From contig OY970325.1 of NCBI GenBank assembly GCA_963717145.1, forward strand, positions 4,096,001 through 4,160,000: 64,000 bases of DNA, given 5' to 3'. The translations under genes and the position numbers were made by a program. Within the stretch, counting starts at the first letter, position 1. Each line of letters begins with the position of its first letter. Shown here piece after piece: positions 1 through 64,000 of the stretch. Source of the stretch: an uncultured Armatimonadetes bacterium. GTDB lineage: Bacteria; Armatimonadota; UBA5829; DTJY01. The notes under the pieces were generated by a model. The model did not search any database. It saw only the letters and a program-made list of their open reading frames with translations, and was not told the origin of the DNA.

Positions 1-47
1 GCGTCAACGGAGTGGGCGTGTCCGCGCTGGTCGATTTCAAGATCTAG
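1..47 (+). CDS. 3' end of a gene, probably paralogous to the next ORF
   Basis: Frame from position 3 reads VNGVGVSALVDFKI*, resembling the C-terminus of 64..807 (VPQTSVTALVDIKL*). Confidence 0.7.
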   Translation, partial: VNGVGVSALVDFKI

Positions 48-63
48 CAGAGGAGGAGGGATT

Positions 64-807
64 GTGATGATCAATCACCGATTACGGATTACCAATCGGA
101 AAAGATTCGCCATCGCGCTGACGATCGTGGTCGGCGCGGTCGGCATGCTGGTCTACGGCATCTCCCAGGGAGACAGCAGACTCATAACTCCGGTCTATGC
201 CGCGGCCAATGCAACTGCCCAGGAGACCACCATAGGCGGCCGGCAGGTGGGTGAGGTTATGGTGGACGGCAAGGCGGTGCTTCGGATCCGTTCGGCTGCC
301 GGCGGGCTTTCGGCGTTCAAGCGGAGTCAGGTCGTGGCAGACAGGCTCAATCAGCTCATGGGCGACTCGATTCAGCCCGAGGACATCACCACGGGGATCG
401 TGAACGGCCAGGAAGTCGTGCTTGCGGGCGGACAGATACTGGTTACAGCCGATACGACTCATGCCAAGCTGAACGGGACGACCCCGAGTATACTCGCCAA
501 TCAGTGGGCAACCAACCTGCGCACGTCATTCAGCGGAGGGGCAATGGCTGTTACCGCCGCCGAACCGACGTCTGAGAAGATCGTTCCGATCATCAGCCTG
601 GGACAGGGTACCAAGATCGGCGGCGCGCAGGTCACCGGCCCGAGAAGCCGCGTGAGAGAAGTGGTGGCCGTTGCACAGGTCGAAGGGACTTTCTCGAGCG
701 TAGCGAGGGTGAGGATTCTCGTTCCGGTCTCGACCGAAAACATCGTCCAGAAGATCACACGCGTCCCGCAGACGAGCGTGACGGCGCTGGTGGACATCAA
801 GCTCTAG
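64..807 (+). CDS. Hypothetical exported or membrane-anchored protein
   Basis: Strong RBS GGAGGAGG upstream; basic then hydrophobic N-terminus; 247 aa. Confidence 0.8.
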   Translation: MMINHRLRITNRKRFAIALTIVVGAVGMLVYGISQGDSRLITPVYAAANATAQETTIGGRQVGEVMVDGKAVLRIRSAAGGLSAFKRSQVVADRLNQLMGDSIQPEDITTGIVNGQEVVLAGGQILVTADTTHAKLNGTTPSILANQWATNLRTSFSGGAMAVTAAEPTSEKIVPIISLGQGTKIGGAQVTGPRSRVREVVAVAQVEGTFSSVARVRILVPVSTENIVQKITRVPQTSVTALVDIKL

Positions 808-815
808 CAGACCGA

Positions 816-883
816 GGTGTTGGGTGTTGGGTGTTAGTCGTCGGGTCCGGATCCCCAACACCCAACACCTACAACCCAACACC
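816..883. repeat. Heptamer tandem repeat (GGTGTTG)n with inverted copies, between convergent genes
   Basis: ggtgttgggtgttgggtgtt ... aacacccaacacc...aacccaacacc. Confidence 0.8.
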
Positions 884-887
884 GTCC

Positions 888-1982
888 TTACGGCTTTCCC
901 TTGAGCAACCCGGCGAAGTAATCCCACACCGGGGGCTTCGTGCCGTCCGGGCGGATCAGCCAGAACCCCCGGCAGTCGGCGTTCGTCGGCCGGCCCTCAT
1001 ACTCGTGTGAGGGCTCGTTGCAGTACAACTCCCAGTAGACGACCCAGCGCGCACCCCAATCGAGGGCGACCTCCGTGGCGCTCTTGATGAACGCCAACTG
1101 CTTCTCGGGCCCGCCGACGTTGTTCTCCGGAGCGCCGTATTCGCCGACGTAGACGTTGTCGCTGCCGTAGAGCTTGCTGTCCGGCATCTGCTTCTTCAGA
1201 TAGTCGAGCGCCTTCCGAAACTTCTCCGGATCCCGCTGAGTGTCCCACGCGGAATACGAGGCGAGATCGCAGTGCGTCTTCGGGAGGACGTTGTTCGCCA
1301 CCGTTGTCTTGCCCTCCATCGCGAGCCCCATGAGGTTGACCTCGGCGGCGTGAGCGACCGTGACCCCGTGCATGCCGACCTCGCGCCGGGCCTTGTCGAC
1401 GCCATCCTGGCGGGCGTTCAGCCAGTCGATCATACCCTGGACGGCCTCAGGGTCGGGCTCCTTCTCGACCTTGACGTCCTTGAGCACCCAGTCGCCCTCC
1501 CAGTTCTGCAGGATGAAGGTCTTGCCCGTGCCCTTATAGGTCGTCAGCAGGTACTTGGTCAGTTCGTAGAACTGCTGTTTCTCGTCAGACGCCATCTCGG
1601 GAGTCATGCCGCCTTTCTTGAACTCATGCCATTCGTGTCCCGGTGCAAATGCCTCCAGGATGTACGTCGTGAACGGTTTGTCGAAGACCTTGCGGAAGTA
1701 CGGAGTCTTCGCGACATCCACGAGCCGCTCGATCTTCGGCCAGTCGGAGTTGAAGGGGTACGACTTCGCGGGCGAAGGGGTAAACCAGAGCTTGATGACC
1801 CGCGTCCCGAGTGCGAGCAGCTTGTCCGCGCCCTCGTTGAGGAAATCCTTGTCGGTGAGGTTGTACTTCCCTGCGACGTGCGCGCTCCCGACGATGTCGC
1901 GCAGGTTCCTATCCTGTGAATCAGCGCCCAATGCCCCGCCTCCTATCGTGATGATCAGCAGTGCCAGAAATGCTGGTTTCAT
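888..1982 (-). CDS. Secreted hypothetical protein, glycoside hydrolase-like TIM barrel
   Basis: Signal peptide MKPAFLALL...; NWE and VYVGEYG resemble clan GH-A catalytic glutamate motifs; start moved to ATG 1982. Confidence 0.6.
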   Translation of the reverse strand: MKPAFLALLIITIGGGALGADSQDRNLRDIVGSAHVAGKYNLTDKDFLNEGADKLLALGTRVIKLWFTPSPAKSYPFNSDWPKIERLVDVAKTPYFRKVFDKPFTTYILEAFAPGHEWHEFKKGGMTPEMASDEKQQFYELTKYLLTTYKGTGKTFILQNWEGDWVLKDVKVEKEPDPEAVQGMIDWLNARQDGVDKARREVGMHGVTVAHAAEVNLMGLAMEGKTTVANNVLPKTHCDLASYSAWDTQRDPEKFRKALDYLKKQMPDSKLYGSDNVYVGEYGAPENNVGGPEKQLAFIKSATEVALDWGARWVVYWELYCNEPSHEYEGRPTNADCRGFWLIRPDGTKPPVWDYFAGLLKGKP

Positions 1983-2025
1983 GCCATCAGTATAGGATGT
2001 GGTCGGGACGAGGTCAAGCGGAACC

Positions 2026-2102
2026 TTCGGAGTGCGGTGGCTTGACACCGCCTTGACGGTTTGACGTGGCCCTAGAGCGGTGTCAAGCCACCGCACTCCG
2101 AA
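2026..2102. repeat. REP-like palindrome (GGAGTGCGG family) overlapping the 3' end of 2072..3610
   Basis: ttcggagtgcggtggcttgacaccgc ... gcggtgtcaagccaccgcactccgaa; a related hairpin lies at about 22968-23009. Confidence 0.85.
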
Positions 2103-3610
2103 GCGAGAAAGTCCGAGTCGAGGGTGTAGACGCCTGTGACGGAGACGATGCTGTCGAGCTGTACCGCGCCGGCCCAGCGGACGGGGACGCCGGTCTCACC
2201 ATCCGAGAGCCGGAAGCCGCCTGGGAGGATCTCGGTCACACGGCCCCACGTCTTCGTCCGGAGGCCGATCATCCTGTTCACTCTCGTGAGCGTCGAGCCG
2301 AGCGGCTCAGGGATGTGCCTCCCCGCGGCATGGAGTGTGCTTGCTGAGGCCGAAAGGATCTTCGCGCCGCCTGGATTCGTGCTCACAGTACCGGTCACGC
2401 TCGCCAGGAGATCGCCGACGTTGTATCCGTTCAGCCCCTGGACCGCGATCGCCGCCGAGCGGTCGGGCGATTGCAGATAGGTCGTGACGCCGTCGCTGCA
2501 GCTAACGACCAGCCGGTTGATCCTGGCCGCGGTTCCATCCGGCAGGAGCTTCGCGATCCCGATCCGATTGAGGTTGTACGGCGAATCGAGCGGATAGCAT
2601 CCGACCCCGGCGCACGGCGAATCGAACCGCAGCCGGAACTCATCGCGGTCGGGCATAAGGAAACGCGGATCGGCGGAGAAGTTGCCCCAGGCCGGCGCCG
2701 CCGGTTTGATCATTCCACCGAGATCGCCGCCCACGTTCCCATACAGGTCGCAGTGGCTGTATGTCAGTGCGGAGGACGTACTCCCGCCGAAGAGACCTCC
2801 TCCGACCGGCGCGGAGTTGAACGCTATGATGCAGTAGTTCAGGATCATCGGCGAGCCGTAGTAGTCATAGCCGCCGCCGCCACTGACCTCGGCGCTGTTG
2901 TAGGCGATCGTGCAGTTCTCGAAATCAGGGCCGGCATGATAGGGTCCGAATACGCCGCCGCCGCTCCCTGTGGCATGATTGCGGACGATGAGGCAGTTTC
3001 GAACGACGGGATAGGAGTGGTACTCGACGTATATGCCCCCGCCGCTCACGGCCTTGTTGTGGATCATCTCGCAGTTGATGATGTCGCCGTAGGAGTACTT
3101 GCCCATGTAGATTCCGCCGCCCCGATTGGTCGCGCGGCAGTTCTCGAACCGGCAGTTGATGATGGTCGCGGTGGTCGTGATCTGGCAGCGAATGCCCCCG
3201 CCGTCGTCCGCCTTGCCGTTCCTGATGGTGATACCTTCGATGGTCACGGAGACTTGTGTTGGGACGTCGATACCTCGTCCCGCACCGCCCGGATCGATGA
3301 TCGTCGGGAACGCCCCGCCCAGACGCTGGCTCAGCGAGGTCTCGTAGCCGAGGAACCCGCCGTACAGCTTGCTGTACTGGGTCATGGTGACCGATTCCCG
3401 GTAGGTCCCGGCTGCGATCCAGTAATCCGAGCCGGTGCCTGTCGCGCTGATGGCCTGCCCGATTCCTGTGTACGCGGTCGCCCACGAGGTCCCATTATGT
3501 ATGGGACCAGGCGCATCGGCATCGACGTAGACGACCGTCGCCCCATGAGCGGCTGAGATGCCCAACAGGCAGAGGAGAAGTGCTATGGTTATCCGTTTGG
3601 ACATGGACAT
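2072..3610 (-). CDS. Secreted right-handed parallel beta-helix protein with a C-terminal beta-rich (OB-like) region
   Basis: Signal peptide; YVDADA..GTSWATAY start; repeated N.A..GGGI motifs. Confidence 0.8.
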   Translation of the reverse strand: MSMSKRITIALLLCLLGISAAHGATVVYVDADAPGPIHNGTSWATAYTGIGQAISATGTGSDYWIAAGTYRESVTMTQYSKLYGGFLGYETSLSQRLGGAFPTIIDPGGAGRGIDVPTQVSVTIEGITIRNGKADDGGGIRCQITTTATIINCRFENCRATNRGGGIYMGKYSYGDIINCEMIHNKAVSGGGIYVEYHSYPVVRNCLIVRNHATGSGGGVFGPYHAGPDFENCTIAYNSAEVSGGGGYDYYGSPMILNYCIIAFNSAPVGGGLFGGSTSSALTYSHCDLYGNVGGDLGGMIKPAAPAWGNFSADPRFLMPDRDEFRLRFDSPCAGVGCYPLDSPYNLNRIGIAKLLPDGTAARINRLVVSCSDGVTTYLQSPDRSAAIAVQGLNGYNVGDLLASVTGTVSTNPGGAKILSASASTLHAAGRHIPEPLGSTLTRVNRMIGLRTKTWGRVTEILPGGFRLSDGETGVPVRWAGAVQLDSIVSVTGVYTLDSDFLASECGGLTPL

Positions 3611-3709
3611 GCTTTCTAAGCAAGCGGTTGACGTGTTTCCGCCAACATAGTATATCCAAAATTGCGAATATCTAACCATCGGGGGCCGGGAATGGGATGT
3701 CAGCCGATC

Positions 3710-4291
3710 CTATTGCTGCTTGCCCTCAATGGAGGCAAGGAGAATCGCGGCGGCCAAGCCCATGCGTCGGTCGAGTGTCTTGTTCCAGTCCGGCGAGAAG
3801 TCCAGGCCGATCTTCGTGACGAACGGGTTGAAGTGGTGCTTGAACTTGAAGACCTCGGTGCCGCCGACGGTCCCATGGAACGACTGGGGAATGAGATTGG
3901 TGGCGAACCGCCTGAGGAGTGCGAGCGCCCAGCTATCCTCCTCGATGATGCCGATCTCGTTGTCCTCGACATCCATGATGACCCACTCGTCCTTCAACAG
4001 CGACTTCACGCCTCTCCGCTTCAACGCGCCGATCTTTTGGTCCGAGGCGGAATCGATGACGTCGTAGGCCGACGAGAAGTCGATGATGTTCCTGGCCTTG
4101 ATGCGGAACAGCTCGGACGACTTGCTCTCGTCGGGATGGATGGTGATGTCTTCCTTCAGCTTGAAGGCCTTCATGCTCGCGAAAAGCGCCAGGCTGCCCG
4201 TGGAATCGTATATCCGGAACGATCCGCCGAATAACTTGAGGACCTGTTTGCGCAGTAGATAAGTGGAATGCTCGAACGGATTTGTGCCCAA
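3710..4291 (-). CDS. LURP-one/scramblase-like (tubby C-terminal fold) protein
   Basis: LLRKQVLKLFGGSFRIYD...AFKLKEDI...IKARNIIDFS pattern; RBS GGAGG. Confidence 0.7.
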   Translation of the reverse strand: MGTNPFEHSTYLLRKQVLKLFGGSFRIYDSTGSLALFASMKAFKLKEDITIHPDESKSSELFRIKARNIIDFSSAYDVIDSASDQKIGALKRRGVKSLLKDEWVIMDVEDNEIGIIEEDSWALALLRRFATNLIPQSFHGTVGGTEVFKFKHHFNPFVTKIGLDFSPDWNKTLDRRMGLAAAILLASIEGKQQ

Positions 4292-4357
4292 AGTCTACCT
4301 CCTCCAAAGGCTGGTTCATGCTAGTTCTTCCACTTTCACCTCGGATATCCTGCATAT

Positions 4358-4390
4358 GAAAAGGCGGTGGCTCTGATCGAACCACCGCCG
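4358..4390 (-). terminator. Intrinsic terminator after the PEP-CTERM gene
   Basis: ggcggtgg..ccaccgcc stem followed by a U-tract on the minus strand. Confidence 0.65.
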
Positions 4391-4425
4391 ATATCTGGGT
4401 CTTTTGTGTTTGAACGAACGGCTTG

Positions 4426-5082
4426 CTAGCCGTTTCTACGTCTCAGCACGAATCCCGCGAGTCCGGTGATGCCGGACACCAGGGCGAGCAAGCTGCTCGG
4501 CTCGGGGACGACTTCGATGTAGGAAGTCGAGCCGGCCGGGCCTTCGACCGCTCCAACGTTTCCACCGTTCATGTTCCATACTACGTTGAAGATCAGGCCG
4601 ACGTTATTCCAGCCTGCATCGATGCCGGACTGGAGATATGAAGTCACGTCGTGTCTCTGCCAGCCTTCGCCGACGCCATTGAGAAAGGCTATCTCGGATC
4701 CGCCGGCTTGGCTGAATCCTGCTGCTACCGCCGAGCCGGGATCTCCGCCATAGAACTGGAGCGAGGTCCCGTTGATCCCGTAGGAATAGAAGTTGAAAGA
4801 AGCGCTGTTCGGACTTAGTGTCTTGCCTGCCAGGGAGGAGATGTTGACGATCACCATTCCTCTCCCTGATTCTCTGTTCTCGCCGTTATGCCAGAACGAG
4901 ACGTTGGTACCGCCGGTGTCCGCCCAGGAGCCATACCACCCGTACCAACTGCGGCCGGCATACCCGTCACCCTCGCCGGTTGGATAGAGCCTCAGCGGCA
5001 CCGGGCTGGCGAATGCCGAGGTGGCGCAGAGCACAAGAGCCATTGCGATCAGGATGATAGCAAACTTCCGAGTTTTCTTCAT
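4426..5082 (-). CDS. PEP-CTERM sorting-domain protein
   Basis: Signal peptide from ATG 5082; C-terminal VPEPSSLLAL...LRRR. Confidence 0.92.
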   Translation of the reverse strand: MKKTRKFAIILIAMALVLCATSAFASPVPLRLYPTGEGDGYAGRSWYGWYGSWADTGGTNVSFWHNGENRESGRGMVIVNISSLAGKTLSPNSASFNFYSYGINGTSLQFYGGDPGSAVAAGFSQAGGSEIAFLNGVGEGWQRHDVTSYLQSGIDAGWNNVGLIFNVVWNMNGGNVGAVEGPAGSTSYIEVVPEPSSLLALVSGITGLAGFVLRRRNG

Positions 5083-5143
5083 GTACAGACCATCCTTTCC
5101 ATGTTTGGAGGACGCAAGACACGAGGCGTCCGAAAACAAACCC

Positions 5144-5160
5144 TGCAATATCCATGCCAA
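5144..5160 (-). promoter_or_regulatory. Sigma54 -24/-12 promoter of the PEP-CTERM gene
   Basis: Minus strand TTGGCATGGATATTGCA, about 60 nt upstream of the ATG. Confidence 0.75.
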
Positions 5161-5283
5161 ACAAGCGATTAATTGAAGATCTGGTAATTCACACAGGTAG
5201 GCATGAGCTGTGCCATATCGGGGTACATACGGTGTGCCGGTCGCCATTTCGCATACCTATCGCATGTTCTGAGGCTTACTGAG

Positions 5284-6096
5284 TTGACCGATTTCTTGAT
5301 GGGACTTAATCCGGTCGTGCAGGCGCTGCTTGCGACGACATTCACATGGGGAGTCACCGCCATTGGCGCGACCGGCGTCTTTTTCATGAAGGAGATCAAC
5401 CATCGGCTGCTCGATGCCATGCTCGGGTTCGCGGCCGGGGTGATGATCGCCGCCAGCTACTGGTCGCTGCTTGCCCCATCGATCGCCCTCTCAGACGAAC
5501 TCGGATTCATAAAGTGGGTGCCGCCCGCTATCGGATTCCTCGCAGGTGGAGGTTTCCTCGCGCTCCTGGACAGGCTGTTGCCGCACGTCCATCCCGAGGA
5601 TCCGGAGGAGCCGGCGGAGGGCCTGAGATCCACGTGGAGACGCAGCCTGCTCCTGATCCTCGCTGTCACCATCCACAATATCCCGGAGGGCATGGCGGTC
5701 GGGGTCGCATTTGGGGCGGCGGCCGCGGGTCTCGGGGGAGCGACCATCGGTGGGGCGATCGCTCTGGCGATCGGCATCGGCCTGCAGAACTTCCCTGAGG
5801 GCCTGATCATCTCTATGCCGCTTCGGAGGGAGGGGTTCTCCCGCCTCAAGAGCTTCTGGTACGGCCAGCTCTCCGCCATCGTCGAGCCGATGGCGGGTGT
5901 GATCGGCGCCGTAGGGGTGCTCTACGCTCGATGGATGCTTCCATTTGCGCTGGCGTTCGCTGCCGGAGCGATGATCTTCGTGGTGGTCGAGGAGTTGATC
6001 CCCGAGGCACAGTCGAGCCACAATGCCGACGTCGCCTCCATCGGAACGATGGTGGGCTTCACGGTGATGATGGTCCTCGATGTAGCGTTTGCCTAA
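5284..6096 (+). CDS. ZIP (ZupT/GufA) family metal transporter
   Basis: HNIPEG and QNFPEG motifs, multiple TM helices; start uncertain (TTG 5284 or ATG 5299). Confidence 0.9.
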   Translation: MTDFLMGLNPVVQALLATTFTWGVTAIGATGVFFMKEINHRLLDAMLGFAAGVMIAASYWSLLAPSIALSDELGFIKWVPPAIGFLAGGGFLALLDRLLPHVHPEDPEEPAEGLRSTWRRSLLLILAVTIHNIPEGMAVGVAFGAAAAGLGGATIGGAIALAIGIGLQNFPEGLIISMPLRREGFSRLKSFWYGQLSAIVEPMAGVIGAVGVLYARWMLPFALAFAAGAMIFVVVEELIPEAQSSHNADVASIGTMVGFTVMMVLDVAFA

Positions 6097-6098
6097 GA

Positions 6099-6321
6099 CG
6101 GTGCATTCGAGTTGAGTGGGCGGCGATCCGACCGTCTCTCGTTATGGTTTCGGGGCCTCCAGAGACGCGGAGGCCGTCCGCAGACGGACGCAGAGAGAAA
6201 CCTACTCGAGACTAGACGGGGCTGGGGACTGGGGAGTCCGGCAGACCACCCAACCGTTCTCCTCGAGTAGCCACTCTGGTGGCATAACGAGAGGCTGCAC
6301 CCACTCTGCGGAAATGCACCC
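6099..6321. mobile_element. MITE with ISKra4-like termini (copy 1)
   Basis: Ends GGTGCATTCGAGTTGAGTGGG / CCCACTCTGCGGAAATGCACCC; inverted homolog at 36899-37074; no clean target duplication. Confidence 0.8.
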
Positions 6322-6331
6322 CCTACGTCCA

Positions 6332-6360
6332 TTGACGCATCGAGGCCCTTCGCGTACAAT
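6332..6360 (+). promoter_or_regulatory. Sigma70-type promoter
   Basis: TTGACG-N17-TACAAT, 19 nt before ATG 6380. Confidence 0.65.
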
Positions 6361-6379
6361 GCCGCTGGAGGACCCACCG

Positions 6380-7828
6380 ATGCGTTTTCTATTCTTCGCA
6401 CTGCTTGCTCTCATCACCATGATCCCCGCGAGCCTGTATGCCGAGGACCTGATCGCCGGGAATCCGCCGTTCCGACGGCTCTTCCTCGATGCGATGGTGA
6501 CCGAGGAGTCTCAGGGCCTCACGCGCGTATTCCACTCCGCCGAGAAGCACCCCGGCAATCCCGTCATGCGTACCACCGAGGCGTGGGAAGGCTGGGGGCC
6601 GTATCTCTACGGCACAGTGCTGCGGGACGAGGGGCGGCTCAAGATGTGGTACTCCTGCATCGGCTCAGACAGCGGGTATACGTGCTACGCCGAGTCCACG
6701 GATGGCATCACCTGGACCAAGCCGAAACTCGGGATCGTCGACTTCAAGGGATCGACCGCGAACAACATCGTCGGCACAATGGGCCTCCCGAGCGTGATGA
6801 AGCTCGGAGACAAGCGATGGGCGATGTACTCCTGGGGCGGCGACTCGGGTGCGCAGGTCATGTTTTCCGAAGACGGTCTGCGCTGGACTCAGGGCAAGAC
6901 GAAGCTCTTCCCGACCTCCGACGTCGTCAACTTCTTCTACGACCCGTATCGGGAGCGCCATGTCTCGACCTACAAGGTCGCGAACCGCCGGCACAGGGCG
7001 ACCGGCCTCGCGGTCTCCAGCGATGGATTGGAGTGGAGCAAGCCGGTCGAGGGGCCGGTCTTCGGCGCGGATGACCTCGACCCGGACGCCTCCCAGGTCT
7101 ACGGCATGCCGGTGTTCCCGTACCAGGGCATGTATGTCGGCCTGCCCTGGATCTATCACGCGCGATGGATGAAGTATGGCGACTATGACTCGCCGAAGAA
7201 GATGTACGAGGCACAGGAAGGGAGTCCGTGCACCGTAGATGTCCAGATGACGTGGGGCTGGAACCTCATCCAGTGGAATCGAACGCCCGACCGGAAGCCG
7301 TTCATCGCCCTCGGGCCGGACGGAAGCTGGGACGACGGCATGATCTACACCGCCCGCGCGCCGGTCGTCATGGGCGACAAGCTCGGGTTCTACTACGGCG
7401 GATTCGATCAGGTCCACGATGACTACAAGGATGTCCACGGCGCGATCGGGCTGGCGACCCTCCGGCTCGATGGATTCTGCTCCATGCGCGCCGGGGTCAA
7501 GGAGGGATGGCTGATCAGCCGGCGGGAGGTCTTCCGTACCCCCAGAGTCACGATCAACGCGAAGACCGCCCCGACCGGCTTCGTCGCGGCCGAGCTGCTC
7601 GATCGGAACAACAACGTCATCCCCGGCTTTTCACGAGCCGACTGCATCCCATTCACGGGCGACTCGGTCCGAGGCACGATCGAATGGAAGACAGAATCGT
7701 TCCCGAAGAAGCTGATCGACGCCGACAAGAAGGTCCGCTTCTTCGTCAAGAACGCCGATCTCTATTCCTACCTCCCGGCGGACATCGACATGGCGAAGGA
7801 CGACGGTCGAATCTGGATGGACAAGTGA
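6380..7828 (+). CDS. Secreted five-bladed beta-propeller glycoside hydrolase-like protein (GH32/43/130-like)
   Basis: Signal peptide; K.PGNPV, Asp-box S.DG..W repeats, LATLRLDGF C-terminal motif. Confidence 0.75.
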   Translation: MRFLFFALLALITMIPASLYAEDLIAGNPPFRRLFLDAMVTEESQGLTRVFHSAEKHPGNPVMRTTEAWEGWGPYLYGTVLRDEGRLKMWYSCIGSDSGYTCYAESTDGITWTKPKLGIVDFKGSTANNIVGTMGLPSVMKLGDKRWAMYSWGGDSGAQVMFSEDGLRWTQGKTKLFPTSDVVNFFYDPYRERHVSTYKVANRRHRATGLAVSSDGLEWSKPVEGPVFGADDLDPDASQVYGMPVFPYQGMYVGLPWIYHARWMKYGDYDSPKKMYEAQEGSPCTVDVQMTWGWNLIQWNRTPDRKPFIALGPDGSWDDGMIYTARAPVVMGDKLGFYYGGFDQVHDDYKDVHGAIGLATLRLDGFCSMRAGVKEGWLISRREVFRTPRVTINAKTAPTGFVAAELLDRNNNVIPGFSRADCIPFTGDSVRGTIEWKTESFPKKLIDADKKVRFFVKNADLYSYLPADIDMAKDDGRIWMDK

Positions 7829-7841
7829 GCGGACACAACGT

Positions 7842-7891
7842 GTAGCCTAGGGCTTTATGCCCGTCGAGGATGCCCACAAGGGGTAGGCTAC
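7842..7891. repeat. GTAG-type REP-like palindrome
   Basis: gtagccta...taggctac. Confidence 0.6.
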
Positions 7892-7915
7892 GAGTATCGC
7901 CGAGGAAGGTGAAAG

Positions 7916-9496
7916 ATGACGGAACCGGTAAGCAGAAGAGGATTCCTGAAAGGTTCGCTCGCGGGAAGTGCAATCGTGGGCATGGGCGGCATATCCGCAT
8001 TCGGCGCACCGATTGAAAATGGAGGCACGAGCATGGCATCTAGGTATGACAGCCAGACACCAAAGGGCGAGATCTCGCACAGGTTGCTCTTCTTCGAGGC
8101 GCCGAACGAGGCATACGGCATCCACCATGCCTATGCGCCGGTGACGAAGGTCGAGTGCCGCGTGGACGACGGCGGGCTCGGCTGGTCGTGCATCGACTTC
8201 GGCGATCCGATCGAGATCGGCGGCACGTACCGATGTTATGGGACCGTGCGGACTCCCGACGAGAAGTTCATGGGCATCGCCCTGTGGGAATCCAATGATG
8301 CGCTCGAGTGGACGCCGGTCACCCTCGGCCAGGTCAAGCGGGACGGCAAGGAAACGAACCTCATCGAGTTCGAGAACCTGCCCGGCGACCAGACCGCGGT
8401 GTCGCTCCCGAACGTCATCCGGCTGAACGATGGCCGCATGCGGATGTACTTCTGGAAGCACCGCGACGGTCATCTGCGCTACCTGATCGCCGAGAGCGAA
8501 GACGGCCGCCGCTGGCGGGTCCTCGATGTCGACAAGCCGGCGCTGTTCCATCCCCATGACGGCGGCCTGTGGAAGCTTGCGGAGGGCCTCTCAAGACACG
8601 AAGCGCCTGAGATCAAGCTCACGCCGGAGGAATTCCTGAGACGCAAGCGGCTCTGGAGCAACGACTCGACGCATATCCACTACAATCCGCAGCTCGACCG
8701 CTTCGAATGCTACTCGGTCTGGCTCCATCCCGCGATCCCCGACCGGCGGGTCGATGTCGACAACGCACCCGGCATCCACCGCCTCATCCATCGCCGATTC
8801 AGCGCGGACGGCCTCGAATGGAGCGACGCCGAATTGATCATCATGCCGGACGACGGAGATCCGTGGGACCTGCAGTTCTACTTCCTGAGCGTCCATCGCC
8901 AGGCGGACTGGATGATCGGTCGGGTGGGATACTACCGCGTGGCCGATGGGATGCAGACGACGGACACCGACCTCTGCTTCTCCCGCGACGGCCGAAACTG
9001 GGAGCGTCCCGTGCGCGGTGGGTGGATTCCCCGCTCGAATGAGGGCCTCGATACGATGGGCATCTACGCAGCCGGCGCATTGGTCGATCGCGGCGACCGA
9101 TGGCTCACCCTCTACAGCGGGACACCCGTGCCGCACAACAACGGCAGGTATCGATCGGGCGTGATGGGAGCCACGTTTGCGAAGAACCGATTCGTCGGAC
9201 TGGAAGCCGATCGCACGCGGGGCGGGTTCATGACGGAGCCGTTCTTCCCGGCGGGAGAGACAATCCGCCTGGACGCGGACATCCGGGGCTCTCTGAGGGC
9301 TGAGTTGTGTGATGCGTTCGGCCGCAAGCTCGAAGGGTTCCATCTCATGGATTCGACGCCGATCCAGGGCGACTCCGAGGCCCACATCCTCCGATGGAAG
9401 GAAGCATCGACCGCCGACCACCGCTTCGAGTGCTTGCGCCTCCGGTTCGAGTACACCGACGGCGTCGTCTACGGCGTGGACTTCTCGGCGGGATGA
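7916..9496 (+). CDS. Tat-exported beta-propeller hydrolase-like protein, related to the upstream gene
   Basis: SRRGFLK twin-arginine motif; S.DG..W repeats; similar C-terminal AEL.D...GF...D..P..GDS. Confidence 0.75.
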   Translation: MTEPVSRRGFLKGSLAGSAIVGMGGISAFGAPIENGGTSMASRYDSQTPKGEISHRLLFFEAPNEAYGIHHAYAPVTKVECRVDDGGLGWSCIDFGDPIEIGGTYRCYGTVRTPDEKFMGIALWESNDALEWTPVTLGQVKRDGKETNLIEFENLPGDQTAVSLPNVIRLNDGRMRMYFWKHRDGHLRYLIAESEDGRRWRVLDVDKPALFHPHDGGLWKLAEGLSRHEAPEIKLTPEEFLRRKRLWSNDSTHIHYNPQLDRFECYSVWLHPAIPDRRVDVDNAPGIHRLIHRRFSADGLEWSDAELIIMPDDGDPWDLQFYFLSVHRQADWMIGRVGYYRVADGMQTTDTDLCFSRDGRNWERPVRGGWIPRSNEGLDTMGIYAAGALVDRGDRWLTLYSGTPVPHNNGRYRSGVMGATFAKNRFVGLEADRTRGGFMTEPFFPAGETIRLDADIRGSLRAELCDAFGRKLEGFHLMDSTPIQGDSEAHILRWKEASTADHRFECLRLRFEYTDGVVYGVDFSAG

Positions 9497-9933
9497 GCGC
9501 CGCCCCTGGGCATCCGATGGAGGCCATGGCAGTCGGTGCACACGGCGTTGGAGAGAATCAGCCGCCCGTGGGGTCGGCGTTTGCCCTTCCATTCGGCCAG
9601 GAACTTGGCGACGGCATCCGGCTTCTTGTGCGCCACATGGCACTTCTTGCAGAACGGCTCCACCTCCGCTCGCCCAAAGAGGACATCCGGCTTGGCGGCG
9701 GCTTCCTCGTCATTCATGTGCTCGTAGGAGACGCCGTGACAATGCGCGCACGTCGTGCCCCGCTTGAGGTGGGTTGCGGCGATCTGCTCGCTCTCGAAGT
9801 TGATGTGGCAGACCAGGCACCCGCTGTTGTCCTTCGGCATCTTCGGCGCGCCACTGTTAACCACAGCCGCGAGGATCGGCACTGAGACTCCCAGCGCGAT
9901 CAGTAGCATACCGGCCAGCTTGCTTCGATTCAT
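9469..9933 (-). CDS. Tetraheme c-type cytochrome (c3-like)
   Basis: Signal peptide; CLVCH, CAHCH, CKKCH, CTDCH. Confidence 0.85.
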   Translation of the reverse strand: MNRSKLAGMLLIALGVSVPILAAVVNSGAPKMPKDNSGCLVCHINFESEQIAATHLKRGTTCAHCHGVSYEHMNDEEAAAKPDVLFGRAEVEPFCKKCHVAHKKPDAVAKFLAEWKGKRRPHGRLILSNAVCTDCHGLHRMPRGGAHPAEKSTP

Positions 9934-10988
9934 ACCAACTCCCATTCCCTCAGCCAATGGTAATCCGGCGGCAACTCCGCGAGCATTTCCTTCGCGGCTT
10001 CATCGAGCCGGGCCGTCTCCTTGAGATCGAGTTCACGGCGCTCCCGTATGGCGCGGACCGCGTTGTCCACCTGGTGAATGCTGATCAGGCCCGGCATCGG
10101 GGCGGTGATCGCGTCGTTGCTGAGGATGTATCGAAGTGCCAGCCGAGCCAGCTCATCATCACCCGCCGTGCTCGCACCTCCCGCACCCGCGCCGTCCTTG
10201 AAGAGCGATCCGCTGGAGAACGGCTTGATGCCCAGGATTCCGACCTTGTGCTTCCTGGCGGCATCGAAGAGACTGTCGGTCGGCTTCTCCCTGCTGGCGG
10301 CGGTGTACGGCGTGAGGACGACGCTGAACCGGCGGTACCGCTCGATCACGTGCTTGAGCCATTCCCTGCTGTGGGATGAGACGCCGAGGAACCGCGCCTT
10401 GCCCTGGACGTGCGCCCTGTTGAACGCCTCGACCATCTCCGCAATCTCGCGATCGGTGTTCTCTCCCTGCATGGCGGCGCTGATCCTCCACACATCCACG
10501 TATTCGAGCCCGGACTCCTTGAGCCCCTGGTCGAGCCCCTGGAGGAGCTTGTCTGCCGTGCGCCATTCCTCGAAGCGGGGTTCGCGCTCGTACCAGGAGT
10601 AGCCGAAGTACATCTTGTCCCGCCGTCCCTTGAGCGCCTTCGCGTAGGTGAGGATCTCGCCGCCCGAGCATGCGTCCACATAGTTGATGCCGACGTCGAT
10701 GCAGCGGCTGACTATGTCGTATCGGTTCTTGTCCAGTTCCTCGATGCCCGAGTTGTCGCGGTCCCAGCCCGAGCCGGCGATCAGGCGCTTCCAGTGGCCT
10801 CCGAGCGCGATCGCGGAGATCATCAGCCCGGTCCTACCGAGGGGCCGATACTCCATGTTCTCATTGTAGTTGAGCGGCTTGGGCTTCTCGGCAGCCCCGT
10901 ATGCCGTGCTGACTCCGGCCGCCACTCCTGCTGCGGTGAGAGTCGCATTGCGGATGAATTCGCGACGTGTGATGCGCTTGCCGTTCAT
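9930..10988 (-). CDS. Tat-exported aldo/keto reductase
   Basis: TRREFIR signal; MEYRPLGRTGLMISAIALGG, GINYVD, GVSSH. Confidence 0.88.
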   Translation of the reverse strand: MNGKRITRREFIRNATLTAAGVAAGVSTAYGAAEKPKPLNYNENMEYRPLGRTGLMISAIALGGHWKRLIAGSGWDRDNSGIEELDKNRYDIVSRCIDVGINYVDACSGGEILTYAKALKGRRDKMYFGYSWYEREPRFEEWRTADKLLQGLDQGLKESGLEYVDVWRISAAMQGENTDREIAEMVEAFNRAHVQGKARFLGVSSHSREWLKHVIERYRRFSVVLTPYTAASREKPTDSLFDAARKHKVGILGIKPFSSGSLFKDGAGAGGASTAGDDELARLALRYILSNDAITAPMPGLISIHQVDNAVRAIRERRELDLKETARLDEAAKEMLAELPPDYHWLREWELV

Positions 10989-11056
10989 AGACCACACCTT
11001 CCTGTCCTCGGTGACCTACTTCTATCTACCACGAGACTGCGCCAGAGTCCTGCAGG

Positions 11057-11818
11057 TCAGCCCTCGAACCGCCCGAAATGGACGCGAGTGTCGTACTCGA
11101 ACCGCACTTGGCCGTCGGTCTGGTATCGCTCGAAGATGCGCCTCAACTCAGACATCATCGGCTCGTGTCCGGGCTGACCCGACTCAGGCGCGTAGGACGA
11201 GGAGAGCAGCCGTCCCTTGAGCCCCTCGAAATCGAATGCCTGCTCATATTCGACGGTTCGGACCCGGAAGGTGCTCGGAGAGAAGAACTCCCCGATGACT
11301 CCAGCGTCGATGTCCCGATGGTCGGCCACCTTGTACTCCGGGGAGTGGGCCTCGAGCATCCGCTGGTAGGCGTCGAGGAACGGGAGACCTTTCCGGTGCT
11401 CGTTCCACATCAGGACGACCCATCCGCCGGGCTTGAGGATGCGGCGGAACTCCTGCTTCGTCCTCGCGCGGTCGAACCAGTGGAACGCCTGGCCCGCGAC
11501 CACCATCTCGACGGAGGCGTCGGGGAGCGTGGTGTCCTCCGCCGTGCCATCTATGCTGGTGAAGTCGGGATAGCCCGCGAGAAGGGACTCGGCGGCCTCG
11601 CGCATCGGCCCGTTCGGCTCGACGCCGAACGTCGGGTTGCCGTTTGCCAGGAACAGCTCGGTCGAGAATCCGGTCCCGGACCCGATGTCGGCGATCGTCC
11701 ACTCGGGCAGCAGCCCGCATTCCTCCCTCAGGATCTCGACGACCGCCTGCGGGTACCGTGGGCGATACTTCACGTAGTTCTCGACGCGGCTTGAGAATCG
11801 TTCGGTTGATTCCAGCAT
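11057..11818 (-). CDS. Class I SAM-dependent methyltransferase
   Basis: IADIGSGTG, AGQAFHWFD. Confidence 0.9.
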   Translation of the reverse strand: MLESTERFSSRVENYVKYRPRYPQAVVEILREECGLLPEWTIADIGSGTGFSTELFLANGNPTFGVEPNGPMREAAESLLAGYPDFTSIDGTAEDTTLPDASVEMVVAGQAFHWFDRARTKQEFRRILKPGGWVVLMWNEHRKGLPFLDAYQRMLEAHSPEYKVADHRDIDAGVIGEFFSPSTFRVRTVEYEQAFDFEGLKGRLLSSSYAPESGQPGHEPMMSELRRIFERYQTDGQVRFEYDTRVHFGRFEG

Positions 11819-11821
11819 CCG

Positions 11822-12229
11822 TTACTCCAGCCCATCCTGCGAGCGGGAGGCGGCTTCCTGCTTCATCCTGCGGGCGATGCTACGTCCACCGAGTATGTAG
11901 CAAACGACCCCAGCCGCCAGGAGTAGGGGAAAGATCGACCACCAGGGCAGCAGGTCAAGGATGGTGGGCAACACGGCCAGGCCCAGCGCCCATCCGGAAT
12001 TCCGCAAGACCGGGGCATAAGCGGCTTCGTCGGCAGGCGACTCCCGCCTCTTCAGAATCGTGAGTCCTGTGAAGATCATGAAGAACCCGATGCAGCGAAC
12101 GGCTGTCTCCTGCCACGATGGCAGATGGTCCAGCCAATCGTCAAACCGTATGCCGATCACGAGCGGCATCATCCACAGCATGTGGGGCCATATATCGTGC
12201 CAGGTGATCTTGAAACCATTCCGTGACAT
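11822..12229 (-). CDS. Hypothetical membrane protein
   Basis: Four hydrophobic segments; RBS GGAGG before ATG 12229. Confidence 0.65.
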   Translation of the reverse strand: MSRNGFKITWHDIWPHMLWMMPLVIGIRFDDWLDHLPSWQETAVRCIGFFMIFTGLTILKRRESPADEAAYAPVLRNSGWALGLAVLPTILDLLPWWSIFPLLLAAGVVCYILGGRSIARRMKQEAASRSQDGLE

Positions 12230-12274
12230 ATCGCTACCTCCAGAACGCGCAACTCCGGCAGGAGGCCTCGCCAT

Positions 12275-12646
12275 CTATGGTGAAGCCGAACTCCTGCGAC
12301 GGAACGGGTTCACCATGATCATCATGGCAAGGGTCACAACAGGGAATGAGAGCCAAGCCCATATCGGCCACACGCTCCTATGGTGGATCACGACGTACCA
12401 CGTACCTGCGAGGATCAACATAGGAATGATCGCCCAGGGGCTCTCTTCCGTGCCTCCCTTGCGCACAAAGGCCAGACTGAACCCCATAGCAACGATCACC
12501 ACGCCAGACAGCACGGCTGCCTGGTAGTACCAAAGCACCTCATCCAGTCTCTCGGACAGTTCTCTTGGAGCTGCCAGGGCAAAGAGAGATACGATGGTGT
12601 AGAGCAGAAAACTCGCGACACTACGTGCTTTCTCAGGCAGCTTCAT
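12275..12646 (-). CDS. Hypothetical membrane protein
   Basis: Four hydrophobic segments; RBS GGGAGG before ATG 12646. Confidence 0.65.
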   Translation of the reverse strand: MKLPEKARSVASFLLYTIVSLFALAAPRELSERLDEVLWYYQAAVLSGVVIVAMGFSLAFVRKGGTEESPWAIIPMLILAGTWYVVIHHRSVWPIWAWLSFPVVTLAMMIMVNPFRRRSSASP

Positions 12647-12736
12647 GCTCAGCCTCCCTCGTCCGGGTCCGGGCGCTCGGACTATATGGACATAATAGCC
12701 CACATTGCATCGATGCACAAGGGTTCATGCGATGCG

Positions 12737-14169
12737 GGGTGGAATTCCTCAGAGTGGGTAGAGCACGGCTCAGGCGGCACGTGCTGCGTGCTCGATCCGA
12801 GCCAGTTCGCCGCTTAGGAGGGCAGTTCTCACCGCGAGCACTGCATCTGCGCCGTCCTTCGTCCATCGCATCCCGGCTTGCTTTAACCTCTGGCCTACTA
12901 TCACCTTGCACGCCGCTTCCACCGGACCGCTGCCTATCATCATCCCCTTGGCCCTGTATGCCGGGTAGTTCATGTACTTGCGGTACTTTCTGAAGTAGCC
13001 TGTCTCGATCCGAAGCGCTTCCCTCTCAGAATCGTTTCGTGCTCTGCGCCGCTTCATGGCTCTAAGCAGACTCCCCGGCCCCTTCTCTTTAAGCTTCCGG
13101 CAGTGTTCGTTTGCCCAGCGCTTCCCTTTGGGATTCCCCTCTCCGTAGAGTGTCCGCGCCAAGCCGTATATGTGCTCACAGGCATGCCAGTAGTCGATGA
13201 TCTTGATGCTCTCCGGCAGATGATTCCTGACCTCTCTCCATATCCAGTCTGCGCCGTCGGCGATCACTATACGCTCTTTTGCCCCGTCATAGCCGGCTTG
13301 CAGTGCTCTGGTGTATACCCGTCTCCCGAACTCGTCGCTCGTCTCTTGCGCCGCTATGTAGCGCGAGTTGGTGACGGTATCCGTGTCTTTGCCTGCAGCC
13401 GGAACGCCTTCGTATACCACCATGGTCTTGATGTCATGCCACTGGCCATCGGTGTGCGCTTTGGCCGCGTCTATGCCAATGTAGAGCCTCTGTGGCGTCG
13501 CCTCGCAGGAGACCTCTTCACCTGTGTCTACCACAGAGATGATCGCTTCCTGCTCCTCTCGGCGGAGGCATTCCCCAACATCCCGGACTATCTCTTCTTC
13601 GCTGCTCTCTTCGATCGCAATACCCGTGGTTCGCTCGATCAGCCTTGCGGCTGCTTCATATGGAAGCGCGGCGCAGATCGAGGCGGTGAGTTCCTTCACT
13701 CTGGCGGTCCATACTCTCTCGGACAGCCCCTGCTCGCGGTCCCATGGAATGTAGCCCCGCCTGCAATGGTCGCAACGGTAGTATGACCTCTCGACCTCTA
13801 TGTCTCCGTGCAAAGTCCGAATGAAGCGTTTCCGGTATCCCTTGAACCTGGCCAGTCTGCCGCATTCGCATTCTATCCCAACACCCTTGTAGGTGGGCTT
13901 TCCGCTCATCTTGGCGGCAACCTCACTCATCATTGCGCCGGCAATCTGACGCGCCAGGATCTGAATACGCTCCTCGGCTGACCCTAAGTCCGTGCAATCG
14001 ATGTAGCTGCGCGCAAAGTCGCGAGCGGCCTGAAGGAGGGAGTCTGTGTGCAAAAGTGTAAGCATTCTCTGGGAGTCTCCTTTCGGAATGTTTGTCCTTC
14101 AACAAACCGTTACCGACTATTACAGGAGACTCCTTCCTTACTTGCTACCCACTCAACGCGAATGCACCC
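12737..14169 (-). mobile_element. ISKra4-family (p-MULE) insertion sequence
   Basis: Imperfect IRs GGGTGGAATTCCTCAGAGTGGGTAG / GGGTGCATTCGCGTTGAGTGGGTAG; 9-bp target duplication TGCGATGCG at 12728-12736 and 14170-14178. Confidence 0.9.
12770..14065 (-). CDS. ISKra4/UPF0236 transposase
   Basis: IADGADWI, IIDYWHACEHI, IGSGPVEAACK...RLK..GMRW. Confidence 0.93.
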   Translation of the reverse strand: MLTLLHTDSLLQAARDFARSYIDCTDLGSAEERIQILARQIAGAMMSEVAAKMSGKPTYKGVGIECECGRLARFKGYRKRFIRTLHGDIEVERSYYRCDHCRRGYIPWDREQGLSERVWTARVKELTASICAALPYEAAARLIERTTGIAIEESSEEEIVRDVGECLRREEQEAIISVVDTGEEVSCEATPQRLYIGIDAAKAHTDGQWHDIKTMVVYEGVPAAGKDTDTVTNSRYIAAQETSDEFGRRVYTRALQAGYDGAKERIVIADGADWIWREVRNHLPESIKIIDYWHACEHIYGLARTLYGEGNPKGKRWANEHCRKLKEKGPGSLLRAMKRRRARNDSEREALRIETGYFRKYRKYMNYPAYRAKGMMIGSGPVEAACKVIVGQRLKQAGMRWTKDGADAVLAVRTALLSGELARIEHAARAA

Positions 14170-14227
14170 TGCGATGCGTTTGCGGCGGAAGGGGCTGACA
14201 AAGCACATTCTATGGTACAATGTCATC

Positions 14228-14350
14228 GAGAATGGCCTGGTTCCCGAACTGTCACCGTGAGGTGCGCGTGTCCGCCGTTGGCGGAATAGGGGCCGGGCCG
14301 AACCTTTCCGGGGGGCCGGCTTCAGGCATGAGGCCGGCCTTATTCATTTT
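14228..14350 (+). ncRNA. Candidate stand-alone structured RNA (three-way junction plus terminator)
   Basis: Extended -10 TGGTACAAT (14213-14221); stem 14234-14244/14289-14299 enclosing hairpins 14253-14264 and 14271-14285; terminator 14314-14350. Confidence 0.5.
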
Positions 14351-14361
14351 CTACCCGGTTT

Positions 14362-14391
14362 TTGACCGCCTGGCTGGTGCAATGCTATAAT
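14362..14391 (+). promoter_or_regulatory. Sigma70-type promoter of the Gfo/Idh/MocA gene
   Basis: TTGACC-N18-TATAAT with extended TG. Confidence 0.65.
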
Positions 14392-14442
14392 CCCCCCGGA
14401 CCGCCCGCTGGTTGAAACTGCGGATCCGGGTAAGAGAACGCT

Positions 14443-15459
14443 ATGGACAAGCTGAGAATCGCCATGATCGGAGCGGGTGACTGCGCATCGGCCGCGCACA
14501 TGCCGTCGTTCGCCGGGAACCCGAAGGTGGAGGTCGTCGCAATCGCGGACCCGGATGCCCAAGCCGCGCAGTCCCTCGCCGAGAGATTCTCTATCGACAG
14601 GGCGGTGGGTGACTACCACGAGTTGCTCCAGGACGGATCGATCTCGGCCGTTGACATCTGCGCGCCGCACGACCTGCATCACCCGATCACGATGGACGCC
14701 CTGAACGCCGGGAAGCATGTCATCCTCGACAAGCCGATCGCCATGAACCTCGAGGAGGCCGACGCCATGATCTCGGCGGCTCGGGATGCCGGGCTGAAGC
14801 TGCTCGTCGTGCTGAACCAGCGGTTCCTCCCGGCGCATCGGAAGATCAGGGAGATGATCGAGGGCGGCCACATGGGGAAGCCGTTCCTCATGAACGCGAT
14901 CCTCGCCGGCGACGTGCTCGCGCGCATGAACGATCCGCACGATTGGAAGGGCGCATCGGACCGATCGGGCGGCGCGTTCTTCGACACCGGCACTCATATC
15001 GTCGACTTGATGCACTACTGGTTCGGGCCGCCGACCGCCGTGAGCGCGACCCTCAGGCGGTTGGTCGTGACCCCGGACAACAAGGGCGACGACAACGCGG
15101 CCGTGACGTTCGAATATGACGGTATGATCGCGAACGTGATCGTCTCGTACACGATGAACAACGAGCCGTGGAGCGAAAAGAAGTTCATCTACGGCACGGG
15201 CGGCGACATCGCGATGATCAGCGAGGCCGTCGTGCCGATGTTCTACGTCCACGACAACGTGCCGGAGATGGTCGATGTCGAGCATCGAGACGACTGGTGG
15301 AGCTGGTCGATCGACCTCGCGCTCGGGCATTTCGTGGACTGCATACTGGAGGGCGCCGAGCCGCTCGTCACCGCCGAGGACGCCCGCGCCGCCCTGAAGT
15401 CGATCCTGGCGGCATATCGGAGCGCCGGAGAAGGACGACGGGAGATGGTTAATGGCTGA
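14443..15459 (+). CDS. Gfo/Idh/MocA family oxidoreductase
   Basis: IAMIGAG, GKHVILDKP, GGAFFDTGTH. Confidence 0.93.
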   Translation: MDKLRIAMIGAGDCASAAHMPSFAGNPKVEVVAIADPDAQAAQSLAERFSIDRAVGDYHELLQDGSISAVDICAPHDLHHPITMDALNAGKHVILDKPIAMNLEEADAMISAARDAGLKLLVVLNQRFLPAHRKIREMIEGGHMGKPFLMNAILAGDVLARMNDPHDWKGASDRSGGAFFDTGTHIVDLMHYWFGPPTAVSATLRRLVVTPDNKGDDNAAVTFEYDGMIANVIVSYTMNNEPWSEKKFIYGTGGDIAMISEAVVPMFYVHDNVPEMVDVEHRDDWWSWSIDLALGHFVDCILEGAEPLVTAEDARAALKSILAAYRSAGEGRREMVNG

Positions 15460-15523
15460 TGGTTAATGGTTAATGGCAGACGGACCTGCATCCCCCATCA
15501 ACCATTCCCCATTAACCATCAAC
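15444..15523. repeat. GATGGTT/AACCATC heptamer array, interrupted by IS481 and continuing at 16596-16619
   Basis: Same family at about 22064-22130, 27110-27135, 28163-28220, 47097-47201 and 49002-49030. Confidence 0.85.
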
Positions 15524-16595
15524 TGTCAAGTCCCACCACGTTGTGAACGGTAGTTCAGTAAGTCGGTAGGCTCTTTGATAAACAGATCTGGTCTTTGCGC
15601 GTACCAGTCGCAGACCTTCTCATAGGGTGTCTTGCCACCGATCGCGCTGTGCTGTCTCCTTAGATTGTAGATGGTCAGCCACTGGTGGAGTCCATCTATC
15701 AACTCCGGATATCCAGGATATCTGTGCATCTTGTACGTGCCCTCCTGGATCAGTCCGTTCATGCGTTCCACCAGACCGTTGGTCTTTGGTGTATACGGCC
15801 GGGTGAGCCTGTGTTCAATACCACAGGCTGAGCATACTTCATCAAAGAAGTGAGGTCTCTTCGCCGGACTGCCCCAACGGCTCCAATTGGCCAGAGTGAA
15901 CTCTCTACCGTTGTCTGTCAGGATCTTGTGGATCATGAACGGATAGAACCACATGCACAGTCCAAGGAAGCCCACTGCGGATTCCTTGGTTAGGTTGTCG
16001 TACACCTGGAGGAAGGCTAGCCTTGTTGCTCTGTCTACCGCAACGAAGCAATACTTCCTCTTGCCCCCGATCTTGGGCAGGTAGAAACAGTCTATGTGAA
16101 GGTATCCAGGCAGATACTCTTTGAACTTGCCTGGACTTTCTCTCTTTTCTTTTTGGTACTGGGGGAGTCTGCTCACCCCTTTTCTGCTCAGTAAGCGATG
16201 TATACTGGCGCGTTCTGCATTCGGCAGAACTGTGACTACTGCACGCACCAGTGCATCGAGTGCTAGACCTTTGTCCCGGAGCGAGAGGATGATCTCCTCC
16301 TCTTCGGGGCTGAATGCATAATGGATCTTCCTGGGCCGACTGCTGCGGTCTTGCTGGTCACCCCGGGCCTTCCATTTGCAGACTGTTGCCGGCGATACAT
16401 GGCAGATATCTGCGAGCTTTCTGCAGCTCTTGGGACTCTGCCTGAAAAACCGCCGTTGCTTCATATTGCTGGTTGCGTTAGAATGGATCTGCATGCGAGT
16501 GGTCTCCTTTTTTGGTTTGGCGATCATCAAAGAGACTACCGCATGCACCTCCTTCTTTTCAACCCACGGTGTTCATAATGTCATGAGACTGGACA
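15524..16595 (-). mobile_element. IS481-family element
   Basis: TGT...ACA ends; IRs tgtcaagtcccaccacgttgtgaac / tgtccagtctcatgacattatgaac; 6-bp target duplication ATCAAC (15518-15523, 16596-16601). Confidence 0.92.
15526..16494 (-). CDS. IS481 transposase
   Basis: PGYLHID, ILTDNGREF, TRPYTPKTNGLVERMN. Confidence 0.93.
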   Translation of the reverse strand: MQIHSNATSNMKQRRFFRQSPKSCRKLADICHVSPATVCKWKARGDQQDRSSRPRKIHYAFSPEEEEIILSLRDKGLALDALVRAVVTVLPNAERASIHRLLSRKGVSRLPQYQKEKRESPGKFKEYLPGYLHIDCFYLPKIGGKRKYCFVAVDRATRLAFLQVYDNLTKESAVGFLGLCMWFYPFMIHKILTDNGREFTLANWSRWGSPAKRPHFFDEVCSACGIEHRLTRPYTPKTNGLVERMNGLIQEGTYKMHRYPGYPELIDGLHQWLTIYNLRRQHSAIGGKTPYEKVCDWYAQRPDLFIKEPTDLLNYRSQRGGT

Positions 16596-16634
16596 ATCAA
16601 CCATCGACCATTAACCATTCTGCAAGGAGACACC

Positions 16635-17270
16635 ATGGACTATCTATCCGCAATCGCCGATGACATCCGCGCTGAGCTGGATGCAAAGAACGCCGCGCGC
16701 GACAAGGCGCTGGTCACATCCCGTGAAGCGATCCGATTCTGCGCCAATTCGATCCGCGCCGTACACCGGGCCGAGTGGGATGAGGCCGCCGAACGGCTCA
16801 ACGAGGCGAAGGTGCGCGTGCTGGCAACCGCCGAGGAGCTGAAGGATTTCCCCGACCTGTACTACGCGGGCTACGTTCAGGACGCCCAGAAGGAGTACAC
16901 CGAGGCATCGACCGTCAACGCGATCATGCACAATCAGCCGGTCCCGAGCCACAAGGACATCGGCGTGGAGTCAGCGCCGTACATGAACGGCCTGGCTGAG
17001 GCGGCGAGCGAGCTGAGGCGTGACGTGCTCGACCTGATCCGGGGCGGCAACATCGGACGCGCCGAGGAGATCCTGAAAGCGATGGACGACCTCTACTACA
17101 TGCTGGTGACGTTCGACTACCCGGACGGGATCACCGGCGGTCTGAGGCGCACTCTCGATCAGGCGCGCGCGGTCCTCGAGCGCACCCGCGGCGACCTCAC
17201 GGTCACGATCCGCCAGCGGGAACTCGAACTCGCGCTCAACAAGGCGATCGAGGTCTTCGAGAAGGGCTAG
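16635..17270 (+). CDS. Translin/TRAX-family protein
   Basis: SREAIR..A..I..VHR, AQKEYTEA, Y..GLAEAASELRR, GLRRTLD.AR..LERTR. Confidence 0.82.
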   Translation: MDYLSAIADDIRAELDAKNAARDKALVTSREAIRFCANSIRAVHRAEWDEAAERLNEAKVRVLATAEELKDFPDLYYAGYVQDAQKEYTEASTVNAIMHNQPVPSHKDIGVESAPYMNGLAEAASELRRDVLDLIRGGNIGRAEEILKAMDDLYYMLVTFDYPDGITGGLRRTLDQARAVLERTRGDLTVTIRQRELELALNKAIEVFEKG

Positions 17271-17294
17271 TGGGCAGTGGGGTTGTCGGAGAAG

Positions 17295-18401
17295 CTATGC
17301 CCTATCATTGCGGATGAACTCGCGATAATGAGCCGCCAGCCAGTAAGCGCGTCCACGCCTGGACGGGTCGGCAATGAGCAGCCATCCGTCGTTGACCCAC
17401 TGCTGCATCAGGACTCTCGCCATCCGGTCCGAGAGCCCTAGAGCTGACGCCACATCGGAGGCTCTGATCACTTCCCGGTCGGCAAACAGCGCCACGACGA
17501 TCCGCGCCCGGTGGTCCAGTCGCCGAAGTTCCTCCGGCTCCGTGGATATGCCTTGACCGGCATACCGCAGGGCTTCCTCCTTCGCAGCCGCGAATACCAT
17601 CGAGAGCGTACTTACGAAGTAGTCCAGCCAGCCTGTGAGATCGGCTTCCGAGCGGCCCATGTAGTAGTTGTGATGCTCGCCGACATCGAGCGCCGAGTAG
17701 TACGCACCCAGATCACGCGCATGGTACTCCTCGAGGCTGAACAACCCGTTCAGGCCGTAGCCTCCCCTGTGGAGTATCAGTGTAGCCAGCAGGCGGGAGG
17801 TTCGCCCGTTGCCGTCGTAATACGGGTGAATGGTAACGAACTGATAGTGAGCCAATCCAGCCAGGATCACGGCCGGCGTCTGCTCCTTCTCGGCTCTGTT
17901 GATCCACTCGGCGAGCTGACTCATCAGGGCAGGCACGTCGTCGGCTTCGGGCGGCATGTAGACGAGTCGCCCGGAGACGGAATCCCGGATGGCATTCTGG
18001 CCGTCTCGGTATGGAAGTGGTTTCGACCGAGGGCCGTTCGTCACGATTGCATGAATCCGCCTGATCGTGTCTTCCGTCACTGGCTTCCCTCTGGCGGCCC
18101 AGTCCTCAACTCGGACGAGCGCATTCCAGTAGTTCCGCACCTCGGCGACGTCTCGCTCCCGTCCTTGGAAGTCCCGACGCCTCTGGGATACTACCTGCTC
18201 AGCCTCCTGGAGGGTGAGTCTGTTGCCCTCGATCATGGTCGAGTAGTGAGTTGACCGCAGCCTTGCCCGTCTCGACAGGTCGGCTGCCACGACCGGTGGC
18301 AGGGGCGTGGACTCGACCACGACACGCGCAGCCTCGACATCCATAAGATTCCGAGCGATTGTCGATGTGATCGTGTACCTGGGTTGCCAGATGGGTCTCA
18401 T
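17295..18401 (-). CDS. Fic-family protein with C-terminal HTH
   Basis: HPYYDGNGRTSR catalytic motif; STMIEGN. Confidence 0.92.
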   Translation of the reverse strand: MRPIWQPRYTITSTIARNLMDVEAARVVVESTPLPPVVAADLSRRARLRSTHYSTMIEGNRLTLQEAEQVVSQRRRDFQGRERDVAEVRNYWNALVRVEDWAARGKPVTEDTIRRIHAIVTNGPRSKPLPYRDGQNAIRDSVSGRLVYMPPEADDVPALMSQLAEWINRAEKEQTPAVILAGLAHYQFVTIHPYYDGNGRTSRLLATLILHRGGYGLNGLFSLEEYHARDLGAYYSALDVGEHHNYYMGRSEADLTGWLDYFVSTLSMVFAAAKEEALRYAGQGISTEPEELRRLDHRARIVVALFADREVIRASDVASALGLSDRMARVLMQQWVNDGWLLIADPSRRGRAYWLAAHYREFIRNDRA

Positions 18402-18534
18402 GGGAACGACTCCATTGCCGATAACGTCACCACGCATTGCCGATAAACTGCCGATAAATCATACCACATTCCGCAACAGATTCCCATTTCCGATGCGTCA
18501 GCGGTCTCGATCGACCGGCTCTACTACGTTCCCG

Positions 18535-19221
18535 TTACTCGCCCGGCAGGCTGCGGCCCATGCTTGTCAGTGCGGTCTTGCAGACTCGTTTGACCTGTTC
18601 TGAGTCGTACTTCGTCGCATGGACGGAGTGGTATTCACGTCGAACGTGCAGTTTCCCGTACTGGGCCGTGCAGTACTGCTCGTAAGAGACGAGTTCGTAC
18701 GCGTGGGCGTAGTCGTCTGCCGCCTCATCCGTGCGGTCCAGTTTGCGGAGGGCTTTCGCTCGGTAGTAGAACAAGAGCACGGCATCCCGGTCGTGACGCT
18801 GCAGTTGGTAGAGTGCTTCAGAGGTCGGAGCTTTGGGGCCTTCGTCTGTTTTCCACGGAACGCGTCCGATAGCGATGTCCGGATTCTCCCAGGGATAGCC
18901 GCGGATGTTGATTCCCTTGCCGGTTCCAATCCACGGATCGGTGGCCACCTCGAGTGGATGATTCACCGCTATGCTGTCGAAGCAATCCACGCCCTCCAAA
19001 GCATCGAGCATTTCACCGCACTGCGACACTGCGGACTCATACTTGCCGGCGCTGATGTCGGCCGTTATCGTCGAAATGGTGGCGGGCTTGGACGGCTCTG
19101 GTGCAGGCTTGTTCACCTGGCTGGATGTTGATGAAGGCGTTCCGACCGGTTTTGAACAGCCGACAAATACAAGCGAGAACACGACCAACACAACCCATAA
19201 GCACGATCTGATCATGTGCAA
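18535..19221 (-). CDS. Putative lipoprotein with a TPR-like region
   Basis: Lipobox FVGC; YYRAKALRKLDRTDEAADDY. Confidence 0.6.
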   Translation of the reverse strand: MHMIRSCLWVVLVVFSLVFVGCSKPVGTPSSTSSQVNKPAPEPSKPATISTITADISAGKYESAVSQCGEMLDALEGVDCFDSIAVNHPLEVATDPWIGTGKGINIRGYPWENPDIAIGRVPWKTDEGPKAPTSEALYQLQRHDRDAVLLFYYRAKALRKLDRTDEAADDYAHAYELVSYEQYCTAQYGKLHVRREYHSVHATKYDSEQVKRVCKTALTSMGRSLPGE

Positions 19222-19226
19222 CCTTC

Positions 19227-20069
19227 CTATCCTTTCACATGGCTATGGAGTCCGGGGAGGAAGAAGGTGACCCCTATGTAGGTGATCAGCACGCAGAGGA
19301 ATCCGATCGCGAGCAGGCGGTTCGACCACTTCCCGCGCCAGCCCTGGACCATACGCACGTGCAGGTATGCCGCATAGACGAGCCACGTGATCAGCGACGC
19401 GGTCTCCTTCGGGTCCCATTCCCAATACTTCCCCCACGCCGTCTGTGCCCAGAGCGCGCCCGTGATGATCCCCAGCGTGAGCATCGGGAACCCGAACGCG
19501 ACCATCTTGTACGCCAGGCCGTCGAGCGAGTCGAGCGAGGGCAGATGCCGCTGCAAGACGGTGATCCGCTTGGCCTTCAGCATCTTCTCCTGGAGCATGT
19601 ACCCGAGCGCCGCGCCGAACGCCAGCGCGAAACTCGCGTATGCCGCCAGACTGCTGATGATGTGGATCGCGGCCCAGCGGTTTCCGAGCATCTGGCCGAG
19701 CAAGGCGTCGCCGGCGTTCAACTCCGGTGAGAGCGACAGGGAGACATAGAACCCGAGCGCGATCAACGCGAGCATGCTGGCGAAGACGCTCAGCGCGGTG
19801 TTCTCGGACCTGCGTTGCGCGGTGAGATAGATCGCGGTCAGTACCCACGCGACAAAGGTGAGCGATTCGACCATCGTCCCGAACGGCAGCCGATGCTGTT
19901 CGATCCCGTGTGCGACGATCGCCAGGGTGAGCAGACCGAGCCCCCCGATCCCTACCACAGTCGCCGCGCGCTTGACCCGGCCCGCCTTAGACGTGACACT
20001 CCCGACGTGCAGCACCACCGAGACCGCATACACTACGAGCGTGATCAGGAACAGCACGTGGCTATACAT
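19227..20069 (-). CDS. ccsA: Cytochrome c biogenesis protein CcsA/ResC (copy 2)
   Basis: WAQTAWGKYWEWDPKET WWD motif; C-terminal GLHSH. Confidence 0.92.
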   Translation of the reverse strand: MYSHVLFLITLVVYAVSVVLHVGSVTSKAGRVKRAATVVGIGGLGLLTLAIVAHGIEQHRLPFGTMVESLTFVAWVLTAIYLTAQRRSENTALSVFASMLALIALGFYVSLSLSPELNAGDALLGQMLGNRWAAIHIISSLAAYASFALAFGAALGYMLQEKMLKAKRITVLQRHLPSLDSLDGLAYKMVAFGFPMLTLGIITGALWAQTAWGKYWEWDPKETASLITWLVYAAYLHVRMVQGWRGKWSNRLLAIGFLCVLITYIGVTFFLPGLHSHVKG

Positions 20070-21450
20070 CGCGGTCGGCCTCCTTTTCGGTCGGGCATAT
20101 TCCGAACGCGTCGCAGATCGTGTCGAGCCGGGTGGAGACATCGTCCCCCGCGTACTCCTTGATCCGGATCATCGGCTGGTGGCAAATCTTGTTCACGATC
20201 GAGCGAGTCGTCTGGTTGACGGCCTCGATCTCCTCCTCGGACAGGTTCGGCAGCCGGGCGCGGAGTCTCTCCAACTCCGACTGCCTGATCTCCTCGAACT
20301 TGTCTCTGAGCGCGGTGATGACCGGCACGGCGTCCAACGTGCGGAACCAATCCATGAACTTCTCGACCTCCTCGCGGACGATCACCTCCACCTTCGCGAT
20401 CTCGGCATCCCGCTCCTCCGCGTCGGCGGCGACCACCGCCTGCAGGTCGTCGATGTTGTACAGGAAAACGTCGTCCAGTTCACCGACCTCGGGTTCGACA
20501 TCCCTGGGCACTGCGAGGTCGATGATGAAGACCGGCCGGCCCCGACGGACCCGCATCGCCTGCGAGACCATATCCCGCGTGACGATCGGCTTCCCGGCGG
20601 CGGTCGAGGTGATGACGATGTCCGATCTCTGCATGGCCGACTGTATCTCATCGAACTTGAGAGGCCTTCCGCCGAACCGCTCGGCGAGATCGACCGCCCG
20701 CTCGTATGTCCGATTCGCGACGAGCACGGAGGTCACTCCCGCTGATGAGAGATGAGTCGCAGTCAGTTCGCCCATCTTTCCCGCGCCAACGATCAGGACC
20801 GTGCGGCCTTTGAGCGGGTCGAAGATCGAGCGCGCGAGTTGGACCGCCGCGTATCCTACGGAGAACGCGCCTCGACCGATCTCAGTCTCGGTGCGGGAGC
20901 GCTTCCCGACGGTGATCGCCTGCTGGAATAGCGCATTGAGCACCGGGCCGGTCGCTCCCGCCTCGGATGCCGCCGCATAAGCCGATTTCACCTGCCCGAG
21001 AACCTGCGCCTCCCCGAGGATCATGGAGTCGATCCCCGAAGCGACGCGAAAGAGGTGCTCGATCGCCTTGTGGCCGGAAAGGGAGTAGAGATGCGGCTCG
21101 AACGACTCGCGGGCGAGGCCACTGCGCTCGGCGATGGCCTCGATGATGTCGTCGGCTGCCCTCACCCCCGACCCCTCTCCCGGAGGGCGAGGGGAGACTC
21201 CACCCTCTACCTTCGGTTGTTCCCCCTCGCCCTCCGGGAGAGGGGTCGGGGGTGAGGGTCGACTCTGTAAGGTCGTCCAGGCGTAGATCTCGGTCCGATT
21301 GCAGGTCGAGAGGACTACGGCCTCCCTCAACCCTTCGTTCCTCAGTAGAGCATCGAGGAACGCCTTCGGGTCGCTCTCGGGCATGCAGAGTCGCTCGCGG
21401 ATCTCGACCGGAGCGGTCACGTGGTTCAGGCCTATGACTACCAGATGCAC
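20062..21450 (-). CDS. hemA: Glutamyl-tRNA reductase with an in-frame REP insertion
   Basis: LSTCNRTEIY, SMILGEAQVLGQVK, GAGKMG, DLAVPRD. Confidence 0.95.
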   Translation of the reverse strand: MHLVVIGLNHVTAPVEIRERLCMPESDPKAFLDALLRNEGLREAVVLSTCNRTEIYAWTTLQSRPSPPTPLPEGEGEQPKVEGGVSPRPPGEGSGVRAADDIIEAIAERSGLARESFEPHLYSLSGHKAIEHLFRVASGIDSMILGEAQVLGQVKSAYAAASEAGATGPVLNALFQQAITVGKRSRTETEIGRGAFSVGYAAVQLARSIFDPLKGRTVLIVGAGKMGELTATHLSSAGVTSVLVANRTYERAVDLAERFGGRPLKFDEIQSAMQRSDIVITSTAAGKPIVTRDMVSQAMRVRRGRPVFIIDLAVPRDVEPEVGELDDVFLYNIDDLQAVVAADAEERDAEIAKVEVIVREEVEKFMDWFRTLDAVPVITALRDKFEEIRQSELERLRARLPNLSEEEIEAVNQTTRSIVNKICHQPMIRIKEYAGDDVSTRLDTICDAFGICPTEKEADRDV

Positions 21451-22065
21451 TTGTGAGCTGTCTCCAGTGCCTCGTCATGCCGCCCCTCCGCCAGAAGGCG
21501 CAGCGCATTCGAGTCGAGGATTCGGTTGTATGCGCTCGCTCGCTCGTCCATCGTGGCGTACTTCGCCTTGATCTCGCTTCTGAGAGAGCCGAGCAGGTCG
21601 GCGAGCATTCCGTACTCCGGGCCGTAGCGCGCCTCTATCTCCTCGCGGATCCGGCGAGCCATCGCCGGGCTCTTCCCGGAGGTCGAGACGCTGATGACGA
21701 GGTCGCCGCGCATGACCGACGCCGGCACGAAGAAACTGCACAGCTCGGGGTCGTCGACAACGTTGACAAGTATGCGCCGATCCCGGGCGTCGGAGGATAC
21801 CTGCTTGTTTGTTCCCCGATCGTCGGTCGCGCCAATCACCAGGAACGCGCCGTCCAGATGCTCGGGGCGGTATTCCGAATCGACGTGCTCGATCCGGCCT
21901 TTGGATGCCCACTCGGCGAGCTTGGAGGTGATCTCAGGCGATATGACGCGGACGGAGGCGCCGAATTCGAGGAGCGATTCGACCTTCCGCTCCGCGACGG
22001 GTCTACCCGCCGATAACCGCGCAGGTCTGACCGCTCAGACTGAGGTTGATTGGATAATGGGACAT
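21438..22065 (-). pseudogene. Precorrin-2 dehydrogenase/sirohydrochlorin ferrochelatase (SirC/CysG-B/Met8p), frameshifted
   Basis: ATG 22065 gives MSHYPINLSLSGQTCAVIGG* (TAG 22003-22005); a shifted frame continues PVAERKVESLL...VNVVDDPELCSF...STSGKSP. Confidence 0.8.
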
Positions 22066-22133
22066 GGTTGATGGTCGATGGCTGATGGTTGATGGGGATT
22101 CGGGACGTTAACCATCAGCCATCAACCATTCCC

Positions 22134-22955
22134 TCATTTCGCGTAAGCGTGCAGGCCGCCGAGAAGGTTCACGCCGTACAGGGTGAAGAGCACTGCCGCG
22201 AATCCGACGATCGTCATGATCGCCGACTTCCGGCCTCGCCAGCCGTGTGTAGATCGCATGTGCAGGAACGACGCGTAGATCAGCCACGTGATGAGCGCCC
22301 AGGTCTCCTTCGGGTCCCAACTCCAGTACGTGCCCCATGCCTTCTGCGCCCAGATCGCGCCAGTGATCAGCAGAAGCGTCTGCATCAGGAATCCGAAGCT
22401 GATCAGCCGATATATCGTCTGATCGAGGACCGCCGCCGATGGAATCCTGGTGGCCCAGAAGGAAGCCTGGCCCTCGTTCTTCTCGCGGATGAGATACATG
22501 ATCGCCGCACCGACGGCGATGGCGAAGGCCGAATACGCCAGGATCGCCGTTGCGATGTGCGGTACGCGCCACGCGCTCCGCAGCGCCGGCATCGTCGGGT
22601 TCACGTCGATCGGCAGTCGGATGGCCAGGAGAGAGATCCCTGCCACAAGCGGTACGGCGAACGAACCGTAGGCCCGGGTCTTCGTCAGGAATTCGAGGCC
22701 GAGGTAGACGATCACTGCACCCCATGCGTACGATAGCATGTATTCGTACAGGTTCAGGAACGGTGGTCGCTGGGCCGCCACGGTCCGCACGACAAGCGAC
22801 CCTGTGTGGAACGCTAGACCGATGAGCAGGAGCGCGAGCCCGGCTTGGCCGATCGCGCGCCTCTTGTCGAAAAGGTGGACGACGTAGAATACGGCTGCGG
22901 CCAGGTAGATCCAGAATGCTATCGTAAAGAGCGTCGAGCCCAGTGTGACTGTCAT
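22134..22955 (-). CDS. ccsA: Cytochrome c biogenesis protein CcsA/ResC (copy 1)
   Basis: WAQKAWGTYWSWDPKETW; GLHAY. Confidence 0.93.
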   Translation of the reverse strand: MTVTLGSTLFTIAFWIYLAAAVFYVVHLFDKRRAIGQAGLALLLIGLAFHTGSLVVRTVAAQRPPFLNLYEYMLSYAWGAVIVYLGLEFLTKTRAYGSFAVPLVAGISLLAIRLPIDVNPTMPALRSAWRVPHIATAILAYSAFAIAVGAAIMYLIREKNEGQASFWATRIPSAAVLDQTIYRLISFGFLMQTLLLITGAIWAQKAWGTYWSWDPKETWALITWLIYASFLHMRSTHGWRGRKSAIMTIVGFAAVLFTLYGVNLLGGLHAYAK

Positions 22956-23021
22956 ATCATCTCCCATATGGAGTGCGGAAGCGGAGTCCTCATCAGCCTC
23001 CGCACTCCACGGCAATCCGTC

Positions 23022-23966
23022 TTACTTAGTCGCCTTCTTGAAGTTGTGCTGGCCTTCGGGCATATGGCACGACGCGCAGGTCGCATCGGCAGCCGCCTGA
23101 GGGGCATGTGTCTTCATGTCGGTGACCTTCCCGGCATGGCATCCGAGGCAGAGGTCGTTCACCGGCTTCTTCAACTGGGACTTGCCGCTCGCCACGGTGT
23201 GCGGATCGTGGCAGGTTTCGCAGTTGACGCCCACCTGTGCGTGTTTGCTGGTGATGAACTCCGAATACTGCTGGTTGTTCCCCGGCATGGTCGGCTTGGC
23301 ATCCACGAGGAACTTGGTCAGGTCGTCCCCCGGCATGAATCCTACGGGATGCGCGAACTTGCCGCTCGGGTCCTTGCCCGAGGAGTGACACTGGCCGCAG
23401 ACCATAGCCTGCTTCGCCTTGTCGAGCTTGGCCGGGTTCACGATGGAAGTCTTGTTTGCCATGTGGTCGCTGCCCGGACCGTGGCACGACTCACACTGCA
23501 CTCCCTCCGCGAGGAACTTCTTCGTGGCGGGATCGAAACCGGTCGTGTGGCATGAGATGCACAGAGTGGTGCCGTCACACTCGGTCGTTGGCTTCCACTG
23601 CTTCTCCTTCACGTACCACATGGCGGGCAGGACCTTGAAGTTGGCGTCGAGGTAGGCCTGCTTGTTGCGGCCCTTGCCGAGCACCCACGCCACCTTGTCC
23701 TTCGTGAAGGCGGAATTCGAGGCGAAATCGCCGACGATAGCGCCCTCCGCGGAGGCCTTCTGCATGGCCTTCGGATGGGAGGTCTTATCGAAAAGCGGGA
23801 CGAAGGCCTTGCCCTTCTCCAGATTCTGGTGGCACATCTTGCACATCGCATAGCCCTTGTACGCTGCCTTGTGGACATCCCAGGCATCCTGGGCCAGCGC
23901 CGTCAGACCGAAGATGGCAAGAACGACGATCGCAACGGACGAGAACACGAAAACTCTTCTGCGCAT
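23022..23966 (-). CDS. Heptaheme c-type cytochrome
   Basis: Signal peptide; seven CxxCH motifs (CKMCH, CISCH, CESCH, CGQCH, CETCH, CLGCH, CASCH). Confidence 0.92.
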   Translation of the reverse strand: MRRRVFVFSSVAIVVLAIFGLTALAQDAWDVHKAAYKGYAMCKMCHQNLEKGKAFVPLFDKTSHPKAMQKASAEGAIVGDFASNSAFTKDKVAWVLGKGRNKQAYLDANFKVLPAMWYVKEKQWKPTTECDGTTLCISCHTTGFDPATKKFLAEGVQCESCHGPGSDHMANKTSIVNPAKLDKAKQAMVCGQCHSSGKDPSGKFAHPVGFMPGDDLTKFLVDAKPTMPGNNQQYSEFITSKHAQVGVNCETCHDPHTVASGKSQLKKPVNDLCLGCHAGKVTDMKTHAPQAAADATCASCHMPEGQHNFKKATK

Positions 23967-23994
23967 ACACTTCGCTCCTTAAGTGACGATAAGT

Positions 23995-24142
23995 GGTGGG
24001 ATTATAGCATATCCGATGCTCCTCGTGCAAGAGCTTCTGCCCCGGTTCGCGCTCATTCGTGTGTAGTCGTGCCTGGATGACACGAGCGTGGGCCATTCGA
24101 ATGCCCTCGCAGGAAGCGTTTTCGGATCGCCATGCATCCCAC
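23995..24142 (-). ncRNA. Candidate rod-like structured RNA (6S-like?) whose 3' arm overlaps the cytochrome promoter
   Basis: Nested pairing GTGGGAT/ATCCCAC, GCAT/ATGC, ATCCGA/TCGGAT, TGCGAGGGC/GCTCTTGCA, with G-U pairs only on the minus strand. Confidence 0.45.
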
Positions 24143-24449
24143 AATAGCTTATACTACCCGAAAGGCCGAATTGTTACCACACGTCTGTCGAGTGGCACGG
24201 CCCTCAATGCTGGTGAGCCGTGCCGGGGCGGAAATCGCAAACAATTTCACAATAGTTTGCAGTTGCCAAGGCATTGGGTACAGGTACCTCGATTATTAAG
24301 AAAAAAATCCCCAAAGAAGCCTTTCTTGCCCTCCGCCTTGCAGGAGTTTATGGAAACTCTGGCAAACTGTTACATATAGGAGGGCGTTCGCCCCGGATGG
24401 CTCTGGAGCCATCGAATGAACTACATCCAAAGGAGGATGGGCATCCACA

Positions 24450-25835
24450 ATGTACAACACGATGCAACGAATTTCCACCCTGTTGCTCATCGGGCTGATC
24501 GCGCTGTCAGCCGCGACTGCAGGAGTGAAGCCGAATGGCCTGATCTCCGACAATGCGGTGCTCCAGCGAGGGATATCCGTGCCGATCTGGGGTACCGCGG
24601 ACCAGGGCGAGAAGGTGACTGTCAGGTTCCAGGGCCAGACCGTTTCGACGACGGCTTACGGTGGCCTGTGGATCGTCCGACTGAAACCACTGAAGGCAGG
24701 TGGCCCGTTCACCATGCAGATCAACGACCTGGAGTTGAAGAACATCCTCGTCGGCGAGGTCTGGATCTGCAGCGGGCAATCGAACATGGCGTTTGCGCTC
24801 TCCAAGAGCGAGAACGGCGAATCCGCCACCGCGTCCTCGAAGGATCCGATGCTCCGAATCCTTACCGTTCCGAAGACCGACAAGACAGGCGAATTCGCCG
24901 TCTCGTGGCGAGAGTGCGGGCCGGAGACCATCGGCAGCTTCTCGGCGGTCGGCTACTTCTTCGGCCGGGATCTGCGAAAGGACTTGAAGGTACCGATCGG
25001 CCTGATCGACTCCTCCGTCGGTGGCACTCCCGCCGAGGCGTGGACGAGCCGTCTGGCCATTCGGGCCAATCCCGATCTCAAGGGAATGCTCACGAACTCG
25101 GCTCGCACCGGGAAGGGACGACCGGGCGCGCTCCACGCTGCAATGATTGCGCCTCTGCAGCCCTACGCCATTCGAGGCGTCATCTGGTATCAGGGCGAGG
25201 CCAATGCCGCTCGAGCGCAGGAGTACCGCACCCTGTTCCCTTCGATGATCGCCGACTGGCGCAGTGCCTGGGGGCAGGGCGACTTCCCGTTCCTGTTCGT
25301 CCAGCTTGCTCCGTATGCGACCAATCTCCCCGAGGGCACATGGGCTGAGCTTCGCGAGGCCCAGCTTGTGACCTCCAAGACAGTGCCGAACACCGCGATG
25401 GCGGTCATCACCGATCTTGGCGAGGAGAATGATATCCATCCCAAGAAGAAAGAGCCGGTGGGCGGGCGACTGGCTCTTGCGGCCCGTGCTCTCGCTTACG
25501 GTGAGCGGATCGAGTACTCAGGCCCGATCTACAGCAAGGCTGTGATCGTCGACGACAAGATGATCCTGTGCTTCGATCACGTCAACGGCGGACTGGTGGC
25601 CAAAGGTGAGACGCTGGCCGGCTTCACCATCGCCGGCAAGGATGGGAGCTACTATCCGGCCAAGGCGGAGATCAGGCGGGACAAATGCGTCCTCGTTTCG
25701 AGTCCGGAGGTGCCGAAACCGACCTCCGTCAGATACGGATGGTCGAACTGGATGGCTGTGAACCTGTTCAACAAGGCCGGACTCCCGGCCAGCCCGTTCT
25801 GCAGTTGCGACTTCCCCATGAAGATGGTGGACTAG
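24450..25835 (+). CDS. Sialate O-acetylesterase (SASA family)
   Basis: GEVWICSGQSNM, IWYQGEAN, DIHP. Confidence 0.93.
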   Translation: MYNTMQRISTLLLIGLIALSAATAGVKPNGLISDNAVLQRGISVPIWGTADQGEKVTVRFQGQTVSTTAYGGLWIVRLKPLKAGGPFTMQINDLELKNILVGEVWICSGQSNMAFALSKSENGESATASSKDPMLRILTVPKTDKTGEFAVSWRECGPETIGSFSAVGYFFGRDLRKDLKVPIGLIDSSVGGTPAEAWTSRLAIRANPDLKGMLTNSARTGKGRPGALHAAMIAPLQPYAIRGVIWYQGEANAARAQEYRTLFPSMIADWRSAWGQGDFPFLFVQLAPYATNLPEGTWAELREAQLVTSKTVPNTAMAVITDLGEENDIHPKKKEPVGGRLALAARALAYGERIEYSGPIYSKAVIVDDKMILCFDHVNGGLVAKGETLAGFTIAGKDGSYYPAKAEIRRDKCVLVSSPEVPKPTSVRYGWSNWMAVNLFNKAGLPASPFCSCDFPMKMVD

Positions 25836-25929
25836 CCGCGTGATCGGTGTATCACTGCGAGGCCGGCCGGGTTCTCCGGCTGGCCTCAACATCATATGCA
25901 GGACTCTCCTCCTCTTCCGCAGAACTCAT

Positions 25930-26586
25930 ATGCAAATACCGGGGGAGGATATATATACCTTGCAGCTATCATCCAAGCGTTCTGTTTCTGTCTACGTCAT
26001 CCTGTTCCTCGTCGCCGCGATCGCCGTCTCTCGCCCGGTTCACGCGCAGAAAGCGCCGCCGGATCCGTCATTCGCCGCCGCCCAGCTCGAACTCCTGCGC
26101 GCGCAGATCGAGACCGAGAAGACGCGCATGGAGTATTACCGCACACAGACCGAGGCCAACGGCGAGAAGCAAGCCGTGCCGCTGGTGAAGAAGTTCCTGA
26201 ACGATCCGGCCGACGCGGTCGGGGCGTTCGGCGCGGTGATAGGGTTCTTCCTCGCATTCTTCGTGCTCCTGGGCAATCGGGACGCGACCCGCATGCACAT
26301 GAGGGATATGGAGTTCTACGAAACGCTCAGGCGGTTCGGTGACGGCAGTCCCGCGATGCGGGCCGGCGCGTCCGGCATACTGGCGGTGATGGGTGGAGTC
26401 CGGAATCGCCGGTCGCGTCCGTACCTCGATACGGCGGTCGACCAGCTCATCGCGGGCCACCGCCTCGAGGAGAACGACGCGGTCCGTGACGCGATGACGG
26501 CCGCCCTCAAGCATCTCATCCTCACCGATCCGATCCGAGTCCGCACCAAACTCTCCGCCGCCGGCATCAAGCTCCCGGAAGGCTGA
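25930..26586 (+). CDS. Hypothetical membrane protein
   Basis: Two hydrophobic segments and a helical C-terminus; start uncertain. Confidence 0.6.
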   Translation: MQIPGEDIYTLQLSSKRSVSVYVILFLVAAIAVSRPVHAQKAPPDPSFAAAQLELLRAQIETEKTRMEYYRTQTEANGEKQAVPLVKKFLNDPADAVGAFGAVIGFFLAFFVLLGNRDATRMHMRDMEFYETLRRFGDGSPAMRAGASGILAVMGGVRNRRSRPYLDTAVDQLIAGHRLEENDAVRDAMTAALKHLILTDPIRVRTKLSAAGIKLPEG

Positions 26587-27197
26587 GTGGGAAACACGAA
26601 TGACACGAACGGACGAATAGGCTCAGCTTGCCTGTATATAAGGGACACGCACCTACTTCCAACTCAGCGTCGGAACCGTCGCCGGTTGGGCGAACAGGCC
26701 GAGCCTACGCCATGCCTCCCAGTCCTGGAAGCGCTGACCGGTCGCATCCTCCCTATTCGCGAACACCTCGCGTGAGCGTTAGTGATGACGCGGCGAGCGT
26801 ATCCGTCGCGGAGTCTTGGGCAGTTGAAGGGAGTTGCTCGTGGAGATGAAGCACGGGAGGAGGTAAGCGTGCCACGGATTCAGGTTCGCGCGGGCGTTCG
26901 GTGCGGTGTATGAGTTCGTGGAGGGGGCTGAGTGTGATAATAGCGGGTCAGACTGTTGACCATTCTGTAAATACCGTGCCTGTCCCAGTTTCCCAGTTTC
27001 CTCCGCTTGGCGTTCTTGGCGACTTGGCGGTTCCAACTCCATGCGTCGCAGAAACCCCCTCGGCCCAGAGGCCGGTCCCCCTTCGTAAGGGGGACATCAT
27101 GTGCTCCCCCCATCAACCATGAACCATCAACCATTGCCCAACTCCGATGTGGTATACTGTTCACTGATTACCGTTCACCGTTCACCGGAGGTAACCC

Positions 27198-28178
27198 ATG
27201 ACACGCATACGCCCGCGACGGCTGCGGGTCTCCGAGGCCATGAGGCGCATGGTCTGCGAGACCGAGCTGTCCGTCAACGATTTGATCTACCCGATGTTCG
27301 TCATGCCCGGCGAAGGATCCCGTGTGGAGATCCCATCGATGCCGGGGTGCTTTCGCATGTCGGTCGACGAGCTGTGCAAGGAAGCCGCCGAGGTCCAGGC
27401 GCTCGGCATCCCGGGGATATTGCTATTCGGGCTGCCGGAGTCGAAAGACGAGATCGGCTCGGGCGCATATGACCCCGAGGGGATCGTCCAGCAGGCGGTC
27501 CGTGCGATCAAGTCGTCCGTGAAAGACCTGCTCGTCATCACCGACGTGTGCATGTGCGAATACACGTCCCACGGCCACTGCGGGATCATCTCCGGCGAGA
27601 AGGTCCTGAACGACCGCACGGTCATGCTGCTCGCGAAGACCGCCCTCTCCCATGCGCAGGCGGGCGCGGATATCGTCGCCCCGTCCGACATGATGGACCT
27701 CCGCATCGGGGCGATCCGGGATGCGCTCGATGAGCATGGCTTCGAGGACACGGCGATCATGGCATACTCGGCGAAGTATTCGTCTGCGTTCTACGGCCCG
27801 TTCCGCGAGGCGGCGGAGTGCGCGCCTCAGTTCGGCGACCGGAAGGCATACCAGATGGACCCGGCGAATTCGCGCGAGGCCCTCAAGGAGGTCGCGCTCG
27901 ACATCGAGGAGGGCGCTGACATCGTGATGGTGAAGCCGGCGCTCGCGTACATGGACATCATCCGCCAGGTGAAGGACTCGACCGACATCCCCGTGGCGGC
28001 GTTCAACGTCTCTGGCGAGTACTCGATGGTGAAGGCGGCGGCGCAGAACGGCTGGATCGACGAACAGAAGGTCGTCTCGGAGATACTGACATCCCTCAAG
28101 CGCGCGGGCGCGGACATCATCCTGACCTACCACGCGATGGATGTGGCGGAGGGGATGGGGCGAATGGTTGATGGTTGA
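27198..28178 (+). CDS. hemB: Porphobilinogen synthase
   Basis: [36 protein letters not shown]. Confidence 0.97.
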
Positions 28179-28232
28179 TGGGGAATGGCTGATGGGGGAA
28201 CGGTTCATGGTTGATGGCTGACGGGGACCGGA

Positions 28233-28341
28233 ACCCGCTAGTCCTGAGTGCGCCTCTGGGCGTGTATCGAAGGACGGCCTACGGAGTGCCACAAGGCCGT
28301 CCTTCGATACACGCCCAGAGGCGCACTCAGGACTAGCGGGT
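28233..28341. repeat. Long palindrome (CTAGTCCTGAGT family); short copy at 58146-58189
   Basis: acccgctagtcctgagtgcgcctctgggcgtgtatcgaagga ... exact inverse. Confidence 0.85.
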
Positions 28342-28376
28342 CCTGTTGTGCAGGGCTCAACCCACGAAGTTCCCAC

Positions 28377-28417
28377 AAAGAAAGAAGGCCGGCGATCACT
28401 CGATCGCCGGCCTTTCG
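28377..28417. terminator. Bidirectional intrinsic terminator
   Basis: aaggccggcgatc-actc-gatcgccggcctt; longer U-tract on the minus strand. Confidence 0.8.
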
Positions 28418-28745
28418 GCTAGGTACGAAGTTGGCTCAATGAAAGCATCTCGCGGTTGTCTCGCCGCTGACGAATGCTAACCCCAGACAGTCCACCGCCA
28501 GCGCCCGCAAGGCCTGGGGAACTGCGCACCGATCGGTCTGGTAAGCGCATGATCCGCCGAATCTCTCTGTGGCGGATCAGCGTGGGCAAGGGAGTCGCCC
28601 GTCGCCGATCTTCCGGCATATGTTCCAATCGCTGGTCGCGGTGAAATCAATGAGAAGGGATACAGAAGCGGTACGCTGGTCAAAGAGGATCTAAGGCACA
28701 GCCACGCATCTCTTTCTCCTACTTCGACGGTCTGGCGCCGTCTTC
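28377..28745 (-). ncRNA. Candidate ~365-nt structured RNA with a 9-codon 5' ORF (28680-28709, MRGCALDPL)
   Basis: Own promoter and terminator; no credible long ORF; many hairpins with minus-strand G-U pairs; 5' CGAAGT pairs with 3' ACTTCG. Confidence 0.55.
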
Positions 28746-28751
28746 TATAAC

Positions 28752-28780
28752 AATATAATGCGGATACCGAATTCCGTCAA
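28752..28780 (-). promoter_or_regulatory. Sigma70-type promoter driving the 28377-28745 transcript
   Basis: TTGACG-N17-TATATT on the minus strand. Confidence 0.65.
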
Positions 28781-28933
28781 CCGGCAAAAATACCTGTTTT
28801 GCGAAAAAGATGCGGGACGCGTCGGAAGATGTCCCCCTTACGAAGGGGGACCGGCCTCTGGGCCGAGGGGGTATGTCTGCATGCAAACCTCCCCCGGCCT
28901 GCTGGCCGGCCCCTCCTTCGTAAGGAGGGGCGC

Positions 28934-29737
28934 TTACAGGATCGGGGTCTGCGAAGGGATTCTGTCGCGGAAGAGAGTGATCGCCTCAAAGCCCGCCGAC
29001 CGGATCACGTCCAGTCCCCGCTCCAGACCGAAGCCCAGGTGCTCCCCGAGATGCGCGTCTGAGCCGATGGTGAGCAACTCCCCGCCGAACTCGCGGTACA
29101 GCTTGAGGGTCTCCAGCGCGGGGAACGGCTCCCCGCACGGCTGACGATATCCCGAGGTGTTCACCTCCAGCGCGATTCCCCGCTCGATCATCGTCCGCAG
29201 GATTGCCTCGATCTGCTCGCGGTACGGCTCGATGCTGAACGGGCCGAGGTACTTCACCCCGAATCGCTTGACGAGGTCGAAGTGCGCCAGGACGTCGAAG
29301 TTGGCGCACTCGGCCGCCTGCAGGACCTCATCGAAGTACCTGCGATAGAGGGCGACCCAATCGGTCGTACCGGTCTGAAAGTCGACCGAGACGACCGCAT
29401 CGCCGACCCAGTGGATGCCGGCGGTGAGGAAATCGAACTTCTCGTCGCCGAGGACCCGCTCGATCTCGCGGGGATAGAGGTGCGGCTCACCGAGTTCCGC
29501 GCCCTTGAGAATGCGGAGACGGTCGCCGAAATGCTCCCGGCAGTCATCGACATCGCGGGCGAAGTCGGCCGCATCGAAGAGGCCATAGCACTGGTCGTCC
29601 GGATTGCTGTCGAGGTGGTCGGTGAACGCGATCTCAGTCAGGCCGCGCTCGATGGCGAGGCGGCACATCTCCTCGACGGAGACGTGTCCGTCGCCGGAAT
29701 GGGTCGAATGAACGTGGTAGTCGATCAGGTGTGTCAC
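28934..29737 (-). CDS. PHP-domain histidinol-phosphate phosphatase (HisK/HisJ family)
   Basis: DYHVHSTHS, FTDH, LAHFD, IGSDAH. Confidence 0.88.
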   Translation of the reverse strand: MTHLIDYHVHSTHSGDGHVSVEEMCRLAIERGLTEIAFTDHLDSNPDDQCYGLFDAADFARDVDDCREHFGDRLRILKGAELGEPHLYPREIERVLGDEKFDFLTAGIHWVGDAVVSVDFQTGTTDWVALYRRYFDEVLQAAECANFDVLAHFDLVKRFGVKYLGPFSIEPYREQIEAILRTMIERGIALEVNTSGYRQPCGEPFPALETLKLYREFGGELLTIGSDAHLGEHLGFGLERGLDVIRSAGFEAITLFRDRIPSQTPIL

Positions 29738-29778
29738 CCCCTAATGTTATCCGGCCCGGGCATACTCTCCTTGGGCAC

Positions 29779-29848
29779 AAGAAAAATGGCCCGCAGGGTG
29801 TTCGCCTGCGAGCCAAGTAAGTAAGGAGAAAAAGATGTCTTTTTCAAC
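29779..29848 (-). ncRNA. Sigma54-dependent sRNA candidate B
   Basis: Starts about 12 nt after the -12 box; seed ACATCTTTTTCTCCTTACTTAC, then terminator TGGCTCGCAGG..CCTGCGGGCCA-TTTTT. Confidence 0.7.
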
Positions 29849-29858
29849 TGGGGATATC

Positions 29859-29874
29859 TGCAAGAATCGTGCCA
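29859..29874 (-). promoter_or_regulatory. Sigma54 promoter
   Basis: TGGCACGATTCTTGCA, consensus -24/-12. Confidence 0.85.
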
Positions 29875-29975
29875 ATCCCGGCAATAATGCCTGCCATGTA
29901 GCATATTTCACGAACTTATCACATTCAGCACATGCGGCGTTCACGAACAAACGCCTATCAGGCGGTTTGGAGGGC

Positions 29976-30044
29976 AAAAAAAGAGAAGCCTGCGAGATTT
30001 TCCCGCAGGCTCGTAAGGAAGGAGAAATAGATGTTGTTTCCAGG
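29976..30044 (-). ncRNA. Sigma54-dependent sRNA candidate A
   Basis: Seed ACATCTATTTCTCCTTCCTTAC, then terminator AGCCTGCGGGA-AAA-TCTCGCAGGCT and U-tract. Confidence 0.7.
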
Positions 30045-30054
30045 TAGTATTACC

Positions 30055-30070
30055 TGCAAGAATCGTGCCA
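30055..30070 (-). promoter_or_regulatory. Sigma54 promoter
   Basis: TGGCACGATTCTTGCA, identical to 29859-29874. Confidence 0.85.
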
Positions 30071-30163
30071 ATTCGTGCAACAAGTCGGGGAAAGGTCAAA
30101 AAGAGTTGGAGGCAGGGGGCAATCATTGAGGCACACGTGATCGATGATGCGTTGGCAGTGCAC

Positions 30164-31036
30164 TCAAGAATCCGAGGTTCCGGCAACTGCAGAGCTCGTC
30201 ATAGTACCGGTTGATATGACGTATGGCTGGTATACATGCGTCGTCCCATCTAGAGCCAGAAAGCATCCTCTGCTGCAGACAAGAAGCGCTCGAGTGTGGA
30301 AGTATATACATCCACTTTCTGCGAAATTCTCGGCGGTCAGATATCGATTGTGCATCACTCTGTTTCGGAGAGTCCGAAGTTCGTTCAGTTTGTAATAAGC
30401 GCCCTTTCGAATAAAGACATTCCGGAACACATCTGCCCAGCAAGTCGCCTCATCTATGATCTTGGGCAAGTCTGAGAAGTCAGCGTAGAATATGTCGTGC
30501 ATCCTCTCAAAATCATGTTCAAGATCGTTCTCCTCATCAGACTTCCGATTGCCACACCTGCGCTGGATGGCAAGTAGATCTGGCTCAGCGCTGACCGTCC
30601 ACCAGTCCATGCCGTAGCATCTTGCCATAGATGCGGCGATGCGACGCCGAAGTTTGTTCTCCAGATCATGCAGGTCTGCATATGTCTTGATGGTCCGTTG
30701 GCGGCCTATCCCATCGTAGCTCAACATCCACCATGTGAAATAGGCAGACGCGGCGTATTCAATGCGAGTCTTGGCCTCTTGCATCTCCGTCTCTCCAGCT
30801 TCCTCGCCACCCTCCAGCATGATCTGGAACACGTTTGGCGATCCTCCGCTCCATCTAATCCTAACGAACACACCTTGTGCCAACCCGGATACCTCGCTCT
30901 GAGCTTGGAGGCCTGGCTGTAACTCGAAGTCTGTCAGTTCCATTAGCTCCACCATATCGGTACTGGCCTGAGCATCTGGTGAGTTATTGAGAGCGAGGTA
31001 CTCCACTTGGTTACTTGCGAGAGCAGGTGTGGTCAT
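30164..31036 (-). CDS. Protein with a C-terminal Swt1-like HEPN domain
   Basis: LENKLRRRI...G.DWW...YADFSDL..II...W..VF...LRNRVMH (Rx4H). Confidence 0.7.
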   Translation of the reverse strand: MTTPALASNQVEYLALNNSPDAQASTDMVELMELTDFELQPGLQAQSEVSGLAQGVFVRIRWSGGSPNVFQIMLEGGEEAGETEMQEAKTRIEYAASAYFTWWMLSYDGIGRQRTIKTYADLHDLENKLRRRIAASMARCYGMDWWTVSAEPDLLAIQRRCGNRKSDEENDLEHDFERMHDIFYADFSDLPKIIDEATCWADVFRNVFIRKGAYYKLNELRTLRNRVMHNRYLTAENFAESGCIYFHTRALLVCSRGCFLALDGTTHVYQPYVISTGTMTSSAVAGTSDS

Positions 31037-32962
31037 CTATCCGTCCTCCAGCACGACATCCTCAACGAGCGCCTGTATCTGACAACAAGTGTCCTGCGCT
31101 TGCTGCTCCAGTTCCCGCACGTGGTTCCGCAGATCCGCTATGCGCTGCACTAATCCCGATTGAGTTCCTAGAGGTGGAATGGGGACGCGTATCGACCGCA
31201 GACTGCTGTAGTCCAGTGCTGGCCTCGTAGAGCCCGTTGCAATCCGTTCCATCTGGGTACGGCAGAGGGCGCTGTTGAGTGCGGCTTCCAAGTATCCTGG
31301 CAGTGCCTGGTCAGGCCTGACTCTGAGTCGAACAATGTGCTGGTTGATATTTGCTTCCCGGAGTTCGGGAGGTACCACGGCCGCGGTGCCTATCCGGCCC
31401 GTAATCGTAAGAAGGACGTCGCCAGGGGTTAGCATCGATCGCGCCAAAGTGCCCGTATGAGTTCGCCTATCAATATATAACACATCAGCTAGATCGATCA
31501 TGCCTTCCTGTATGTTCTGAATGCGTAGGAGAGGCACACCTGCCTCAGCGTTCACATACGCCTCTCCCTTTGCTGCGGGAGTTGCACCCCCTGATATGCT
31601 CTCTACAATCTCGCCAAGCGTACGCACCGGGTACTTGCTTTGGCCCAGTCTAACGTCTATGGAGATGCTGAAAGATGGCTTATGGAAAAATGGATCCATC
31701 CGCAGCGTAAGTCTGCCTTCGTCTGCCATATAGCAAATAGGTTCAGCTTCATTAGATGCGGGTAGCCCTTGCGCGGAAGCAGAGAATAGAGTGGCCACCA
31801 CAGGAAGGGAATCCTCGTCCACTCTTCCGGTCGCGTCGTAGCCCACATGGGAAGGCAAGGCCATGAATGTCATCCCCATGCTATCATCATGCGGCTGTCT
31901 ACGTTGTAGTACCACCAAGCTGGCCTTTACACCTATGCCTGCTGGGGCAAAAGTGTGGGAAGGTAGTGAGATGACTGCCAGGACATGGCACCTGTCTTGT
32001 ATGAACTGTCTCACATACTGCAGTGAAACTGTTGTCAATACAGAGTCGGGCAACACCAAGGCAAGCCGACCAGGTCTGCCGCCGGCCTTAAGAAGCTCGA
32101 TACATCGCTCCAAGAACAGGAGTTCGCTCTTCTGAGCACGTCGGATGGATCCCCTGGACCCCAGATCGAATTGCTCGAGTGTTTCCGGCTCAGAGACGAT
32201 ACCCCCAAATGGGGGATTTGTGGCAACTACGTCGCATGAAGCGGGTGTCAGCCGCGACACGGCGGTGAGGGTCGGCCAAGCGGATAGGGCATTTGCGCAA
32301 AAAACGTTGGAGTGCCCGTCTCCATGTAGCACCATGGTTACCATCGCCAAGTGCGCCAATCGCTCGTTTAGCTCGACTCCCACCAGGTGCTGGGAAGCAT
32401 ACTGAGCTACATTCAGATCTGGGTTGCGCTGGGATACGTAATTCAAGCCGTAGAGAAGGAAACCGCCACTGCCACACGCAGGGTCCGCGAGGACATCATC
32501 GGGTCCAGGGTTCAATATCGTGATGGCCAGTTGAACTATTGGCCTTGGCGTAAGGTACTGACCGAGCTCAGCCTTAAAAACATCTCCAAGGAAGGCTTCA
32601 AAAGCTCTTCCGGGCGAGTCCAAATCCGATTCCACCAAAGACAAGTCCTGGAGTTGTTCGACTACGTTAGATACGATCTGCTCGGATACTGCCAGAGGTT
32701 TGTTGAACACTCCAGGATATGCATTGCAGGCTTGGTCATACACCTCCAGGACTCGAACGGCTGTGTCGTGAGCCGTCTCGCCGTTTTGCCTCCTGAACTC
32801 CCCTTTCCCCTGCACCTCATCGTATACCTTGGCAAAAAGCAATTTGGAGAACTCATCAAACGCTGTGACAGGATCACGCCGTCCACTCTCCCAGAGCATC
32901 TTGTGTGAGTTCGCGAATCGCTCCTTGAGTTGTGCCAGTGCAACCTTGTGCGGTCGGTTCAT
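31037..32962 (-). CDS. N6-adenine DNA methyltransferase fused to one target-recognition (HsdS-like) domain
   Basis: GQYLTPR, DPACGSGGFL, NPPFG; C-terminal GGATP...GDVL....GRIG...NQHI...IPPL..Q; start uncertain. Confidence 0.9.
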   Translation of the reverse strand: MNRPHKVALAQLKERFANSHKMLWESGRRDPVTAFDEFSKLLFAKVYDEVQGKGEFRRQNGETAHDTAVRVLEVYDQACNAYPGVFNKPLAVSEQIVSNVVEQLQDLSLVESDLDSPGRAFEAFLGDVFKAELGQYLTPRPIVQLAITILNPGPDDVLADPACGSGGFLLYGLNYVSQRNPDLNVAQYASQHLVGVELNERLAHLAMVTMVLHGDGHSNVFCANALSAWPTLTAVSRLTPASCDVVATNPPFGGIVSEPETLEQFDLGSRGSIRRAQKSELLFLERCIELLKAGGRPGRLALVLPDSVLTTVSLQYVRQFIQDRCHVLAVISLPSHTFAPAGIGVKASLVVLQRRQPHDDSMGMTFMALPSHVGYDATGRVDEDSLPVVATLFSASAQGLPASNEAEPICYMADEGRLTLRMDPFFHKPSFSISIDVRLGQSKYPVRTLGEIVESISGGATPAAKGEAYVNAEAGVPLLRIQNIQEGMIDLADVLYIDRRTHTGTLARSMLTPGDVLLTITGRIGTAAVVPPELREANINQHIVRLRVRPDQALPGYLEAALNSALCRTQMERIATGSTRPALDYSSLRSIRVPIPPLGTQSGLVQRIADLRNHVRELEQQAQDTCCQIQALVEDVVLEDG

Positions 32963-33071
32963 CTTGTCCGCTGCGCTTTCTGTGCTAGTCTTGCCATCAT
33001 GAGAACAGAGCCGTTCATCACATGCGTTCGGCAACCATACGCAATCTTCCTTCCGAATCCGTTTTCAAACC

Positions 33072-33102
33072 AAAGCCGATCCGGGGATGTCGGATCGGCT
33101 TT
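33072..33102. terminator. Terminator hairpin after topA
   Basis: aaagccgatcc-ggggatgtc-ggatcggcttt. Confidence 0.7.
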
Positions 33103-33135
33103 GGTTCCACATATCTGTACATGGCAGTTGTAGTG

Positions 33136-35601
33136 CTAGACCCCCACCCTGACATTCGACTCGGAGAGGGATTCGGCGGCCTCGGGCGATTCCTTGTAGT
33201 CGCAGCCCTCTTTCGTGCACTTCACACCCTGTGGTTTGCCGCGATACTGCTTCTCGACAAGCATCCCGCCGCAGGTCGGGCATTTCCTGTCGAGCGGCTT
33301 GCCGGGCAGGATGAGCTTGCAGTCGGGATACCGGTCGCACCCGTAGAACGGGCCCATCCGCGAGAACTTCTGGACGATGTGCCCCGTGCAGCCCTCGTTC
33401 GGACAGGGGGTTCCCTCTCCTTCGCCCTCCTTCGGGATGTTGATGATCGTCTTGCACTTCGGGTAGCCCGAGCAGCCGAGGAATTCGCCGTACTTGCCCT
33501 GACGCTTCAGGAGCGGCTTCCCGCACTTCGGGCACATCTGATCGGTCACCTCGGGAGCGGCAACCGCGCCGCGTGAAACGAACTCGCACTCTTCGTTGCT
33601 GCACCGGTACTTCGAGCTTCCCGGCGACTCCTCTACGATCTCTCCGCCGCAGCCCGGGACGGGGCATGCCTCGCCGAGCTTCTTGTTGACGATGGTCTTG
33701 CACTTCGGGTAGCCGGAGCAGCTCAGGAATGCGCCGTACCTGCTCTCACGGATGACGAGCGGCTTCCCGCAGTTCGGGCACACTTCCTCGGTCTCGATCG
33801 CGGACTTCTTGATCCGCTCCATGTTCTCTTTGGCCTCGGCAAGCTCGTGCTCGAACGGACCCCAGAACCCGCGTATCACGTTGACCCAGTCGAGTTCGCC
33901 TTCCTCGATCTCGTCCAGCTTGTCCTCGATCCCGGCCGTGAAAGTGACGTCCATGATGTCGGGGAAATGCTTGACCAGCAGGTCCGTGACCGTGCATCCG
34001 AGGTCGGTCGGCTTGAACTTCCGCTCGGCCAGGGTGACGTATTCGCGGTCCTGGATCGTCGAGATGATGCTCGCGTAGGTGCTCGGGCGGCCGATCCCCT
34101 TCTCTTCCAGCGCCTTGACCAGCGTGGCCTCGGTGTATCGTGGCGGCGGCTCGGTGAAGTGCTGCTTCGGGATCAGTTCGAGCAGTCGGAGCAGCTCATC
34201 CTTCGTGAGCTTCGGGAGGAGTTGGTTCTCATCGTCCTCCTCCTTCCCGCTGCCGTTGTCCTTGCCCTCGGTGTAAAGCACTGTGAACCCGGCGAACTTG
34301 ACGGTCGAGCCGGTTGCCCGGAAAACATATTCTGTCGCGGAAACATCAACGGTGACGACATCGAGCACCGCAGATTCCATCTGGCTTGCCAGGAACCGCT
34401 GCCAGATCAGCTTGTAGAGGCGGAACTGGTCCTTGTTCAGGATGCTCTCGAGGTGCTCCGGCCTTCGCAGAACGGATGTCGGACGGATCGCCTCATGCGC
34501 GTCCTGTGCCGACTTGCGCGACTTGTACACTCGGGGCGCGGGTGGGAGATACTGCGGGCCGTATGCTTCGAGGATGTATTCGCGCGCCTCTTCGACCGCC
34601 TCCTGCGCGATGCGCGTCGAGTCGGTTCGCATATATGTGATAAGGCCGACGTGGCCCTCTTCGCCGAGTTCGATGCCCTCATAGAGCATCTGTGCGACTG
34701 ACATCGTCTTCTTGTTCGAGAATCCGAGTTTGCGCGAAGCCTCCTGCTGGAGCGTGCTGGTGATGAACGGCGGCGCGGGATTACGCTTCTGCTCGCGCTC
34801 TCTGACGTCGGCGACTGCCCAGGTCGCTCCCTCGAGGTCGGAGAGGATGCGACTCGACTCTTCCTCGCTTCCGACCTTGATCTTCTCGCCTTTCTTCTCG
34901 ACCAGCTTGGCGTTGAACGACTTCTCCTCAGCCAGTTTGGTGAGTGTTGCAGTGAGCGACCAATACTCCTCGGGCACGAACGCGAGGATCTCGCGCTCCC
35001 GGTCGCTGATCAGTCGGACTGCGACGCTCTGCACGCGTCCGGCGCTCAGGTTCTTCTTTACCTTGCTCCAGAGCAGTGGGCTGAGCTTGTAGCCGACGAG
35101 TCTGTCGAGGACACGTCGCGCCTGCTGTGCATCCACGAGCTTGTCGTTGACGTCATGGGGATGGCGGAGCGCCTCCTGGACGGCATTGCGCGTGATCTCG
35201 TTGAAGCTGATGCGCCTGGCATCCTTGAGTTTCAGCGTCTGCTCGAGGTGCCATGCGATGGCCTCTCCCTCACGGTCAGGGTCTGTCGCGAGGTACACAT
35301 GTTCGACTCCCGCTGCGGCGTCTCTGAGGCGCTTGATGACATCTTTCCGATCCGGGATCGCCGTGTATGACGGCTTGAAGTCGTGCTCGACATCTACGCC
35401 GAGTTCCCGCTTCGGGAGATCGCGAACGTGGCCCATCGACGCCTCGATCTGGAAATCCTTCCCCAGAAAGTTCTTAAGCGTCCTGGTCTTGGCCGGTGAC
35501 TCAACTATGATCAGGGATTTTCCCACTACTTGGTTCCTCTGCTCCTTGTGTTCCTCGCCCTTTGGCTCCTGCGACTCATTATCGGAGAGGCGCGTCTGCA
35601 T
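33136..35601 (-). CDS. topA: DNA topoisomerase I with five C-terminal Cys4 zinc ribbons (true start probably near 35530)
   Basis: IVESPAK, ATDPDREGEAI, SAGRVQS, ITYMRTDS. Confidence 0.97.
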   Translation of the reverse strand: MQTRLSDNESQEPKGEEHKEQRNQVVGKSLIIVESPAKTRTLKNFLGKDFQIEASMGHVRDLPKRELGVDVEHDFKPSYTAIPDRKDVIKRLRDAAAGVEHVYLATDPDREGEAIAWHLEQTLKLKDARRISFNEITRNAVQEALRHPHDVNDKLVDAQQARRVLDRLVGYKLSPLLWSKVKKNLSAGRVQSVAVRLISDREREILAFVPEEYWSLTATLTKLAEEKSFNAKLVEKKGEKIKVGSEEESSRILSDLEGATWAVADVREREQKRNPAPPFITSTLQQEASRKLGFSNKKTMSVAQMLYEGIELGEEGHVGLITYMRTDSTRIAQEAVEEAREYILEAYGPQYLPPAPRVYKSRKSAQDAHEAIRPTSVLRRPEHLESILNKDQFRLYKLIWQRFLASQMESAVLDVVTVDVSATEYVFRATGSTVKFAGFTVLYTEGKDNGSGKEEDDENQLLPKLTKDELLRLLELIPKQHFTEPPPRYTEATLVKALEEKGIGRPSTYASIISTIQDREYVTLAERKFKPTDLGCTVTDLLVKHFPDIMDVTFTAGIEDKLDEIEEGELDWVNVIRGFWGPFEHELAEAKENMERIKKSAIETEEVCPNCGKPLVIRESRYGAFLSCSGYPKCKTIVNKKLGEACPVPGCGGEIVEESPGSSKYRCSNEECEFVSRGAVAAPEVTDQMCPKCGKPLLKRQGKYGEFLGCSGYPKCKTIINIPKEGEGEGTPCPNEGCTGHIVQKFSRMGPFYGCDRYPDCKLILPGKPLDRKCPTCGGMLVEKQYRGKPQGVKCTKEGCDYKESPEAAESLSESNVRVGV

Positions 35602-35719
35602 CTCTAGACTGCGAAATACCCCAGCGGGTTCCGCGCAAAACGAAGCCTGCCGTCGGGTGCCGGCAGGCGCGAGACATCATTTAACCATATCGAGAGCTAT
35701 TCCGCAAGCCTCAGGGGGA

Positions 35720-36223
35720 TCACGTATGCCGCCACGGACCAGGGAACGGCCCGGGGAACGGACCCGGCCACGGGCCTTTGAACTGCTGACCGAACGGCAT
35801 CCAGATCAGCGGGATGAAGCCGGCGATGAGAGCAACGGCTCCCGCGATTATGACCCACATGCCGCGATTGTCGCCCCTCGAGTACGCCATCGCTCCGAGG
35901 ACTATCGCCGCGATCGAGAGAAGCCACGAACAGCAGCAACAGCACCCGAATAGCCCCAGGCCGGCGCACACGAAACCTACGATCACCAGGGTATCGGTAT
36001 CCTGGCGGTTCCTCGGAGGCGCATAAACCGGTGAAGACGGCGGTGTCGGCGGGACCGGGGATACGGGTTGTACCGGCGGCACAGGGGGAACAGGCTGCGG
36101 TGACTGCGATTCCTGCTCCGTTTCCGTCACAAGCGGCTCCCCGCACTGCCAGCAGTTCGCGCTGGATGGGAAGCTTGCTGCTCCACATTTCGAGCACGCG
36201 ATTCTGTTCGGATTCTCGTTCAC
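35720..36223 (-). CDS. Zinc-ribbon, Pro-rich, two-TM protein (DUF4190-like)
   Basis: CSKC..CWQC, Pro-rich linker, TM segments with a GCCCCC run. Confidence 0.7.
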   Translation of the reverse strand: MNENPNRIACSKCGAASFPSSANCWQCGEPLVTETEQESQSPQPVPPVPPVQPVSPVPPTPPSSPVYAPPRNRQDTDTLVIVGFVCAGLGLFGCCCCCSWLLSIAAIVLGAMAYSRGDNRGMWVIIAGAVALIAGFIPLIWMPFGQQFKGPWPGPFPGPFPGPWRHT

Positions 36224-36336
36224 GATTGTCCTCCCGAACCGGCCGGTGTGGACTGCCCGCCGGGTTAATCCGATACTCCACTACCCAGTTATTCTACCTT
36301 CGCTCCGATAGTCCTACCTGCGAAGTCCCCAATGCC

Positions 36337-36491
36337 GTAGGGGCGATCCTTCTACGGTCGCCCGTCGATGTGGCGACTGCCGGCCCCAACGCCGTAGGGG
36401 CGATCCTTCTACGGTCGCCCGCCGATGTAGTGGCCGCGCCTCCGTGCCGGCCATCCGCCGGACCTGGCCGGCACGGAGGCGCGGCCACTAC
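36337..36491. repeat. Cluster of GTAG-REP-like repeats
   Basis: Two gtaggggcgatccttctacggtcgccc units and one gtagtggccgcgcctccgtgccggcc...ggccactac palindrome (homolog at 53238-53307). Confidence 0.85.
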
Positions 36492-36871
36492 ATCACAATC
36501 CGAAGCACTCCGAAAACGAACAGCAGACCGAATGCCGACAAGGTCAGCGCCAACACACGCCGTCTCGCCCAGTCGAGCACGGCGGTACGACGCCCCGTCA
36601 GCGCCTCGTACACGCCGACGACCCACCAGAGTGCGAACGCGGCCGCAAACACGACCGCCAACGGATGGAACTCCATCGCCCGCCGGAGATCGAGATGCGC
36701 CAACGCGATGGTTGCCCGCGTCATCCCGCATGTGAGGCATGGATAGCCGGTCACATGATAAAAGACGCACGTCGCGGGCAGATGGTTGACCGGCAGGAAC
36801 CGAAAGGCCATCACGATGATGGGAAGTGAGGCTACTATGGCAAGCTTTCTCATCCGATTGGATTGTAGCAA
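36488..36871 (-). CDS. DUF2752-family membrane protein
   Basis: CVFYHVTGYPCLTCGMTRA...FHPL. Confidence 0.85.
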   Translation of the reverse strand: MLQSNRMRKLAIVASLPIIVMAFRFLPVNHLPATCVFYHVTGYPCLTCGMTRATIALAHLDLRRAMEFHPLAVVFAAAFALWWVVGVYEALTGRRTAVLDWARRRVLALTLSAFGLLFVFGVLRIVM

Positions 36872-36898
36872 ACGGCCGTCGCCTTGTCCAATCGGGCA

Positions 36899-37074
36899 GG
36901 GTGCATTTCCGCAGAGTGAGTCAGCCTCTCGTTATGCCACCAGAGTGGCTACTCGAGGAGAACGGTTGGGTGGCTTGCCAAGCTTCCCAGGCCCCAAACC
37001 CGTCTAGTCTCGAGTAGGTTTCTCTGGAAACCATAACGAGAGACGGTCGCCACCCACTCAACTCGAATGCACCC
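36899..37074. mobile_element. MITE with ISKra4-like termini (copy 2)
   Basis: GGGTGCATT...AATGCACCC ends; 9-bp target duplication AATCGGGCA (36890-36898, 37075-37083). Confidence 0.9.
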
Positions 37075-37159
37075 AATCGGGCAGGAGAGTGTCTACTCGT
37101 CATGGTGTGCGAGACATCCGTCGCCGAATATGCTAAACTCTAGGCGGAGGGACCATCGT

Positions 37160-39832
37160 ATGCCGGACCGCACAACTCACGCTCCGTTCCGATACCGCAG
37201 CCTGGACGAACTCCGGGCCGCGATCGACCAGCTTGGCCTCGATATTGCCGTCGACGAGGACACGTCGATCCTGGCGCGGCCCCTCCAGGTCGCAGGACGG
37301 ACGATCCCCAACTCGATGGCGATCCAGCCGATGGAGGGCTGTGATGCCCAGCCCGACGGTTCGCCGGACGAGCTGACCGTCCGCCGGTACAAACGGTTCG
37401 GCGCGGGCGGAGCGGGCCTCCTGTGGTTCGAGGCCACGGCGGTCGTCCCCGAGGGCCGAGCGAATCCCCGTCAGCTTTGGATCCGCCCGGAGACGAAGGA
37501 CGCCTTCGCCCGCATGCTCGATGACTCCCGAAAGGCGGCAGCCGAGTCGATGGGGGCGAGTCATCGGCCGTTCGCCGTGCTTCAGCTCACTCATTCAGGC
37601 CGATACAGCAGGCCCGGGAAGTCGCCGTCGCCGATCATCGCCCAGCACGATCCGCTCCTCGATCCGACCAGAGGCACTCCGCCCGATCAGCCGGTGATCA
37701 CGGACGACGAACTCGATGCCCTGCAGGATCGGTACGTCGAGGCTGCCCGTCTGGCGTTCGAGGCGGGATTCGATGCCGTCGATGTGAAGGCATGCCACCG
37801 GTATCTGATCAACGAATTGCTGGCATCGCACACGAGAGAGGGCCGCTACGGAGGGAGCTACGAGAATCGGACGCGCTTCCTCAAGAACGTCATCGGCCGC
37901 ATATTCGATGAACTCGGGCGCGATAAGATCGTCACCACCCGCCTGGGAATCCACGACGCGCATCCCCATCCCTACGGCTGGGGCATGGACCCCGATGAGC
38001 CGAAGCGCCTCATCCGCGAGCTTCAACAGATGGGCGTGCGGCTGATCGACATCACGATGGGCAACCCGTACTTCAACCCGCACGTGAATCGCCCATACGA
38101 CACGCCGAGTATCGGCTTAGACCTACCTCACGAGAACCCGCTCGCCGGCGAGGAGCGGCTGATCACACTCACTCGCCAAGTACGAGAGGGGCTGTCGGAC
38201 ATGGCCGTCATCGGCAGCGGGTACAGTTGGCTGCGAAACCTCTGGCCGTATGTCGCGGCGGCGGAGATCAGGCGCGGGAGCGTGCAGATGGTCGGCCTCG
38301 GACGCCAGGCGTTCGCGTTCCCCGGTTTCGCGAAAGAGATCATCGAGACCGGCAAGCTCGACATCCGGCACACTTGCATCACGTGCTCCTCATGCACGCA
38401 GATCATGCGCGACGGAGGGACCGCCGGATGCGTGCCGTTCGATCGCGAGGTCTACGGGCCGATCTACCGCGAGGGACGGCATAACAGCCTCGACTATATC
38501 CTGGCGCAGGCGTCCCGGTGCCGCGATTGCTTCGACCCTCAGTGCAAGGACGGTTGCCCGGCGGGAGTCGATATCCCCGGCTTCGTCCGCGCGCTTGCGG
38601 ATGGTGATATCAGGGGCTCGTACGAGATCCTCCGCGACCGGAATGCACTCCCGGAGACGTGCGGGTGCGTCTGCCCGTCGGAGGTCCAATGTGAAGGGCA
38701 CTGTGTGGAGAACGTCTTCTCGCAGAGCCCGGTGCCGGTCCGCGAACTGCAGCTCTACGTGAGCCGAATCGCCCGCGAGAACGGCTGGGCTTCGCTGGTG
38801 GTGTCTGACGCTGTAGGGGCGTGCCTTGTGCCGCCCGGTTCACCGTCGCAGGCGGCACAAGGCACGCCCCTACAGCGTCATGGACGGATCGCGGTGATCG
38901 GCGCGGGACCCGCCGGCCTCGCATGTGCCTCCGAGCTTCTTAGGCTCGGGCATTCGGTCGATCTCTTCGATCTCGGTGAGACAATTGGCGGAACGGCGGG
39001 CGGATCCATTCCATCCAAGCGGCTCGGGAATGACATCCTTGGCGACGAGGTGCAGGCGACGTTGGGCGACCGGCTGACATTCCATCCGGGTGAGGGCCTC
39101 ACCGCCGATCGAGACCTCGACTCGTTCGCGCGGGAGTACGACGCCGTCTTCCTCGGCATGGGGCTCGGCAAGTCGCCCACTCTGCTCAAGACCAGCCCTC
39201 ACCCCCAGCCCCTCTCCCACAGGGCGAGGGGAGTACAGGACGCAATCGCCTTCCTCTGGGCGTGCAAGAACGGGGAGGCGGTCGTGCCGGAGCGAGTGGC
39301 GGTGCTCGGCGGCGGAAACACCGCGATGGATGCCGCGACTCAGGCGGTCGAATGCGGCGCGAAGGATGTCTACCTCGTCTACCGGCGCTCGTTCGCCGAG
39401 ATGCCCGCTTGGCCCGCCGAACGGGACGAGGCGCTGAACCTCGGCGTCCACTTCCTACTGCTGACTCAGCCGCTGGGGTATGAGTTCGACGATGAGGGTC
39501 GGCTCAAGGGAGTCCGAATCGCGCGGACTGTGCTCGGCGAGCCGGATGCGTCAGGCAGGCGACGACCGGCCCTAGTGCCTGACAGCGAGTCGCTGCTTGA
39601 AGTCGATCTCGTGCTGGAGGCGCTCGGCCAGGGCGTACCCGAAGGCTTCGAGCGTGTGATCCCCGGCGTGGAGCTTTCAGGCGGCCTCATCAAGGTCGAC
39701 GAGTCAGGACGCACGTCACGTCCCAAAGTCTACGCGGGTGGCGATATCGTGAACGGCGGCACGACCGTCGTCCAGGCCGTCGCCGACGGCATGCGCGCAG
39801 CCCGCGACATACACTCATCGCTGCACTCTTGA
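37160..39832 (+). CDS. NADH:flavin oxidoreductase (OYE barrel) fused to a GltD/DPD-type Fe-S and FAD/NAD(P) module
   Basis: QPMEGCD, QLTHSGR, KACHRYL, YGGSYENR; CRDC..C...CP, CGCVCP...CEGHC, GAGPAG, GGGNTAMD, AGGD. Confidence 0.9.
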   Translation: MPDRTTHAPFRYRSLDELRAAIDQLGLDIAVDEDTSILARPLQVAGRTIPNSMAIQPMEGCDAQPDGSPDELTVRRYKRFGAGGAGLLWFEATAVVPEGRANPRQLWIRPETKDAFARMLDDSRKAAAESMGASHRPFAVLQLTHSGRYSRPGKSPSPIIAQHDPLLDPTRGTPPDQPVITDDELDALQDRYVEAARLAFEAGFDAVDVKACHRYLINELLASHTREGRYGGSYENRTRFLKNVIGRIFDELGRDKIVTTRLGIHDAHPHPYGWGMDPDEPKRLIRELQQMGVRLIDITMGNPYFNPHVNRPYDTPSIGLDLPHENPLAGEERLITLTRQVREGLSDMAVIGSGYSWLRNLWPYVAAAEIRRGSVQMVGLGRQAFAFPGFAKEIIETGKLDIRHTCITCSSCTQIMRDGGTAGCVPFDREVYGPIYREGRHNSLDYILAQASRCRDCFDPQCKDGCPAGVDIPGFVRALADGDIRGSYEILRDRNALPETCGCVCPSEVQCEGHCVENVFSQSPVPVRELQLYVSRIARENGWASLVVSDAVGACLVPPGSPSQAAQGTPLQRHGRIAVIGAGPAGLACASELLRLGHSVDLFDLGETIGGTAGGSIPSKRLGNDILGDEVQATLGDRLTFHPGEGLTADRDLDSFAREYDAVFLGMGLGKSPTLLKTSPHPQPLSHRARGVQDAIAFLWACKNGEAVVPERVAVLGGGNTAMDAATQAVECGAKDVYLVYRRSFAEMPAWPAERDEALNLGVHFLLLTQPLGYEFDDEGRLKGVRIARTVLGEPDASGRRRPALVPDSESLLEVDLVLEALGQGVPEGFERVIPGVELSGGLIKVDESGRTSRPKVYAGGDIVNGGTTVVQAVADGMRAARDIHSSLHS

Positions 39833-39856
39833 TATCCCATCGCCGATCACCGATCG

Positions 39857-40585
39857 CTACCCGATCTCGGCGCGAGCGTCCTTGCGGAGTGGGTTCGTCC
39901 GCGCGGCAAGCGAGAAGAGGAACGGGTAGTCCTTCCGCAGATGGATCATGTACTCCAGCCACTGGGTGAGCAGCGCGGTATATGCGCGCTCGGCGTCGAC
40001 CATGAGATGCATCAGATCACCCTCGGACGGCACCCCGATCTCCTCGCGGAGCCGCAGTTCGTCGCCCAGATGGAAGACCGCCCACAGCAGATCCGTGAAC
40101 GCCTCGTGCTCGAGGAGCATCGGATTCTCTAGAAGCCGGAGCATGAACTCGCGCTTCTCCGTCATGTACGCTTGGAGACCCCTGAGATGCGCCTGGTCCG
40201 GGGTGACAGCGAACGTTCGATCATTGCTCCATGTGATGGCGTCCCGTATGTGTTGCTCCGTCCAATCGGGCGCGACGGCGGCGTTCTGCGCGATCTCGTC
40301 CTGATCCGCTGCCATTTCCGCCATCAGCTTCAGTAGCCCCTGGCCGACCTCGCTGTAGAACGCGCCGATCACCATGTTCAGCTTGCGCCGGCGCTCGCCC
40401 ATCTCCCGTGCGGAGAGCATCTGGCTGATGATGATAGTGACGAGCAGCACCTCCAGCGGCATCAGGGCGAGATCAAGCAGCAGGTAAAACCCGATGCCGT
40501 GCGCATCGCGAAAGATGGCGTAGTGGACGGCATATCCAATCGCCGACGCGAGGATCAGCAGTAAGGCTATGGTGCGAGTTCGCAT
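39857..40585 (-). CDS. Hypothetical membrane protein
   Basis: Two N-terminal TMs; KLNMVIGAFYSEVG...LLENP.LLEHE.FTDLLWAVFH. Confidence 0.75.
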   Translation of the reverse strand: MRTRTIALLLILASAIGYAVHYAIFRDAHGIGFYLLLDLALMPLEVLLVTIIISQMLSAREMGERRRKLNMVIGAFYSEVGQGLLKLMAEMAADQDEIAQNAAVAPDWTEQHIRDAITWSNDRTFAVTPDQAHLRGLQAYMTEKREFMLRLLENPMLLEHEAFTDLLWAVFHLGDELRLREEIGVPSEGDLMHLMVDAERAYTALLTQWLEYMIHLRKDYPFLFSLAARTNPLRKDARAEIG

Positions 40586-40673
40586 GGTAGTATTGGTGAA
40601 CAGTGAACAGTAAACGGTGAACGGTGAGAATCCGGACTGTTCACTGTTTACCGTTCACCGTTCACTTGATTCC

Positions 40674-41939
40674 CTACTCCGGCAACTTGGATCCCTTGGT
40701 TTCAGGGACGAACCAGATCAGGACCAGGCCGATCACATAGACAAAAGCCATCGTAGTGCCCGCGCGCTCGAACGAGCCGCCGAAGACCTTACTGAGTTGC
40801 CCGAATCCCATGAGGATCGCCGCCGCCGCTACGACTCGCCCGATGTTGAACGAGATACCCTCGCCGGTCGAGCGAATGCGCGTCGGGAACAGCTCGGGCA
40901 GATAGAGTGGCAGCCACCCGAAGAAGCTGGTCGTGAAGACTCCCGCGATCGCGGCCAGAACGAGCAGTCGCAGGCTGTATCCATCGGTGAACTGGAAGAC
41001 GAGGATCGCCGAGGCAAGGCTGGTGAGGCAGAAGATCGCGTAAGACCACCTGCGCCCAAACCAGTCGGCCGCCGGGCCGCCGAGGAATGACCCGGCGATC
41101 TGCCCGAATGCCATCCACATCGCTGCGACCGCCCCCGCCGCCAGTTTCTCCTTGATTGCATCCGGAGGGAACATGTTCTGCACCCAGGTCGGGATAAGCT
41201 GGAAGACGCCCCAAGTACCGATCACAGCAACCGATGACAGCAGACAGGCCATGATCATATTCCGCCGAAGAGCGGGTTCGAGAAGCTGCTTCAGGTCGGG
41301 CCGCTCACCCCGCTCACGCGCCTGTACCCACTTCGCGGGCTCCTTGATACAGCATCGGATCGGGAAGGAGAGGAGGGCCGGAACGAGCCCGATGCAAAAG
41401 ATGAGACGCCAGCCGAGGTGATTGAAATTGAGATTGACGAGCGAGCTGATGAGAAATCCGACGTTTGCCGAGCTGCCGAGGAGTCCTGCCAGGAGCGGGC
41501 GTTTCGCATTCGGCCAAGTCTCCATCACCAGTGCGACCCCGAGTCCCCACTCGCCGCCAAGACCCATCGCGCCGATGAACCGGCAGATGCCGAACTGCCA
41601 GGCGGTCTGGGATAGCGCGCTCAGTCCCGTGAAGACCGAGTACAGAATGACGGTGATGATCATCGTCTTCACGCGGCCGATTTTGTCACCGAGTCGCCCG
41701 AAGATGAACCCGCCGGCCGATGCTCCGAGCAGGAAGAGGGCGAACATGTATCCCGCATACTGGGTGATCATCCCCTTGTCAGTGGTGTGCAGGAGATCTC
41801 TCAGCGCCGGCTGTGCCAGTACGGAGTAGAGACCCATCTCCATGCCATCGAACATCCATCCCAGCCACGCCACAATCAGGATCAGCCAGAGAGTGCCGGT
41901 ACTGGTCCGCTCAGCCTTGTCAACCGCCATATCGCTCAT
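40674..41939 (-). CDS. MFS transporter
   Basis: GRLGDKIGR, GLGGEW, PELFPTRIRSTG. Confidence 0.93.
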   Translation of the reverse strand: MSDMAVDKAERTSTGTLWLILIVAWLGWMFDGMEMGLYSVLAQPALRDLLHTTDKGMITQYAGYMFALFLLGASAGGFIFGRLGDKIGRVKTMIITVILYSVFTGLSALSQTAWQFGICRFIGAMGLGGEWGLGVALVMETWPNAKRPLLAGLLGSSANVGFLISSLVNLNFNHLGWRLIFCIGLVPALLSFPIRCCIKEPAKWVQARERGERPDLKQLLEPALRRNMIMACLLSSVAVIGTWGVFQLIPTWVQNMFPPDAIKEKLAAGAVAAMWMAFGQIAGSFLGGPAADWFGRRWSYAIFCLTSLASAILVFQFTDGYSLRLLVLAAIAGVFTTSFFGWLPLYLPELFPTRIRSTGEGISFNIGRVVAAAAILMGFGQLSKVFGGSFERAGTTMAFVYVIGLVLIWFVPETKGSKLPE

Positions 41940-41982
41940 TTGGTCCTCGCTCCATGGTTAAGTGTGGTAGTAAGCCGGCCCT

Positions 41983-42011
41983 ATGGTATCGCGTCCGGCT
42001 CATGGTGTCAA
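41983..42011 (-). promoter_or_regulatory. Sigma70-type promoter of the MFS gene, abutting the IS insertion site
   Basis: TTGACA-N17-TACCAT. Confidence 0.6.
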
Positions 42012-42016
42012 CATGG

Positions 42017-43378
42017 CGAATTGCTTCACGAACGATGTTACCGAAACGGAAACGTTGCCTCAGATAAGAATGTTACCGAAACTGAGGCATGGAGAAGATG
42101 ACAACTGCATCCGTAAGAGAAGTCGTGAGGCGCAAACGCAAAGAATATGGCAAAGCCACCAAATCGGAGAAGAAGCTGGTATTGAGTGAAGTCCAGGGAT
42201 TGACCGGTTACCACAGGAAGTCGCTGGTGAGGCTGTTCGCGAAAGGAGTTCCACCAGCGAGGAGTCCAGTGAGACGCGCAAGGAAGTCGAAATACGAGCC
42301 GATAGCCCACAAGCTGAAGACACTCTGGGCTGCGAGTTTCTACGCGTGCGGTAAGCGTCTGCAGCCGTTTCTGACTGAGTTTCTACCCATACTGGAGTCA
42401 TTCGGGGAGATAACGGTTACACCAGAAGAAGAGAGGCTGCTTAACTCGATCAGCGCGTCGAGCATCGACAGGTTGATGAAGAAGGAGCGGTCTGCCCTAT
42501 CGCTAACAGGGAGGACCTTAACAAAGCCGGGGACACTGCTTCGGTCTCAGATCCCGGTGAGGACGTTTGCCGACTGGGATGAAGCTGAGCCTGGGTTCTT
42601 CGAGATGGACTTGGTGGGTCATTGCGGAGGTGACGGGAGCGGAGAGTTCCTGTATACTTTGACTATGACTGATGTAGCGACCGGATGGGTAGCGCTTGAT
42701 GGAATGAAAGGCCGAGGGGAGCACGGAACCGTGCTTGCGGTGCAGTCCGCGTCCAAGAGCGCACCGTTTGCAGTCAGAGGCATAGATACCGACAACGGCG
42801 GCGAGTTCATCAACCATCACATGAACAAGTACTGTCGAGCGCACAGGATCACGTTTACGCGCAGTCGGCCTTACAAGAAGAACGATCAATGTCATGTAGA
42901 GCAGAAGAACTGGAGCGTAGTCCGGCAGTTTATAGGTTACCGGCGATTCGAGACGGACGAGCAGCTTGCGGTACTAAAGGCGATATATCCGCTGATCGTG
43001 GCGTATCACAACTTCTGTCAGCCCATGATGCGTCTTAAAGAAAAGGAGCGGATTGGGAGTAAAGTGATCAAACGCTATGAGCCTGCGATGACGCCGTACC
43101 GCAAGCTGATAAGTGTTGAAGGATGGCTTGACGATGAAGCAAAGGATCGCCTCGATAAAGAACGTAGAGCGACGAACCCGGTGGAGCTACTAAGACGCAT
43201 CCACAGGCTATCATCAAAGCTTGACAGGATGCCGAACAAAGACAGATCGAAAGCGAGCAAGGCGCGGCCCTGAGCGGCGATCAAGAGCCGATCTGACATA
43301 CTTGAACACACTACTTGGTAACATTATCAATGACGCAACGAATGGCGTTTCGGTAACAAAGTTAAATGAGGCAACACG
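42017..43378 (+). mobile_element. rve-type IS (ISNCY-like) with duplicated terminal repeat units
   Basis: Each end carries two TTGC.TCA...TGTTACC units; flanking CATGG duplication (42012-42016, 43379-43383). Confidence 0.8.
42089..43273 (+). CDS. DDE transposase (integrase core)
   Basis: PGFFEMDLVGH, IDTDNGGEF, RSRPYKKNDQCHVEQKN. Confidence 0.92.
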   Translation: MEKMTTASVREVVRRKRKEYGKATKSEKKLVLSEVQGLTGYHRKSLVRLFAKGVPPARSPVRRARKSKYEPIAHKLKTLWAASFYACGKRLQPFLTEFLPILESFGEITVTPEEERLLNSISASSIDRLMKKERSALSLTGRTLTKPGTLLRSQIPVRTFADWDEAEPGFFEMDLVGHCGGDGSGEFLYTLTMTDVATGWVALDGMKGRGEHGTVLAVQSASKSAPFAVRGIDTDNGGEFINHHMNKYCRAHRITFTRSRPYKKNDQCHVEQKNWSVVRQFIGYRRFETDEQLAVLKAIYPLIVAYHNFCQPMMRLKEKERIGSKVIKRYEPAMTPYRKLISVEGWLDDEAKDRLDKERRATNPVELLRRIHRLSSKLDRMPNKDRSKASKARP

Positions 43379-43400
43379 CATGGCGATCAGACGACAGAGC

Positions 43401-43464
43401 CTGTAGGGGCGTGCCTTGTGCCGCCTCGTAGTGGCGTCGGGCGGCACAAGGCACGCCCCTACAG
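43401..43464. repeat. GTAG-REP palindrome with arms identical to the in-frame copy at 38806-38880
   Basis: ctgtaggggcgtgccttgtgccgcc...ggcggcacaaggcacgcccctacag. Confidence 0.9.
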
Positions 43465-43477
43465 ACATGGTCCGCCC

Positions 43478-44197
43478 TCATTCCACGAGCAAGAGCGCCA
43501 CCGGAATCGCGACTCCAAGTAGAAGGTAGAGGAACGATGGCTTGTCCTGCTCCTCGTGCAAGCGTGGGAGGATGTTGGCGGTCGCAACGTAGATGAACGA
43601 ACCGGCGGCGATCCCGAGCAGGACCGCCAGGGTGATCTCCGAGACGCCCCTGGTCCAGAACCAGGCGCCGAACGCGCCGATGGGAGTCGCCACTGCCACC
43701 AACGTGGACAGGAGCAGCGTCAAACCGCGTCGGTACCCGGCTGCGCTGAACATCGAGACCGATGTTACGCCCTCCGGTACTTCATGGGCGATGACGGCGA
43801 TCGCCGCGGTGAGTCCGAGTGCGGAGGATACTCGCAGTCCGGCGGCTATCGCCACCCCATCGACCAGGCTATGGACTGTCAGGGCCACGAACGCCATCGT
43901 GCCTATGACGCCGACTTTGCATGTCGAATGATTCGTACACGACCTCGAATGGATGAACTGCTCGATCGCGATGAACACGAGGAAACTGCCGAGCATCGCC
44001 CATCCGGCGGGGATAGCCGCTCGCTCGATCGAACCGGGCATGAGGTGCAGGAACGCCGTGCCGATGAGCACGCCCGAGCCGAAGCCCATCAGCCGGGTGA
44101 TCGTCCGTCGAGGCATCTGGCCCCGCGCGAGAACGGCGAGCGCCCCGATGAGCGTCGCAATCCCCGCCCCCAGGCTGTAGATGGTGAGTTGGACCAA
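43478..44197 (-). CDS. ZIP family metal transporter
   Basis: HSLVDG, HEVPEG, AAGSFIYVA. Confidence 0.88.
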   Translation of the reverse strand: MVQLTIYSLGAGIATLIGALAVLARGQMPRRTITRLMGFGSGVLIGTAFLHLMPGSIERAAIPAGWAMLGSFLVFIAIEQFIHSRSCTNHSTCKVGVIGTMAFVALTVHSLVDGVAIAAGLRVSSALGLTAAIAVIAHEVPEGVTSVSMFSAAGYRRGLTLLLSTLVAVATPIGAFGAWFWTRGVSEITLAVLLGIAAGSFIYVATANILPRLHEEQDKPSFLYLLLGVAIPVALLLVE

Positions 44198-44224
44198 GCG
44201 CGCCTCTCAGTTCGGCCACGGGAG

Positions 44225-45268
44225 TTATGTGACCGTGATCCTTCCCGGGAGGTCTTCGGTGATCTCACCGATGACCGCTGCGATCGGGACGCCCGCCTGG
44301 ATGAGCGCCATGACGAGCGCGTCGGCCTTCTCGGGCGCGACGGCCATCAGCAGTCCGCCGGACGTCTGAGGGTCGCAAAGGATGAGCTGGGAGACCTCGT
44401 CGATCCCCGGGCCGAACGTCACGTCGGCGGCGATGAACTCCCTGTTCCGATATGCGCCTCCGGGGATCATGTCCTGCTCGGCCAGCGCGCGGACGTCCGA
44501 GAGAAGCGGGATCTTCGACAGCCTGATCGCTGCCCCCAGCTTGCTCGCGGTACACATCTCCCAGAGGTGGCCGAGCAGCCCGAAGCCGGTGACGTCGGTG
44601 CAGGCGTCCACCCCGATGTCGGACATGACGAGCGAGGCGTCGCGGTTGAGCGTCTTCATCAGTTCGATCGCTTCCCGGACCGTCGGCGCTGAGGCGACGC
44701 CCGGCTTGATCGCTCCGGTGACGATCCCAATCCCCAGAGGCTTGGTGAGAATGAGCTTGTCGCCCTTGACCGCGCCGGCATTCCTGACTATTGCGTCCGG
44801 ATGAGTGAACCCGATGACGGCCATGCCGTACTTCGGCTCGGGGTCATCGATCGTGTGGCCGCCAACGATGCTGACCTTCGCCTTCTGAGCCTGCTCAGCG
44901 CCGCCCTGCAGGATCTCGTCGAGCACGTAGACCGGCAATGTGTGCACGGGAAAGCCGACGATGTTGAGCGCGATCGCGGGCTGAACTCCCATCGCGTAAC
45001 AGTCGCTCATGGCATTCGTGGCGGCGATGGCGCCGAAGTCGCGCGGGTCGTCCACGATAGGCGTGAAGTAGTCTACCGTGAACGCGATGGCGAGGTCGTC
45101 CCGGATCTTGTAGACCGCGGCGTCATCGGCGGTGTTCATGCCGACGAGCACCTTCGGATCGACTATCGGGGGTAGGTGACGCAGAACCTGCGCCAGGTCC
45201 TTAGGACCGACTTTACACCCTCACCCACCGCCGGTTGTGTATGCCGTCAGCCTGATCTTCTCGGTCAT
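44225..45268 (-). CDS. selD: Selenophosphate synthetase, selenocysteine form
   Basis: MTEKIRLTAYTTGGG-U(TGA 45221-45223)-GCK in frame with DDAAVY, VDYFTP, DVTGFGLLGH, DPQTSGGLL. Confidence 0.93.
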
Positions 45269-45283
45269 TCGCGTCTGCCCTTC

Positions 45284-45530
45284 CTACTCATACTCATACT
45301 CATACTCGTACTCAAACCGCCGTGGGTTCGGGCGGATTTGCAGTCCGGCCCGTATTGGCAATCCGGGGATCTGTGATTCCAAGGCACCCGGGATGGCATC
45401 ACAGATGCCGGTTTGCCCTCGGGTGCTGGATTTCAAATCCGCACCAACGTGGGTGAAACAGCCGGGCGAAGCATTGGCGTCTGTCTTGCCAGGTCGGTGC
45501 AGTCCGACGGGCCAATGCTTCTCCCCTACA
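45284..45530. repeat. Hexamer (TACTCR)n array plus REP-like palindromes
   Basis: Hexamer family also at about 49777-49860, 53309-53324 and 56099-56130; gggcgaagcattggc..ccaatgcttc also at about 56028-56095. Confidence 0.75.
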
Positions 45531-45542
45531 CGTCTTCGCAGT

Positions 45543-46601
45543 TCATCCCCGGGCCTTCGGCTCATAGACGCAATATGGCTCGGGGGCGAGGTAGTCGCCC
45601 GTTATGCCGTATGCCCGGGCGCGGCATCCCATGCAGACGCGCTTGTACTCGCAGATCCCGCACTTGCCCTCCAGGTTGTTCTCGTCCCGAAGGTCCTGGA
45701 AAACCTTCGCATTCTCCCAGATGTCCTTGAAGTTATCCCGCCGAACGTTGCCCGCCGAAACCGGAAGGTATCCGCAAGGATATACCTCTCCGACGTGCGA
45801 GACGAAGCAGACCGCCGAGCCCGCGAGACATCCCTTCGTCATCGCCTCGAAGCCGTGAGTCTCCGGCGTGATGCGGATGCCCTCCTCCTTCGCGCGCTGA
45901 CGCATGACCCGGAAGTAGTGCGGCGCGCAGGTCGCCTTCAGGGCGATCCCGGCGTCCTTCGAGCGGTCGTAGAACCAGTTCAGCACGCGTTCGTATTCGT
46001 CCGGACGGATCATCTCCTCGTCGGCGATCTCCTTCCCGCATCCCGTCGGCACGAGGAGGAACATGTGAAGCGCGACCGCTCCCCGCTCCTTCGCGAGTTC
46101 GAGGATGGCGGGGATTTCGTCGATATTGTGCCGGGTGACCGTCGTGTTGATCTGGAACGGAATGCCCTCGGCTTTGATAAGCTCTATGCCCTCCCAGGCG
46201 CAGTCGAATGCGCCGGGAAGTCGCCGGAACGAGTCGTGCGACTCAGAGGCTGCTCCGTCGATGCTCACGCTGACCCGCTGGACGCCGGACTCGCGGATCT
46301 TCCTCGCGATCTCGGGCGTTACGAGCGTGCCGTTGGTGGCGAGTGCGACCTTCAGCCCGGCCTCGTTGGCATAGGAGGCGATCTCGAATATGTCCGGCCG
46401 CACGAGCGGTTCTCCACCGCTCAGGACGAGCACCGGCTTGGCGACCGACGCGATCTGGTCGATGAGCGTCTTCGACTCCTCGAGCGTCAGGTCGTCGGGC
46501 GGTCGCTCCTCGACGGGACACGCGCGGCAATGGATGCACTTCAGGTTGCACGCCGTAGTTGTCTCCCAGAACACGAGCCTGGGTATGAATTCGTGATGCA
46601 C
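45543..46601 (-). CDS. ahbD: Radical SAM/SPASM heme synthase (AhbD/NirJ family)
   Basis: WETTTACNLKCIHCRA, KATCAPHY, GCLAG...CGIC...CMGCRARA; AhbC not fully excluded. Confidence 0.78.
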   Translation of the reverse strand: MHHEFIPRLVFWETTTACNLKCIHCRACPVEERPPDDLTLEESKTLIDQIASVAKPVLVLSGGEPLVRPDIFEIASYANEAGLKVALATNGTLVTPEIARKIRESGVQRVSVSIDGAASESHDSFRRLPGAFDCAWEGIELIKAEGIPFQINTTVTRHNIDEIPAILELAKERGAVALHMFLLVPTGCGKEIADEEMIRPDEYERVLNWFYDRSKDAGIALKATCAPHYFRVMRQRAKEEGIRITPETHGFEAMTKGCLAGSAVCFVSHVGEVYPCGYLPVSAGNVRRDNFKDIWENAKVFQDLRDENNLEGKCGICEYKRVCMGCRARAYGITGDYLAPEPYCVYEPKARG

Positions 46602-46684
46602 TTGATACTCCTTCAGAACGGACTTGATGACAGCCGATTATACCATTGCGACGGCGGAGAGTCCATCCATGTTACAATACGCGT

Positions 46685-47113
46685 ATGGCAAACCTGTCAA
46701 CCCGACGGCCAGTACCCGCCGTGGCGGCTGTGATAATCGAGGACGGAAAGCTGCTTCTTATCAGGCGTGGTGTGGAGCCGTCGAAGGGCAAGTGGTCGGT
46801 GCCCGGCGGGAGCGTCGAGTGGGGCGAGTCGCTCATGGATGCGGTCAAGCGCGAGGTCCGCGAGGAGACCGGCCTCGAGATCGAGGTCGGCAAGGTCGCG
46901 GGCGCCCTCGATCTCCGCACCGAGGGCGCTGACGGCGTCTCCTACCACTATGTCATCATCGACTACTTCGCGCGTCCGACCGGCGGCGAACTCGGTCCCG
47001 GCGACGATGCGTCCGACGCCCGCTGGGTTTCCCTCGACGAGTTGGATTCCTACGATCTTACCGCGCATCTCCGCGAACGGCTGGGGGAGATGGGCGTGAT
47101 GGCTGATGGTTGA
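46685..47113 (+). CDS. NUDIX hydrolase
   Basis: GGSVEWGESLMDAVKREVREETGL Nudix box. Confidence 0.92.
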   Translation: MANLSTRRPVPAVAAVIIEDGKLLLIRRGVEPSKGKWSVPGGSVEWGESLMDAVKREVREETGLEIEVGKVAGALDLRTEGADGVSYHYVIIDYFARPTGGELGPGDDASDARWVSLDELDSYDLTAHLRERLGEMGVMADG

Positions 47114-47272
47114 TGGTTCATGGGGAATGGCTGATCCTGAACCGCCAATACTCCCACACTCCCATACTCCCTCCCCCATTCCCCCATAAACCATCAACCA
47201 TTCCCGAATGACCCTCCCGCAATCTGGGTACAATCTTCCGTAAGCTCATCATGCTTGTGGGAGGACTCAGCG

Positions 47273-48499
47273 ATGTGGCAGGAGTCGTATAAGTACATCA
47301 TTGTCGGCGGCGGACAGGCCGGTGGGTTGGCGGTCGAGGGCATCAGGGAGCACGACCAGGACGGCTCGATCCTCATGATCGCCTCGGAGCAGTGGCTCCC
47401 TCATGAACGCCCCCCGCTCTCGAAGAAGCTCTGGACGGGCAAACAGACGATCAACGATGTCTTCTTCCAGGACACCGAGTTCTACAACCGGAACGGCGTC
47501 GATCTGGGCCTCGGCGAGAAGGTCATCAAGGTCGATCCCGCCGCGCGGACCGTGACGACCGAGCACGGTCATCAGCACCACTACGAGAAGCTCCTTCTCG
47601 CCACCGGTGGAACTCCACGCAGGCTCGACATCCCCGGCTGTGACCTCTCAGGGATCTACTACTATCGCCGCCTGGAGGACTTCATCCGCCTGAGGAGGGA
47701 CACGCTCGAGAACACCACGGCGGTCGTCATTGGCGGCGGGTTTATCGGCTCCGAGGTGGCGGCGGCGCTCAGCCTGTTGAAGGCTAACGTGACGATGGTC
47801 TTCCCCGAGCCGTATCTCGTCCACCGGATCTTTCCCGAGGGCTATGGTCGAGCCATGCAGGAGATGTACATCCGGCGCGAGATCGACGTGCTCACAGGTG
47901 ATCTTCCGGTATCGGTGGAGAGAAGTCGCGGTAAGTACATTACGACAACGCAGAATGGCAAACGGCTGGAATCGGACATCCTGCTCGTCGGCGTGGGGAT
48001 CCTGCCGGACGTGAGTCTGGCGGAGTCGGCGGGCATGGATGTGACCAACGGAATTGTGGTGGACGAGTACTGCCGGTCGTCGAACCCCGACATCTACGCA
48101 GCGGGCGACAATGCGTTCTTCCCATACTTGGCGCTCGGCGAGCATATGCGCGTCGAGCACTGGGACCATGCGCTCAATCAGGGCAGGTACGCCGGCATGA
48201 ACATGGCGGGTGCTGATGTGAAGTACGACTACATGCCCTACTTCTGGTCGGACCTGTTCGAATTCGGCTACGAGGCGGTCGGGGAGATCAGTTCGAAGCT
48301 CGATGTCATCGCCGACTGGGAGATAGTGAACGACACGGGCGCGCTGTATTACCTCCGCGATGGAAGGGTCCGCGGCGTGATGACATGCAATATCTACGAC
48401 CGCATGGACGACGCGCGCGACCTGATCCGAAGCGGCGCGCAGTTCACGCCCGACGAGCTTCGAGGGCGCATACGATCGAAGCAGCATCAGGCGGCATAA
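47273..48499 (+). CDS. FAD-dependent NAD(P)H oxidoreductase (ferredoxin reductase-like)
   Basis: GGGQAG, ERPPLSK, GGGFIG, IYAAGD, PYFWSD. Confidence 0.9.
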   Translation: MWQESYKYIIVGGGQAGGLAVEGIREHDQDGSILMIASEQWLPHERPPLSKKLWTGKQTINDVFFQDTEFYNRNGVDLGLGEKVIKVDPAARTVTTEHGHQHHYEKLLLATGGTPRRLDIPGCDLSGIYYYRRLEDFIRLRRDTLENTTAVVIGGGFIGSEVAAALSLLKANVTMVFPEPYLVHRIFPEGYGRAMQEMYIRREIDVLTGDLPVSVERSRGKYITTTQNGKRLESDILLVGVGILPDVSLAESAGMDVTNGIVVDEYCRSSNPDIYAAGDNAFFPYLALGEHMRVEHWDHALNQGRYAGMNMAGADVKYDYMPYFWSDLFEFGYEAVGEISSKLDVIADWEIVNDTGALYYLRDGRVRGVMTCNIYDRMDDARDLIRSGAQFTPDELRGRIRSKQHQAA

Positions 48500-48517
48500 T
48501 CAGAAAAGGAGAGTACC

Positions 48518-48901
48518 ATGTCATTTCCGATGCGCGAACAGGTAGAGAACATCAAACCAATGGATACCGAGCAGCTTCTCTCGAGGGAGGATGCGGAGTA
48601 CCAGGCGCAGTACGTACCTCAGTGGAAACTGAACGAGAACTCGATCGAGCGGACGTTGACGCTCAAGGACTTCCTTGACGCGATCGATTTCGTGAACCGG
48701 GTCGCTGAAGTTGCGGAGGCTCAGCGCCACCATCCCGACATCCACGTCTCCTACAATAAGGTCCGGCTGGAGAACTCGACGCACAAGGTCGGCGGCCTGA
48801 CGCTGAACGACTTCATCCTGGCGTTGGCGCTTGACCAGGTGGTGGGAGTCGAGAGCCGAAATGCGTCTGTTGTGGAGCTTGGTAACACTGTCGAAGCATA
48901 G
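48518..48901 (+). CDS. Pterin-4a-carbinolamine dehydratase
   Basis: AEAQRHHPDI...STHKVGGLT..DF.LA. Confidence 0.9.
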   Translation: MSFPMREQVENIKPMDTEQLLSREDAEYQAQYVPQWKLNENSIERTLTLKDFLDAIDFVNRVAEVAEAQRHHPDIHVSYNKVRLENSTHKVGGLTLNDFILALALDQVVGVESRNASVVELGNTVEA

Positions 48902-48957
48902 ACGGCGATGAGCTCCGGTAGCGCCGCCGGGCTCTGCTGCCGAAGCATCAAGAGGTT

Positions 48958-48992
48958 CGATCCCCCTGACGACTCCCGTCGTCAGGGGGATC
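48958..48992. repeat. GACGACTCCCGTCGTC palindrome family; also at about 55641-55714 and 59669-59728
   Basis: gatccccctgacgactcccgtcgtcagggggatc. Confidence 0.8.
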
Positions 48993-49009
48993 GGAACGGG
49001 GGATGGTTG

Positions 49010-49771
49010 ATGGCTGATGGGGGATGGTTGAAAGGCAAAGCAGTCCTGATTACCGGGGCGGCCAGGCGGATCGGGCGGGCGACGGCGCTCGCGTTTGCCG
49101 ATGAAGGAGCGAACGTCGTCGTTCATTACCGGAGTTCTGCGGACGAGGCGAAGGGTCTTGTCTCAGAGCTTGCCGCGATGGGAGTTCAGTCCTGGATGGT
49201 CCAGGCGGATCTGTCCAAACTGGATGAAACCGAATCGCTCATCGGGCGCGTGTTGGACCTGGCCGGGTCGCTCGATGTGGTGGTGAACAACGCGTCGATC
49301 TTTCCCAACAGTACCCTGGAGACCCTGACCTTCGATGGCCTGATGGATGACATGCGGGTGAACGCCTGGTCTCCGTTCGTGCTGAGCCGGGAGTTCGCGC
49401 GCCTGGTCGGCATGGGCAGGATCGTCAACCTGATCGACTCCCGAGTGAAGGACTACGACTGGACGCACGTGGGCTACATCCTGAGCAAACATGTGCTGTG
49501 GGCGCTGACGAAGATGATGGCGCTCCAGTATGCGCCCGACATCACCGTGAATGGGGTCGCGCCGGGGTTGATCCTTCCGCCGCCGGGGAAGGACGAGAAC
49601 TACCTGGAGAGACTGAAGGATACGGTGCCGCTCCGGGAGGTCGGCGATCCCCGGCACGTGGCGGAGGCGATCGTATACCTTGCGAAGAGCGAGTACGTGA
49701 CCGGCGAGATGATCTTCGTCGACGGCGGCCGGCATCTCAAGCAGTATCTCGATCCGACCAAGCGTCCCTGA
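49010..49771 (+). CDS. SDR pteridine/dihydromonapterin reductase (FolM/PTR1-like)
   Basis: TGAARRIG, NNAS, YILSK; located in a pterin gene cluster; start approximate. Confidence 0.8.
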   Translation: MADGGWLKGKAVLITGAARRIGRATALAFADEGANVVVHYRSSADEAKGLVSELAAMGVQSWMVQADLSKLDETESLIGRVLDLAGSLDVVVNNASIFPNSTLETLTFDGLMDDMRVNAWSPFVLSREFARLVGMGRIVNLIDSRVKDYDWTHVGYILSKHVLWALTKMMALQYAPDITVNGVAPGLILPPPGKDENYLERLKDTVPLREVGDPRHVAEAIVYLAKSEYVTGEMIFVDGGRHLKQYLDPTKRP

Positions 49772-49872
49772 ATCGCTCGTACTCGTACTCCTAATCGTAA
49801 TCGTACTCCAGAGGTTAGCGAGGTAGGATTCGAGTACGATTACGATTACGAGTAGGAGTAGGAACGAGCGGA

Positions 49873-50226
49873 ATGGACAGAATACTCATCTCCGATATCC
49901 TCGTCCGGTGCATCATCGGCGTTCGGAAAGAAGAGCGCCGGGAGAAGCAGGACGTCACGATCAATATCATCCTGAGCACCGACCTGCGCAAGGCGGGCGA
50001 GTCGGACAGTCTCGAAGACTCGATCGACTACAGCGCGCTCAAGAAGCGGGTCGTCGCCATGACGGAGGAGTCGCGGTTCCACCTCATCGAGGCGCTTGCG
50101 GAACGGATCGCCCGGATATGCCTCGAACATCCACGGGTTGTCGAGGCGCAGGTGAGGGTCGAGAAGCCGACCGCCCTCCGATACGCCCGAAGCGTCGGAG
50201 TCGAGATCAGCCGGGGACGGGAGTAG
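49873..50226 (+). CDS. folB: Dihydroneopterin aldolase
   Basis: IGV..EER..KQ, SIDY, LIEALAE, KP.A. Confidence 0.93.
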   Translation: MDRILISDILVRCIIGVRKEERREKQDVTINIILSTDLRKAGESDSLEDSIDYSALKKRVVAMTEESRFHLIEALAERIARICLEHPRVVEAQVRVEKPTALRYARSVGVEISRGRE

Positions 50227-50592
50227 GAGTATGGGAGTGTGGGAGTAGGGGGAGTATGGGAGTGTGGGGGTGCCGATGAACGCTGAGAGGGTCCAACAAC
50301 TGGTTAGGGAACTGCTGATCGAGATCGGGGAGGATCCGGACCGCGAGGGCCTGCTCAGGACTCCCGAGCGCGTCGCGGCGTCGTGGGAGTATCTGACCGC
50401 GGGCTATCGGACGGATGCGAACAAGCTGGTCAACGGCGCGATCTTCACCCAGGAGATCGAGAACATGGTGATCGCGCGGGACATCGACTTCTACAGCATG
50501 TGCGAGCACCATCTCCTCCCGATGTTCGGTCGATGCCACATTGGCTACATCCCCAAGAATGGCAAGGTCATCGGGGTCAGCAAGCTGGCTAG

Positions 50593-52180
50593 CAGCCTGT
50601 CCATGAAATAACCTCTGGCGCAAGGTGCCAGGTATGTAGTAAAATACGGGTATGAGCAAGCCATACCTTCCTTATCAACCTGACCAGATATTGCTGTTGC
50701 CGCCCTTGATGTCGGAGTGGCTGCCCGAGGGACATCTCGCATACTTTGTGAGCGATGTCGTAGACAGTCTCGACCTTTCCGCGATATACGCCTCATACGA
50801 GAAAGAGGCCCGAGGAGCGCCGCCGTTCCATCCGGCAATGCTTACAAAGATCATATTCTACGGTTTGTGCCGGGGAGTGTATTCATCTCGAAAGCTCTCC
50901 CTGGCCACGTATGAAGATGTAGCCTTCCGGGTGCTTGCGGCAGGAAATCATCCCGACTTCCGCACGATAAGCGAGTTCAGGAAGAGGCATCTCAAGTCCC
51001 TTGCGGACCTGTTTGTGCAAGTGCTCAGGCTATGCGCAAGCGCCGGGCTTGTGTCGATGAAACACATAGCCATAGACGGAACAAAGCTGCTTGCCAACGC
51101 AAGCAAGCACTCCGCCATGAGCTACTCTCGGATGGTCGAGAAAGAAAAAGAGCTTCAGGCTGAGATCGAGGCGCTCCTTGCGAAGGGTCTTTCTGTGGAC
51201 GACCAGGAAGACGCGGAATATGGTCTTGACCGCCGAGGAGACGAACTCCCGGAGGAACTCGCAACCAGAGAGAAGCGGCTCGCCAAGATCAGGGAAGCAA
51301 AAGAAGCGCTGGAGCGCGAGGCCAAAGAGCGAGCATCAGCCGAAGAAGCGATGCGAGCCCAAGAGAAGGCGGAGCAGGAAGCATCCGGGAAGAAGCCTCG
51401 CGGCAGAGAGCCGGGGCCCGTAAAGACAGAGCCGGAAGGGAAGGCACAGCGGAACTTCACAGACCCGGAAAGCCGGATAATGAAGGACGCAAAGAAAGCC
51501 TTCGTGCAGGCATACAACGGACAAGCTGCGGTAGACGCAGATCATCAGATTGTAGTGGCGTGTGATCTCACGAACCAGGCAGCGGACTCACCGCATCTTA
51601 GTGACATGATCGAGGCAATCAAGGAGAACACCGGAAAGAAACCGGAAGAACTATCCGCCGATGCCGGATACTTCAGCAGCGACAACATAGAGATGGTCGA
51701 GCAGCAAGGGATCGACGCTTATATACCGCCTGACAGACAACGTCATGGCAAAGAGCCGACGGCGCCTTCCTGCCTTGATCCGGCAAAGCAATCCGCCGCA
51801 GATCGCCAGAGAGCAAAGCTCTTGACTCCTCTTGGCCGAAAGATCTACGGGAGGCGGAAGGAGACGGTAGAGCCGGTGTTCGGCCAGATCAAGAGCGCAC
51901 GGAACTTCCGAGGCTTCCTACTCCGAGGCCTTGCGAAAGCGAAGTCGGAGTGGACGCTTGCGTGTCTTGGGCACAACATGCTGAAGCTATACCGATACGG
52001 CGACCGGAAATCGATCTTCGATACGTAGATATATGACCTGGATCAGGCTGATTATCAAGGTACAAGGGGTCTTTACAGACCCTCGCCGGAAATCCGGCGA
52101 AAAACACTATCGAACAGCAGCCAGCGCGACCCCGCAGATGGGAAACTCACCCACATAGCGGGGAATTCTCAGACAGGCTG
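50593..52180 (+). mobile_element. IS1182-family element
   Basis: Ends CAGCCTGTC / GACAGGCTG; CTAG duplication (50589-50592, 52181-52184). Confidence 0.92.
50652..52028 (+). CDS. IS1182 transposase
   Basis: PDFRTISEFR, IDGTK, ADAGY, RKETVEPVFGQIK. Confidence 0.94.
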   Translation: MSKPYLPYQPDQILLLPPLMSEWLPEGHLAYFVSDVVDSLDLSAIYASYEKEARGAPPFHPAMLTKIIFYGLCRGVYSSRKLSLATYEDVAFRVLAAGNHPDFRTISEFRKRHLKSLADLFVQVLRLCASAGLVSMKHIAIDGTKLLANASKHSAMSYSRMVEKEKELQAEIEALLAKGLSVDDQEDAEYGLDRRGDELPEELATREKRLAKIREAKEALEREAKERASAEEAMRAQEKAEQEASGKKPRGREPGPVKTEPEGKAQRNFTDPESRIMKDAKKAFVQAYNGQAAVDADHQIVVACDLTNQAADSPHLSDMIEAIKENTGKKPEELSADAGYFSSDNIEMVEQQGIDAYIPPDRQRHGKEPTAPSCLDPAKQSAADRQRAKLLTPLGRKIYGRRKETVEPVFGQIKSARNFRGFLLRGLAKAKSEWTLACLGHNMLKLYRYGDRKSIFDT

Positions 52181-52450
52181 CTAGGATCGTGGATATGTTC
52201 GCCCGCCGCCTGCAGATCCAGGAGCGGATGACCGAGCAGATCGCCCGCACACTCATGGAGAGCCTCAAACCGGAGGGAGTCGGCGTCATCGTGGAAGCGC
52301 AGCATCTGTGCATGATGATGCGCGGGGTCGAGAAGCAGAACTCGCTGATGACGACCTCGACGATCCTCGGGAGCTTCCATCAGTCGGTCGCCACCCGGAC
52401 CGAGTTCCTCACGCTGATCGGACGCCATCGGTTCTGATACGGAGTGCGGA

Positions 52451-52544
52451 GACCCTCACCCCCGACCCCTCTCCCTCGGAAGGGCGAGGGGAGTTGGCGT
52501 CCCCCCCTCGCCCTTCTGAGGGAGAGGGGTCGGGGGTGAGGGTC
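52451..52544. repeat. CCCTCACCCCC-type palindrome, same family as the in-frame inserts in hemA and the OYE gene
   Basis: gaccctcacccccgacccctctccc...gggagaggggtcgggggtgagggtc. Confidence 0.88.
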
Positions 52545-52601
52545 TTCCGGCATTTTGTGTTGCATTCCCCGTCCTCTCCGCATATACTGATCCCATCAGA
52601 C

Positions 52602-53237
52602 ATGTTCACACGCAAGCGACTCCGAATCAAGATGATGATCCTGCTGGCCGCTCTCATTCTCGGCGCGCCGATCACCGCCAGGCTGGCGATGCACTCGGCG
52701 GCGCGCGGGCGCGTCTACTCCGATGCCGGCCGGGTCCCCAAGTGCAGGGTCGCCCTGGTACTCGGCGCGGGAGTCCACCCGGATGGCACGCTCTCCACAC
52801 TCCTTCAGGACCGGGTGGACGCCGGGATCGCGCTCTATGAGGCCGGGAAGATCGAGAAGTTGCTGATGTCCGGCGACAACAGCGTCGTCCACTATAACGA
52901 GCCTCAGCGGATGATGGAGTACGCAGTGAGTCAGGGAGTGCCGCAGGAGGATGTGGGGATGGATTTCGCGGGCCGGCGGACCTACGACTCGGTCTACCGC
53001 GCCAAGCATATCTTCGGCCTCGAGGAGATCATCATAGTGAGCCAGCGGTTCCATCTCGACCGAGCGGTTTTCCTCTGCGACAGACTCGGTGTCGCGGGAT
53101 GTGGTTTCGCCGCCGACAAGCCGCATCACGACAACCCGAAGGCGGCGGTTCGTGAGGTCCCGGCATGTCTGAGCGCACTCGCCGATGTCTACATCCTCAA
53201 TCCGACCCCGATCCTCGGCAGGAGAGAGAAGATATAA
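52602..53237 (+). CDS. SanA/YdcF (DUF218) protein
   Basis: LVLGAG, SGDN...YNEP..M, DFAG.RTYDS, SQRFHL.RA. Confidence 0.9.
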   Translation: MFTRKRLRIKMMILLAALILGAPITARLAMHSAARGRVYSDAGRVPKCRVALVLGAGVHPDGTLSTLLQDRVDAGIALYEAGKIEKLLMSGDNSVVHYNEPQRMMEYAVSQGVPQEDVGMDFAGRRTYDSVYRAKHIFGLEEIIIVSQRFHLDRAVFLCDRLGVAGCGFAADKPHHDNPKAAVREVPACLSALADVYILNPTPILGRREKI

Positions 53238-53339
53238 CCGTAGTGGCCGTGCCTCCGTGCCGGCCTGGAACCCCGAATGGCCGGCACGGAGGCACGGGCC
53301 ACTACGGTTCGAGTACGAGTACGATCGACCCCCACATCC

Positions 53340-53426
53340 CTACCGATAGTGCCGCAGGATCAGGAAGATGAGGACGCCCCAGATCAGCAGGGTGAAGATG
53401 ATTGTCCGAATCGTTCTCCAACTCAT
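53340..53426 (-). CDS. 28-aa single-TM small protein, absent from the ORF track
   Basis: MSWRTIRTIIFTLLIWGVLIFLILRHYR*, starting 3 nt after the ccdA stop. Confidence 0.55.
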   Translation of the reverse strand: MSWRTIRTIIFTLLIWGVLIFLILRHYR

Positions 53427-53429
53427 ATA

Positions 53430-54134
53430 TCACCCCGGGGACGCCTTGTAGACTAGATACAGACCAGCGATCAGCACGAGGACTCCGCATATCTTCTTGA
53501 AGATATCGGCGCCCTTCGAGCCCTCATTCCAATCCAGGTAGCGTTGGACGAGTTCCGTCGAAGTGCCCGCCGCCGTGATCACCGAGCAATGCCCAAGCCC
53601 ATACACCAGGAGCAGCAGGACCGCATAGGCCGGGTTCGTCGGGGCCACCCGGAACGTGACCGCGAGGATCGGGCCCATGAATGCAAATGTGCACGGTCCG
53701 AGGGCGATCCCGAACACCAGGCCGAGGATGAACGCCGCCAGAAACCCCTTGCGCTTCATCCCGATCCGACCCGGCCCGGACCAGGGCATCGGGATCACGC
53801 CGAGCAGGTGCAGGCCGACGAGGAAGAAGACGCCGGCGACGAGATAGTTGCCCCACGGGCCGACATCCCCCATCATCCGGCCCGCCTGAGCGGTTATTGC
53901 GCCGATCAGCCCGATCGTGACCAGGATTCCGGCGGCAAACAGGGAGGCGATGCCGAACGCCCGGCGGGTAGTGAGCTTCCCCTGGTCGCTGATGAATCCC
54001 ACGATCAGCGGAATGCTCGACAGGTGACACGGGCTCAGAACGATGCTCAAGATGCCCCACAAGAAGGCGGCCCCCAGCGCGATGGCCGGTGTGCCCTCGA
54101 CTGCATGGCCGAATGCGGTGAACAGCCTCTCCAT
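53430..54134 (-). CDS. ccdA: CcdA/DsbD-type membrane disulfide transfer protein
   Basis: LSPC and GPC motifs, about 6 TM helices. Confidence 0.88.
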   Translation of the reverse strand: MERLFTAFGHAVEGTPAIALGAAFLWGILSIVLSPCHLSSIPLIVGFISDQGKLTTRRAFGIASLFAAGILVTIGLIGAITAQAGRMMGDVGPWGNYLVAGVFFLVGLHLLGVIPMPWSGPGRIGMKRKGFLAAFILGLVFGIALGPCTFAFMGPILAVTFRVAPTNPAYAVLLLLVYGLGHCSVITAAGTSTELVQRYLDWNEGSKGADIFKKICGVLVLIAGLYLVYKASPG

Positions 54135-54135
54135 G

Positions 54136-55038
54136 TCACTTCACTATCTTGACGATCCCCGCCTCGATCGACGCCTTGTCCCAGCCGCCCACGTGCCGCA
54201 GAACCTCCTTGCCGCCCTTGTCATAGAAGACCAGCAGGGGAATGGCCTGCGCCCCATAATGGACGCCGAGGACCGGTGTCTTGTCCAGGTCGATGTCGAG
54301 TACCGCGACCTTGCCTGCATACTTCGTGGCGAGCGCCTTGATGATCGGCGCCATCGTCAGGCATGGCATGCAGTTGACCGAGCCGAACTTCGCCACACTC
54401 GGTTTGCCCGAACGGCGCGCCTTCTCGATCGGGTTCTTGACCCATTGCGCGTACTGCTGCTTCGCCCAGGCGTCGGATATCCGGATCGAATGCCGGCTGC
54501 CGAAAGTCGCTACGTGGCTGCTGATGGCCGCGTTTGCCTTCTCCTCGCGGAGATAGTTCTTGATGGCAGTCTGGACCTGCTCATACTTGGCGCCGCCGAA
54601 CATCGTGACGTTCGCGTCGAAGAACGCATGCGCGTCCGCGTCGCTTACATCAGCCCCTGAGAGGATGATGGCATCCACGTACTGCTGCACGAGTTGGTCC
54701 TCAGTTCCCTTGACACCGCTCTTAGCCGCCCAGTCCTTGGCCTCTTTGGTGACGAGTTTTCCGACAGCGATGTCCTCCAGAAGGACGAAGCCATACCGGG
54801 CAAACTCTTCCTTGGAGGGCGATTTCATCTCGGCCAGTCGGTCGGCCAGGTCCTTCGCGGTGATCTTCACCCCATCTGTCTCCAGGAGCGCTCCGGCGAC
54901 AGCGCCTGGGACGGCCTGACGCAGGTCGCCGGATGAGAGGCCGGGGTACTTCGATTCGATCGTGACCGTATTCGCGCCACGGACTGCTCCGAGTGCGGTG
55001 GCGAGAATGAATATGATCAACGGCAGGCGTGAAATCAT
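54136..55038 (-). CDS. Exported protein with a helical N-domain and C-terminal thioredoxin
   Basis: Signal peptide; CMPC; AIP cis-Pro motif. Confidence 0.82.
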   Translation of the reverse strand: MISRLPLIIFILATALGAVRGANTVTIESKYPGLSSGDLRQAVPGAVAGALLETDGVKITAKDLADRLAEMKSPSKEEFARYGFVLLEDIAVGKLVTKEAKDWAAKSGVKGTEDQLVQQYVDAIILSGADVSDADAHAFFDANVTMFGGAKYEQVQTAIKNYLREEKANAAISSHVATFGSRHSIRISDAWAKQQYAQWVKNPIEKARRSGKPSVAKFGSVNCMPCLTMAPIIKALATKYAGKVAVLDIDLDKTPVLGVHYGAQAIPLLVFYDKGGKEVLRHVGGWDKASIEAGIVKIVK

Positions 55039-55052
55039 GGTGCGTACTTCTC

Positions 55053-55607
55053 CTATAACTCGATGCCTTGTTTCTTGAAGGCGGCGACAATGTCTTCTTT
55101 CGCATAGAACCCGAAATGCCGGGCGAACTCCTTGCCGTCGGTTCCGTACAGGATCTGGGTGGGAATGGTGGAGATCCGATAGCGCTTCCCGGCGCCCGGA
55201 TCCTTATCCAGGCTGATCACCACGACCTCCAGCTTGCCCTTGTACTCGGCGCGCAGTTCATCCAGAATCGGCGCCATCAACTTGCAGGGGATGCAGTTGT
55301 CGCCACCGACATCCACGATCCGAGGCAGGCGTTTCGGCTTGGGTGCGACCTTCTCAGGCTGCGTGGCGGGCTCCTCGGTCTTGACCGATGCCTTTTCGGG
55401 CTCGGCTTTTGGGGTGGCCACAGCGGGCTTGGTCTCAGGGCGCACCGGCTCGGCCGGTTCGGGCTTCTCCGCGGGCGATGAGGCCGGCGCATCCTGCACC
55501 ACGGCATTATCAGCCGGGGGCTTATCACCGTCACCCCTAAGGCTGAAAGCCGTGATGACCGCGGCCGCCAGCAGGACTACTATGATCAGCTTCCACATCT
55601 TGGCCAT
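55053..55607 (-). CDS. Membrane-anchored thioredoxin
   Basis: CIPC, IPTQ. Confidence 0.88.
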   Translation of the reverse strand: MAKMWKLIIVVLLAAAVITAFSLRGDGDKPPADNAVVQDAPASSPAEKPEPAEPVRPETKPAVATPKAEPEKASVKTEEPATQPEKVAPKPKRLPRIVDVGGDNCIPCKLMAPILDELRAEYKGKLEVVVISLDKDPGAGKRYRISTIPTQILYGTDGKEFARHFGFYAKEDIVAAFKKQGIEL

Positions 55608-55714
55608 ATCTGTTTCCTTCCCTCGCTACTTCGTCTCAGGCCCGACGACGGGGGGCGTCGGGGGATCACGTGTGATGCTGTTGGGATACCCTGACGACTC
55701 CCATCGTCGGGGCG

Positions 55715-55945
55715 CTACTTGACGAGATCGGCGATCTCCTTCGGGCTGAGCAGCTTGCCCGTGGACTTGATCTCGCCGTCCACCATCAGCGCCGGAGTCG
55801 AGAGCACCCCGGCCTTCATGATCTCCATCAGGTCGGTCACCTTCTCGACCTCGGCGTCGATGCCGTACTCCTTGACGGCCCGTTCGACGTTCTCGGTGAG
55901 CGCTTTACATTTCTGGCAGCCGGCCCCGAGAATGCGGATTTTCAT
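55715..55945 (-). CDS. Small redox-active disulfide protein (MTH895/Thioredoxin_3)
   Basis: MKIRILGAGCQKC...STPALMVDG. Confidence 0.9.
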   Translation of the reverse strand: MKIRILGAGCQKCKALTENVERAVKEYGIDAEVEKVTDLMEIMKAGVLSTPALMVDGEIKSTGKLLSPKEIADLVK

Positions 55946-56132
55946 TATACCATTCCTTTCAGCGCAGGAGTGCCACTGATTTGACGCGAAAAGCGGATGA
56001 AATTGGCACAGCCACGAATCACTTATGTTAGGGGCGAAGCATTGGCCTATCGGATATCCAACTGCCCCGGGCCGATACGCCAATGCTTCGCCCGCCGTCG
56101 AGTACGATTACGAGTACGAGTAGGAGTACGAA

Positions 56133-57203
56133 CTAGAGCAACAGGTTGAACAGATACCCCACCAGCAGTATACCCACCGCTACCACACCAACGAACACGG
56201 CAATCAGTCGTGGCTTCAGCACTCGCCGCAGGATGATCGTCTCCGGGAGCGAGAGCCCGATGACCGACATCATGAACGCGAGCGATGTCCCGAGCGCCGC
56301 GCCCTTCTCCATCAGCGCCTGCACGACCGGCACGATCCCCGCCGCGTTCGAGTACATCGGGACACCGATGAGCACCGCCGCCGGGACGCTCCACCATACT
56401 CCTTTGCCCATGAATGAGGCGAGCATCCCCTCAGGCACGTAGCCGTGGATCCCCGCGCCGACCGCGATCCCTGCGACGACATACGGCCACACCTTGCCGA
56501 CGATCTCCCGCACGGCATCGAGCCCGTACCGGACCCGGCCGTCCCAGGTCAGGCTCGCTCCCTCCGACGCTTGCGCCATCTTCACGTCGAATACCCAATC
56601 CTCGATGAACCGCTCCATCCTCAGCCGGCCGATGACCCATCCGGCGACGATGGCGACCAGCAGCCCGGTGCCGACGTATAGAGCCGTGACCTTCCAGCCG
56701 AACATGCCGTAGAGCAGGACGATGGCGATCTCGTTTATCATCGGCGCGGCGATCAGGAACGAGAACGTCACACCGAGTGGCACACCGGCCTCGACGAACC
56801 CGATAAACAGCGGGCATGCCGAACACGAGCAGAACGGCGTCACGATGCCCAGACACGCGGCCATGATGTTGCCGACGAACTCCTTCTTCCCCGCCAGAAT
56901 GCCTCGGGTCCGCTCCGGGGTGAAGAACGATCTGAGCATCCCGATGCCGAAGACGACGAGCAGAAGGAGCATCAGGACCTTCGGCACGTCATATAAGAAG
57001 AACGCCACGCTGCTGCCGAGCCGGCTCTCGAGCGACAGGCCGAGCCACTTCGACGTGATGAAGTTGGCGGCGGGCTTGAGCCATCGGTACACCAGCACCC
57101 ACAGCACGAGTCCGACCGCCAGCATCACATACAGGCGGCCACCGGCTCCGGGCTTGTCCGGAGCAGTAGCGCTCTCACAGCAGCATTTGTCGTTGTTAGT
57201 CAT
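56133..57203 (-). CDS. ArsP/DUF318 permease
   Basis: TPFCSCS, SFLIAAP, GVPMY, GLSLPE. Confidence 0.9.
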   Translation of the reverse strand: MTNNDKCCCESATAPDKPGAGGRLYVMLAVGLVLWVLVYRWLKPAANFITSKWLGLSLESRLGSSVAFFLYDVPKVLMLLLLVVFGIGMLRSFFTPERTRGILAGKKEFVGNIMAACLGIVTPFCSCSACPLFIGFVEAGVPLGVTFSFLIAAPMINEIAIVLLYGMFGWKVTALYVGTGLLVAIVAGWVIGRLRMERFIEDWVFDVKMAQASEGASLTWDGRVRYGLDAVREIVGKVWPYVVAGIAVGAGIHGYVPEGMLASFMGKGVWWSVPAAVLIGVPMYSNAAGIVPVVQALMEKGAALGTSLAFMMSVIGLSLPETIILRRVLKPRLIAVFVGVVAVGILLVGYLFNLLL

Positions 57204-57248
57204 CGTGTAGAACTCATAATACCCATGGACCCATGGGGGCTATCGCCT

Positions 57249-58103
57249 TCAGCAACCTCCCCTGGGCTTGGTTGCGCGAACGAACGCACTGATGATCGAG
57301 CCGACCAGTGTGGCGACCCCCTCTGTCCCAAGCTCCCGGATCACGTCCTCGGGCACGATGCCATTGGCGTCCTCAGTGGAATAGGTCCGAGCGATCTCGA
57401 CAGACGGATAGGCAAACCCTGCGTCGAGGAGCTTGGCCTTGTAGTCATCGACATGAAGCGCGCCGGCGACGCATCCCGCCCAGAGCGCGAGATGTCTCTC
57501 CAATTCGGCGGAGAGCGGCCGTGTCAGCACGATATCGGCAACGGCGAACCGACCGCCCGGCTTGAGCACCCGGAACGCCTCCCGGAGCACCTGGTCCTTG
57601 TCGGTCGAGAGGTTGATCACGCAGTTACTGATGATCACATCCACCGAGCAGTCCGGGAGCGGGATGCTCTCGATCTCGCCTCTGAGGAACTCGACGTTCT
57701 CGACGCCGGCTTCCTTCTGGTTCTGACGTGCGAGCGCGAGCATCTCGTCGGTCATATCGAGGCCGTATGCCTTGCCGGTCGGTCCGACGCGCCGGGCCGA
57801 GAGCAGGACATCGATCCCGCCGCCGCTTCCGAGATCGAGCACGACCTCGCCCGGCTTCAATTCCGCGAGGGCGAGCGGATTCGCGCATCCCATCGAGGCG
57901 AGCAACGCCTCGACCGGGATGCCCTGGGTCTCGGCCTCGGTGTAGAGGTCGCGGGTGATCGCATCCTTGCACGGGGCACCGCCGCAACAACTGGTTTCCT
58001 TATGCTCGCCCGCGTTCACCGCGACCTGGCCGTACTTCTCCTTCACGTAATCCTTGATGGTGTTCCCACCACCCGACGAACCGCAGCAACATTTCTCTGA
58101 CAT
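57249..58103 (-). CDS. arsM: Arsenite methyltransferase
   Basis: [31 protein letters not shown]. Confidence 0.92.
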
Positions 58104-58206
58104 TGTTGTCCTCCTTATGTGACCACTTCGCTAATCAAGCACCGTCTAGTCCTGAGTATGCCGGTGAATGACGGCATACTCAGGACTAGGCGGGTGTCCC
58201 TGCTCA

Positions 58207-58527
58207 TCACAGCTTGCATGCCGCCATCTTGTGTTCTGCATCCGCGCGGATGACCGCATCTATGCACCCGAGGAAATCGAGGATGCATGGGCAGCAGAGT
58301 CGGTAGTAAACCTGCAAGCCCTCTTTGCGGTCGGACACGATACCGGCATTCCTCAGCACCGCAAGATGTTTCGATACCGTGGACATATCCGATCCGACGA
58401 GCGCCTGCAGTTCGCAGACGCACAGCTCCCCGTCCGCGAGCGCCTCGACCATCGCGAGACGGCTTGGGTGCGACATCGCCTTTATCACCTGGGCCTTGGC
58501 CCTGTAATGTCCCTCGTCGTATGTCAT
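58207..58527 (-). CDS. arsR: ArsR/SmtB repressor
   Basis: ELCVCEL, STVSKHL. Confidence 0.92.
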
Positions 58528-59588
58528 CCCGCGGCCTCACAGATCGGCTCGAACCATCTCTTGCGGAACGCGAACGCCACGTTCACCAGGCCGATCATCA
58601 CCGGCACCTCGACGAGCGGGCCGATCACCGCCGCAAACGCCGCGCCCGAGTTGATGCCGAATACGGCGACCGCCACCGCAATCGCCAGCTCGAAGTTGTT
58701 GCTGGCGGCGGTGAACGAGAGGGTAGTCGTCTTGCCGTAATCAGCACCGACCTTCCGTCCCATGTAGAACGACACCAGGAACATGAGCACGAAGTAGATC
58801 AGCAGCGGGACGGCGATCCTGAGCACGTCGAACGGCTGACCGATGATCTTCTCGCCCTGGATGCTGAACATGACGATGATCGTGAACAGCAGCGCCACGA
58901 GCGTGATCGGGCTCACCCTCGGAACGAATTCGCGCTCGTACCACTCACGGCCTTTGAGTCGCAGGAGGATGAACCGCGTGAACATTCCGCCCAGGAACGG
59001 CACTCCCAGGTAGACGAAGACGCTCTTCGCGATCTGCCCGATGCTGACGTGGACTGCGATCCCTTTGAGGCCGAAGAGCGGCGGGAGCACCGTGATGAAA
59101 ACGTAGGCGAACACCGAGTAGAAGAGCACCTGGAAGATCGAGTTGAAGGCGACGAGCCCGGCGGCATACTCACGGTCGCCGTCCGCGAGGTCGTTCCAGA
59201 CGATCACCATCGCGATGCACCGCGCGAGGCCGATCATGATCAGGCCGACCATATACTCCGGGTAGCCGCGCAGGAAGACGATCGCCAGGAGGAACATGAG
59301 GATCGGACCGATCACCCAGTTCTGCACCAGGGAGAGCGCCAAGATCCTGAAGTCGCGAAATGCCTCGCCGAGCCGCTCATACTTCACCTTGGCGAACGGC
59401 GGATACATCATCAGAATAAGCCCGATCGCGATCGGGATGTTCGTCGTCCCGACCTGGAACCGGTTGATGAACGGGACCACCCCGCTTACCAGGTAGCCGA
59501 GCGAGACTCCGACCGCCATCGCCGCGAAAATCCACACCGTCAGATAGCGGTCGAGACATGATAGCTTCTTGCCGATACCATCGGCCAT
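58524..59588 (-). CDS. acr3: Acr3 arsenite efflux pump
   Basis: [36 protein letters not shown]. Confidence 0.95.
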
Positions 59589-59735
59589 TCGCGAACCTCC
59601 TCTGTAGGGAACGGCCGCTGTCCCGTTCCGCCTCACGTAGGGAACGGTCGCCGCCCTGTTCCGCCTCGACGACGGGAGTCGTCAAGGCATCGTGGCGTGA
59701 TCCCCTGACGACTCCCGTCGTCGGGGCGCACCGTA

Positions 59736-59773
59736 CTATTTGGCATTATAGCCAAATAGCCAAATGGTGTCAA
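59736..59773 (-). promoter_or_regulatory. ars operon promoter with an overlapping inverted-repeat operator
   Basis: Perfect TTGACA-N17-TATAAT; IR CTATTTGGC-N6-GCCAAATAG (59736-59759) spanning the -10. Confidence 0.85.
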
Positions 59774-59781
59774 GGGGTCGT

Positions 59782-59875
59782 GTAGGAGGGATTCTGCGGG
59801 ATGGTTTGTGCCCGCTAGTTCCGAATGAGGGGAGGTCGGGATTACCGGGCACAAACCATCCCGCATAATCCCTAC
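59782..59875. repeat. GTAG-REP-like palindrome
   Basis: gggattctgcgggatggtttgtgccc...gggcacaaaccatcccgcataatccctac. Confidence 0.75.
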
Positions 59876-60618
59876 AGCTCGGTCTTCTCTTTGGCGGCCC
59901 GCATGGCTTCTCTCTTCGCCTTGATCTCCGCCATCAAGTCGTGCATGCGGTCGAGTGCCGCTGCCTCTCCCTCGTTGCGCGGCGCGTACCACGGATGACG
60001 GACCCTCATGGTGAGGGATGAGCAGATCGGCTCGTCGGGGAATGCGCCGGGGTCGAACAACTCATAGTCGCGGAACCGTGTCGGCTGCTCCTGGTAGCAG
60101 GACCAGACGGCATCGCGCACCAGCATGGGATCGCCTTCGTCCAGCAGATCGATGATCCTGATCTGCCGTCGAAAGCGCTCGATGGCATCAATGGGGATGT
60201 TGTACAGATACGGTGTAAGAGCCTCCGAACCAATGATCCTCCGGTCGTCACCCACGCCGTTGAGAAGCAACGCATTCAGGGTTTGTCCGACGAGATGCCC
60301 CGGCGATTCAGGGCCGCAGATCACGAGGTAGCGGATGTTGGGATTGGCCACGATGTTGCAGATCACCTTCTCGATGCCGATATTCTCCGTCTGGAGCGTA
60401 CCGGCGAGCGCCGCGCCTGTCTCTATCCCAATTCGCACCAACTGCTCGATGCCGGGTGGTATGGCGTCGTCGGGCCACTTGAGGACCGCACACACGGCCA
60501 CAGGGGACAGGTCATTCCCGCGCAGGTAGCGCCCCTCTTCGGGTGGATACTCGGCGGGCGGCGTCACCTTGAAACCAGGGTTAGGCTTCCAGACCCGGGC
60601 GTCATCGTCATCCCGCAT
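59872..60618 (-). CDS. MtrA-like corrinoid-binding protein with no membrane anchor
   Basis: YPP..G.Y..G...SPVAV, G.L.TEN.GIEKVI.N.VANPNIR.L..CG.E..GH..GQ, Y.YNI...AIERFR.Q. Confidence 0.82.
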   Translation of the reverse strand: MRDDDDARVWKPNPGFKVTPPAEYPPEEGRYLRGNDLSPVAVCAVLKWPDDAIPPGIEQLVRIGIETGAALAGTLQTENIGIEKVICNIVANPNIRYLVICGPESPGHLVGQTLNALLLNGVGDDRRIIGSEALTPYLYNIPIDAIERFRRQIRIIDLLDEGDPMLVRDAVWSCYQEQPTRFRDYELFDPGAFPDEPICSSLTMRVRHPWYAPRNEGEAAALDRMHDLMAEIKAKREAMRAAKEKTEL

Positions 60619-61072
60619 TGCCGATCTCCTTCGCCTCGATGCTTCGGTGCAACACTATCGGCAGGCAGAGAAGAATGAACCCGACGTCCCTGGCGATCAG
60701 GCTCCAGCCGACTGTGTCGCCGGCGTGCGAAAGGGTGAAGCAGCCGCACTCGATGCTCAACCCGCGAGCCATGGCCGAAGCCGCGGCCGCGATGAACACG
60801 ATGTTCAGCCCGGCGAGCAGAATCCCGCCACTTCTCAGGAAGACGCCTGTGATCAACGACAGGCCGCACAGCACCTCAACCCAGGGCATCACGATGGCGA
60901 AAACGTTGACGGTCGGGACGGGGAGAAGGCGAAATCCTGCCACGCTGTCCGCGAAATCCGACGGCTTCAGGATCTTGCCAACCGCAGCATAGATGAAGAT
61001 CGCGGCCAGGGCCAGGCGGCATACGATTGCGACAGTCTTGTTGCGAAGGATCCAGTCCAGCGTCCTGTGCAT
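60608..61072 (-). CDS. DoxX/MauE-family membrane protein
   Basis: RLAL..IF.YAA.GKI, PW.E...G, ARGLSIECGCF. Confidence 0.85.
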   Translation of the reverse strand: MHRTLDWILRNKTVAIVCRLALAAIFIYAAVGKILKPSDFADSVAGFRLLPVPTVNVFAIVMPWVEVLCGLSLITGVFLRSGGILLAGLNIVFIAAAASAMARGLSIECGCFTLSHAGDTVGWSLIARDVGFILLCLPIVLHRSIEAKEIGNAG

Positions 61073-61758
61073 CAGTCGCCTGCCTTCATTCCGGATGAAG
61101 TCGGGTATCCGGCGTCCGTCCATCCGGGCAGGCCTTCGAGCATGATCACCACGCGGGTGTGCCCGAGCGCGACGAGTGCATCCGCCAGTTTGATCGCGGA
61201 CGAGCACTGCACATCGCTGCAATAGGTTACCAGCAGCCGATCTTTCGGAATCTTGCCGAGGACTTTCTCGTAGTCCTCCTCGACCGACTCGTACCCGAGC
61301 CATAGCGCACCGGCTATGTGTTCTGCCTCATAGTCCTCGACTGCTCGTGCGTCCAGGAAGATCGCGCTCTTGTTGTCGTAGCAGGCTTTCGCGTCACTGA
61401 GGTTCGTGAAGAGCGCCTGGATCTTCTGCGCCGCAGGCTTGGGCTTCGTCGCTCCGGGGATCGGTGCGACTTCAGTCTTCGGCTTCACAGGCTCGGACTC
61501 CTTGATCGGCTTCTCGGGCGACACGGTTGCCGGCGCCGACTCGATTGCGGTCGGCTTTGCGCTCGGCGCAGGAGTCGGCTTGCGTTGTGGCGACTGGGCC
61601 ATCAGCAGCTCCCTCTTGACCGTGAGCCTCGTCTCGGAAAGCGGCTTCCGGATGAGCGGCAGACCGTCAGAGCGCAAGGCATTCGAGGTGATGCCGAGAA
61701 CGATCGCGATGGCCAGGAGAATCCCGGCCTGAGCGATAACTCTACGAGCTGCCGGCAT
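61072..61758 (-). CDS. Membrane-anchored rhodanese-domain protein
   Basis: FLDAR...Y...HIAGA, TYCSDVQC, GL.GW..AGYP. Confidence 0.85.
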   Translation of the reverse strand: MPAARRVIAQAGILLAIAIVLGITSNALRSDGLPLIRKPLSETRLTVKRELLMAQSPQRKPTPAPSAKPTAIESAPATVSPEKPIKESEPVKPKTEVAPIPGATKPKPAAQKIQALFTNLSDAKACYDNKSAIFLDARAVEDYEAEHIAGALWLGYESVEEDYEKVLGKIPKDRLLVTYCSDVQCSSAIKLADALVALGHTRVVIMLEGLPGWTDAGYPTSSGMKAGD

Positions 61759-63133
61759 CCTTCGTGGCCTCCTTTACGATGTTTCCATATACAGGTAGAC
61801 TGATTGACTGGCCTTCGGGGAGGTCAGTGACGATCTTCAATTGTTCCATCACCCTGTCCTCGACTTTGCCGGCAGTCACCACCAGGCTGAGTTTGTAGCT
61901 GCCCTTGCCGTCCTTGAGCGGCTTGAAGCTGGTGATGCGCGCGTACTTCCCCGGCTCAGTCTTGACGATCTTGAATGGCTTGGGAGTCAGCGGCGTGAGA
62001 GTGATCGTCGTTTCGTACTTCCCGCCAGGCTTGAGAGTTCCGAAACTGACGGTGTCGGGACTGAGCTTGGCAATCGGCTGAATCTCGGCTTGCACGGTGA
62101 GCATTATCTTCTCGTGCGCGGGATCATTCGTCTTGACCAGGACGCGCTTCTGTACCTTGCCTTCGTAACCCGAAGAGTCGAACGCGATCTCCACCTTCTC
62201 TGAAGCGCCGGGAGCAATCGGGGGAATCGAGGCCCTGACGACCCTGGTGCACGTGCATATCGCCGTGGTCTTCGTTATCTCCAACGGCGACTTCCCTGTG
62301 TTCTTGTAAGCGAATACCGCCGTGCCCTTCTGTCCTGTGGCAATCTTGCCGAAATCGAATACGGTCTTCTCGAACTCGATGGTCGGCGCCATCGACGGGT
62401 CTACGGCGACGGGAGGCGGTTGTGCCCCATTTCCGGCCCCGGACATCACGTTTCCGTACAGGTAGTGGGCTATGGACGGGTTACCGGGAAGGTCGGTAAC
62501 GATGCTCAGTTGTCCGAATATCCTCTCGGGGGCCTCACCTGCGGTTACCTGGACCTTCACGGAGTACTTTCCATCCGCTCTGGGCGTCTTGTCGAATGCC
62601 TTCACGGTCACCTGCTTGGTGCCGCCGTCTACGCTTAGTATCTTGAACTTCTGTTTTACCAACGGAGTGATCAGAATCTCTGTCTCGGTAGTCGAATGAG
62701 GCTTAAGGTTGCCGAGTGTGGTCTGGGGAGGGGTCAAGTCGGCGATAGGCAGCACCTCGCCTACTATCGACAGTGTTGTCGTCGGATGGTCCGGATCGTT
62801 GGTTGCGACGGAGATCGTCTTGCCGATCGGCCCTCTGAAGCCGGAGGAGCTGAACACTGCCTCGATTGACGCGGACTTGCCAGGGAGCACTTTGACCTGA
62901 GTGGCTTTGGCATCGGTGCAGCCGCAGGACGCGCGCAACTTTTTGATCTCCAGTTCGGCATCGCCCGTGTTCTTGAACGGGAAGACCGCCTTGACCTTCT
63001 CCCCTTCGAGGGGCGTGCCGATGTCGAAGCTGGTCTTCTCAAACTCGATCGTCGCTGCTGCCATAGACGGCATGCTTGTGAGCAGATAGAGGCCTAACAG
63101 CAGGCCGATCATAGTAAGATAACGTAGTCTCAT
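61742..63133 (-). CDS. Exported protein with two DUF1573 (Ig-like, CxC) units
   Basis: FKNTG..L.I....SCGCT...PG...I.....S and a second unit with CTCT. Confidence 0.8.
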   Translation of the reverse strand: MRLRYLTMIGLLLGLYLLTSMPSMAAATIEFEKTSFDIGTPLEGEKVKAVFPFKNTGDAELEIKKLRASCGCTDAKATQVKVLPGKSASIEAVFSSSGFRGPIGKTISVATNDPDHPTTTLSIVGEVLPIADLTPPQTTLGNLKPHSTTETEILITPLVKQKFKILSVDGGTKQVTVKAFDKTPRADGKYSVKVQVTAGEAPERIFGQLSIVTDLPGNPSIAHYLYGNVMSGAGNGAQPPPVAVDPSMAPTIEFEKTVFDFGKIATGQKGTAVFAYKNTGKSPLEITKTTAICTCTRVVRASIPPIAPGASEKVEIAFDSSGYEGKVQKRVLVKTNDPAHEKIMLTVQAEIQPIAKLSPDTVSFGTLKPGGKYETTITLTPLTPKPFKIVKTEPGKYARITSFKPLKDGKGSYKLSLVVTAGKVEDRVMEQLKIVTDLPEGQSISLPVYGNIVKEATKDAGSS

Positions 63134-63161
63134 GTGACTCCTCCCGGGTATTACTTAGCTG

Positions 63162-63860
63162 TCAGACCTCTTGTCCCATCCGCACCGCTGATCCTGCAAC
63201 GGTCCTGCCTTCTACAAGCTCGACCACACGACCGGCGCGGGCTGCCATGCGTGGATCATGAGTGACCATTACTATGGTTATACCCTCATCGATCAGATTC
63301 TGCAACATATCGGTTACACTGTCAGCGGTTGCTGGGTCGAGGTTGCCGGTCGGCTCATCGGCGAGGATGATTGACGGGCTGTTGGCCAGCGTCCTTGCCA
63401 GCGCCACCCGCTGCTGCTGGCCGACGCTCAGTTCCGACGGCTTGTGGTGAAGACGGTTTCCCAGGCCCACCTTGTGCAAAACGGATTCAGCGATGCCCTG
63501 TTGTTCATCTCGCGTCTTGCCGGCGATCATGAGCGGCACCTGCGTGTTCTCGAGGGCCGTCAGGTACGGTATCAGGTTGAAGGTCTGGAACAGGAAACCG
63601 ATCTGCGACCTCCGGAGTTCGATGCGCTCGGCTGGCCGGAGATCGTAGATCGAAACGCCGTTGATCAAGACCTTGCCGGATGTGGGGCGGATCAGTCCGC
63701 CAAGGCTGAGCAGCAGAGTCGTCTTGCCACTTCCGCTCGGGCCGACCAGTGCCACGTACTCGCCCGGCTCGATACTGAGATCGACGCCGGCGAGACCGGC
63801 GACTTCCTTGCTTCCCCGTCCGTAGTTCTTAGAGAGCGATTCGGCGGCTAGAATGGTCAT
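63162..63860 (-). CDS. ABC ATPase (LolD/MacB-type)
   Basis: [26 protein letters not shown]. Confidence 0.93.
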
Positions 63861-63861
63861 G

Positions 63862-64000
63862 CTATCCCTCCATCAGGATCGTCGCCGGATCGAGGCCGGC
63901 CGCGCTCCGTGCCGGTATCGCGGTGGCGAGGACGCTCAGGGCCACTGAGATGAGCAGCGCCCAGGCGAGCAGCGACGGCATCGGGAGCACGGGGATCTGC
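63862..64000 (-). CDS. 3' end of a FtsX/MacB-type ABC permease (truncated by the window edge)
   Basis: ...LATAIPARSAAGLDPATILMEG*. Confidence 0.85.
   Translation of the reverse strand, partial: QIPVLPMPSLLAWALLISVALSVLATAIPARSAAGLDPATILMEG

Follow-up and report, generated by a model that had tools for sequence, protein, structure and literature searches.

A soluble MtrA-like protein with a predicted cobamide site encoded in bacterial arsenic operons

In the genome of an uncultured Armatimonadetes bacterium, a gene for a corrinoid protein of the MtrA family lies directly upstream of an acr3-arsR-arsM arsenic operon, and the locus raises the question of whether such a protein takes part in arsenic handling or merely stands next to it. 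The window analysed is a stretch of 64,000 nucleotides (contig OY970325.1) of a genome closed in one contig of 5,366,867 bases, which was searched as a whole; the features discussed are collected in Table 1. The original prediction saw here a possible cobamide-dependent module of methyl transfer or demethylation, and added that the link to the ars genes might be positional only. Our literature search found no paper connecting the MtrA-like gene with arsenic operons, and bacterial MtrA homologues are given one sentence, with no function, in the accessible portion of the main text of Wagner et al. (2016; PMC4915002).

Table 1. Features of the MtrA-like locus, in order of position
Feature	Position	Strand	Remarks
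CcdA/DsbD_TM protein	53430-54134	-	
Thioredoxins, membrane-anchored, two	55053-55607 and 54136-55038	-	
Thioredoxin_3, small CxxC redox protein	55715..55945	-	start inferred: Met where the Pfam match begins
ArsP_1-family permease	56133..57203	-	TPFCSCS motif
ArsM, SAM-dependent arsenite methyltransferase	57249..58103	-	NF008823 340 bits, cut-off 263
ArsR1, ArsR-family repressor	58207..58527	-	ELCVCEL motif
Acr3, arsenite efflux permease	58524..59588	-	start inferred: ATG at 59588, behind GGAGG
20-bp palindrome	59738-59757	-	covers the promoter -10 hexamer; unique in the window
Sigma-70-type consensus promoter (predicted)	59773-59745	-	TTGACA-17-TATAAT, 12/12 match, within the 283-nt gap
Strong hairpin	59781..59876	-	overlaps the MtrA-like stop codon; copy of the genome's palindromic repeat; no U-tract after it
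MtrA-like gene	59872..60618	-	predicted soluble MtrA-family protein (cobamide-binding type), 248 aa
MtrA-like protein, domains	residues ~17-185; 186-215; 216-247		Rossmann-like core; subfamily-specific extension (DPGA[FY]P...TWRV); long C-terminal helix
MauE/DoxX	60608-61072	-	overlaps the MtrA-like start by 11 nt
Rhodanese	61072-61758	-	
DUF1573, two	61742-63133	-	
ABC ATPase	63162-63860	-	
FtsX/MacB permease	from 63862, past the window end	-	
Membrane protein, 287 aa, then second arsR (ArsR2)	beyond the window		Cys-rich C-terminus (287-aa protein)

A predicted cobamide site on an MtrA fold

The MtrA signature that had been read in this gene, including its GH motif, is borne out by profile searches. 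[quoted passage not shown] Taking the residue roles from the accessible portion of PMC4915002, the alignment pairs this ligand with H108, and the cobalamin contacts Tyr18, Thr53, Glu54, Asn55, Gly57, Val61 and Asn64 with Y31, T77, E78, N79, G81, V85 and N88, respectively. The axial histidine, the glutamate that takes part in the hydrogen-bond relay and the side chains contacting the cobalamin tail are all kept, and H108, T77, G81 and N88 are invariant across the 84 rows of the subfamily alignment. The proposed structure prediction likewise returned an MtrA fold, as the AlphaFold model (mean pLDDT 90.3) retrieved seven Foldseek matches at E <= 0.001, all of them MtrA chains, with TM-scores normalised to target of 0.93-0.94 for 5LAA and 5L8X. 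No membrane helix was found, the highest 19-residue Kyte-Doolittle mean being 1.12 over the protein and 0.13 over its final 60 residues, which agrees with the earlier remark that a C-terminal transmembrane helix is absent. It is thus well supported, by alignment and predicted model, that the product would be soluble, have the MtrA fold and bind a B12-type cofactor (cobamide).

With the MtrA subunit of the Na+-pumping methyl-H4MPT:coenzyme M methyltransferase MtrA-H (PDB 8Q3V, 9QTQ), the protein shares PF04208 and the cobalt ligand, but it has no C-terminal membrane helix, reaches 139.9 bits against the cut-off of 249.15 of TIGR01111, the canonical mtrA equivalog, and is not accompanied by MtrC, MtrD, MtrE or MtrH. 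For the four further families searched (MtrC, D, E and H), the earlier statement that the window holds no other mtr subunit extends to the closed genome, in which PF04208 has one match and these four none, each search being positive in both control methanogens; an mtr operon elsewhere, named beforehand as an outcome that would tell against the idea, was looked for in the same way and not found. The database name tetrahydromethanopterin S-methyltransferase subunit is therefore rejected. The genome does encode corrinoid machinery, namely CobS and two RACo-type activases.

The closest known likeness is to 5LAA itself, which is also soluble, consists of a single Rossmann-like domain of the same fold and has a His-on cobalamin site whose ligand and contact residues, judging from the alignment, recur here; the two proteins are ~40% identical. 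The cytoplasmic homologues of methanogens, described in the accessible portion of PMC4915002 as 170-180 aa long and 60-97% identical to the membrane MtrA, differ from the present protein, which carries a conserved extra 60 residues (the extension and the long helix), occurs in bacterial hosts without Mtr or H4MPT-linked partners, and is located in ars operons. It scores 184.2 bits against the NCBIfam subfamily model NF002126 (cut-off 161), and it is well supported that NF002126 represents a distinct, mainly bacterial subfamily whose genes regularly belong to the ars operons of anaerobes.

Gene order at the locus and in homologous loci

As originally described, the MtrA-like gene ends a tightly packed upstream unit, all on the minus strand, with 28 nt between the ATPase and DUF1573 genes, after which successive genes overlap by 17, 1 (inferred start) and 11 nt. 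The co-oriented acr3-arsR-arsM-arsP-trx-trx-trx-ccdA unit was likewise recovered by family matches on the same strand; Acr3 starts 283 nt downstream of the MtrA-like gene, ArsM lies 1.7 kb downstream, and the two membrane-anchored thioredoxins with the CcdA/DsbD_TM protein (53430..55607) form an extracytoplasmic thiol-reducing module. The separate promoter attributed to the ars genes is found as a predicted full-consensus site in the intervening gap, behind a hairpin of -59.4 kcal/mol (z -9.05) whose 20-mer arm occurs at 2 sites in the genome and whose 14-mer core occurs 11 times per orientation. The palindrome over the -10 hexamer may serve as an ArsR operator for the acr3-arsR-arsM unit. It was not found upstream of ArsR2 or of the upstream unit, and the hairpin and promoter set the two units apart; we therefore infer arsenic co-regulation of the MtrA-like gene from ArsR2 only.

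The wider association was examined in the best 80 of 270 relatives, counting neighbours on the same strand within 5 kb, with neighbour HMMs built from the examined loci themselves and each named from one representative per cluster. The enrichment of ars genes that had been proposed as a check is present, since Acr3, ArsM or ArsC occurs in 38 of these 80 loci and any family of the ars/thiol module in 55, across 9 phylum labels. Individual families were counted as follows: ArsR 35, Acr3 31, Thioredoxin_3 31, ArsP-type permease 30, CcdA 27, ArsM 19, DGC 17, ArsC 16 and ArsF 13. Adjacency by chance would be expected at roughly 0.2% per locus, because the 5.37-Mb genome has one Acr3 and one true (strong) ArsM match, both at this locus. 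As a within-genome control, 24 of 40 searched genomes have an ArsM above cut-off, and in 11 of these 24 it lies <=5 kb from the MtrA-like gene. The link can be closer still, as MtrA-like and ArsC domains share one open frame in two loci (L048 and L062), a database protein (P0003) is a fusion of ArsC followed by MtrA-like, and in L002 the MtrA-like gene and arsC overlap.

In a relative of the same family (G005), ArsR, MtrA-like, Acr3, ArsM, permease, Trx3, Trx, Trx and CcdA form one cluster in this order, its ArsR being 50% identical to ArsR2 and 36% to ArsR1. The ancestral order in the source lineage is arsR-mtrA-like-acr3-arsM-arsP-trx3-trx-trx-ccdA. In the source genome the orthologous arsR is set apart from the MtrA-like gene by a block that is specific to this genome (60608..64000 in the window), and acr3 by the repeat hairpin and promoter; the six genes for the Cys-rich membrane protein, FtsX/ABC exporter, DUF1573, rhodanese and MauE look like an insertion that has come between the MtrA-like gene and its ancestral arsR neighbour.

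The link to ars genes is not universal, and holds for three of four subclades. No ars-type gene was found on the same strand within 5 kb in 25 of the best 80 loci, of which 20 fall in one well-supported subclade of 31 rows, many on short contigs; in this subclade, comprising Thermodesulfobacteriota, Anaerolineales, Spirochaetota, Actinomycetota and Methanosarcina, ars linkage is seen in 11/31 rows. Nor is ArsM required alongside the MtrA-like gene, since 16 of 40 genomes have none above cut-off, including the closed chromosome of one of them (L029); the others are mostly drafts of unknown completeness.

Possible roles in arsenic metabolism

Cobamide-dependent methyl transfer to or from arsenic is the favoured reading: we consider it about an even chance that the protein is an ars-operon cobamide protein that exchanges a methyl group with arsenic without need for oxygen, with methylation as the favoured direction. 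Its cobalt would cycle between Co(I) and methyl-Co(III), and As(III) made by ArsC would attack methyl-Co(III) to give a methylarsenical, which would then be reduced via thioredoxin-coupled ArsC and leave by the ArsP-type permease, constituting a methylation route independent of ArsM. The reverse would be nearly as likely: a pentavalent methylarsenical would give up its methyl to Co(I), and As(III) would be freed for Acr3. The donor or acceptor needed to complete the cycle would be encoded elsewhere, as would the reductive activator, for which the RACo-type activases of the genome may be candidates. In the accessible portions of PMC6950371 and PMC13262295, methylcobalamin is reported to methylate As(III) non-enzymatically, and the methanogen enzyme MtaA to do so as a side reaction. 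It counts against methyl transfer that no methyltransferase for loading or unloading the methyl is conserved beside the MtrA-like gene; among neighbour families in at least 4 of the 80 loci ArsM is the sole methyltransferase, and MT1/MT2 families are absent.

Several known systems invite comparison. In ars operons, the enzymes known to make and to break the methyl-arsenic bond are the SAM-dependent ArsM and the oxygen-dependent C-As lyase ArsI, from which the MtrA-like protein differs in fold and cofactor as well as in its occurrence in ArsM-free genomes; ArsI depends on O2 and is therefore of no use to strict anaerobes. The small corrinoid carrier, together with the activases in the genome, recalls the three-component methyltransferase systems built from MT1, a corrinoid protein, MT2 and a RACo/RamA activase, but the carrier here belongs to the MtrA type, not to the B12-binding type usual in those systems, and has no conserved adjacent MT1/MT2 gene. 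The mercury-methylating pair HgcA/HgcB offers another likeness, since the methylation of a toxic element is there the work of a corrinoid protein, HgcA, and a ferredoxin-fused MtrA-like relative (P0125) recalls the partner HgcB. HgcA joins a corrinoid domain of the CFeSP type to a membrane domain; its fold and family are unrelated to those of the MtrA-like protein, which has PF04208 only and no membrane segment. No ferredoxin gene lies beside the MtrA-like gene in the window, and the accessible part of a preprint on HgcA does not mention MtrA.

The missing methyltransferase partner would suit a cobamide that reduces arsenic without any methyl group: protein-bound Co(I), supplied with electrons by a ferredoxin or flavoprotein, would yield, for example, volatile arsine, and neither methyl donor nor acceptor would be needed. 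We regard this as unlikely. The ferredoxin fusion in P0125 and an FMN-reductase-type gene <=500 nt away in 6 of the best 80 loci speak for it, but such links are confined to a minority of loci; successive reductions would suit the ArsC fusions, and the accessible portion of a review (PMC6950371) makes the choice between metalloid methylation and hydride generation depend on the methyl-Cob(III)/Cob(I) ratio, yet arsine is not established as a dedicated route of detoxification, and the characterised MtrA proteins are all methyl carriers in what is accessible of PMC4915002. The same absence of a fixed enzymatic partner, together with frequent ArsR-type control, could instead mean that the protein is regulated by arsenic rather than acting on it, storing, protecting or supplying cobamide or methyl for B12-dependent enzymes impaired by arsenite or methylarsenite stress. 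The other corrinoid systems of the genome, and a subclade without ars context, as a general cobamide function would predict, are in line with this, but the in-frame ArsC fusions and the tight overlaps with arsC, arsM and permease genes point to a step within the arsenic pathway, and no B12-dependent enzyme is conserved nearby, so that this explanation too appears improbable.

A role without cofactor, as an arsenic-binding chaperone or sensor using conserved cysteines on the MtrA scaffold, is quite improbable. C87 and C174 are indeed invariant in the 84 rows, and the two clades with the strongest ars linkage keep C101 (8/8 and 31/33 rows), but archaeal MtrA likewise has both C101 and C174, C87 stands beside the tail-binding Asn rather than at a new site, C199 is retained solely in the small clade of the source genome, and conservation of all cobalamin side-chain contacts would be hard to explain if no cofactor were bound. 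As for the caveat of a merely positional link, the 11-nt overlap with MauE and the separation of acr3 by hairpin and independent promoter would fit a gene that works with the upstream ABC exporter, DUF1573, rhodanese and MauE in sulfur, selenium or thiol redox and simply abuts the ars operon. These presumed partners are not conserved, however, as MauE, rhodanese, DUF1573, the FtsX permease and the 287-aa protein have no match among 83 homolog loci, whereas ars genes recur; this, the position directly between arsR and acr3 in G005 and the arsC fusions of other lineages contradict the caveat, and we consider the positional reading very improbable. The ars association itself is upheld in three of the subclades and is weak in the fourth.

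Within methyl exchange with arsenic, a narrower proposal is possible but doubtful, namely that a methylarsenical demethylase working without oxygen, an anaerobic equivalent of the dioxygenase ArsI, is built around this protein; its Co(I) would strip the methyl from a pentavalent methylarsenical, As(III) passing to Acr3 and the methyl to one-carbon metabolism. The mechanism of anaerobic demethylation is called unresolved in the accessible portions of PMC10579292 and a preprint (10.64898/2026.08.27.747368). If true, this proposal would provide the enzyme still lacking for the demethylation of arsenic under anaerobic conditions in paddy soils and sediments. More broadly, the regular membership of the MtrA-like gene in the ars operons of many oxygen-avoiding bacteria points to an undescribed B12-dependent step in their handling of arsenic.

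The MtrA-like protein and its predicted cobamide site

The MtrA signature from which the original prediction started is borne out by profile searches, in which Pfam PF04208 (MtrA) matches residues 19-183 of the 248-aa window protein (E 1.5e-41) and the NCBIfam subfamily model NF002126 scores 184.2 bits against a cut-off of 161. The canonical mtrA equivalog TIGR01111 gives 139.9 bits, far under its cut-off of 249.15. Among solved structures, the window protein is best matched by the cobalamin-bound cytoplasmic MtrA homologue from Methanothermus fervidus (5LAA, E 4.6e-40), by M. jannaschii MtrA (5L8X) and by MtrA within the Mtr complex (8Q3V). Wagner et al. 2016 (PMC4915002, section 6) describe which residues of 5LAA contact cobalamin, and these were transferred by sequence alignment. 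The axial ligand His84 corresponds to H108 of the window protein, and Glu54, Asn55, Thr53, Gly57, Asn64, Tyr18 and Val61 correspond to E78, N79, T77, G81, N88, Y31 and V85, respectively. H108, T77, G81 and N88 are invariant across 84 subfamily rows, and E78 is substituted in only six of them, all from one subclade. The AlphaFold model, for which 60 sequences were used, reached a mean pLDDT of 90.3 and a pTM of 0.80; all seven of its Foldseek matches at E <= 0.001 were MtrA chains, with target-normalised TM scores of 0.93-0.94 against 5LAA and 5L8X. Alignment and model together show that the protein carries a predicted cobamide-type site, the GH motif noticed at the outset aligning with the ligand His84.

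Hydropathy analysis revealed no hydrophobic segment in the protein, in keeping with the earlier statement that the C-terminal membrane helix is missing. Residues 187-209, a conserved extension with the pattern L-[FY]-D-P-G-A-[FY]-P ... T-W-R-V ... P, take its position, and the model places a long charged helix at residues 216-247. A new Cys triad as an As(III) site was rejected, since the invariant C87 and C174 form no new triad, and C101 and C174 also occur in archaeal MtrA. A complex prediction of the protein with the genome's ArsC scored under the mark and speaks neither way.

The genome is a single closed contig of 5.37 Mb in which PF04208 matches exactly once. The absence of other mtr subunits, first noticed in the window, extends to the whole closed genome for the subunits searched, namely MtrH, MtrE, MtrD and MtrC (no matches; both control methanogens positive). 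Close homologs bear the database name "tetrahydromethanopterin S-methyltransferase subunit A", which is a misnomer here because the genome lacks these Mtr partners. The genome also encodes CobS and two RACo-type corrinoid activases, and hence produces cobamides and operates further corrinoid systems.

Gene order in the window and the upstream block

Every gene of the MtrA-like/ars finding lies on the minus strand. The MtrA-like gene is followed by Acr3, ArsR1 (the arsR between acr3 and arsM), ArsM, an ArsP_1-family permease and a Thioredoxin_3 protein, and then by two membrane-anchored thioredoxins and a CcdA/DsbD_TM protein. Acr3, the strong ArsM match, the permease and the Thioredoxin_3 protein are each the sole copy of their type in the genome.

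Features of the MtrA-like/ars region and its surroundings (window positions unless marked; L089 and L090, loci of the same genome; C1, its closed chromosome)
Feature	Position	Strand	Remarks
MtrA-like ORF, 248 residues	59872-60618	-	Pfam/NCBIfam match
Hairpin 3' of MtrA-like gene	59781-59876	-	-59.4 kcal/mol, z -9.05
Acr3	start probable at 59588	-	GGAGG ahead of start
ArsM	downstream of ArsR1	-	NF008823, 340 bits
ArsP_1-family permease	downstream of ArsM	-	TPFCSCS motif
Rhodanese	61072-61758		"rhodanese-related (seleno)protein" models, under cut-off
DUF1573 protein	61742-63133		NCBIfam "OS_HP2 family (seleno)protein" model
DDE transposase	50652-52028	+	DDE_Tnp_1, DUF772
287-aa membrane-anchored protein	L089 6123-6986	-	just past window end; no Pfam match
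Thioredoxin-reductase-like flavoprotein	L089 7679-8596	-	Pyr_redox_2; directly upstream of ArsR2, same strand
LMW-phosphatase-type ArsC	C1:528754-529173	-	locus L090; sole copy in the genome

Between the MtrA-like stop and acr3 lies a 283-nt gap with a hairpin and a perfect TTGACA-17-TATAAT promoter, so that the ars genes do have a promoter of their own, as originally proposed. A palindrome covers the -10 hexamer and is unique within the window; this putative operator was sought ahead of the upstream unit of ArsR2 (the second arsR, beyond the window end) and not found there. The hairpin is a copy of a palindromic genome repeat, of whose 14-mer core the genome has 11 copies per orientation, and it was rejected as a canonical intrinsic terminator because it lacks a U-tract and is a genome repeat. 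The repeat, which is also present at C1 about 2836373 and elsewhere, looks like a REP-like element family; the 20-mer arm of the hairpin has two genome sites. On the other side of the cluster, the transposase lies 1.4 kb past the CcdA end, and a mobile element may thus flank the ars island. The genome's LMW-phosphatase-type ArsC stands apart from this cluster, among frames that, read from their sequences, would form a phosphate-transport (Pst-like) operon; it is 69% identical to the ArsC overlapping the MtrA-like gene in homolog locus L002.

Upstream, the MtrA-like start overlaps the MauE/DoxX stop by 11 nt, and ahead of MauE/DoxX come the rhodanese, a double DUF1573 protein and an ABC ATPase, followed beyond the window end by an FtsX/MacB permease, the 287-aa membrane protein with a Cys-Gly-Pro-rich tail, and ArsR2. 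The original prediction had placed the MtrA-like gene in one operon with the ABC permease, ATPase, DUF1573, rhodanese and DoxX genes. As partners the upstream genes do not hold up: across 83 homolog loci, MauE, rhodanese, DUF1573, the FtsX permease and the 287-aa protein had no match with E <= 1e-5, and the ABC exporter, DUF1573, rhodanese and MauE genes are not conserved partners. G005, a same-family relative, has its genes in the order ArsR, MtrA-like, Acr3, ArsM, permease, Trx3, Trx, Trx, CcdA, that is, the window order minus the upstream block, ArsR1, hairpin and promoter, and its ArsR is 50% identical to ArsR2 and just 36% to ArsR1. From the G005 order, the ArsR identities and the absence of the block from the 83 loci, we infer that an ancestral arsR-mtrA-like-acr3 operon would have received a six-gene block in the genome studied here, insertion being the probable direction of change. 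On this reading, the putative insertion has severed the MtrA-like gene from its operon.

The matches of the DUF1573 protein and the rhodanese to (seleno)protein models make the inserted block look like an extracytoplasmic thiol/selenol redox set. The 287-aa protein ends in the C-terminal tail CGSGCGPSGCGP, and a similar Cys-Gly-Pro tail ends an unnamed protein cluster, c20, found beside CcdA and P-type ATPases in six homolog loci.

Arsenic genes around relatives of the MtrA-like gene

Relatives were collected by a scan with one genome per species, and the best 80 of 270 loci were taken for neighbourhoods. Neighbouring ORFs were clustered, recurrent clusters were named from one representative each, and HMMs made from them were re-scanned on all six frames of each locus. 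On the same strand and within 5 kb, these 80 loci hold ArsR (35), Acr3 (31), Thioredoxin_3 (31), an ArsP-type permease (30), CcdA (27), ArsM (19), a DGC protein (17), LMW-phosphatase-type ArsC (16) and an ArsF-family protein (13). Of the hallmark genes Acr3, ArsM and ArsC, 38 of the 80 loci, under nine phylum labels, have one or more, and 55 have some listed ars or thiol module gene. Among the 41 loci having at least 3 kb on both flanks, 20 have a hallmark gene within 3 kb. With one Acr3 in 5.37 Mb, we would expect adjacency by chance at about 0.2% per locus, a rough estimate and not a computed control. A comparison inside genomes agrees with the link: of 40 genomes carrying the MtrA-like gene, 24 have ArsM above cut-off, and in 11 of the 24 the two genes are no more than 5 kb apart. 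The neighbourhood statistics called for in the original prediction therefore reveal a conserved placement of the MtrA-like gene in ars operons.

This placement is independent of ArsM. The remaining 16 of the 40 genomes show no ArsM above cut-off, among them the closed chromosome behind locus L029, which has a permease-MtrA-like-ArsC-Acr3 cluster, and ArsM was rejected as an obligatory partner. The 25 loci without module genes, three of which have ars genes on the opposite strand and many of which lie on short contigs, have no alternative conserved context common to them; their biggest common family, a response-regulator/HD-domain-like protein, occurs in four loci at variable distance and strand. 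In the Planctomycetota loci L008, L024, L026, L044, L069 and L071, the MtrA-like gene stands between an FMN-reductase-type gene immediately ahead of it and a small AhpD/CMD-like gene after it; the one representative read, from L008, begins with a twin-arginine-like signal.

Two loci labelled Planctomycetota (L048 and L062) have MtrA-like and ArsC domains within one open frame, and P0003, a database entry with 76% identity to the protein of the window, has ArsC ahead of the MtrA-like domain, so that fusions exist in both orders; in L002 the two genes overlap. The caveat that the arsenic link might be positional only is contradicted by these fusions, by the recurrence of ars or thiol module genes in 55 of 80 loci and by the arsR-mtrA-like-acr3 order of G005. 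The link is real and, in this lineage, probably ancestral. Among kin the gene is patchy: a search of 40 other relatives turned it up in 3, one of them the same contig as L002.

A quick maximum-likelihood tree was computed for 84 subfamily rows plus 18 outgroup representatives, with SH-aLRT as the only support measure. The starred clade to which the window protein belongs comprises seven rows, all with ars genes (six distinct records, since one contig accounts for both L002 and L083). A 12-row clade has six rows with hallmark genes, four with module genes only and two with none, and a 33-row clade has 25, five and three, respectively. A fourth, well-supported clade of 31 rows, from Thermodesulfobacteriota, Anaerolineales, Spirochaetota, Actinomycetota and two Methanosarcinales, includes 20 loci without ars context and has a different loop ahead of the ligand His (C101 mostly Gly, P106 mostly Glu). 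The ars association is therefore strong yet clade-specific.

Ten long representatives of distant MtrA branches were also searched for additional domains, and two showed nothing recognisable. Six (P0157, P0160, P0161, P0162, P0174 and P0187; branch identity 39-51%) have a C-terminal thymidylate-synthase-like domain, which may serve the corrinoid domain as a pterin- or folate-binding partner. One has a ferredoxin domain (P0125, N-terminal, 2x[4Fe-4S]) and one TusA; in a neighbouring subfamily (P0124, P0126, P0128) the C-terminus is extended by 200 Cys-rich residues, in one case together with TusA at the N-terminus.

Possible roles in arsenic methyl transfer

The gene context suggests methyl exchange between protein-bound cobalt and arsenic, in which cobalt would alternate between Co(I) and methyl-Co(III). 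That methylcobalamin methylates As(III) is established chemistry, and methanogen MtaA does so as a known side reaction (PMC6950371, PMC13262295). ArsC, fused or adjacent, would supply As(III) or reduce a pentavalent product, and the trivalent methyl product would exit by way of the ArsP-type permease, ArsP of C. jejuni being an exporter of MAs(III) (PMC6205960). In the reverse direction, Co(I) would take the methyl group from a pentavalent methylarsenical, making the protein an oxygen-free demethylase. The weak point of methylation and demethylation alike is that no methyl-loading or -unloading methyltransferase is conserved near the MtrA-like gene in the best 80 of 270 loci. This leaves room for a role in which the protein would act reductively, without any methyl group, or would take part in cofactor care. 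For any such wiring of a corrinoid system to the arsenic response there is a precedent in HgcAB, which is under an arsenic-responsive ArsR-like regulator according to a preprint (10.1101/2022.10.17.512643), where MtrA does not appear. Methyl exchange with arsenic is the reading we prefer.

Methylcobalamin-arsenic chemistry has so far been regarded as a side reaction (PMC6950371, PMC13262295). The anaerobic demethylation mechanism was still called unresolved in papers from 2023 and 2026 (PMC10579292, 10.64898/2026.08.27.747368), which point to methanogen corrinoid methyltransferases. Bacterial MtrA homologues receive one sentence, with no function, in the text of Wagner et al. (PMC4915002), and a 2018 review of ars genes (PMC6205960) contains no occurrence of cobalamin or corrinoid. 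In the open-access literature, we found no link between MtrA-family proteins and ars operons; there, "tetrahydromethanopterin S-methyltransferase" and ars terms co-occur in a Micrococcus comparative-genomics paper only.

In rice paddies, sediments and groundwater, the speciation of arsenic is set by its methylation and demethylation in the absence of oxygen, and to our knowledge the sole enzymes assigned so far are the SAM-dependent ArsM and the O2-dependent ArsI. A dedicated B12-type protein that is conserved across the ars operons of many anaerobic phyla and sometimes fused to ArsC would make the question of anaerobic demethylation directly testable, with one small soluble protein, and would correct the widespread subunit A name in bacteria that have no such enzyme.
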